A stretch of 33,709 nt of DNA from an uncultured Candidatus Saccharibacteria bacterium. GTDB lineage: Bacteria; Patescibacteriota; Kazan-3B-28. Below the pieces are notes generated by a model that did not search any database, was not told the origin of the DNA, and was given only the letters and a program-made list of their open reading frames with translations. Shown piece by piece: positions 1-33,709 of the stretch (the stretch's first letter is position 1; every line of letters starts with the position of its first letter). The stretch lies in NCBI GenBank assembly GCA_964350005.1, contig CAYGIK010000003.1:1-33709 (forward strand), read 5' to 3'. The position numbers were made by a program, and so were the translations under genes.

Positions 1-69
1 TTATTGGGGGTTTTGCTCAAAGAAAGTTCGAACATCAATCAAAAAACACCGCCAAAATTGAAAATAAGC

Positions 70-98
70 TTGACCAATCCGTCAGAACCTCCTATACT
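70..98 (+). promoter_or_regulatory. sigma70-type promoter candidate for rpsF-ssb-rpsR (TTGACC - 17 nt - TATACT)
   Basis: TTGACC at 70-75, 17-nt spacer, TATACT at 93-98. This implies a ~145-nt leader before the rpsF ATG. Confidence 0.55.
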
Positions 99-251
99 CC
101 CTTTGTATTCGTATATATCTCTTAACCCTTCTCTCCCAGCTGGTGCTTCCAGCGGGGAAACCCATAGATAAGGCCTCTTCCCTATATCCGCATTTTTAAT
201 TTTTCATTCTCCACCCTTCATTTTTCATTATTAATTATTAATTCTTATCCC

Positions 252-794
252 ATGGCTACAACTGAAGAAATCACCTTTAGCAATTACGAGGTCGCTCTCC
301 TCATCTCTCCAGAGACACAGGAGATGGATATCCAAAAGACAATCGCTAAACTGCAGAATCAGATTGCCCAAAAAGGCGGTCGCATCTTTTCCACCGATAT
401 GTGGGGCAAACAGCGCCTCGCCTACCCTATTGGCAAGTTCGAGTTTGGCTTTTACGCCGCGCTTGTCTTTTCATACCCAACCGTGGGGTTTGCCGAACTG
501 ACTCACGACATCAAACTGATGCCGGAAATAATTCGCCACCTCGCTCTTTCTTTGGAAAAGGAAGGTATCACTCCAGAAACAATGAAACGCGTTGATCCAT
601 TCAAAGAAGCTCCTCTAAGCGAGCGTACTCCTTCTCGCCCAACCACTTCCACCGAAAGACGGACGCCAGCTCCTCGCACACGCACTAAATCGACAACTCC
701 AGTCGCAGAAACACCCAAGCCATCCGAAAAGGACGAAGCCACTCGAATGAAAGAATTGGAAGAGAAGCTTAGTAAACTATTAGAGGAGGAGTAA
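252..794 (+). CDS. rpsF: 30S ribosomal protein S6 with a long Pro/Thr/Ser/Lys/Glu-rich C-terminal tail
   Basis: N-terminal ~100 aa match the S6 pattern (YEVALLISP..., GGRIFSTDMWGKQRLAYPI). Sits in the rpsF-ssb-rpsR order. ATG start at 252. Confidence 0.93.
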   Translation: MATTEEITFSNYEVALLISPETQEMDIQKTIAKLQNQIAQKGGRIFSTDMWGKQRLAYPIGKFEFGFYAALVFSYPTVGFAELTHDIKLMPEIIRHLALSLEKEGITPETMKRVDPFKEAPLSERTPSRPTTSTERRTPAPRTRTKSTTPVAETPKPSEKDEATRMKELEEKLSKLLEEE

Positions 795-799
795 AAGAC

Positions 800-881
800 A
801 AGTAATCTAGTTACCTAGTGACCTAGTAAATAAAAATTGTTTCACTAATCAACTAATATACTAGTCAACTAATCAACTAAC
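800..881. repeat. two tandem octamer arrays filling the rpsF-ssb spacer
   Basis: 800-831: AAGTAATC TAGTTACC TAGTGACC TAGTAAAT. 842-881: TCACTAAT CAACTAAT ATACTAGT CAACTAAT CAACTAAC, ending 2 nt before the ssb ATG. Confidence 0.8.
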
Positions 882-883
882 TT

Positions 884-1336
884 ATGCGTGACCTAAACAA
901 AGTAATGCTCATTGGGAACCTGACCCGCGACCCAGAAGTTCGCACCATCCCAAGCGGACAAACTGTCGCTTCATTCGCTGTCGCCACAAACCGTTCTTGG
1001 AATGATGCCCAAGGCAATCGCCAAGACGCTGTCGAATATATGGATATTGTGGCTTGGGGCAAACTCGCTGAAATTGTTGGCCAAATCTACCGCAAAGGCC
1101 GTCGGACATATGTTGAAGGTCGCTTCCAAACTCGCAGTTGGGAACAAGATGGTATTAAGCGCTATAAAACCGAAGTAATTGCCTCTGACCTAATTTTGCT
1201 TGACCGCGCTCCTGCCAGTGAAGTCGCACCGCTTCAAAACAGCGCTTCCGAAAAAACTGAACAACCCGCCGCTGTTGCCTCCGATCCTTTGAGCACCGCC
1301 AGCGATGAAATCAATATCGAAGATATCCCCTTTTAG
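884..1336 (+). CDS. ssb: single-stranded DNA-binding protein
   Basis: OB-fold SSB signature (NKVMLIGNLTRDPEVR, VATNRSW, DIVAWGKLAE, YVEGRFQTRSWE) and the acidic C-terminal tip ending DIPF. Confidence 0.95.
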   Translation: MRDLNKVMLIGNLTRDPEVRTIPSGQTVASFAVATNRSWNDAQGNRQDAVEYMDIVAWGKLAEIVGQIYRKGRRTYVEGRFQTRSWEQDGIKRYKTEVIASDLILLDRAPASEVAPLQNSASEKTEQPAAVASDPLSTASDEINIEDIPF

Positions 1337-1425
1337 ACCAATACCAAATATCAAATAAAAAATCAGCAAATAAAATACCAATAACGATACTCCTACATTT
1401 TTCATTTTATATTTTATATTTTCTA
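1337..1425. repeat. A-rich ~8-nt periodic words followed by ATTTTAT heptamers in the ssb-rpsR spacer
   Basis: ACCAATAC CAAATATC AAATAAAA AATCAGCA AATAAAAT ACCAATAA starting at 1337, then ATTTTAT ATTTTAT ATTTTCT near 1405-1425. Confidence 0.6.
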
Positions 1426-1432
1426 TTAACTT

Positions 1433-1693
1433 ATGGCATTCTCAAAAAAATCTACTACCAGCGTCAGTCGTCGTCGAGTCACCACACTGACTCCACGAAA
1501 CTACAATGTAGGAAGTGACGAGCTAAATTACATCGATTATAAAAATATCCGACTTCTGCGTCGATACATCACCCGCTATGTCAAAATCGAACCCCGCCGT
1601 CGCTCTGGCCTTACTGCCAAACAACAGCGTGATATGGCCCAAGCCATCAAGCGCGCCCGCTACATGGCATTGCTTCCCTACGCCCTGCATTAA
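1433..1693 (+). CDS. rpsR: 30S ribosomal protein S18
   Basis: S18 core [14 protein letters not shown]...[33 protein letters not shown]. Position directly after ssb. Confidence 0.93.
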
Positions 1694-1770
1694 ACAAACG
1701 GGTAACGAGTTATGAGTCGCCATCCTATGCTAAAGCTATGGAATGGTCTGCGACGAGTAATGAGCGAAAG

Positions 1771-1805
1771 ATAGTTTGTAGCAAGTAGTTGGTAGTGAGT
1801 AGAGA
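1771..1805. repeat. five tandem heptamers (A/G)TAGNNN upstream of efp
   Basis: ATAGTTT GTAGCAA GTAGTTG GTAGTGA GTAGAGA. Confidence 0.7.
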
Positions 1806-1854
1806 ATGTCGCCGTAGGCGACTACTAACATTCTTCATTTTTCATTTTCTTCCT

Positions 1855-2415
1855 ATGCTCTCCCTAAACGACCTCAAAACCGGTGTAAACATCGAGCTCG
1901 AAGGAGCTCCTTATGAAGTAGTCAAATACCAGCATTCCAAAATGGGACGCGGAGGAGCTGTACTCCGAACTACTCTAAAGAACTTGCTAACCGGAAATAA
2001 TATCGAACGAACTTTTCACGGCGATGAAAAATTCAACCCCGTGAATCTCGAACGCCGCAAAGCCCAATTCCTCTACCGACAAGATACCGACTTTGTGTTT
2101 ATGGACAGCACAACTTTTGACCAATTCAATATCGGAGGACCTATCATCGGTTTTGCCAGCAGTTTTATTAAAGACGGTCAAGAAGTTGATTTGGTTTTTT
2201 ACAACGGTTCGCCTATCAATATCAATCTGCCCGCAAAAATGCCTTTCAAAGTGATTGAAGCTGAACCGGCAGTTCGTGGCGACACCGCTACCAACCCGCA
2301 AAAAAATATCACAATCGAAACCGGCATGAACCTCCGCGCTCCAATGTTTATCAACGCCGGTGATACAATTCTGGTAGATACCAGAGATGGAAGCTACCTT
2401 GAAAGGGCAAAATAG
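1855..2415 (+). CDS. efp: elongation factor P (Arg at the loop-tip modification position)
   Basis: MLSLNDLKTGVNIELEGAPYEVVKYQHSKMGRGGAVLRTTLKNLLTG is a typical EF-P N-terminus. I prefer the ATG at 1855 over the ORF-track TTG at 1789, because the extra 22 aa are a low-complexity read-through of the spacer. Confidence 0.9.
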   Translation: MLSLNDLKTGVNIELEGAPYEVVKYQHSKMGRGGAVLRTTLKNLLTGNNIERTFHGDEKFNPVNLERRKAQFLYRQDTDFVFMDSTTFDQFNIGGPIIGFASSFIKDGQEVDLVFYNGSPININLPAKMPFKVIEAEPAVRGDTATNPQKNITIETGMNLRAPMFINAGDTILVDTRDGSYLERAK

Positions 2416-2422
2416 CTTCCAT

Positions 2423-2501
2423 CAAATAACCAATAACCAAATCACAACATCCAAAAAAATCGCATCTTTCCTTTTGGTCATTGGTTATTGGTAATTGGTT
2501 A
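2423..2501. repeat. inverted pair of heptad arrays in the efp-ychF spacer
   Basis: 2423-2458: CAAATAAC CAATAAC CAAATCA CAACATC CAAAAAA. 2474-2501: TTGGTCA TTGGTTA TTGGTAA TTGGTTA. TTGGTTA is the reverse complement of TAACCAA, so the two blocks can pair. Confidence 0.7.
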
Positions 2502-2511
2502 TTAACTCTCT

Positions 2512-3606
2512 ATGTCTCTTAAACTCGGCATCGTTGGTCTTCCCAACGTCGGCAAATCTACACTTTTCAATGCTCTGCTTGGCGCAAACCAAGCGGCCGC
2601 TTCTAATTTCCCATTCTGTACGATTGAACCGAACACCGGCATTGTTCCCGTTCCTGACGCTCGTCTTGCCAAACTCGCCGAGCTCGAACACTCCGCCCAA
2701 ATCGTTCCCGCAACCGTTGAATTCGTCGATATCGCAGGACTTGTGCGAGGCGCCAGCCAAGGTGAAGGTTTGGGCAATCAATTCCTTTCCCATGTCAGAG
2801 AAACAGACGCCATTGTCGAAGTTGTTCGACTTTTCGCCGATAGCAATGTCACTCATGTCAGTGGCGGGATTAATCCAAAAGACGATATTGAAATAATCAA
2901 CACCGAGCTAATTTTGGCCGACTTACAGAATATTGAAAAACGCCTCCCCAAAGAAGAGAAGGCCGCCCGCGGTGATGCCAAACTCCAACCCAAGGTTGAT
3001 TTCTTCCTGAAAGTACAAAAACATTTGGGCGATGGCTTTTCAGCTCGCTCACTAACACTTACTGGAGATGAACCAACTTGGCTCAAAGAACTTCAGCTTA
3101 TTTCCGCCAAACCAATTCTTTATGTCGCCAACATTGATGGAGCTCAAATCAAAGATGCTGACACTCTCCTCGCCCCCCTTCGCGAACTTGCGCTGAAAGA
3201 CAATGCCGAAATTATCGCCATTGATGCCAAGACCGAAGCCGAAGTGACCGAACTAAGCATTGATGAACGCACCGACTATCTTCGCGAAGCTGGCATCACA
3301 GAATCGGGGTTAGACAAAGTAATCCGAGCTGGCTACAAACTTCTCGGCCTCATCACCTTCCTAACCGCTGGTGAGAAAGAAACCCGCGGTTGGACAATTC
3401 ACAATGGCGACACTGCCCCAATTGCCGCCGGAGCAATTCACACCGATTTCACCAAAGGATTCATCCGCGCGGAAACTGTCGCATATGATGACTTCGTAAA
3501 TAACAGTGGCTGGACTGGCGCCAAACAGGCAGGCAAAGTTAGAAGCGAAGGGAAAGAATACATCGTCAAAGATGGCGATGTCCTCCTCTTCCGCTTCAAT
3601 GTATAG
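2512..3606 (+). CDS. ychF: redox-regulated ribosome-binding ATPase YchF
   Basis: P-loop GIVGLPNVGKSTLFNALL, FCTIEPN, VEFVDIAGLVRGAS and the C-terminal TGS-like end (GKEYIVKDGDVLLFRFNV). 364 aa is a typical length. Confidence 0.93.
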   Translation: MSLKLGIVGLPNVGKSTLFNALLGANQAAASNFPFCTIEPNTGIVPVPDARLAKLAELEHSAQIVPATVEFVDIAGLVRGASQGEGLGNQFLSHVRETDAIVEVVRLFADSNVTHVSGGINPKDDIEIINTELILADLQNIEKRLPKEEKAARGDAKLQPKVDFFLKVQKHLGDGFSARSLTLTGDEPTWLKELQLISAKPILYVANIDGAQIKDADTLLAPLRELALKDNAEIIAIDAKTEAEVTELSIDERTDYLREAGITESGLDKVIRAGYKLLGLITFLTAGEKETRGWTIHNGDTAPIAAGAIHTDFTKGFIRAETVAYDDFVNNSGWTGAKQAGKVRSEGKEYIVKDGDVLLFRFNV

Positions 3607-3675
3607 CATCTTTCATCGGAGGTACTGTTTTTGATTCCATCTTCTATAAAAATTTATAAAGCTGAAGATTTTTCG

Positions 3676-5013
3676 TTATCTACACCACAAATTCTTAAAT
3701 CCACTCAATAACTGATTAAATAAGTCTCCGATACTTCGCAATAATTGTTCAGTTCGATCATAAAATTCCGTTGGGCTTTCTGGCAGACTCAAACTCGGCC
3801 AGCTAAAACTAGGCTGGCTGATTACCGGTTTACTGACAGTAGGAATTGACGGCTTAGCCGTAACAACAATTTCCCATGATACTGTTGCGTCCATCCACTG
3901 AATATATTCTGCGACTGGCGAGAAATATTCAACATAATTACCCGCTTTACTCGGAGCCTTCACTTTAAAAGTAAATCTGCCCGTTTCTCCGGGTTCGATA
4001 ATTTGCCGTCCCTTCAACCCCACTTTCTGGACATTTGCCGGACGGTTAAGCAATACCCAGCTACTTCGCCAAAACACACTTCGTCTGTCCCGTTTTTGAG
4101 CAGTCCCCAGCCGAGTAGTGTTGCGAGTATAAGTCAGCCACGACTCGGTTCCTGTATTTACAAAATCCGTCCAAACCTCCGCAGTTTGACCAGCAACCAA
4201 CTCAATCCTGTGACTAGATTGATTCAATAAAATCGCATTATAATACATCCCCTTCACTTCAATCTGTTTATTCCAAGTCGCCAATGTGCCGTTACTGTTG
4301 TAAACCGCTAAAACATACTTGCCAGGTTTGAAACCTTTTGGCACTTTTAATCGAATATGAGAAGTATTACCACTCCACAACATTCGTAAATCCGAAGTTC
4401 CTAATTTAAAGATTGTGTTGTACTCAAAGTTCGTTCCCGTCACATCCAGAATCACATCAGTCGTATTTATAAACGAATTCGGATGTACATTGCCTATAAA
4501 AGGTGAACGCACCGTCACCCCGCCACCTCCACCTGAAGTCGGAGGAGTTATGGGAGGTGGAACAACTGCTTCAGTAATTGCAAAAACTCCATTACTCACA
4601 TCCGTAATTAATGGATTGGTTGTGTCGCTAATTTTAATAATCGCAGTAGTAGTTGCCGAACCAGTCACTGTCCATGAATGACTCCCATCACTCGCTGTCA
4701 CCGTTTCAGCAATCGTTTCCCAAGTCCCACCTGTAGTCCGCTGGAGTTCTATCTTTACATCAGTTATACCTGCCCCCACTAACCACTCAATTGTCTGACT
4801 AGTCCCAATCTGCCAACTTTCTCCACCATTAGGAGAATTCACCTGAATAGTACCCGCAGCTGGCAAAATGCTCAGTGTCATTAAAACTTCACTAGTAGTT
4901 CCTGCTCGCGTCAATGCAACACCCGTCGCCACTATTAGAATCGCCAAAACGGCACACAGCTCTCGCTCCAGCCATTGAAACAATTTATGCTTATTGAAGC
5001 TGATTTTATTCAA
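3676..5013 (-). CDS. membrane-anchored/secreted multidomain surface protein: Kre9/KNH-like Ser/Thr-rich Ig domain, Pro/Gly linker, IPT/TIG-like domain, NBR1-like Ig module
   Basis: N-terminal hydrophobic anchor. SPNGGESWQIGTSQTIEW...SHSWTV motif. PPPITPPTSGGGGG linker. C-terminal module (TAEVWTDFVNTGTESW...SSWVLLNRP...GETGRFTFKVKAP) is paralogous to the repeats in the 770-aa SpoIID protein. TTG start. Confidence 0.6.
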   Translation of the reverse strand: MNKISFNKHKLFQWLERELCAVLAILIVATGVALTRAGTTSEVLMTLSILPAAGTIQVNSPNGGESWQIGTSQTIEWLVGAGITDVKIELQRTTGGTWETIAETVTASDGSHSWTVTGSATTTAIIKISDTTNPLITDVSNGVFAITEAVVPPPITPPTSGGGGGVTVRSPFIGNVHPNSFINTTDVILDVTGTNFEYNTIFKLGTSDLRMLWSGNTSHIRLKVPKGFKPGKYVLAVYNSNGTLATWNKQIEVKGMYYNAILLNQSSHRIELVAGQTAEVWTDFVNTGTESWLTYTRNTTRLGTAQKRDRRSVFWRSSWVLLNRPANVQKVGLKGRQIIEPGETGRFTFKVKAPSKAGNYVEYFSPVAEYIQWMDATVSWEIVVTAKPSIPTVSKPVISQPSFSWPSLSLPESPTEFYDRTEQLLRSIGDLFNQLLSGFKNLWCR

Positions 5014-5040
5014 GCCGTTTTTATTTTAGTTTTATTGTTC

Positions 5041-5069
5041 ATTATACCACAAAACCCAACTCCCGTCAA
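5041..5069 (-). promoter_or_regulatory. strong sigma70-type promoter for the 445-aa surface protein (TTGACG - 17 nt - TGG TATAAT)
   Basis: Minus strand reads TTGACG (5069->5064), 17-nt spacer, extended -10 TGGTATAAT (-10 at 5046->5041), about 28 nt before the start at 5013. Confidence 0.6.
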
Positions 5070-5127
5070 GTTGCCTCACTTTTATTCCCCGCCATAGGAG
5101 GATATCTCCTTTTACAATCCCATCGAG

Positions 5128-5266
5128 CAAATTCATATTTCCAATAGCAAAATTGACCGGTATGGATAGCGTTGTTTGACCCATCCCCAGTTGGAACAAC
5201 TGGAGATGGGGAGTATAGCGTATAGTCCAGAAAGGTCATATTTTGCTCTATTGGAAAATGAATTTG
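5128..5266. ncRNA. candidate structured RNA (6S-like architecture) or MITE-like palindromic element
   Basis: About 30-bp closing helix 5128-5158 / 5234-5266 with three small bulges. Two-sided internal loop 5159-5179 (21 nt) / 5211-5233 (23 nt). 14-bp terminal hairpin 5180-5193 / 5197-5210. Strand not determinable. Confidence 0.3.
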
Positions 5267-5287
5267 TGAGTGGGGTGTCTTTTTTGA

Positions 5288-5315
5288 GGCACTTTTTGGA
5301 CAAGCAAAAAGTGCC
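5288..5315. other. perfect 10-bp hairpin GGCACTTTTT-N8-AAAAAGTGCC
   Basis: Seen directly in the sequence. There is no U-tract after it on either strand, so I do not call it an intrinsic terminator. Confidence 0.5.
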
Positions 5316-5414
5316 GCTGGATTGAACGCCAGCCTGCGTTCACTTCCGCCGACGGAGTCGGCATAGAAAATAATTTAGATCCTTCGACTACGCTCAGGAT
5401 GACAAAAAGAAAGA

Positions 5415-6386
5415 CTAGATTACCCTACGGCGTTCTTGATATTTATCCTTAGGCATAGTAAATATCATTTTGCCAGCCACCGTCTGAAAAACCCGAGTCA
5501 CTACCACCTCTGCTTCCTGTCCAATATACTTATCTCCCCCTTCAACTACTACCATTGTTCCATCATCTAAATAACCTACGCCCTGCCCGACATCCTTACC
5601 TGACTGGATTACCTTTAGTTTCATCACCTCCCCCGGCAACACAACAGGCCGAAGCGCATTATTCAACTCATTAATATTCAAAACTATCAAATTCTGAATC
5701 CGCGCCACCCGATTAAGATTGTAATCTACCGTCATCAACCGAGCATGATACTTCTTGCTTAACCGAATAATCTTCGAATCTACATCCGGTTCACTAATGA
5801 AGTCATCATCCACCACCTCCAACCGAACATTCCGTTCATGCCGCAACTCATCCAAAACCTCCAACCCTCGTCGTCCTTTGTTGCGCCTCAATGCCTCTTC
5901 AGAATCCGCCACCAACTGCAGTTCATCTAAAACAAACCTCGGCAAAATAAGCCGACCCGAAAGAAATCCCGTTTTCACCAAATCAGCAATTCTCCCATCA
6001 ATAATTACACTAGTGTCCAATACAATACCACCCTCCGCCAAACTCCCCGGAGCATCCCTCCGCATTTTTTTAGTTTCCTTCACCAGTGTATTCATCAGAG
6101 AAAAGAACTGATTGAGCGATTCCCCAATTTTATCTCGCTGGTTATAAAAGAAAGTTGTCGTAATCGCCACCGAAAAAATATTTACCAAAAGAGGTAACCA
6201 CACCCCCCACATCCCGCCTATCTTAGAAAGGGGCAATGAAATTAGCGTCCCGACGGAAAGCCCCACAATAACCCCCAAAAGAGTCATTACAAATACCGAT
6301 GAAGGAATCATCGTAATCTTCTTCGCTATTACCACATAAACCACGAGGAATAGCAGTAGCGCACCAATAAGAATCTGCCAAATCAT
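5415..6386 (-). CDS. PIN/TRAM-domain integral membrane protein (YacL-like)
   Basis: Four N-terminal TM helices, a PIN-like core (IVLDTSVIIDGRIADL...LILPRFVLDELQLVADS) and a C-terminal TRAM-like barrel (GEVMKLKVIQSGKDVGQGVGYLDDGTMVVVEGG). The location after clpC mirrors the Bacillus clpC...yacL neighbourhood. Confidence 0.75.
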   Translation of the reverse strand: MIWQILIGALLLFLVVYVVIAKKITMIPSSVFVMTLLGVIVGLSVGTLISLPLSKIGGMWGVWLPLLVNIFSVAITTTFFYNQRDKIGESLNQFFSLMNTLVKETKKMRRDAPGSLAEGGIVLDTSVIIDGRIADLVKTGFLSGRLILPRFVLDELQLVADSEEALRRNKGRRGLEVLDELRHERNVRLEVVDDDFISEPDVDSKIIRLSKKYHARLMTVDYNLNRVARIQNLIVLNINELNNALRPVVLPGEVMKLKVIQSGKDVGQGVGYLDDGTMVVVEGGDKYIGQEAEVVVTRVFQTVAGKMIFTMPKDKYQERRRVI

Positions 6387-6427
6387 AATCTAATTGTGAG
6401 ATAAATCCCTATAAAACCAGATGAATA

Positions 6428-8905
6428 CTAAACCGCCAACTTAGTCCGCGTCCGCGAACGAGCGGAATTTAAGACCAGACTGTCATCCGCCTGCTCAACT
6501 TTGACCGTCGAGCCCTTGGTAAACTGTTTCGCCAAAATTCCCTCGGCCAACTTGTCTTCTATCATTGTTTGAATCAGTCTTCTAACTGGTCGCGCTCCCA
6601 GCTCCGGCTCGAATCCATGTTCCGCCAACCAACGCTCAGCAGCCAAACTTACATCCAATTTAATTTTTTGTCGGTCTAACCTCTTCATCAAATCATCCAG
6701 TTGCAGTTGGACAATTTTCCCGATTTCTACTGACCCAAGCGGTCTGAATACAACGATTTTATCGAACCTATTTATAAGCTCGGGACGAAATCTTTTTTTC
6801 ACCTCATCCAAAACTTGTTCTTTAACTTTGTCATAATCCTGCATATTATCCCCGCCACGGTTGAAACCCAGCACTGCTTGACGATTAAGCGCTTCTGTCC
6901 CGACATTAGAGGTCAAAATCACAATCGTATTCTTGAAGCTGACTCTTCTTCCTTTGGCATCAGCCAACGAACCATCTTCCAATATCTGTAGTAAAATATT
7001 CATCACTTCCGGATGAGCTTTTTCTATTTCGTCCATCAATACCACCGAATAAGGCTTACGCCGAACTGTTTCGGTGAGCTTCCCCGCCTCGTCATATCCA
7101 ACATATCCCGGAGGCGCACCTACCAATCTCGAAACTGTATGCCGTTCCATAAATTCACTCATATCAATCTTGATTAGTGCACCACGATCCTTGAAAACTT
7201 CTTCGGCTAACACCTTGGCCAATTCAGTTTTTCCCACACCAGTTGGACCTAAAAACAAGAATGAGCCCATCGGCCTATCGGGATTCCCGATATTCACACG
7301 AGAACGCTTAATGGCTGATGCCACCGCCTCCACCGCTTCGTCCTGCCCAACAAGCCTACTTTTTAAAACTTTATCCAAATCCTGCAGTCTCTCAATTTCA
7401 TCTGCCGCCAAGTTTCCTACCGGAATATTAGTCCACTGCGACACAACTTTGGCGATATCTTTTTCGTCCACTTTTGGCCAATCAGTCTTTTTGCCTTTGT
7501 TGTGCTGTTTTGAAAGCGCCTCAATTTTCTTCTTCAATCGCATTTCAGTAGCCCGTAATTTGGCCGCTCCTTCAAAATCTTGTCTATCAATCGCTTCTTC
7601 TTTTTCCACGACCACTTGGGCCAGTTCTTCTTTTTCTGCATTTGCCAATTCGGGCTGACTGATGCCAGCAGCAATTCTAACCGCCGATGCCGCTTCATCA
7701 ATCAAATCAATCGCTTTATCAGGCAAAAATCTGTCGTTGATATAGCGGACAGAAAGATTCACCGCCGCTTCAATTGCCTTATCAGTAATTTTTACTTTGT
7801 GATAGTTTTCGTAATTCTGCCCAACACCTTTAATAATTTTGATAGTGTCATCTGCTGTTGGCTCGCTTACCATTACCGGCTGAAAACGCCGTTCCAGAGC
7901 CGCGTCTTTTTCAATATGTTTACGGTATTCATCCAAAGTGGTCGCACCAATCATCTGCAGAGCCCCGCGAGCAAGCGCCGGCTTCAATATATTAGCGGCA
8001 TCCAGACTGCCCTCCGCACTTCCGGCACCCACCAATGTATGAAGTTCATCAACAAATAAAACAACATCCTTTGCCTTTGTCACCTCATCCACCATTTGAT
8101 TAATCCTATCTTCAAATTCTCCGCGATATTTTGTTCCTGCCACCATCGCTGATGGATTGATTGCCATAATTCTTTTAGTCTTCAAATTCTCCGGCACATT
8201 ACCGTCTTTTACCATCAATGCTAATCCTTCCACAATCGCCGTTTTACCAATACCCGGTTCACCCAAAAGGACAGGATTATTTTTTGTCCGCCGATTTAAT
8301 ATTTGAACCACTCGGGCAATTTCCTGATCACGACCAATTACCGGATCAATTTTGTCCTCCCGAGCCATCTTCGTAATATCCACACTAAATTGGTCTAGGA
8401 TTGGAGTCGTACTTTTGCTGTCACCACCATTTTCTGTCGCCCCAACTCGCACCCGTGGTTCACGCTCCCGATTGGATTCCATTAAAACTGCAACCTGTGT
8501 TGCTACTACTCCCGGATCAACTCCCAATTCTAATAAAATCGCATACGCACGACTTCCACGATTTTGTGCCATTGCGAATAGTATGTGTTCGGTCCCGATA
8601 TAAAAACTGCCGTACTGTGCCGCAACCAGTACTGATCCTTCAATCAGTCTTTTGGCATTATCCGTCAACCCTACTCGCTGGCCTACTCCCCGCTGTACTA
8701 ACCCCATCATCATTTCCACCCGTTCGGCACTAACACCCAAACTACTCAAAATCTCGTACGCCGAACCAGTATGGACATTAAGCATTGCAAAAAGCAAATG
8801 CTCGCTTCCTAAATGAGCATCACCCAAATCGCGAGCCAGTTTTTGGGCGTTGGTTAACACCTTCTTGGCGTTGGTCGTGAATTTGTCTAGAAAATAATTG
8901 TCCAT
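6428..8905 (-). CDS. clpC: ATP-dependent Clp protease ATP-binding subunit ClpC
   Basis: Double Clp_N repeat, two AAA+ modules ([16 protein letters not shown]), short middle domain with a UVR-like [10 protein letters not shown] motif. GGGGG SD-like element 7 nt before the ATG. Confidence 0.92.
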
Positions 8906-8924
8906 TTTCTACCCCCTTTATTAG

Positions 8925-10142
8925 TTAAGCTTCCGGCGTTTCAGGAGGTTTCTCGGCAGATTTTTCTATTGATTTCTCTACCACTTCTTCCGCCAATTTC
9001 TCTTCCTCCTCTTCTGCTCGCACCTGATCCCCTATAACTTCAACATCGAAGGAATTTTCATCAGCCGTTTCTTCCACTCCTGTGTTTGCCTTTTCAAAGC
9101 GACCCATTGCATGACTACCCTTCTCCACTTCAATCTGCCAACCAGCTAGTTTGCTAGCCAGTCTCACATTTTGACCCGCCTTACCAATCGCTAGTGATAA
9201 TTGATCTTCTTCTACTTTAATCAAAGCAGAGTGATTTCCCTCGTCCAAAATAACTTCTTTTATCTTGGCGGGAGATAATGCATTGATGATGTATTGTTTA
9301 ATATCTTCGCTCCACAAAACGATATCAATTTTTTCTTCGCCGATTTCAGCCATAACTGCCTGTACCCGAACTCCTCTGCGACCGACTAATGAACCAACCG
9401 GGTCAACCGCTTCCTGCAACGAATGCACCGCAACCTTTGAACGCACACCGGCTTCTCTGGCAACACCCTTAACCTCTACCGTTCCTCCGGCAATTTCAGG
9501 AACTTCCATTTCAAACAACTTCGCAATCATTTGCGGATGAGAACGAGATAACAACACTTGTGGCTCTTTACCTGAATCATCAACTTTTACAATGTAAAAT
9601 TTCATCCGCTGACCGGAATAGTAACGATCTGTTCGTGATTGTTCAGATGGGAACAAAATACCAGTCGATTTTCCGATATCTACCATCACCACATTTCCCT
9701 CCACCCGTTGAATCGTACCGTTAATCAGCTGACCTTCCTTTTCTTTATATTCTTGGAAAATCATTGTCCGTTCAGCTTCACGAAGTCTTTGCAAAATTAC
9801 CTGTTTGGCAGTCTGCGCCGCTACCCGTCCGTATTCCGCCGGAGGAAAAACTTCCTCACGAATCTCACCACCAATTTCTGCTTTTTTATCAGCCTTCTTA
9901 GCATCCTTCAAAGAAATTTCCTTTAGAGGATCTTCTACTTCTTCCACAATTTTGTGTACTATAAACAGCCGAGCCTTCTCGGATTTTGGGTCCATTTGCG
10001 CAACCACCAGCTGTTCCCTTTGACCAAAATCTTTACGGTAAGCCGCAGCCAATGCCGCCTCCACTGTCTCCAAGACAGCTTCTTTAGAAATCCCTTTTTC
10101 TTCCGCGATCTGCATGATCGCTGCCATAAATTCAGATGCCAT
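8925..10142 (-). CDS. nusA: transcription termination/antitermination factor NusA with an acidic C-terminal tail
   Basis: N-terminal domain (IAEEKGISKEAVLETVEAALAAAYRK), S1 domain (GTIQRVEGNVVMVDIG) and KH1/KH2 (VGRRGVRVQAV, AIGKAGQNVRLASKLAGW). Confidence 0.92.
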   Translation of the reverse strand: MASEFMAAIMQIAEEKGISKEAVLETVEAALAAAYRKDFGQREQLVVAQMDPKSEKARLFIVHKIVEEVEDPLKEISLKDAKKADKKAEIGGEIREEVFPPAEYGRVAAQTAKQVILQRLREAERTMIFQEYKEKEGQLINGTIQRVEGNVVMVDIGKSTGILFPSEQSRTDRYYSGQRMKFYIVKVDDSGKEPQVLLSRSHPQMIAKLFEMEVPEIAGGTVEVKGVAREAGVRSKVAVHSLQEAVDPVGSLVGRRGVRVQAVMAEIGEEKIDIVLWSEDIKQYIINALSPAKIKEVILDEGNHSALIKVEEDQLSLAIGKAGQNVRLASKLAGWQIEVEKGSHAMGRFEKANTGVEETADENSFDVEVIGDQVRAEEEEEKLAEEVVEKSIEKSAEKPPETPEA

Positions 10143-10266
10143 AAAATTCCTATTCCCTTTATCGATGGCATCCTGAATCTACCGAGGGGCTACCATCTTC
10201 TATTATTTCTATACTCATCATAAACCAGCAGGCTTGAGTATCAAACCTGCTACTAACAACATCTGG

Positions 10267-10295
10267 ACTATACTCTTTTGCTTTTCTCTAGTCAA
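10267..10295 (-). promoter_or_regulatory. sigma70-type promoter candidate for nusA (TTGACT - 17 nt - TATAGT)
   Basis: Minus strand reads TTGACT (10295->10290, overlapping the yraN stop), 17-nt spacer, TATAGT (10272->10267). This gives a ~118-nt leader containing the hairpin AGCAGG-N13-CCTGCT. Confidence 0.5.
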
Positions 10296-10635
10296 TCGCT
10301 TCAATCTCGGTAATTAACTCTGGCTCCCCTTCGCCTAAAATCGTCACTACCCCCAAGCCAACTGGTGCCCGTGGTCCCTTTTCTTTTCGAAAATTCTCCG
10401 CTACTAATTGCATCCGTTTCAACTTCTTTCTGGTTATCACCTCCGCCGGTGAACCAAATCTGACACTCCCTCTTGTCTTCACTTCAATCATCAGCAGTTT
10501 CTTGCCATCCCAAGCAACAATGTCCGCTTCCCCAAAGCGGCACCGATAATTTCGTTCCAGCAACCGCCAACCTTTACGCTCAAGCCAGTCTGTCGCTTTA
10601 TCTTCCCCCAGTTGTCCAATTGTACGATTAGCCAC
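10288..10635 (-). CDS. yraN: YraN-family (UPF0102) PD-(D/E)xK endonuclease
   Basis: GEDKATDWLERKGWRLLERNYRCRFGEADIVAW...LLMIEVKTR is the family signature. GTG start at 10635. Confidence 0.85.
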   Translation of the reverse strand: MANRTIGQLGEDKATDWLERKGWRLLERNYRCRFGEADIVAWDGKKLLMIEVKTRGSVRFGSPAEVITRKKLKRMQLVAENFRKEKGPRAPVGLGVVTILGEGEPELITEIEAID

Positions 10636-10662
10636 CCCGTAGAAGAATTTAGAAGATATGTC
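10635..10662 (-). promoter_or_regulatory. copy of the GATAT(A/G)TCTTCTAAATTCTTCTACGGGG motif abutting the yraN start codon
   Basis: 27 of 28 nt identical to 30133-30160 in the equivalent orientation. The last G of the motif is the first base of the GTG start. Confidence 0.6.
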
Positions 10663-10748
10663 TATTTGCTTGATGAAATGTCGTCATGCATGAGTATTTG
10701 ACCAAACAACTAGCCCTAAAGAACATCCTTAGTCAACGACATATCAAA

Positions 10749-11456
10749 TCAAGCGATTCTAAATTTCTCTGCGGGGCCAATAGTTTCTTGCGTTAATTTG
10801 TGATGCATCATCAATTTAACGGGCGCAAAGCTTTTTCGGTGTGCAGGACAAATTCCGTGCTTAGCAATTCGCTCTTGATGCAGTGCTGTACCGTAACCTT
10901 TGTGAATCGCGAAGCCAAATCGTGGATACTTTTGATGTAGCTCTACCATTAGTCTGTCCCGAACCACTTTTGCCACAATTGACGCCGCCGCAATAGATAC
11001 CGACTTTTGGTCTCCGTCGATAATACCGCTACTGGGAGCGGAAATGAAATTAACTTTGAACCCATCCACCAAAATAAAGTCTGGTTTTTTCTTCAACCCC
11101 TCAACCGCCTGTGCCATCGCAACATAGGTCGCCTGCGCAACTCCTAATTTATCAACTTCATCTACTTCAACCACCCCCACACCAACTGCCACTGCCAATT
11201 TCTGGATTTTAGAGAACAACCCATCTCGTTGAGAGGGAGTCAGCTGTTTTGAATCATTGATACCAGTATCTTTAGAAACATCAGTCGGCAAAATCACCGC
11301 AGCAGCAACCACCGGTCCGGCCCAAGAGCCTCGACCGGCTTCATCCACTCCAGCAACTAACTTAACTCCGGCTTCCTTCAGTGTCGTCTCCAGCTCCAGC
11401 GTCGGACTTGTCAGTGACTGTTTGCTTTTCCCTCGAGTTTTGCTCTTCTGTTCCAT
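10749..11456 (-). CDS. rnhB: ribonuclease HII
   Basis: VAGVDEAGRGSWAGPVVAAAV catalytic motif, SKQLT, DGDQKS.SIAAASIVAKV. GGAGGTG SD 5 nt upstream of the ATG at 11456. Confidence 0.9.
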   Translation of the reverse strand: MEQKSKTRGKSKQSLTSPTLELETTLKEAGVKLVAGVDEAGRGSWAGPVVAAAVILPTDVSKDTGINDSKQLTPSQRDGLFSKIQKLAVAVGVGVVEVDEVDKLGVAQATYVAMAQAVEGLKKKPDFILVDGFKVNFISAPSSGIIDGDQKSVSIAAASIVAKVVRDRLMVELHQKYPRFGFAIHKGYGTALHQERIAKHGICPAHRKSFAPVKLMMHHKLTQETIGPAEKFRIA

Positions 11457-12012
11457 TATTCACCTCCACCGAAGACTCGCTCTTTGCAGGATTAATACCC
11501 TCGTCCGAGGATTCAATATTTGGGATTTCTCCAACTGGTTCAATTTGAGCTTCTGCCGCTTTCTTTTCTTCATCAGCCTTAACCGCTTCAGCAATGTCTT
11601 CTTCGGTAGCTTCAGTTTTAGCTTCAGCGTCGTGACCCAATACTTCCGCCCATGCTTCTTTTTTAGTTGTGCTGCCTTTCAGCTTCAAAGCCTTACCAGT
11701 CAGCGCCCGCAAGAAATAAAGTTTAGACCTTTTAGCATTGGAGCTTTGCTTGAATTCAACTTTCACAACATTAGGAGAATGAAGCAAAAATACTTTCTCC
11801 ACTCCAATTCCAGAAGCAATCTTCCGTACGGTAAAACTGGCGTTTGCACTTTTGCCGTGATTGGTTGCAATCACGATTCCTTCAAACACCTGAATTCTTT
11901 CCTTGTTGCCCTCGCGGATTTTTTGGTGAACCCGCACCACATCACCCACTTCAATCTTGGGGACGTCGGACTTACGGAACAGTTTCAAAATTGGTTCAGC
12001 GATTAGATTCAT
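11362..12012 (-). CDS. rplS: 50S ribosomal protein L19 with a ~100-aa acidic C-terminal tail
   Basis: L19 core (GDVVRVHQKIREGNKERIQVFEGIVIA...FTVRKIASGIGVEKVF.LHSP) in the first ~115 aa. The ORF stays open to 11362 and overlaps rnhB by 95 nt. Confidence 0.88.
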   Translation of the reverse strand: MNLIAEPILKLFRKSDVPKIEVGDVVRVHQKIREGNKERIQVFEGIVIATNHGKSANASFTVRKIASGIGVEKVFLLHSPNVVKVEFKQSSNAKRSKLYFLRALTGKALKLKGSTTKKEAWAEVLGHDAEAKTEATEEDIAEAVKADEEKKAAEAQIEPVGEIPNIESSDEGINPAKSESSVEVNNGTEEQNSREKQTVTDKSDAGAGDDTEGSRS

Positions 12013-12057
12013 AACCTAAGTAGCCTATCAAAAGAGCGCCTCCAGCGCAAGGTTTTT

Positions 12058-12093
12058 ATGGAAAGGCCCCTGTTCATCCTTGAACAGGGGCCT
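12058..12093 (-). terminator. 13-bp GC-rich hairpin downstream of the hydrolase gene
   Basis: AGGCCCCTGTTCA-TCCT-TGAACAGGGGCCT at 12064-12093. On the minus strand it is followed by only a short TTTCC tract. Confidence 0.5.
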
Positions 12094-12099
12094 AAATGT

Positions 12100-14058
12100 T
12101 CACTTAGCATCAAACTCCGTTCCGCTTGCCCGCCAGACGGCAATCTGATCGAGCGTCATCGAGTCTTCGCCACTAGCGATAGTCTGAGCAATAGCTGCCA
12201 GATCCAATTGCCTAATGTCGTTCCCGATAACCACATACAGCCATTTCTCTTGACTGTCCATATCTACCAAAGTAGGTAACGGAATATGACCTTCCCTTAG
12301 AGCCTTATTAAGCTCCTTCATCCCCGCGGTCAGAGTTGCCCGAAGAACTCCCCACTTGCCTGTTATCACTGTGATAACAGAGTTGTTACCGCTGATTTTG
12401 AAAGCGAGCAGAACATCATCCGCAACTTTAATCGGATGGTTCACTTGGCTTTCCACCAACTTGGTTTTAGCAAGCGGGTAATCGCTGGCTTCCGTGCTAA
12501 CCCATCGCAGGTCAGCCCCACCCAATGAATTGGCAACAGCAAAGTATAGCTTGTTGCCCATAAACACGGGCGGATATTCCACCAGCAACGGCCCCTTTAC
12601 TAACACTTTCGCCAGCCCGCCAGTTGTCCGAAGCACCAAATTTCCGTTACTAAGAAAAGCTATTTTCCCATTTCCTACGGCCGCCAAGGAACTTATCCCA
12701 CCGTTGGTCAGCTGACCAACCTTACCATCAGTAGAAATAAAGACAATATCGTTGCCCCCCTGGTGCCACCAAGTTGCAATAATCCCGTCTCCCATCCACT
12801 GTGGCCAAGAGTATCTACCTTCCGGTAGATACAGCTTGCGCGGATTCGCAAATTGATCATCTGCTACCCAAATATTTCCATCCTCATCAACCCAAACCAG
12901 CCGAGCCTGCTTCAGCCCATCTGTTTGAGCTTTGGGAATATCAATCAACGGAACTTCCGGTAGAAACCAATCAAATGATTTTAGCTTTGGGTCATTATGC
13001 CGCAGAATTACTGGCAATAAACATTCCAGAACCTTACGATGCAAGTCTAGTCCGCCGTTTCCCTGCAGCATTTCCGAATGATCATGATTCTCTACCATTA
13101 TCGTATTGGCATCACCGGCAAACCCGGCACACCACGCCGATTCAAGCGGAACCATTCCGTCACTACCGCGTTTACACCCGCATTCTTCAATCAAACGAGC
13201 TCCTAGTGTATAAACCGGTCTATCCTGATTAGCGCCAAACGGTAGTTTTGAACTTCCCAACAGTGCCACTCCAATGTTCCGCGACATTAGACCCTTAGCG
13301 AGAGGTTGAATAGTACTGCCAAAAAGAAACCAGTCGCGAGTTAACGGATGCTCCCGATGTAGTGTCTGCAATTTCGAATTCGGTTTTAGCCATTCCGTTC
13401 CCGCAGTGTCCGATGGTAAACGAGGTTCTAGAAACTTCCACCACAAATCATGCAAATAAGGAAATACTTTCCAGACCACCTGTTTTACCTTTACTTTATC
13501 CGCCAATGGGCTACCAATATGCGGTGTGGCCAAAGTAATTACTCTGTCCACCTTTCGCCCATCAGTCTGCACCCAATAACAGAAAGCAACATTGCCACCC
13601 TTACTGTGACAAACCAGCGACAGTTTTTGACCAGCCTGCGTTAAATCGGAATTATTCTCGATTTTTGCATCTAGCCATTTGGCAACTTCGGGGTCGGCAA
13701 AACCAGAATTGTACCAGTAGCCGTACCACTTGGTATCGGCATATAGTTCTCTTCCAGTTTGTTCACGATAAAGCAGCTGACAGTTCGCAAGAAACAAAGC
13801 CGTCATCGTCTTTGATTCTGCCTCCGACGGACCGTCAGTGTCCTTTGAAGCGTTCATCCCCAGTACCATTACTACTGCGTGACGGTCATTCAGGGGCTTT
13901 TCGTCACTCAACTCCATGAAACGACCGTGAGCCCCTATCGCCTGCAACTTATCTACTGTGTTGTTCTGAATGATATTGTCTGGGACAACTGATGCCCAAA
14001 CAGTAGTGGCGGCCAACACGGCCAAACCACTCAACTTCAACGATAATAACTTGGCCAT
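12100..14058 (-). CDS. secreted alpha/beta-hydrolase (lipase/PGAP1-like) fused to a C-terminal beta-propeller-like domain
   Basis: Signal peptide. Nucleophile elbow LVCHSKGGNV, ITLATPHIGSPLAD, ENHDHSEM. The C-terminal ~280 aa carry repeated Gly/Asn/hydrophobic blade-like segments. I prefer the ATG at 14058 (AAGGAGGTG SD 8 nt upstream) over the GTG at 14067. Confidence 0.6.
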   Translation of the reverse strand: MAKLLSLKLSGLAVLAATTVWASVVPDNIIQNNTVDKLQAIGAHGRFMELSDEKPLNDRHAVVMVLGMNASKDTDGPSEAESKTMTALFLANCQLLYREQTGRELYADTKWYGYWYNSGFADPEVAKWLDAKIENNSDLTQAGQKLSLVCHSKGGNVAFCYWVQTDGRKVDRVITLATPHIGSPLADKVKVKQVVWKVFPYLHDLWWKFLEPRLPSDTAGTEWLKPNSKLQTLHREHPLTRDWFLFGSTIQPLAKGLMSRNIGVALLGSSKLPFGANQDRPVYTLGARLIEECGCKRGSDGMVPLESAWCAGFAGDANTIMVENHDHSEMLQGNGGLDLHRKVLECLLPVILRHNDPKLKSFDWFLPEVPLIDIPKAQTDGLKQARLVWVDEDGNIWVADDQFANPRKLYLPEGRYSWPQWMGDGIIATWWHQGGNDIVFISTDGKVGQLTNGGISSLAAVGNGKIAFLSNGNLVLRTTGGLAKVLVKGPLLVEYPPVFMGNKLYFAVANSLGGADLRWVSTEASDYPLAKTKLVESQVNHPIKVADDVLLAFKISGNNSVITVITGKWGVLRATLTAGMKELNKALREGHIPLPTLVDMDSQEKWLYVVIGNDIRQLDLAAIAQTIASGEDSMTLDQIAVWRASGTEFDAK

Positions 14059-14097
14059 ACCGGCCACCTCCTTTAGTTTTCAAAGTACAGCGTAGGC

Positions 14098-17000
14098 TTA
14101 TTTAAGAATTTGATTCAGCTCTCTTTCCAAGTCAGCTGATTTTACCGCTCGGGTGTTAGTCGCGACTTTCCGCCACCGACCATTACTGAAAACTTCCAGC
14201 ATTACTTTGAACTCACCCGGATATTTTTCTAGTGTCTGTTTCAACATTGCCAAGCGAGTATTGGTAAATGTCTTTGGCAATTTTATCAGCATTCCGTCGG
14301 CTGTATATTCAAATCTTTGAACGACAGACTGAATGAATTTCACAGGACTCTCTGCCCGCCTTGTCATCGCTGCCGCTTCTTCCAACTGTTTCAAATACGC
14401 GTTATTTACTTCATACGCCTCGCTAACTAAAATTTTAGGTTCGGTCAAAACAACAATACTTTCTCCCTGATTTTCCGTCTTCTCTTTGACCGTCACTTTG
14501 CCCGACACCAAAATCACTTTGTCACGCTCCCAAATACTTCGGTTATTATCCAAAACTCTTGGAAAAACTATTGCCTCAATCGTTCCCCCCAAATCTTCCA
14601 GCGTCACAAACAACATCGCATCTCCGTTCTTGGTAAATACTTTCTGAACTCGCGTCACTATCCCTGCCACTTTTGCAGTTCGACCATCATCCGCTCCAGA
14701 GAATGATGTAGTTGACTTTACTATGCCGGACAACCTCGGCATTATTTCCTTCAACGGGTGACGAGAAACAAATGTCCCCAGATATTCTTTCTCCCACGCC
14801 AACTTTTCTTGATCAGTTGCTTCCTCCGCCTGGGTCAGTTGAATTGTTTGCCGAGCCGCCTTCTCCGCCACCCCGAACATCCCCATCTGGTTTGAATTAG
14901 CTTGCCTCTGATGCTCTGTGGAAAAATTCAAAATCGAATCAATATTATTAAATAAAGTTTTTCTGTCTCCAAAATCATCAAGCGCTCCAGTAAGAATCAA
15001 ACTTTCCATCGTCTTACGATTAATTGCCTCACGCCCCGCTCGTTTTATAAAATCCGCCAAGTCCTGATACGCACCGTTTTTCTGCCGTTCATCAACTATC
15101 ATGTCGGATACTTTTTGCCCCACATTTTTAATAGCGTTTAACCCAAAAACAATATCACCCGTTTCTTTGACCACAGCGAAACCGGTAAAACTTTTATTTA
15201 CCGACGGAGGCAAAACCCGAATCTTCATATGCTCACACTCGGCAATGTCTTTGGCAATTCTTTCCAAATCCTGCTGATCTGATGTCATCAATGCCGCCAT
15301 AAACGCATTAGGGAAATGTGCTTTCAGATATGCTGTCCAGTAAGAGATTACCGCATAGCTAACAGCATGTGCGCGGTTGAAACCATACAAAGCAAACGGC
15401 TCAACGAAATGAAACAGCTGTTCCGCGATATCCGCTCTAACCCCATTAGCGATTCCTCCAGCAATAAATTTTTCCTTCTGTTCATTAAGAAGTTTTACAT
15501 TCTTTTTTCCAATCGCCCGCCGCAAAACATCCGCCTCACCCAAAGTAAATCCACACAAATCCCGAGCAATCTGTAATACCTGTTCCTGATACACCGCGAT
15601 ACCGTAGGTGTCCTTCAGGATTGGTTCCAGTTTGGGATGAAGATACTCAATTTTCTTGTGGCCGTGTTTTCTGGCAATAAAGTCAGGGATCAGCTCAATC
15701 GGACCCGGCCGGTAAAGTGCAATCATAGCGGCAATATCTCCGAACACGGTCGGCTTCAAGTCTTTTAAGTAGCGACGCATTCCGTCACCTTCTAACTGAA
15801 AAACACCTGCGGTATTAATTGCCGCAAGTAGAACGAAAGTTTTTTTGTCATCAAACGGGAGCTTACTCAAATCAATTTCCCGCCCATGAATTTTGCGAAT
15901 AATTCGTAAAGCATTTTTGATAATGGTCAGGTTTTTAAGTCCCAAAAAGTCCATTTTGAGAAGCCCGATAGATTCCAACGGATACATTGAATATTGGGTC
16001 ACCAAAATTTTATCGTCCGAGGGCGAATATTGAATCGGAGTGTAGTTGGTTAAATCCATATCCCCAATTACCACCCCCGCTGCGTGAGTTGACGCGTGCC
16101 GAATCGTCCCTTCCAATTTCATCGACAAATCCAAGAGTCGTTTTGCCACCTCGCTTCCTTCATAGATAACCTTCAACTCCTGCACACTTTCAACATGCTG
16201 TTTCAATGATGTAAATTTCCCTTGTTGAGGTGGCGGAATTAGCTTCGCAATTCTATCCACTTCGTTGTACGGCATTCCCAAAACTCGCCCAACATCCCGA
16301 ACTGCCGCCCGTGACGCCATTGTTCCAAAAGTGACAATTTGCGCCACTTTATCATTGCCGTATTTTTGTCTGACATACTCAATTACTTCCGCCCTTCTAT
16401 CATCAGCAAAATCCAAATCAATATCAGGCATCGACACCCGCTCCGGATTCAAAAATCTTTCAAATAATAATCCGTGTTCCAGCGGGTTCACTTCGGTAAT
16501 CCGTAATATATAGGAAACCATACTACCCGCCGCACTCCCTCTTCCCGGCCCCACCACAATTCCTTGGTCTTTTGCCCAATTCACAAAATCAGCCACCGTC
16601 AGCATGTAACCCTTATATCCCATTTGGGCGATTACCGATATTTCATAATCCATCCGTTCGCGCACATCAGCAGGAACACTGTCGCCAAACTTTACCTTTA
16701 AACCAGCTTCTACTTGCTCGGTAAAATAATCATCGATTGTCTTCCCGTCCGGTGGAACAAAGTTCGGGAACACCAGTTTGCCCATCGGAATTTCCAAATT
16801 ACACTTTTCAGCAATTTTTACCGTATTTTCAATCGCTTCTGGAACATGCTTAAACGCCTCAATAATTTCTGCCGGCTCACTTACATGATAATGTTCGTTC
16901 ATCATCGACATACGATTAGTGTCAGCCAATCGGGTTGCCGTCTGAACACATAGCAAAACATCCTGCGCTTCCGCATCATCTATATCCAAATAATGAGAAT

Positions 17001-17616
17001 CGGTGGTTGCAACTAAGGGGATATTCAATTCTTGAGATAACGCAATCATTGCATCATTCACCACCTGTTGCTCCGGAATATTTGGATGGCTTTGCAGTTC
17101 CAGATAAAAATCATCACCAAATACTCTTTTGTGCCACAACGCCAAAGTTTTGGCCTTATCCAAATTGTTAGCAATAATCGCTTGTGGTATCTCCCCCTTC
17201 AAACATCCTGACATCGCCACCAATCCTCCGGAATATTTTTCTAATGTTTCATGATCTACTCGTGGCTTATAGTAAAACCCTCGTAGATGTGCTTCGGTCG
17301 TGAGCTTCATCAAATTTCGATATCCCTCCAAATCCTTAGCAAGCAGAGTAAGATGAAAATAATTCCGTTCACCGCGATTGGTTTCACGATCTGCCATTTT
17401 CCCCGCCGTCACATAAACTTCGTTTCCGACAATCGGTTTGATGCCGGCCGCATTACATTCTTTATAAAATTCAATGGCGCCATACATAACTCCGTGGTCG
17501 GTCAAAGCAACCGCCTCTCCTCCTTGTTCAGCCACTCGCTTTACCAAATCTGGTATTTTTGTCAGACCATCAAGTAAGCTGTAATGACTGTGCAAATGCA
17601 GATGCACAAACTTCAC
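14098..17616 (-). CDS. dnaE: DNA polymerase III alpha subunit
   Basis: PHP motif FVHLHLHSHYSLLDG, polymerase core (PDIDLDF, GLLKMDFLGL), C-terminal OB region. I prefer the GTG at 17616 (GGGAGG 6 nt upstream) over the ORF-track TTG at 17637. Confidence 0.93.
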   Translation of the reverse strand: MKFVHLHLHSHYSLLDGLTKIPDLVKRVAEQGGEAVALTDHGVMYGAIEFYKECNAAGIKPIVGNEVYVTAGKMADRETNRGERNYFHLTLLAKDLEGYRNLMKLTTEAHLRGFYYKPRVDHETLEKYSGGLVAMSGCLKGEIPQAIIANNLDKAKTLALWHKRVFGDDFYLELQSHPNIPEQQVVNDAMIALSQELNIPLVATTDSHYLDIDDAEAQDVLLCVQTATRLADTNRMSMMNEHYHVSEPAEIIEAFKHVPEAIENTVKIAEKCNLEIPMGKLVFPNFVPPDGKTIDDYFTEQVEAGLKVKFGDSVPADVRERMDYEISVIAQMGYKGYMLTVADFVNWAKDQGIVVGPGRGSAAGSMVSYILRITEVNPLEHGLLFERFLNPERVSMPDIDLDFADDRRAEVIEYVRQKYGNDKVAQIVTFGTMASRAAVRDVGRVLGMPYNEVDRIAKLIPPPQQGKFTSLKQHVESVQELKVIYEGSEVAKRLLDLSMKLEGTIRHASTHAAGVVIGDMDLTNYTPIQYSPSDDKILVTQYSMYPLESIGLLKMDFLGLKNLTIIKNALRIIRKIHGREIDLSKLPFDDKKTFVLLAAINTAGVFQLEGDGMRRYLKDLKPTVFGDIAAMIALYRPGPIELIPDFIARKHGHKKIEYLHPKLEPILKDTYGIAVYQEQVLQIARDLCGFTLGEADVLRRAIGKKNVKLLNEQKEKFIAGGIANGVRADIAEQLFHFVEPFALYGFNRAHAVSYAVISYWTAYLKAHFPNAFMAALMTSDQQDLERIAKDIAECEHMKIRVLPPSVNKSFTGFAVVKETGDIVFGLNAIKNVGQKVSDMIVDERQKNGAYQDLADFIKRAGREAINRKTMESLILTGALDDFGDRKTLFNNIDSILNFSTEHQRQANSNQMGMFGVAEKAARQTIQLTQAEEATDQEKLAWEKEYLGTFVSRHPLKEIMPRLSGIVKSTTSFSGADDGRTAKVAGIVTRVQKVFTKNGDAMLFVTLEDLGGTIEAIVFPRVLDNNRSIWERDKVILVSGKVTVKEKTENQGESIVVLTEPKILVSEAYEVNNAYLKQLEEAAAMTRRAESPVKFIQSVVQRFEYTADGMLIKLPKTFTNTRLAMLKQTLEKYPGEFKVMLEVFSNGRWRKVATNTRAVKSADLERELNQILK

Positions 17617-17719
17617 TTCCCACCTCCCTAAGCTCAAGAAGTTATTATTACGGTACCCCTAATTCTATCACCTTAACTAAGCGCCCTGAATATTTGAATC
17701 CAAACAACCCAAGAAGTAA

Positions 17720-18373
17720 CTATCGCCCTCTACGCCTACCCCAAAAGGTCATCCCCAGCAACACCGAAGCAACCAGAGCTACTCCCAACGCTATCAGCAG
17801 AATTGAGCTACCCAGCACAAAATGGGCAAACCCTACTATTAGTCCAGTTAGCCATCTGCCTAGATCGGTCTCTGCCAAAAACCAAACCAGTACAACAAAA
17901 ATAAATATTCCCGCCAAAAACCCCGCCAAAAACCGCGGATGAGTTCCCCAAAAATAATTCAATCCCGAGAACCATCTATCTAACCAGCTCCGACTCTCCC
18001 AGTCCCTCCCAATCATATCCAAAATTGCCTGCAAAAACGCTCCGCTGGCTTTGCTGGCATCGCTCTTAGTTACTCGGTGCCCAATTTTCCCCCAAATATG
18101 CTGATAGACCTTTTCGGCCGCTAGCACTGCCCGAACATCGCGAAATAGTTCACCTGCATTACGAATTTGCTCTTCCACCGTTTCACCGAAACTAACTTCC
18201 CCCAAAACTTGATGAAAAATTTTAAATGATTCCACCACTGCCATTGCCCAAGCAGAATCTTCTTTAGATACCAACAACTGCTCCACCCTCTTCCACTCCG
18301 CTTCAATAGAAATTGAATCTTTAGCGTTTGGATGTAATTCGTCCATAATCTCCCTCGTCATCCCGCCATACAT
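17720..18373 (-). CDS. hypothetical membrane protein: ~140-aa helical N-domain plus 2-3 C-terminal TM helices
   Basis: ORF in operon-like spacing between leuS and dnaE, with hydrophobic C-terminal segments. I recognise no family. Confidence 0.5.
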   Translation of the reverse strand: MYGGMTREIMDELHPNAKDSISIEAEWKRVEQLLVSKEDSAWAMAVVESFKIFHQVLGEVSFGETVEEQIRNAGELFRDVRAVLAAEKVYQHIWGKIGHRVTKSDASKASGAFLQAILDMIGRDWESRSWLDRWFSGLNYFWGTHPRFLAGFLAGIFIFVVLVWFLAETDLGRWLTGLIVGFAHFVLGSSILLIALGVALVASVLLGMTFWGRRRGR

Positions 18374-18393
18374 CAGTGATAGCGGAATCCTGA

Positions 18394-20832
18394 TTAAATA
18401 AAATTAATAATCCTATCCTTCACAAAAATATGATTAGAGCTAGCAACAGCAATCGCCGCCAACTTTTCATTTTTATTAACTTCCATCTTTACTCCCTTTT
18501 CGTCTGTACCGGCCGGCACTTCCACCGTCCCACGCAATTTTCCTTTTTCCTGCACTGCAATGGTAACTATTTTTGCTTGAGTTTTAGCCACATCAAACTC
18601 CGGCCACTTGGCGTTTGCTACGCTCCCTTTCTGTTTCAGTACCACTTGCCACAATTCTTCCGCCAAGTGCGGTGCAAATGGATTTAGAAGTTTTACAAAA
18701 TCCATCAACCAGTTGTTACTATCGTCCCTAGCGACCTCATTTGTAAACTCCATAAACGAACTGACCGCCGTATTAAATTTCATCGTTCCAATATCCTCGG
18801 TCACTTTTTTTATCAATCCGTGAATACTATCATTTTGCTTCCCTTTTCCGCCCGCCCGCTCACTAACAATCCGATACACTCGGTCCAAAAACTTCCGCAC
18901 CCCCACCACTCCGTTGGTATCCCAGGCAATGGACTGATCAAACGGTCCCATAAACATTTCATACATCCTTACTGTATCGGCACCATATTTTTCAATTAAA
19001 TCATCAGGGTTAATCACATTCTCTCTGGATTTACTCATTTTTTCACCATCGCTCCCCAACACTAATCCCTGATGACGCAATTTTAAAAATGGCTCATCAA
19101 AATCCAAATAACCAAGCTTATGTAAAACTTTGGTAATAAATCTTGCATACAACAAATGCCCATTGGTGTGCTCCGCCCCGCCGATATACAAATCGACCGG
19201 CATCCAATATTTCAAAGATTTCTTGCCCGCAAACTCTTTCTTATTATGCGGGTCGCAGTAGCGTAAAAAATACCACGACGAACAAACAAAAGTGTCCATC
19301 GTATCCAGTTCCCTATGCGCACCCTTGCCGTATTTTTCTTCCACCCCCGCCTGAAAAGTTTTTGATTTAGCTAATGGCGATTCACCCGTTGGTTTGAAAT
19401 CAACATCGTCGGGCAACAAAACCGGCAAATCTCTTTCATCCACCGACATCACTTCCTCATTGAACATTGGAGATTGGACATTGGACATTATCCCAATTGT
19501 CTTATAGACAATTGGGATCGGAGCTCCCCAATACCGTTGACGAGAAATCAACCAATCGTGCAATTTATATTGAACAGCTATTTCCCCTCCAAACTTTTTC
19601 GCCATCTTTGGTCCAGCCATTTTAGAATCTTGTCCATCAAACTCACCCGAATTCATCAATTCGCCGTGACCAGTATAGGGTTGCTCATCATCCCTACTGT
19701 CGCTTACCTGCTTACCTGCTAACCCGCTAACCTGCTTAATCACTTGCACCACTGGCAATTTAAACTCTTTAGCAAAATCAAAATCTCGCTCATCATGTGC
19801 CGGCACCGCCATAATCGCACCCGTACCGTAATCGGTCAGAACATAATCGGCTATCCAAATCGGAATTTCTTTTTTAGTCGCCGGGTTAATAGCCGTCAAC
19901 CCCTTAATGCAGACCCCGCTTTTATCTTTCTGGGTCTGACGAATTAATGTACTTTTACGCCTAGCTTGTTCAATGTAGCCCTCCACCTCCGCTAGATTCT
20001 GGATACTAGATGCTAGATGCTGAATTAGTTCATGCTCCGGCGCCAATACTAAATAAGTCGCCCCGAACAAAGTGTCGGGCCTAGTCGTAAACACCTCAAT
20101 TTGCTGATTTGCTGATTTGCTGATTTTAAATTGAATCCTCGCTCCCTCCGAACGCCCAATCCAATTCCGTTGCCCCGTCTTTGTGGATTCAGGCCAATCG
20201 ATTTTATCCAGTCCCGCCAAAAGCTCCTCGGCAAAATCAGTAATCTTGAAAAACCACTGCTTCAGTTTTTTCTGCTCCACTTGTGTACCACACCGATCGC
20301 AACAACCATTCACCGCCTGCTCATTGGCAAGTACAGTTTGGTCTTTTGGACACCAGTTCGCATACGCTTCTTTTTGGTAAGCCAGCCCGTTGTCATACAA
20401 AACTTTAAAAACCCATTGAGTCCATTTGTAATAATACGGGTCAGCGGTATTTACCTCCCTGTCCCAATCATAGGCAAACCCAAATGACTTTACTTGCCGA
20501 GTAAAGTTCACAATATTTTCCGCAGTAGTTTTACTTGGGCGTACTCCTTTTTTGATAGCATAGTTTTCCGCTGGAAGTCCAAAGGCATCCCACCCAATCG
20601 GTCGCATCACATTGTATCCCTTCATCCGAAAGTATCTGGCAAAAATATCCGTTGCCGTATAACTTCTAGGATGTCCTGTGTGCAATCCGTCTCCTGACGG
20701 ATAGGCAAACATATCCAAAGCGTAATACTTCGCTTTTTTGTCCCCATCAATCGCCTTAAAAATCTGGTTGTCAGCCCAGTATTTTTGCCATTTCGGCTCA
20801 ATCAGCTTGTGATTGTATTTTTCTTCTGCCAC
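18394..20832 (-). CDS. leuS: leucine--tRNA ligase
   Basis: HTGHPRSYT (HIGH variant), CP1 editing-domain motifs (TTRPDTLFGATYLVLAPEH), KMSKS. The GTG at 20832 gives a canonical N-terminus (AEEKYNHKLIEPKWQKYW). The ORF-track TTG at 20877 is the alternative. Confidence 0.92.
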   Translation of the reverse strand: MAEEKYNHKLIEPKWQKYWADNQIFKAIDGDKKAKYYALDMFAYPSGDGLHTGHPRSYTATDIFARYFRMKGYNVMRPIGWDAFGLPAENYAIKKGVRPSKTTAENIVNFTRQVKSFGFAYDWDREVNTADPYYYKWTQWVFKVLYDNGLAYQKEAYANWCPKDQTVLANEQAVNGCCDRCGTQVEQKKLKQWFFKITDFAEELLAGLDKIDWPESTKTGQRNWIGRSEGARIQFKISKSANQQIEVFTTRPDTLFGATYLVLAPEHELIQHLASSIQNLAEVEGYIEQARRKSTLIRQTQKDKSGVCIKGLTAINPATKKEIPIWIADYVLTDYGTGAIMAVPAHDERDFDFAKEFKLPVVQVIKQVSGLAGKQVSDSRDDEQPYTGHGELMNSGEFDGQDSKMAGPKMAKKFGGEIAVQYKLHDWLISRQRYWGAPIPIVYKTIGIMSNVQSPMFNEEVMSVDERDLPVLLPDDVDFKPTGESPLAKSKTFQAGVEEKYGKGAHRELDTMDTFVCSSWYFLRYCDPHNKKEFAGKKSLKYWMPVDLYIGGAEHTNGHLLYARFITKVLHKLGYLDFDEPFLKLRHQGLVLGSDGEKMSKSRENVINPDDLIEKYGADTVRMYEMFMGPFDQSIAWDTNGVVGVRKFLDRVYRIVSERAGGKGKQNDSIHGLIKKVTEDIGTMKFNTAVSSFMEFTNEVARDDSNNWLMDFVKLLNPFAPHLAEELWQVVLKQKGSVANAKWPEFDVAKTQAKIVTIAVQEKGKLRGTVEVPAGTDEKGVKMEVNKNEKLAAIAVASSNHIFVKDRIINFI
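19702..19741. repeat. five tandem octamers inside leuS
   Basis: GCTTACCT GCTTACCT GCTAACCC GCTAACCT GCTTAATC. On the minus strand this encodes KQVSGLAGKQVS. Confidence 0.75.
19992..20026. repeat. five tandem heptamers inside leuS
   Basis: CTAGATT CTGGATA CTAGATG CTAGATG CTGAATT. Same word family and orientation as the intergenic array at 22433-22467. Confidence 0.75.
20101..20124. repeat. three perfect tandem octamers TTGCTGAT inside leuS
   Basis: TTGCTGAT x3. On the minus strand this encodes KISKSANQQI in the variable loop before TTRPDT. Confidence 0.8.
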
Positions 20833-20962
20833 GGGTATATCATAACAAAAACCCGCTCCGAGTCGCCTGCTGACCAATTTCGCTGTTCCAGTTAATAAAT
20901 TGGGGTATAATGCAGATGAAATTATATTTTTGGAATTTATATTTATTAATTAACTCAAAGTA

Positions 20963-22069
20963 ATGAAAAAAAGAAAAGCCTCTCGCAAGAAACAAAAACG
21001 ACTGGTTATTCCCGGTTGGCTATTTGTAGTTGCTGCCATCATAGTTATCAGCTTACTTGGTTCGTATATCGTAAAAAACGATACTTTTGGCACAGAAGCT
21101 TCTACTATTACCAACAATATGCTGGAATCAGTTGAAGTAAGCCCAATTAATGTTCAACTATCAGAAGGGCAAAGTACTTGGTTCAATGCTATAGCGAAGG
21201 GTGTTTCTGCATCTAGTGTAGTAACTTACAAGTGGGTCAATGATGACACGGGTAGTAGTGCAGGAGTCAAAACTACTCTTAGCTCCAATTCATCTAATCA
21301 AATTCGCCTCACCGTGGTAACCGCCCCCGACAAAGGAGGATGGAGTCTCCTAACGGTAACTGCCAGTTCGGGTAATATAAGTAAAACCTACGGAACCGTC
21401 ATTGGTATTACCCCAGCTCGTCAAATTTCTTCTGTCCAAATCAGCCCAGCTGCCAATTATACCAAAATTGACCTGAGAAAATCCTTACACATAAGCGCGA
21501 ATGCGTATGATACCAATAAGAATGTTTTAAACAATGGGGTCAACTACAAATGGAGAATTCATAATATCACCGCCAGTGGCTACACTACAGTAGATCCAAA
21601 CAAGGAATCATCTATAAAGGTTACATCTACCAGCACCGGTCCTTACGGCGGATACTTTATTGTTTTTGTTGACGCCATCCATAAAGGAGTTACCAAAACA
21701 ACTGGAATATATGTAGTAGTCAATCCCCAATCAACAACTTTATCGAGTGTTGTAGTGGCCCCCAAAATGGGTACTTATTTTTCTGGGAAACTCTACGAAT
21801 TCACAGCCAAAGCCCTTGATGCATCTAATTCTCAAATTAAAGAAGGGGTATCTTTCAGCTGGGTAATTCCCAGTGCCCCCAAATGGTTACTAGAATGGAG
21901 TATCGTCGAACAAGTAGTTTTGCAAGATGGCACCGGCCTAGCCAAGATTAAATTTGCTCTCCCGCCAAACAGCCCCGTCTGGTCTGGAGTAATCTATGCC
22001 AAGGCTATTGACGCCAATGGCGTTACCAAGCAAGACCATGCCATCGTCAACCTAGTCAAAAGTAGCTAG
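20963..22069 (+). CDS. membrane-anchored surface protein with three Big_2-like (bacterial Ig-like group 2) repeats
   Basis: Lys-rich N-terminus plus one TM helix. Three repeats start LESVEVSPINVQL, ISSVQISPAANYT and LSSVVVAPKMGTY, each followed by A.D....I patterns. Confidence 0.6.
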   Translation: MKKRKASRKKQKRLVIPGWLFVVAAIIVISLLGSYIVKNDTFGTEASTITNNMLESVEVSPINVQLSEGQSTWFNAIAKGVSASSVVTYKWVNDDTGSSAGVKTTLSSNSSNQIRLTVVTAPDKGGWSLLTVTASSGNISKTYGTVIGITPARQISSVQISPAANYTKIDLRKSLHISANAYDTNKNVLNNGVNYKWRIHNITASGYTTVDPNKESSIKVTSTSTGPYGGYFIVFVDAIHKGVTKTTGIYVVVNPQSTTLSSVVVAPKMGTYFSGKLYEFTAKALDASNSQIKEGVSFSWVIPSAPKWLLEWSIVEQVVLQDGTGLAKIKFALPPNSPVWSGVIYAKAIDANGVTKQDHAIVNLVKSS

Positions 22070-22095
22070 TTGAATAATTGATTTCCAAAATTAAC

Positions 22096-22125
22096 AAAAT
22101 TGCCTCACAAGGGCAATTTTGTTTT
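22096..22125 (+). terminator. intrinsic terminator of the Big_2 protein gene
   Basis: AAAATTGCC-TCACAAG-GGCAATTTT followed by GTTTT. Confidence 0.7.
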
Positions 22126-22260
22126 GCCCATGCTTCGCTCTCCGAGCTATGCAGGGCAGTCTTCGCTTTTATTTTTATATTGTTCATTACCCAGACTTAG
22201 CCACTTTAGTGGAAAATAAGATGGCGTAAGCCAGGCGAAGCTACTAAAGGTAGCGAAGAC

Positions 22261-22336
22261 TGGTGGACCGTACCGGATTCGAACCGGTGACCTCCTCGAT
22301 GCCATCGAGGCGCTCTACCAACTGAGCCAACGGCCC
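22261..22336 (-). tRNA. tRNA-Ala (anticodon GGC), CCA encoded
   Basis: Minus strand: GGGCCGT TG GCTC AGTTGGT AGAGC G CCTCG ATGGCAT CGAGG AGGTC ACCGG TTCGAAT CCGGT ACGGTCC A CCA. Full cloverleaf with the G3:U70 Ala identity pair. Confidence 0.93.
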
Positions 22337-22350
22337 ACGCATTTTAAATT

Positions 22351-22396
22351 CTCTACCAATCCCGAAGGGACCCCTTTGGGGCTGAGCCAACGGCCC
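22351..22396 (-). pseudogene. partial second copy of the tRNA-Ala 5' end (positions 1-24) interrupted by a 22-nt insert
   Basis: GGGCCGTTGGCTCAG (22396->22382), then CCCCAAAGGGGTCCCTTCGGGA (22381->22360), then TTGGTAGAG (22359->22351). No anticodon or T arm follows. Confidence 0.8.
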
Positions 22397-22406
22397 CTGC
22401 TGTCCG

Positions 22407-22415
22407 AATATAACA
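22407..22415 (-). promoter_or_regulatory. extended -10 element TGTTATATT upstream of the tRNA-Ala locus
   Basis: Minus strand TGTTATATT ends about 10 nt before the upstream partial tRNA copy. There is no clear -35. Confidence 0.4.
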
Positions 22416-22432
22416 ATTCCCGCCCCCAGACG

Positions 22433-22467
22433 CTAGATACTAAATACTAGATACTGGATACTGATTC
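22433..22467. repeat. five tandem heptamers CT(A/G)(A/G)ATA
   Basis: CTAGATA CTAAATA CTAGATA CTGGATA CTGATTC, running into the stop codon of the DUF4870-like gene. Confidence 0.75.
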
Positions 22468-22907
22468 TAAACTTCAATCTTCTTGGCAATCTTACCTAAC
22501 ACCGGCATTTCCCACCGCTTGTTGCGGAAGATAAAGTAAATCCCAATTACGCTTAGTCCCACAAACAATATCCAAGCCACCGCCCCCAAAATCGCCACAA
22601 GTCCCAAACTATTGCTTGGCATCAATGCCACCACAAAAGATTCCAGCATAAACAATAGGAACCAGACGACTACCTCTGCACCAAACAGCACCATCCCCTG
22701 CCGAGCATGGAAATAAACATCATCTTGGTCGTGACGCAAAATCAGCGGAATAATAAACATTATCGAAACATACGACAATGCCGCGAAAACTTTGTCTTCA
22801 CTGCTTAGATGTCTGCTACGGGTCGTTTTCAACATTTCCGACACGGTCGTTGAATGACTCTCCCCAGCAACATCTTCCTGCTCTCTGATTGGTTCTTGCT
22901 CTTCCAT
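22467..22907 (-). CDS. DUF4870-like small integral membrane protein
   Basis: FAALSYVSIMFIIPLILRHDQDDVYFHARQGMVLF motif. Three to four TM helices after an acidic N-terminus. Confidence 0.6.
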   Translation of the reverse strand: MEEQEPIREQEDVAGESHSTTVSEMLKTTRSRHLSSEDKVFAALSYVSIMFIIPLILRHDQDDVYFHARQGMVLFGAEVVVWFLLFMLESFVVALMPSNSLGLVAILGAVAWILFVGLSVIGIYFIFRNKRWEMPVLGKIAKKIEV

Positions 22908-22918
22908 AAGATTAAAAA

Positions 22919-24244
22919 TTACTTCCGTCGCTCCAATAATACCCTAGATTGTAAAATAATCAACGCCAGAGCCAAAAAGAACAACAATCTCCCCTGCTGA
23001 AAAGATACCGCCCAATGATCCACTATCCCCGCTCCCAAAACACCAACTAGCGGTACCCCCAGCCACCAATTCATCCTGTTTTGCCTAACAAGTTTGAACC
23101 ACAACCACCCAATAACAGTCACCATCCATAACCAAATCGCCAATCCTACCGCTCCCGTTTCCGCCGTTATTAATAAATAAATGTCGTGAATCGGTTTATA
23201 TGTCCAAACCAGTTGGTCTGGTTTCAGCCGTATTAGTGCTTGAGTATAGTTGCCCGTCCCCACCCCCGCAAACTCACGACCACCAATAACTTGCTCCCAG
23301 TTCGCCACACTCTCCACTCTGTCCTCTACTGATTTTTGTTCCAACTTCGATTCAGTTGAAAATCTTCCCATCACATTTGACCATTGCCACCCCACAGCTA
23401 TCCCTGCTCCAAAAAGTAAAACCGCAAATGGCAGCCAAATAAACCTATCTCGTTTTTTCCATATCGCTACCAAAACAATCACCAACATTATCACTAAAGC
23501 AATCGCCCAGCTCGTTCGCGAAAAAGACAACGCCAACGCTATTCCCATCAACCCCGCAATTACCAGCAACCAATGTCTTTGTTTCCAAACTACCCCACAA
23601 TACAACTGCATCAACAGAACAAGAGAAAATACCAGTAGTCCACCCAACATATTCGGATGCGGCAGCAATCCCTGCGCTCTAATTTGCCGATGCGCCTCAT
23701 CTCCCACCACCGCCACCCCACCTTGATTTGGCCCCAATGGCGACTCACCCAAAATCTGCATTCCCAAATCGTGATTGCCAACAAACTGCGCTATCCCCCA
23801 AACTGCCTGAAGTGCAACTCCCCAAACAAACGGCCAAAATATCTGCCGTAAATCTTTCACATTATTAAATAAATAAAGAAGCCACCCGAACATCAGCCAA
23901 TAATGAACCGCCTGTTGCAAACTATTCTGCCAGTCCAATCCATACCAACTAGAAACCGTTATCCAGACGAGCCAAAGGACTATTGGTTGCCAAATCCATT
24001 TAACCGGCATCTGTATTTTCGATCGACGCAAAATCCAAAGAATCAGCAAAACAATAATCAAAAAGTCAGTGGCATACAGATGAATCGAAGAATATTCAAA
24101 ATAATTCCCCCCGTAATTCGCAAAATAAAATGTGTGTCTCAGTTGCCACGGGAGCATAAAAATCGAGAGCCACAAAACCCCCTGCTCAAACCTCTTCAGC
24201 CAAGAACTCTTCCACCACTGCTTTGAGATGATATCGTTTGTCAT
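22919..24244 (-). CDS. O-antigen ligase / Wzy-like polytopic membrane protein
   Basis: About 11 TM helices, with a periplasmic loop carrying the SFSRTSW motif typical of the O-antigen ligase family. ATG at 24244 (ORF-track TTG at 24250). Confidence 0.7.
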   Translation of the reverse strand: MTNDIISKQWWKSSWLKRFEQGVLWLSIFMLPWQLRHTFYFANYGGNYFEYSSIHLYATDFLIIVLLILWILRRSKIQMPVKWIWQPIVLWLVWITVSSWYGLDWQNSLQQAVHYWLMFGWLLYLFNNVKDLRQIFWPFVWGVALQAVWGIAQFVGNHDLGMQILGESPLGPNQGGVAVVGDEAHRQIRAQGLLPHPNMLGGLLVFSLVLLMQLYCGVVWKQRHWLLVIAGLMGIALALSFSRTSWAIALVIMLVIVLVAIWKKRDRFIWLPFAVLLFGAGIAVGWQWSNVMGRFSTESKLEQKSVEDRVESVANWEQVIGGREFAGVGTGNYTQALIRLKPDQLVWTYKPIHDIYLLITAETGAVGLAIWLWMVTVIGWLWFKLVRQNRMNWWLGVPLVGVLGAGIVDHWAVSFQQGRLLFFLALALIILQSRVLLERRK

Positions 24245-25118
24245 CGCCAAAATGAATCTTAACTATTTTATCGTCCACCAGCACTAATGGGTTCTGCCCA
24301 AGCTTCTTCACATTCCTATCAATAATACCCAATTGCTTCTGTTTTAGCTTGGCTTCTATATTATTTCCCCATTTCCCACCAAGTATTTTTTCAATCAAAA
24401 TCGTAAAACGAAATGGCCCGCCTTTCGCTTCCAATTCAGGACGATATTGAGGTGAACGATATGCTACGGGTAAAGTTATCTTCAACCACGAGTTTGCCTG
24501 CCAAAATTTTCTAAAAAATTCTGTCCGATAAATCGGAATAAAGTCAGCTGTCCAGTATGCCAACAAATAATCGTTGGGAATTCCGACTTGAGACAAATCC
24601 ATCCCGTCCTCGCTCAAAAACAAATCGGGCGAAATTTTTAAATACTTCCGTTTGCCCGCCCTCCATCCAAGCAGTCTTAAACACCATAAAGTTATCGCTC
24701 TTACCGTCCATATCCGACCCTGTCTTGCCACGATAAAACAGTCTATATCGGAACCTTTTCCAACATTGTCGTGAGCCAAACTATTCATCACCCCGACTAA
24801 TTTAACAAACGGAATCCACCTAAATAAATTCACCCGCCGTCTCGCCACCCGCCAAAACTTTTTTGCCAAATCAGTATTCCCACTCTGACGGCTTCGCGGA
24901 TCACCCCAATAATAAGTTCCTTCAACACTGGGCAAATCCAATTCTTGCAGAGCTTCTTTTATCTCTTCAAATGACCAATCCCTCTGCCAACCGTAGCGCC
25001 GAAGTTGAGCCACTGTCAGAGTTCTCCCGCGAGCTGAATAATCAGCCCCGAAAAAAACCAAAGGTATCAGTCTCTGCCTAATACAACCCCCCGTCAGTTT
25101 TTTGCCCATTACTTTCAT
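24186..25118 (-). CDS. hypothetical protein with a Pol-beta-type nucleotidyltransferase-like motif
   Basis: VGVMNSLAHDNVGKGSDIDCFIV fits the hG[GS]-x(n)-D.D minimal NTase motif. The rest is not recognised. Its 3' end overlaps the ligase-like gene by 59 nt. Confidence 0.45.
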   Translation of the reverse strand: MKVMGKKLTGGCIRQRLIPLVFFGADYSARGRTLTVAQLRRYGWQRDWSFEEIKEALQELDLPSVEGTYYWGDPRSRQSGNTDLAKKFWRVARRRVNLFRWIPFVKLVGVMNSLAHDNVGKGSDIDCFIVARQGRIWTVRAITLWCLRLLGWRAGKRKYLKISPDLFLSEDGMDLSQVGIPNDYLLAYWTADFIPIYRTEFFRKFWQANSWLKITLPVAYRSPQYRPELEAKGGPFRFTILIEKILGGKWGNNIEAKLKQKQLGIIDRNVKKLGQNPLVLVDDKIVKIHFGDDKRYHLKAVVEEFLAEEV

Positions 25119-25149
25119 GTTATCTTGAAGATACTAACTATCACAATCT

Positions 25150-26139
25150 ATGACCAAGAAACGCGCCTTTTCAGGCATTCAACCCAGCGGGATAATCCAC
25201 ATCGGAAATTATCTCGGAGCAATCCTGCCTTGGGTAGAAATTCAGACCAAATACGAAAGTATTTTTTGCGTGGTTGATCTCCACGCCATTACCGTTCCTC
25301 AAAATCCTAAAGAGTTAACCGAAAGCACTTATCTAACTACTGCAATTTATCTGGCTTGTGGGATTGACCCGAAGAAATCTATCATCTTTATCCAGTCACA
25401 AATCCCCGCTCACAGCGAACTGACTTGGCTCCTCAACACCGTTGCCCACATGGGCGAACTTTCCCGTATGACTCAATTCAAGGACAAGTCTCAAAAGGGC
25501 AACGCTGAAAATACTTCCGTCGGGTTGTTTGATTACCCTGTGTTAATGGCTTCGGATATTCTATTGTATCAAGCCGGAGTCGTTCCTGTCGGCGAAGACC
25601 AAAAACAGCATGTTGAACTCGCCCGCAACTTAGCAGAGAGATTCAACAATCGCTTTGGAAAAACTTTTGTCATCCCTGAACCTGTCATTGGTAAAACTGG
25701 TGCCCGTGTTATGGCGCTGGATAATCCAGAGAGAAAAATGAGCAAGAGCGACCCTGCAGGAAGTTATGTTGCTCTGACCGACAGCCCCGAAATAATCCGA
25801 AAAAAGATTATGCGAGCCGTCACCGATTCTGGCGCTACTATCAAGTTCGATACCAAACGAAAAGGATTATTCAATCTTCTGACTATCTACCAAATGCTTT
25901 CGGGTAAAACCGAATCCCAAATCGAAAAACATTTCGCCAGCAAAGGTTATGGTGATTTCAAAAAAGAGTTGGCTGAACTGGTCGTCACCTCTCTTACACC
26001 TATCCAGAAAAAAATCGACTACTATATGAAGAACCGCCGACTACTCGACCGAATTCTAAAAACGGGCGCTATCAAAGCTTCCCGTATCGCCAACCCCACC
26101 CTCGCCGAAGTCAAACAGAAAATCGGCCTCATCAGCTAA
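25150..26139 (+). CDS. trpS: tryptophan--tRNA ligase
   Basis: SGIQPSGIIHIGNYLGA (HIGH region), GEDQKQHVEL and KMSKS. Confidence 0.93.
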   Translation: MTKKRAFSGIQPSGIIHIGNYLGAILPWVEIQTKYESIFCVVDLHAITVPQNPKELTESTYLTTAIYLACGIDPKKSIIFIQSQIPAHSELTWLLNTVAHMGELSRMTQFKDKSQKGNAENTSVGLFDYPVLMASDILLYQAGVVPVGEDQKQHVELARNLAERFNNRFGKTFVIPEPVIGKTGARVMALDNPERKMSKSDPAGSYVALTDSPEIIRKKIMRAVTDSGATIKFDTKRKGLFNLLTIYQMLSGKTESQIEKHFASKGYGDFKKELAELVVTSLTPIQKKIDYYMKNRRLLDRILKTGAIKASRIANPTLAEVKQKIGLIS

Positions 26140-26906
26140 TCTATTTTTCTGACTCCCTCAAATTCGAAGTTGTATTCCACCAACTGTTCGCCTTCCCGTT
26201 GGCGTAATTTATCGTGGTGACGCCTTTCCTCCAAACACCACTTTATAAACTCGCCCGCATTTTGCTCCCTTAGAGCTAAAACTATATGTTCGGTGCAGTT
26301 GCGAAGTTCTTTTAGAATACTAATTGTTTCCTTGTCTCCAGCCACGACCTTATCCACCACCTCCTCATTTTTCAATCCGCTGTGAGCATACGCTTTGGAA
26401 TAGAACGGGATTGCTTTTTTAATTTTATCCAAAAAATCTTGATTGAAATCGGTCAGAGTTTCCACGCTGTAAACACCAGCTCGATTCGTAATGATATTAA
26501 AACCTCCTCTGCTCGCTACAATTTGGTCTTGATATCCGCCTACCACCCCCAGCATCTTGTTTTCTGTTTCGTAAGAGATTAATTCTGCTATTTCCTTATC
26601 TCCTGTCACCGCAAATCCTAGTGCCACTCCCAAAGCGGCGCTTTGAGCAAATCCCCTATACCCAAAAACATCTTCACTAACCGTGATAGTTTTGTTTTTG
26701 AGATTGTAAATGTTAGCGAGAAGCCGAGGAAGTTCCTCTTTTTTTGCGTTGATTTTCAACCCCTCGCCGTCCTCAATTTCAACCGTAACAAATTTATCAA
26801 TCGCAGCATTTACGGTATAGCCTCCGATAATTGCGTTTATCGGAAATACATCTAAAAGCCCTCCTCCAAAACAGACTCTCATCGGCGCTTTCGCTCGAAT
26901 AGTCAT
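26136..26906 (-). CDS. GHMP-kinase-like protein (HddA/fucokinase-like N-terminal region), divergent and short
   Basis: APMRVCFGGGLLDV (motif I-like) and GGYQDQIVASRGGFN. The canonical motif II (GSGLGSS) is replaced by GFAQSAALG, and no motif III glycine run is present. AGGGAGG SD upstream. Confidence 0.5.
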   Translation of the reverse strand: MTIRAKAPMRVCFGGGLLDVFPINAIIGGYTVNAAIDKFVTVEIEDGEGLKINAKKEELPRLLANIYNLKNKTITVSEDVFGYRGFAQSAALGVALGFAVTGDKEIAELISYETENKMLGVVGGYQDQIVASRGGFNIITNRAGVYSVETLTDFNQDFLDKIKKAIPFYSKAYAHSGLKNEEVVDKVVAGDKETISILKELRNCTEHIVLALREQNAGEFIKWCLEERRHHDKLRQREGEQLVEYNFEFEGVRKID

Positions 26907-26945
26907 AATCCTCCCTTAAAAAACCTACTCCCCGCATTATAGCAA

Positions 26946-27605
26946 CTAACCGCGTGCTACTACGACTCCCCAGATTTGCCGTGCCCCCGCATCCTTCAAT
27001 GCCTGCGATGCCGCCTCCAGCGTCGCCCCCGTTGTCATTACATCATCCACCAATAAAATCTTCTTCCCCCGCAGGTCACCCCTCGCTAAAAAAGCCTTAT
27101 ATACATTCGCTTGGCGATGCGGACGAGTCAATTTGGTTTGGGTTTCCGTTGCCCTTACTCGCCGAAGCCACCTTGTTTGATACGGCAACTTCAAATACTT
27201 CGCCAGCCGAAACGCTAACAAATCTGCCTGATTAAATCCCCGACTAGAGAGCTTGCTTGAATGTAGTGGCACAGATACCACTACCCAGCCTTTCCATTCT
27301 TTGCTTTTGGTCCCCTGAAATAAAATCCAACTCAAAATTCCCGCCAAGTCGGTCAGCCCTTCATACTTCAATTTATGCACCAGCTCCCGTACTGGCCCGC
27401 TTTCATAATGTGTTGCCATCAACACACCGTTTAACTCTGTAAGTCTTTGGCACCTCTCACAAGTTTTGCCTTGCTCACTCAATTTATTGCATCCATAACA
27501 AACCTGTTCTTTCACCAGAAAAATCTGCTCAGCGCATACCGAACATAACCACCCACCGGATATCCCGCATTGTACGCAAAAGGCCGGCGCGATTGCATCC
27601 TTCAT
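26946..27605 (-). CDS. comF: ComF-family phosphoribosyltransferase-like competence protein
   Basis: N-terminal Cys pairs (CVQCG...CSVC, CYGC...CERC) and the PRT motif ILLVDDVMTTGATL. I prefer the ATG at 27605 (GGAG 5 nt upstream, no overlap) over the GTG at 27641. Confidence 0.85.
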   Translation of the reverse strand: MKDAIAPAFCVQCGISGGWLCSVCAEQIFLVKEQVCYGCNKLSEQGKTCERCQRLTELNGVLMATHYESGPVRELVHKLKYEGLTDLAGILSWILFQGTKSKEWKGWVVVSVPLHSSKLSSRGFNQADLLAFRLAKYLKLPYQTRWLRRVRATETQTKLTRPHRQANVYKAFLARGDLRGKKILLVDDVMTTGATLEAASQALKDAGARQIWGVVVARG

Positions 27606-27618
27606 AAATGCTCCGATT

Positions 27619-29931
27619 TTATCGAGAGCCGATAGTAACACCTGTGTAATAATAAGTCAGAATTTCCTGATAATTTTTACCCTGCAAAGCCATATTTTTT
27701 GCGCCCCACTGCGCCATTCCCACACCATGTCCCCAACCCTGTCCTGTAAAAACAAAACTGGGATAAGCTGGGTCACCCGTTAATTGAACGCTAAACTTCA
27801 TACTCTTTATTTCATTGTTGTCAGTCAGATAATCAAAAGTCTTGGACGACATAGGTACAACTTTACCACTTTGCATAGTAAATGTTATCGTTTTTAGTCT
27901 GCCCGACGGATTCCGCTCCGTCACCGCAATACCTGTAATCACATCCGTATTTGGCACAACCTTCAGCGCTTCATCAAAACGATTCTGTAAATAATCTTGG
28001 GATAATGTCGCCGTCCATTCAATCGGTTTAGCGTATGGGTCTGGCACTGCTCTCAAATATGGAATCACTCTTGTCCAAACATTTTCTACATTTTCGGTAT
28101 AACCGCCACTATCCGAAAAGTAGTAAGCCGAAATTGGCACACCATTATGTCTAATAATCACCCCCCGAGTCGATTCCGCCGCCGCAACCAGTCCTGGTCG
28201 ACTAGATTCATAATTGTAGCCAAAATAAACTTGATCTCGAGTGTCATCGTAAATATCAAAAATATCAGCTATCGGAGCTGTTAATTTTGTCACAGCATAT
28301 GTCCGCGCCGCTACCATTTGCGCCCTTTGCGCTTCTGCCGGCCAACCTTCCGGTACCTCAGCAATACCCTTCATATAATCTTCCAACTCTAATATATTTA
28401 CCACCCAAACATTGCTCGACATACTGGATCGGCGCACTTCAATAATCCCGCGAAATGTGTCATACGACGAACCAATCCCGCTGGTACGCACTGTTAACAA
28501 TGCATTGTTCTGCGGAATAAATCTCAAATAATCGTTTATCTGTTCACCAGTATTTAGACTGCACCCTCCGTTAAATGCAGTTACTGTCACACTTCCACCC
28601 TGCACCTTTTTCACCAAACTTTTATCCGATCCTTTCCGAATTACAAAACCGCTTCCCCGAATCGTAATTGTATCAGTCGTGGAAGTAATGCCAACTCGAA
28701 TTGGATCTTTTAAAATCAACTCTTCGTCCACCGAAATATCCCAACGCAACCCTGTATCAGTCAGCCATATAATCCCTTCTACCACCGGACGAAAATATTC
28801 CTGATATTTACCTATTTTATTAGGCGCTTTAATAACAAATTCAAACCGACCCGTTTCTCCAGGTTGAACCTTTGCCGGTGCTACGGCGACCACCCGATTT
28901 TTACTCAACCACGAAATATCTTGAAATAGGCTAACGCGATCCAAACTCCTTGCTGTCCCCAATTTCACCGCATTTAACCCCTCTCCCGACCAAACTGTAT
29001 TGCCTGTATTCTTAAACTCCGCCCACAAAGTAACCGTATCCCCCGGTGGCAAAGACATAGAGACAGTTGATTGATTCACCAATTCAGCCGACCATATCGC
29101 CGGTACTACTTTCACCGTTAGCCAAAACCTCACCGGTATCCATGCCGTTCCTTCCGCTACCAAACTAAATTCTTCCTTAAAAGTACCTGTTTTGTTGGGA
29201 GCCTGAATCGTAAAAGCAAATTCACCTTCGCCTTGAGGCTCTATTACCGTACTCGCCGACACCACTCGGTTTTTACTCAACCAACTTGAGTGATATAAAC
29301 TACTCGCCCTATCAAACGGTTTACTGGTCGCAATCTTCACTGCCCCCGCTCCATTGTTCGCCCATGCCACATCACCCATATTCCGAACTTTTATTGTGAT
29401 ATTGGCAGTTTCCTGTGTTTTCAGTTCAAAATTAGTTGCCGACTGAGTCACCAGTTCTCCCTTAAAAATTGCCGGTTGGATATTAATAATTAGAGGAATT
29501 GACAAATTAAACCAACTCACCCGCTCCATCACCAAGTTAAAATAATCCGTCGATTTACCACTCCCCGTTGCTGTCGCCAAGAAACTAAAGTGTGCCGTTT
29601 CTCCAGTCGCGACTGTCGCTTCCTGCATTGTTGCCGGCCGATTATCCCCAATCCAACCCAAACTTACAAACCGACTTTTGTGGTCCGTTGGCTTTATAGT
29701 CCCAAGATTCACCGCATTGTTCCCACTATTAGTCCAAGTGGTACTACCAACATTTTTAATTGTCACTATAAACTCAGCAGTCGTGCCCGCCTTGGCAGTA
29801 ATTGGAGAATTAGTCGAAACCAGCTCGGCTTTTAACCCGGTTGCTTGCGCAACCGCCAAACTAGGCGAGGTGATTATCCACCATGCCATCATTACAAACA
29901 TCCCCAGACTGATAATTATAAGTTTTTTCAT
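27619..29931 (-). CDS. SpoIID/LytB-domain protein with three N-terminal NBR1-like Ig repeats
   Basis: Signal peptide, then three ~125-aa repeats (each with N.G...W, W(L/I)..NR, GE...F.F...AP). The C-terminal SpoIID domain has AQMVAARTYA, YYFSDSGGYTENVENVW and GHGVGMAQWGA. Confidence 0.85.
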   Translation of the reverse strand: MKKLIIISLGMFVMMAWWIITSPSLAVAQATGLKAELVSTNSPITAKAGTTAEFIVTIKNVGSTTWTNSGNNAVNLGTIKPTDHKSRFVSLGWIGDNRPATMQEATVATGETAHFSFLATATGSGKSTDYFNLVMERVSWFNLSIPLIINIQPAIFKGELVTQSATNFELKTQETANITIKVRNMGDVAWANNGAGAVKIATSKPFDRASSLYHSSWLSKNRVVSASTVIEPQGEGEFAFTIQAPNKTGTFKEEFSLVAEGTAWIPVRFWLTVKVVPAIWSAELVNQSTVSMSLPPGDTVTLWAEFKNTGNTVWSGEGLNAVKLGTARSLDRVSLFQDISWLSKNRVVAVAPAKVQPGETGRFEFVIKAPNKIGKYQEYFRPVVEGIIWLTDTGLRWDISVDEELILKDPIRVGITSTTDTITIRGSGFVIRKGSDKSLVKKVQGGSVTVTAFNGGCSLNTGEQINDYLRFIPQNNALLTVRTSGIGSSYDTFRGIIEVRRSSMSSNVWVVNILELEDYMKGIAEVPEGWPAEAQRAQMVAARTYAVTKLTAPIADIFDIYDDTRDQVYFGYNYESSRPGLVAAAESTRGVIIRHNGVPISAYYFSDSGGYTENVENVWTRVIPYLRAVPDPYAKPIEWTATLSQDYLQNRFDEALKVVPNTDVITGIAVTERNPSGRLKTITFTMQSGKVVPMSSKTFDYLTDNNEIKSMKFSVQLTGDPAYPSFVFTGQGWGHGVGMAQWGAKNMALQGKNYQEILTYYYTGVTIGSR

Positions 29932-30016
29932 AAACTAGCGTTCTTTATTATACCTCATTCGTTTCACCCTCCTCTTGCTGGGCTCACTCTGATATCCGAT
30001 ACTAGTTATAGATATG

Positions 30017-30057
30017 CCCCGTAGAGAAATTTAGAACTGTTCTGCTAAGATATATCT
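30017..30057 (-). promoter_or_regulatory. inverted, slightly diverged copy of the shared motif facing the SpoIID gene
   Basis: CCCCGTAGAGAAATTTAGAA (18 of 20 nt match the reverse complement of 30141-30160), then an 11-nt insert, then AAGATATATCT. Confidence 0.55.
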
Positions 30058-30130
30058 GCTAGTCAATAACTCTACAAAGAACAATCCTCACTTCCACCCC
30101 TTTTAGTTACAATGAACTACGCAAACAGTT

Positions 30131-30160
30131 AAGATATATCTTCTAAATTCTTCTACGGGG
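30131..30160 (+). promoter_or_regulatory. AAGATATATCTT palindrome plus CTAAATTCTTCTACGGGG motif abutting the hsp20 ATG
   Basis: Ends 1 nt before the ATG at 30162. A possible TTACAA - 17 nt - TAAGAT promoter overlaps the palindrome. Confidence 0.55.
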
Positions 30161-30161
30161 T

Positions 30162-30566
30162 ATGTTACGCGATACCTTTTTCACCAGATCAGACCCCAAA
30201 ACAACAGACCAGTCATCTCCCGCTGATGCGACCGAGCTGGAGTTACCTGTTGATATCCTACGAGTTGGTGACAAGTTAATAGTAAGAACTCCTATCGTAG
30301 GAGTAGATATCAATCGAGTTAGTGTATCCTTGGGACAGAATCAGCTAACTATCCATAAGGCTGCTGTTCCGCCAACTGATATTGATGAACCCGACAGAGC
30401 TTATACCGAAGAGTGCTACTGGGGAGAGTTGTCCCGCTCGATAGACTTACCTGTGTCGGTGAACCCCGATGCTACCCGCGCATCTCTCCATGAAGGAATC
30501 CTAACTATTGTTATGCCGATTTTAAACCCCCGACAATCTAAAATAATCCGTATCAAAAAACCATGA
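30162..30566 (+). CDS. Hsp20/alpha-crystallin family small heat-shock protein
   Basis: Alpha-crystallin domain pattern (PVDILRVGDKLIVRTPIVGV...VSVSL..NQLTI......GELSRSIDLP..V.....ASLHEGILTIVMP). Confidence 0.85.
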   Translation: MLRDTFFTRSDPKTTDQSSPADATELELPVDILRVGDKLIVRTPIVGVDINRVSVSLGQNQLTIHKAAVPPTDIDEPDRAYTEECYWGELSRSIDLPVSVNPDATRASLHEGILTIVMPILNPRQSKIIRIKKP

Positions 30567-31438
30567 CCCCTAAACCAACCAAACTACCAAAAGTCCGCAA
30601 AGCCGTCATCGCGATTGCCGGTTTTGGCACTCGGTTTTTACCAACCACCAAAGCCAGTCCAAAAGAAATGCTTCCTATTATTGATAAGCCAATCGTCCAG
30701 TACATCGCCGAAGAATTGTCTGCTGCCGGCATTAAAAATATCATTTTAATTACTAACTGGCAAAAGAAGTCTGTTGAAGACCATTTCGACCCATCATTTG
30801 AATTGGAGCATATGCTTCTTGCCCAAGGCAAAAAAGAGTTAGTTGTCAAAATGAAAAAGATTAGTCAGTTAGCAAACTTCAGCTATATGCGTCAAATCGA
30901 AGGTTACGGCAACGCTCTCCCCGCCATCACTGCCAAGGAACTCATCGGCAATGAACCATTTATATATGCGTTTGGTGACGATTTGGTAAAATCCAAAGTC
31001 CCTTTTGCCAAACAACTGATTGACGCATATCGTCATTATGGCTGCAGTGTTATTGGTGTACAGGAAGTAGACAAGAAAGAAGTGTCAAAATATGGCATAG
31101 TTAAGTTGTCAGGGCGTACTGCCTTCCTCGAAGACATTGTTGAAAAACCATCACCCGACAAAGCGCCATCTCAACTTGCCTCGTTTGGCCGCTACCTTTT
31201 CACTCCCGAAATCTTTGACGCTTTAGCAAAAATCAAAAAAGGGAAAGGCGGAGAATACTGGATTGTTGATGGAATTAAAATTTTAGCTCACAAAGGACGC
31301 GTTGCCACCTGTAAGGTAAAAGGTGGCAAATGGCTAACCACAGGCGACCCTGCCACCTATCTCGATACTATGCTGGAATACGCCCTCGACCAACCCGAAC
31401 TTAAACAGATTATTCTTAATAAAGTGCGCCGAAGATGA
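30563..31438 (+). CDS. galU: UTP--glucose-1-phosphate uridylyltransferase
   Basis: KAVIAIAGFGTRFLPTTKASPKEMLPIIDKPIVQYIAEE signature and YGIV....VEKP. ATGA overlap with the hsp20 stop. Confidence 0.9.
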   Translation: MTPKPTKLPKVRKAVIAIAGFGTRFLPTTKASPKEMLPIIDKPIVQYIAEELSAAGIKNIILITNWQKKSVEDHFDPSFELEHMLLAQGKKELVVKMKKISQLANFSYMRQIEGYGNALPAITAKELIGNEPFIYAFGDDLVKSKVPFAKQLIDAYRHYGCSVIGVQEVDKKEVSKYGIVKLSGRTAFLEDIVEKPSPDKAPSQLASFGRYLFTPEIFDALAKIKKGKGGEYWIVDGIKILAHKGRVATCKVKGGKWLTTGDPATYLDTMLEYALDQPELKQIILNKVRRR

Positions 31439-32784
31439 AAAAAATATTTCGTTCCCTTTCTCTTCTTCTTTTGGGAGGCCTTCTTCTAACCGCCGCCCGT
31501 TGCAGTTCGCCCATCAACCCAGGTACTGATAAAGTTACTCCGACTCCAATTACCAAGGAGCCGATTACTTTAGAATACTGGCGGTTATGGGATGACAGCA
31601 ATACTTTTGACGAATACATTAAGGCCTATCAAGACGAACATCCCAATATTTCGATTGAGGTCAAAAAAATAGAGATTAGACCAAACTATGATACTTATAA
31701 CTACCAGCGTGATGTTATCAAAGCAATTGCCGACGGTGAAGGTCCAGATATGTTTATGATTCACAACACTTGGTTACCCTATCAAGTCAACCAAATTTCT
31801 CCGATGCCTAACGGAACAATGACCCTACGCCAATACAAAGATATCTTCCCCAAAGTCGTTCAGCAGGATTTTGTCAGTAACGACAAAATCTATGGAATAC
31901 CTTACGGTATTGATAATTTGATTCTCTATTACAATACTGATATTTTCAGTGAAAAGAAAATTAAAACCCCGCCCAAAACTTTACAGGAGCTAGTCGATCT
32001 TGTGCCAAAACTGACTGAAAAAGACAGTCGAGGTAGAATTATCCGCTCCGCTATTCCGCTAGGTGGAAGCGAAGGAATCCCCAGAGCTTCCGACATAGTC
32101 GCTACTCTTATGATGCAGTATGGAATTGATATGACCTCTGCCGACCACAAAACTGCTACCTTTAATCTTCCTGTCCCCGGCAGTCAACCACCCGTCTTAG
32201 GTGGTCAAGAAGCACTATCCTACTATACTCAATTCGCCAATCCTGCCTCATCTGTTTACACCTACACAGACGAAAAAGATGCTTCTGGCAATCGCCTCTT
32301 CCCTTCTGATGTACAAGCCTTTATGGAAGGAAAAACAGCGATGATGTTCAACTATTCCTACCAGATAAAAAACATCCGCAAATTTGCACCAAAACTAAAA
32401 TTCGAAACTACTGTCTTGCCTCAAAATCAACTTCAGAATCCCGTGACTATCGCTAATTATTGGGGCGAAACCGTATCCAAAAATAGCAAACACCCCAATG
32501 AAGCATGGGACTTTATTAACTACATGATAAAGAGAAGTAGCCAAAGCACATTTACTCGCACCACCGGTTATGTCTCCGCTCGTAAGGATTTACTGGACAC
32601 TATCTCCGGCCGTCGACACTATGGCGCAGTCGCTAGCCAAATCCCCTATTCTCAAACTTGGTACCGCAAAAATACTGCCGAAGTCGAAGCCATCTTTATC
32701 AAGATGATTAACAGCGTGGTCCGCAATAATCTTTCTCCCTCAATTGCCATCGACTCCGCAATTCGCGACATCAACCTACTATGA
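31435..32784 (+). CDS. extracellular solute-binding protein (ABC family-1, sugar-type), secreted or lipoprotein-like
   Basis: Signal peptide ending AARCSS. Family-1 SBP patterns (GEGPDMFMIHNTWLP, IPYGIDNLILYYN, GKTAMMFNYSY). ATGA overlap with galU. No permease or ATPase genes nearby in the window. Confidence 0.75.
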   Translation: MKKIFRSLSLLLLGGLLLTAARCSSPINPGTDKVTPTPITKEPITLEYWRLWDDSNTFDEYIKAYQDEHPNISIEVKKIEIRPNYDTYNYQRDVIKAIADGEGPDMFMIHNTWLPYQVNQISPMPNGTMTLRQYKDIFPKVVQQDFVSNDKIYGIPYGIDNLILYYNTDIFSEKKIKTPPKTLQELVDLVPKLTEKDSRGRIIRSAIPLGGSEGIPRASDIVATLMMQYGIDMTSADHKTATFNLPVPGSQPPVLGGQEALSYYTQFANPASSVYTYTDEKDASGNRLFPSDVQAFMEGKTAMMFNYSYQIKNIRKFAPKLKFETTVLPQNQLQNPVTIANYWGETVSKNSKHPNEAWDFINYMIKRSSQSTFTRTTGYVSARKDLLDTISGRRHYGAVASQIPYSQTWYRKNTAEVEAIFIKMINSVVRNNLSPSIAIDSAIRDINLL

Positions 32785-33029
32785 ATGAAATGGGTACAAG
32801 TCTTATTGGACAACTAATTGGTGGAATCGAAAAAGCCCTTAGCGGTATTCAAGGCATTATTCTAACCCTCGCTGGTTCGATTATCGTGTTAATGATAATC
32901 ATTGGCGGTTATCAATATATGATGGGAGAAAAAGAGGGTGGCAAAAAAACCATCACCGCTGCTATCGTGGGACTAATTATTATCATTCTCGCCAAAGCAA
33001 TAGTAGATTTAGTCAACCAACTTTTCTAA
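32781..33029 (+). CDS. TrbC/VirB2-like (T4SS-type) mini-pilin, two TM helices, no obvious signal peptide
   Basis: GGYQYMMGEKEGGKKTITAAIVGLIIIILAKAIV hairpin motif, shared with the next ORF. ATGA overlap with the SBP gene. Confidence 0.65.
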   Translation: MNEMGTSLIGQLIGGIEKALSGIQGIILTLAGSIIVLMIIIGGYQYMMGEKEGGKKTITAAIVGLIIIILAKAIVDLVNQLF

Positions 33030-33051
33030 TTCCAACTTTTTACAAAACCTT

Positions 33052-33060
33052 TGGTATAAT
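33052..33060 (+). promoter_or_regulatory. extended -10 promoter element TGGTATAAT for the second pilin gene
   Basis: TGGTATAAT at 33052-33060. AAGGAG SD at 33094-33099, 7 nt before the ATG at 33107. Confidence 0.5.
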
Positions 33061-33106
33061 AAAAAAGTATCATATTCACACACTAACATATTCAAGGAGT
33101 TATCTT

Positions 33107-33445
33107 ATGAGAAATTGGTTTCGTACAACAACAGCATTAGTTGCCTCTTCCGCTCTATGGATTCAAGTGGCCATAGCGCAAAGTATAGATTCAATAGAAC
33201 CGATATCCGGCAGTGGCATTGATATAATCGTCAACGCCGTAAAGAGTGTAATCAACTGGATGCTGATGATTGCCGGTGTTTTGGCAGTTGCTTATCTGGT
33301 TTACGCCGGTATCCAGTATATTATCGGGGGTAGCGAAGGCGCTAAAAAAGCAAAGGACCAAATCATTGGTGCCGTCACTGGTATTATTATCATCATCCTG
33401 TCATATGTTATCGTCAACACCGTGATTGGTCTTATGAGCAGCTAA
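33107..33445 (+). CDS. TrbC/VirB2-like mini-pilin with a cleavable signal peptide
   Basis: Signal peptide ...WIQVAIAQS, then AGIQYIIGGSEGAKKAKDQIIGAVTGIIIIILSYVIV, paralogous to 32781-33029. Confidence 0.7.
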   Translation: MRNWFRTTTALVASSALWIQVAIAQSIDSIEPISGSGIDIIVNAVKSVINWMLMIAGVLAVAYLVYAGIQYIIGGSEGAKKAKDQIIGAVTGIIIIILSYVIVNTVIGLMSS

Positions 33446-33466
33446 TTTCCCTTAATCTATATTTTC

Positions 33467-33499
33467 AAAAGACCACTCCTCTCGAGTGGTCTTTTCTTT
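33467..33499 (+). terminator. intrinsic terminator after the second pilin gene
   Basis: AAAAGACCACTC-CTCTC-GAGTGGTCTTTT followed by CTTT. Confidence 0.75.
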
Positions 33500-33500
33500 G

Positions 33501-33709
33501 TAGCCCGTTTTTTGATGAGGGTGGGAGATTTTCCCTGTTTGCTACAGGGGCCCTTCACTCGCCGCATAACGGAAGACAACAAATTTATAAAGCGGTCTCG
33601 TGCACGAACCCTTTGTGCTTCGGAACGTCAGACGTTCCTTCGCATGAGTTCTCATTGACACCCTAGCGCAAATCCAACAGGACAAGCCTGTCGGCTTTTC
33701 GCTGGCGGT
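33501..33709. other. GC-richer, hairpin-dense non-coding segment running off the window end
   Basis: No ORF in the track. Hairpins CCCTGT-N5-ACAGGG, GGAACG-TCAGA-CGTTCC and GCAC-N9-GTGC. I recognise no known RNA family. Confidence 0.3.

Follow-up and report, generated by a model that had tools for sequence, protein, structure and literature searches.

The window, i.e., the whole stretch of DNA analysed (33,709 nucleotides), contains the small heat-shock gene hsp20 and, divergent from it, a gene with a SpoIID domain. Pfam supports both assignments. hsp20 (30162..30566, + strand) is intact, encodes 134 amino acids (Pfam HSP20; the orthologue in the same-genus genome G003 is 91% identical) and is the first gene of the downstream operon. 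The native SpoIID/hsp20 spacer (29932..30012, no strand assigned) can be aligned with all four same-genus relatives and terminates in the -10-like TACTAG/TATAGA just before the original ATG. It is presumed to hold the native hsp20 promoter.

Between this spacer and hsp20 lies a unit of 144 bp, framed by two copies of TATG. The left copy (30013..30016, + strand) corresponds to the single TATG that the relatives have in AGATATGTTACG. It contains the original start codon of hsp20 (ATG, 30014-30016), which now opens a 6-codon mini-ORF (30014..30034, + strand; ATG CCC CGT AGA GAA ATT TAG, MPRREI*, as read from the sequence), i.e., the old start codon joined to the left terminus of the unit. This left terminus, termed B arm (CCCCGTAGAGAAATTTAGAA, 30017..30036, + strand), is near-invariant in the 48 elements described below. 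It pairs with the right terminus, termed A arm (TTCTAAATTCTTCTACGGGG, 30141..30160, + strand), which is invariably turned toward the host gene. The interior (30037..30140, + strand) is not conserved and carries two sub-terminal AAGATATATCT boxes (30047-30058 and 30131-30142). The right copy of TATG (30161..30164, + strand) gives the present start codon at 30162-30164. hsp20 is the host gene whose start codon took the insertion.

A first-pass annotation of this DNA had described the two arms as inverted repeats matching at 18 of 20 positions. This is correct; the two mismatches are adjacent (positions 10-11 of the 20-nt arms), and a repeat finder extends the pairing to 30014-30036 / 30141-30163 (20/23). 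It is likewise confirmed that the box AAGATATATCT(T) occurs twice in the unit, that its right-hand copy is a perfect 12-nt palindrome and that the right arm stops 1 nt short of the hsp20 ATG (30162). AAGATATATCTG at 30047-30058 and the perfect palindrome AAGATATATCTT at 30131-30142 form a 16-nt direct repeat, for which 0.05 hits are expected by chance in the window. The association of box and arm, however, holds for the hsp20 unit and is no feature of the family, as a GATATATC-like box is present in ~20% of the copies. Nor is the motif specific to the SpoIID/hsp20 control region: the arm pattern was found four times in the window (0 expected), the two further arms form a second convergent pair at 10635-10776, and the genome holds at least 15 units.

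Insertion sites and start codons

The region 5' of hsp20 was aligned between G000, the source genome of the window, and four same-genus genomes (G001-G004). The spacer is conserved in these four congeners, and all of them read uninterrupted ...AGATATGTTACG... At the same site, G000 reads ...AGATATG[144 bp]TATGTTACG... The gain in G000 amounts to 148 bp, namely the 144-bp element and a 4-nt target-site duplication (TSD), and lies precisely on the start codon. The best reading of the alignment is that the unit entered the hsp20 start codon after the G000 lineage had split from the sequenced congeners.

The second copy in the window (142 bp, 10635..10776, - strand) sits at the junction of the RNase HII stop and the yraN start. 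Its duplication is TGG, which appears on the + strand as CCA at 10632-10634 and 10777-10779. In G003, the site is empty and reads ...accaTTGGctaatcg..., with the core aTTGGctaa, in which the RNase HII stop overlaps the TTG start of yraN. The filled site reads TTGG[element]TGGctaa. As a consequence, yraN now starts with a GTG composed of the last G of the element and the duplicated TG, and RNase HII is lengthened by 8 residues encoded by the element.

Ten insertion sites of G000 are cleanly empty in G003, a complete genome of 560 kb, and show duplications of 2-4 nt. At seven of these ten sites, the left and right flank alignments overlap outright by 3-4 nt. The duplications at the printed G000/G003 junctions are TATG, TGG, TGCG, ATG and CAA, and in one case TG only; the TSD length is thus variable (2, 3 or 4 nt). 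Among the ten insertions is a 310-bp copy that carries a nuclease gene (TSD TGG). One G003 site holds a collapsed remnant of ~40 nt. G003 itself has seven elements, two of which share G000 sites, and five are located at other sites.

The G000 assembly comprises 548 kb in 59 contigs (43.7% GC). Convergent arm pairs with a spacing of ~140 bp were found on at least 12 contigs, and a profile search recovers 15-16 units. Among 41 related genomes, the termini were found in six, patchily distributed over two families of the order; all carriers are candidate-division-Kazan / Patescibacteria MAGs. Multi-copy exact matches of the terminus variant of the window are confined to MAGs of this same group. 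The 18-mer of the terminus also has single matches in unrelated phyla (Pedobacter, Aequorivita and others); these are taken to be chance hits, with 72 found and ~140 expected in 596 Gb. Most short copies measure 130-149 bp. The termini of different copies have a mean pairwise identity of 88%, and the interiors are 51.5% identical versus a shuffled baseline of 48%, i.e., at random level. The G000 and G003 members of one short lineage share 93% identity, yet they reside at different genes. Conversely, unrelated copies occupy the start codons of the ribosomal protein L11 gene and of a helicase gene in different genera.

These observations bear out one proposal of the first-pass annotation, a 144-bp MITE with terminal inverted repeats. 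The hsp20 unit has its TATG duplication, and the family shows presence/absence polymorphism with clean empty sites at orthologous positions. The terminal inverted repeats match at 18/20 positions in the hsp20 copy and vary little among the 48 copies. The units are short (105-181 bp), non-coding and present in at least 15 copies per 548-kb genome. They also have a coding partner, a form of 309-313 bp with the same termini in four of the six carriers, whose sole protein is a GIY-YIG nuclease and not a known transposase. The genome comparisons demonstrate in silico that the element family is mobile.

To describe the placement of the copies, 48 elements from six genomes were oriented by the small differences between the two arms (left ...GTAGAGAA, right ...TTCTTCTAC). 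In 39 of them, the start of an ORF of 60 aa or more falls at -1 to +2 nt of the A-arm end. At the mirror position, the B-arm end, the count is 0/48, so that the same arm is always directed toward the gene. If intergenic and near-start positions alone are allowed, 7.8% of the elements are expected at start codons (P ~4e-35); this expectation derives from a crude gene model of G003 (89% coding), and as a few insertions are shared by orthologous sites of different genomes, the effective n lies a little below 48. Four insertions at TTGACA-like (-35-like) sequences are among the exceptions. The host start is always rebuilt, in one of two ways. Either the duplication (TATG or ATG) supplies a second ATG, or the last base of the element joins the duplicated TG, by which ...GGGG plus TG yields GTG and ...GGGA plus TG yields ATG.

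A -10-like hexamer lies 4-10 nt upstream of 20 of the 38 targeted starts, compared with ~20% of all crude starts, and an SD-like motif precedes only one of them (1/38), compared with ~14%. The enrichment of -10-like hexamers and the near absence of SD-like motifs indicate that the targeted starts are mostly of the leaderless type. The duplicated 4-mer has the weak consensus T-R-N-R, with A at -1. We found no extended target motif and no upstream or -10 signal at a fixed position relative to the insertion point. We hypothesise a structure- or transcription-coupled targeting of DNA that is melted at leaderless starts. Part of the start-codon bias could also stem from purifying selection against other insertions in a genome with 89% coding sequence. 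According to the first-pass annotation, occurrence at many positions unrelated to gene starts would speak for a plain dispersed repeat. The many positions were indeed found, but nearly all of them are gene starts. The placement at gene starts reflects the insertion behaviour of the element rather than host regulation.

Termini and the nuclease-bearing form

Pairing of the termini was computed for a set of 95 distinct pairs. Watson-Crick pairing reaches at least 94% at positions 1-9 (position 4, with 64%, excepted) and 12-20; positions 1, 9, 13, 14 and 17-20 show two to four types of compensatory pairs. Past position 20, the pairing ends abruptly. Positions 10-11 are Watson-Crick paired in 1-2%; here, a G.T stands beside an A.C, in 65 pairs in one order and in 29 in the other. 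The two mismatches between the arms at hsp20 are this family-wide G.T/A.C tandem mismatch. Symmetric recognition of duplex ends explains the co-variation, but it does not readily explain a fixed mismatch, which points to recognition of a folded form. Hence, we infer that the termini are recognised folded, as single-stranded DNA, cruciform or RNA.

The interiors fold slightly better than shuffled sequences (mean z = -0.93), and the interior of the hsp20 copy does not differ from them (z = 0.0). As the interiors fold near the shuffle level, the structure consists essentially of the 20-nt termini, together with the sub-terminal box in some copies. The idea of a hairpin spanning the whole element was rejected for the same reason.

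In G000, the nuclease-bearing copy measures 310 bp (contig C8:17318-17627). Between the same termini, it carries an ORF of 89 aa (C8:17339-17608, - strand), which encodes a GIY-YIG nuclease (Pfam E = 2e-14). PF01541 spans residues 1-71 of 87, so this is a single-domain protein. The residues Y, Y, G, H-N and R-E are invariant in the family alignment. Five close homologues in the 41 genomes (61-100% identity) are all located exactly between a terminus pair of 309-313 bp. They belong to G000, G003, G010 and G016 (two copies), each at the start codon of a different gene, and the nuclease of 88-91 aa is intact in all four of these carriers. The nuclease gene begins in an overlap with the inner end of the left terminus and stops in the right sub-terminal region. 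Related genomes without arms also lack the close nuclease clade. Comparison of the nuclease copies gave dN values of 0.18-0.35 with saturated dS; the two pairs with a computable dS have dN/dS values of no more than 0.13. The sequence comparisons show purifying selection on both the nuclease and the termini.

Long and short copies share nucleotide similarity in their terminal 22-29 nt only, and tblastn detected no nuclease relics in the short interiors (best E = 0.09). In G010, the resident long copy and ten of the 11 short copies have the identical terminus variant, and a truncated nuclease remnant adjoins a solo arm. Searches of NCBIfam and of PDB sequences with the nuclease gave no match. 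The transposase families searched for were DDE_Tnp_1, rve and Y1_Tnp. Y1_Tnp (PF01797) is absent from all six carrier genomes (controls positive), and DDE_Tnp_1 and rve are absent from five of the six; G000 has one match to each of these two, elsewhere in the genome.

In public data, the nuclease clade comprises at least 300 clusters at about 60-70% identity from many Patescibacteria lineages. The layout with the nuclease between termini was recorded in 5 Kazan elements, 4 from named lineages and 53 from metagenomes. Contigs of Falkowbacteria, WWE3, Paceibacterota and Minisyncoccia carry the nuclease between 20-21-nt termini with a CCnGTAG core. These copies are bordered by TATG, GATG, TGAA or TGA duplications and directly followed by a host gene with a rebuilt start. 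From 80 metagenome loci, 53 non-redundant elements were obtained whose termini were recognised by a strict pattern. Their median length is 314 bp (range 294-328), a host ORF starts at the right end in 81%, and the left junction retains a copy of the start codon in 83%. The main TSDs are TATG (15), TGGA (6), TGAA (6) and ATGA (5).

Explanations for the unit at hsp20

With a probability of roughly 0.85, the 144-bp unit is a non-autonomous, MITE-like copy of a family of GIY-YIG-associated mobile hairpin elements in Kazan/Patescibacteria. For this family, insertion polymorphism, TSDs, strict orientation, preference for start codons together with their re-creation, and purifying selection are all demonstrated in silico.

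Two regulatory readings had been put forward. In one of them, the unit is a host operator or promoter module that co-controls hsp20 and the divergent SpoIID operon in the manner of CIRCE or HAIR. This would suit its position between two divergent operons, the outward-facing -10-like hexamers (TAAATT) within the arms and the occurrence of the motif directly at many gene starts; moreover, other mobile repeats are known to have been domesticated as binding sites. However, the genes concerned are unrelated housekeeping genes (yraN, ribosomal protein L11, helicase) and form no heat-shock set, TSDs and empty sites are present, and the palindromic box is confined to a minority of the copies. CIRCE and HAIR are regulon-restricted, conserved upstream repeats, whereas the unit is missing at hsp20 in all four congeners, which have kept the rest of the spacer. 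A simple promoter and terminator scan of 29850-30300 called nothing, with no canonical sigma-70 promoter, and neither supports nor excludes an outward promoter in the arms. We regard the operator as very improbable. The other reading is scarcely credible. It takes the unit for an RNA thermometer, in which co-transcribed arms hide the hsp20 start and open upon heat shock. Small hsp genes are classic targets of RNA thermometers, and in the transcript, the arms are predicted to form a stem whose base carries the start codon (MFE of -40.8 kcal/mol at 37 °C; the start codon is paired with a probability of 0.67). The right arm, however, is predicted to stay at least 0.87 paired up to 65 °C and hence provides no switch in the physiological range. 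The same helix also precedes genes unrelated to heat shock and is absent from hsp20 of all congeners, so that neither the physiological melting nor the conservation with the gene that mark a thermometer was found. An Rfam scan of 29800-30400 (E ≤ 10) returned chance-level matches to DicF and a Trp leader, none of them on the element.

Two further explanations accept the insertion and differ in how the copies move or arise. The element might be moved by some other transposase, or by host recombination at hairpins, with the nuclease as selfish cargo or a homing-type coloniser. GIY-YIG enzymes are hydrolytic, and none is known to carry out strand transfer or to be a transposase; host ligation or repair would therefore be needed if the nuclease were the mobiliser. 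Moreover, G001 and G006 have arms and short copies and no close nuclease homologue, and G000 has the DDE_Tnp_1 and rve matches mentioned above. Against such a mobiliser, in every long copy, the nuclease gene takes up exactly the interval between the termini, these termini bracket no larger insert in any carrier genome, none of the three transposase families occurs in the other five carriers, and the terminus variants track the resident nuclease copy. We consider it unlikely. It is quite unlikely, too, that the short copies are immobile remnants left in situ by internal deletion of long, nuclease-bearing insertions. Long copies do decay, as seen in the truncated nuclease by the solo arm of G010 and the ~40-nt remnant of G003, and decay in place would account for non-coding copies on start codons. 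The sizes of the short copies are nevertheless tight, their interiors hold no detectable remnant of the nuclease gene, and the 93%-identical short lineage occurs at different genes in G000 and G003.

For the mobile hairpin element, which we favour at hsp20, the anatomy of the copies suggests the following mechanism. The GIY-YIG protein would be the enzyme that mobilises both the long and the short forms. Its substrate would probably be the termini in folded form, as single-stranded or cruciform DNA, much as Ssn recognises its hairpin repeats (see below). The element has no recognisable promoter or SD sequence and would live off the transcription of the host gene and its mostly leaderless translation start. 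In the long copies, a short ORF runs from the old start through the left terminus and ends 1-11 nt short of the ATG of the nuclease gene (e.g., ...TTTAG A ATG); one lineage has it in the nuclease frame. At its 3' end, the nuclease gene reaches with its stop codon into the rebuilt host start (ATGA, L154) or ends at most ~22 nt upstream of it. The host start would thus express the nuclease, and the ribosomes would then pass on to the host gene. At hsp20, the mRNA is expected to begin at 30014 with the MPRREI* mini-ORF, and its 5' leader is predicted to fold into a stable stem of 20 bp with the hsp20 AUG at the base. hsp20 might then be translated after ribosomes on the mini-ORF have opened the stem, by re-initiation or a shunt-like transfer, after processing of the stem, or from a weak outward promoter in the arm (TAAATT). 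As the hsp20 start lies at the base of a hairpin, any effect on expression would be a by-product of the insertion and no evolved heat-shock control.

We see the chances as evenly balanced that the ~310-bp unit is an autonomous transposable element of a class new to prokaryotes, and the smallest one known. Its sole protein, the ~89-aa nuclease, would work together with host repair or ligation, would recognise the 20-bp stem with its G.T/A.C mismatch, and would move the element, as well as 140-bp non-coding derivatives in trans, specifically to the start codons of mostly leaderless genes. At these sites, the element would take over transcription and translation starts of the host for its own gene and rebuild the host start codon. 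The family would add a transposon type of ~310 bp with a non-canonical enzyme, and it would be the first in silico proof of mobility for a small GIY-YIG nuclease/repeat unit. At hsp20 itself, the result removes a tempting but mistaken annotation as a novel heat-shock operator or thermometer. Patescibacteria, with their streamlined and largely leaderless genomes, show a rare insertion logic in which start codons are hit and regenerated. This bears on the tolerance of leaderless mRNAs for added 5' structure. Gene calling in CPR genomes is affected as well, as element-built GTG starts, C-terminal extensions such as that of RNase HII and spurious mini-ORFs can result. Structure-specific nucleases of this kind could be useful tools.

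Comparison with known systems

The hsp20 unit itself is a MITE copy and thus of a known kind. The enzyme, the size and the target of its family are unusual, and the family seems to be undescribed in the literature searched: full-text searches returned no GIY-YIG-associated inverted-repeat element on start codons and no MITEs in Patescibacteria.

Correia elements of Neisseria are non-coding units of ~100-155 bp with terminal inverted repeats and short TSDs. They are present in many copies, are often co-transcribed with adjacent genes and form hairpins that can alter expression. The short copies of the start-codon element are likewise small, non-coding, multi-copy, ended by inverted repeats and flanked by TSDs. 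However, Correia elements target TA, whereas the start-codon element targets the start codon in an absolute orientation to the host gene. Its interiors are not conserved, and its partner encodes a GIY-YIG nuclease instead of a DDE transposase.

REPINs and REP sequences with their RAYT (IS200/IS605-type Y1) combine conserved arms with a variable spacer, form hairpins with compensatory changes and accompany a single-copy gene flanked by the repeat. IS200/IS605-type elements make no target duplications. The start-codon element resembles them in its conserved arms and variable spacer, its hairpin, the compensatory changes and the small nuclease-type gene flanked by the repeat. It differs in that its arms are not palindromes themselves, in that TSDs are present and in that the carriers have no Y1/HUH enzyme. 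Membership in the REP/REPIN-RAYT group was rejected on the absence of PF01797.

Free-standing GIY-YIG homing endonuclease genes, such as seg of phage T4 and I-TevI, are small and selfish, wedged between host genes and often translationally coupled. Homing endonucleases have a separate DNA-binding domain and rely on homologous repair to the cognate allele; they have no terminal inverted repeats, TSDs or non-coding derivatives. The start-codon element shares with them the small selfish GIY-YIG gene between host genes, but it is found at dozens of unrelated genes. Its termini and its TSDs at so many different genes led us to reject it as a homing endonuclease gene. Non-intron GIY-YIG insertions in rRNA genes of CPR bacteria have been reported (PMC11270868) and may be related to the start-codon element.

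The closest described system is Ssn with its NTS repeat. Ssn proteins (the cd10448 clade) are single-domain GIY-YIG enzymes of ~94 aa that cut single-stranded DNA beside their own directional hairpin repeat, NTS/SRM, and the authors likened the NTS-ssnA-NTS layout to an insertion sequence, with mobility as a hypothesis only (Chenal et al., Nat Commun 2025, PMC11893778). G000 also has a canonical Ssn set, in which two SsnA-like paralogues are flanked by NTS-like repeats, 24 of which occur in the genome, and the nuclease of the start-codon element is ~30% identical to these NTS-flanked paralogues. Both systems have a single-domain GIY-YIG gene of ~90 aa with its own repeat on both sides, and in both, the repeat is multi-copy, directional and structure-forming. 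In the start-codon element, however, the flanking repeats are no hairpins by themselves but pair with each other into a single long-range stem of 20 bp with a fixed tandem mismatch. TSDs, empty sites, presumed short non-coding derivatives and start-codon sites, none of which have been reported for Ssn/NTS, further set the start-codon element apart.

Element insertions at gene starts

The RNase HII C-terminus (…PAEKFRIA*) lies at 10749-10776 on the minus strand and is encoded by the element inserted at the start of yraN. RNase HII now takes its final eight residues, and its stop codon as well, from this element. In the complete genome of the same-genus relative G003, the ancestral arrangement is seen, in which the RNase HII stop codon TAA overlapped the yraN start.

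Another gene start (MNSYDIIVVGAG / MKNYDVIIVGAG) is occupied in two genera. Related element copies are located there in the genome of the window (G000, contig C1:33399-33540) and in the relative G006 (locus L034). About 40 nt are conserved at either end of the two copies, whereas the centre has diverged. In G003, which belongs to the same genus as G000, the site is empty. Related copies in two genera together with an empty site in G003 imply either precise excision or one lineage inserting repeatedly at the same codon.

At C40:915, G000 carries a full 143-bp element, and the orthologous G003 site contains a collapsed remnant of ~40 nt (GGAGTAGAGGAGATTTCTGG-TAAGATATC-AGGG). The G003 host gene starts with GTG, preceded by GGG, and this GGG-GTG start is likely the scar of an older insertion.

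A second hairpin family

The 139-nt hairpin element at 5128-5266 has a predicted folding energy of -68.6 kcal/mol. Its own termini, CAAATTCATATTTCCAATAG and CTATTGGAAAATGAATTTG, are distinct from those of the start-codon family, and contigs C11 and C12 carry them again. The element represents a second MITE-like family of G000, unrelated to the start-codon family.

GIY-YIG genes between duplicated tRNA-gene ends

Outside the window, three more small GIY-YIG genes of G000 (C5:8554-9107, C11:12860-13413, and C6:5621-6153) are each located between direct duplications of tRNA-gene ends, the duplicated sequence being either CCAGCTCCACCAGTCTTCGCT or, beside a tRNA, ATACGGGCGGTTAGCTCAG. These genes resemble cassettes that integrated at a tRNA gene or inside one, and they may be related to the split tRNA-Ala copy at 22341-22415 of the window.

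Comparison with the Ssn/NTS system

A canonical Ssn/SRM set is also present in G000, a Patescibacteria genome, because it contains NTS/SRM-like repeats and two longer SsnA-like GIY-YIG paralogues flanked by NTS-like repeats in inverted orientation. The repeat, TGTCATTCCCGCG(T/A)AGGCGGGAATCCATTT, occurs in 24 copies (e.g., C6:20350-20730 and C5:9169-9366, outside the window) and comes close to the Neisseria NTS consensus (Chenal et al. 2025, PMC11893778).
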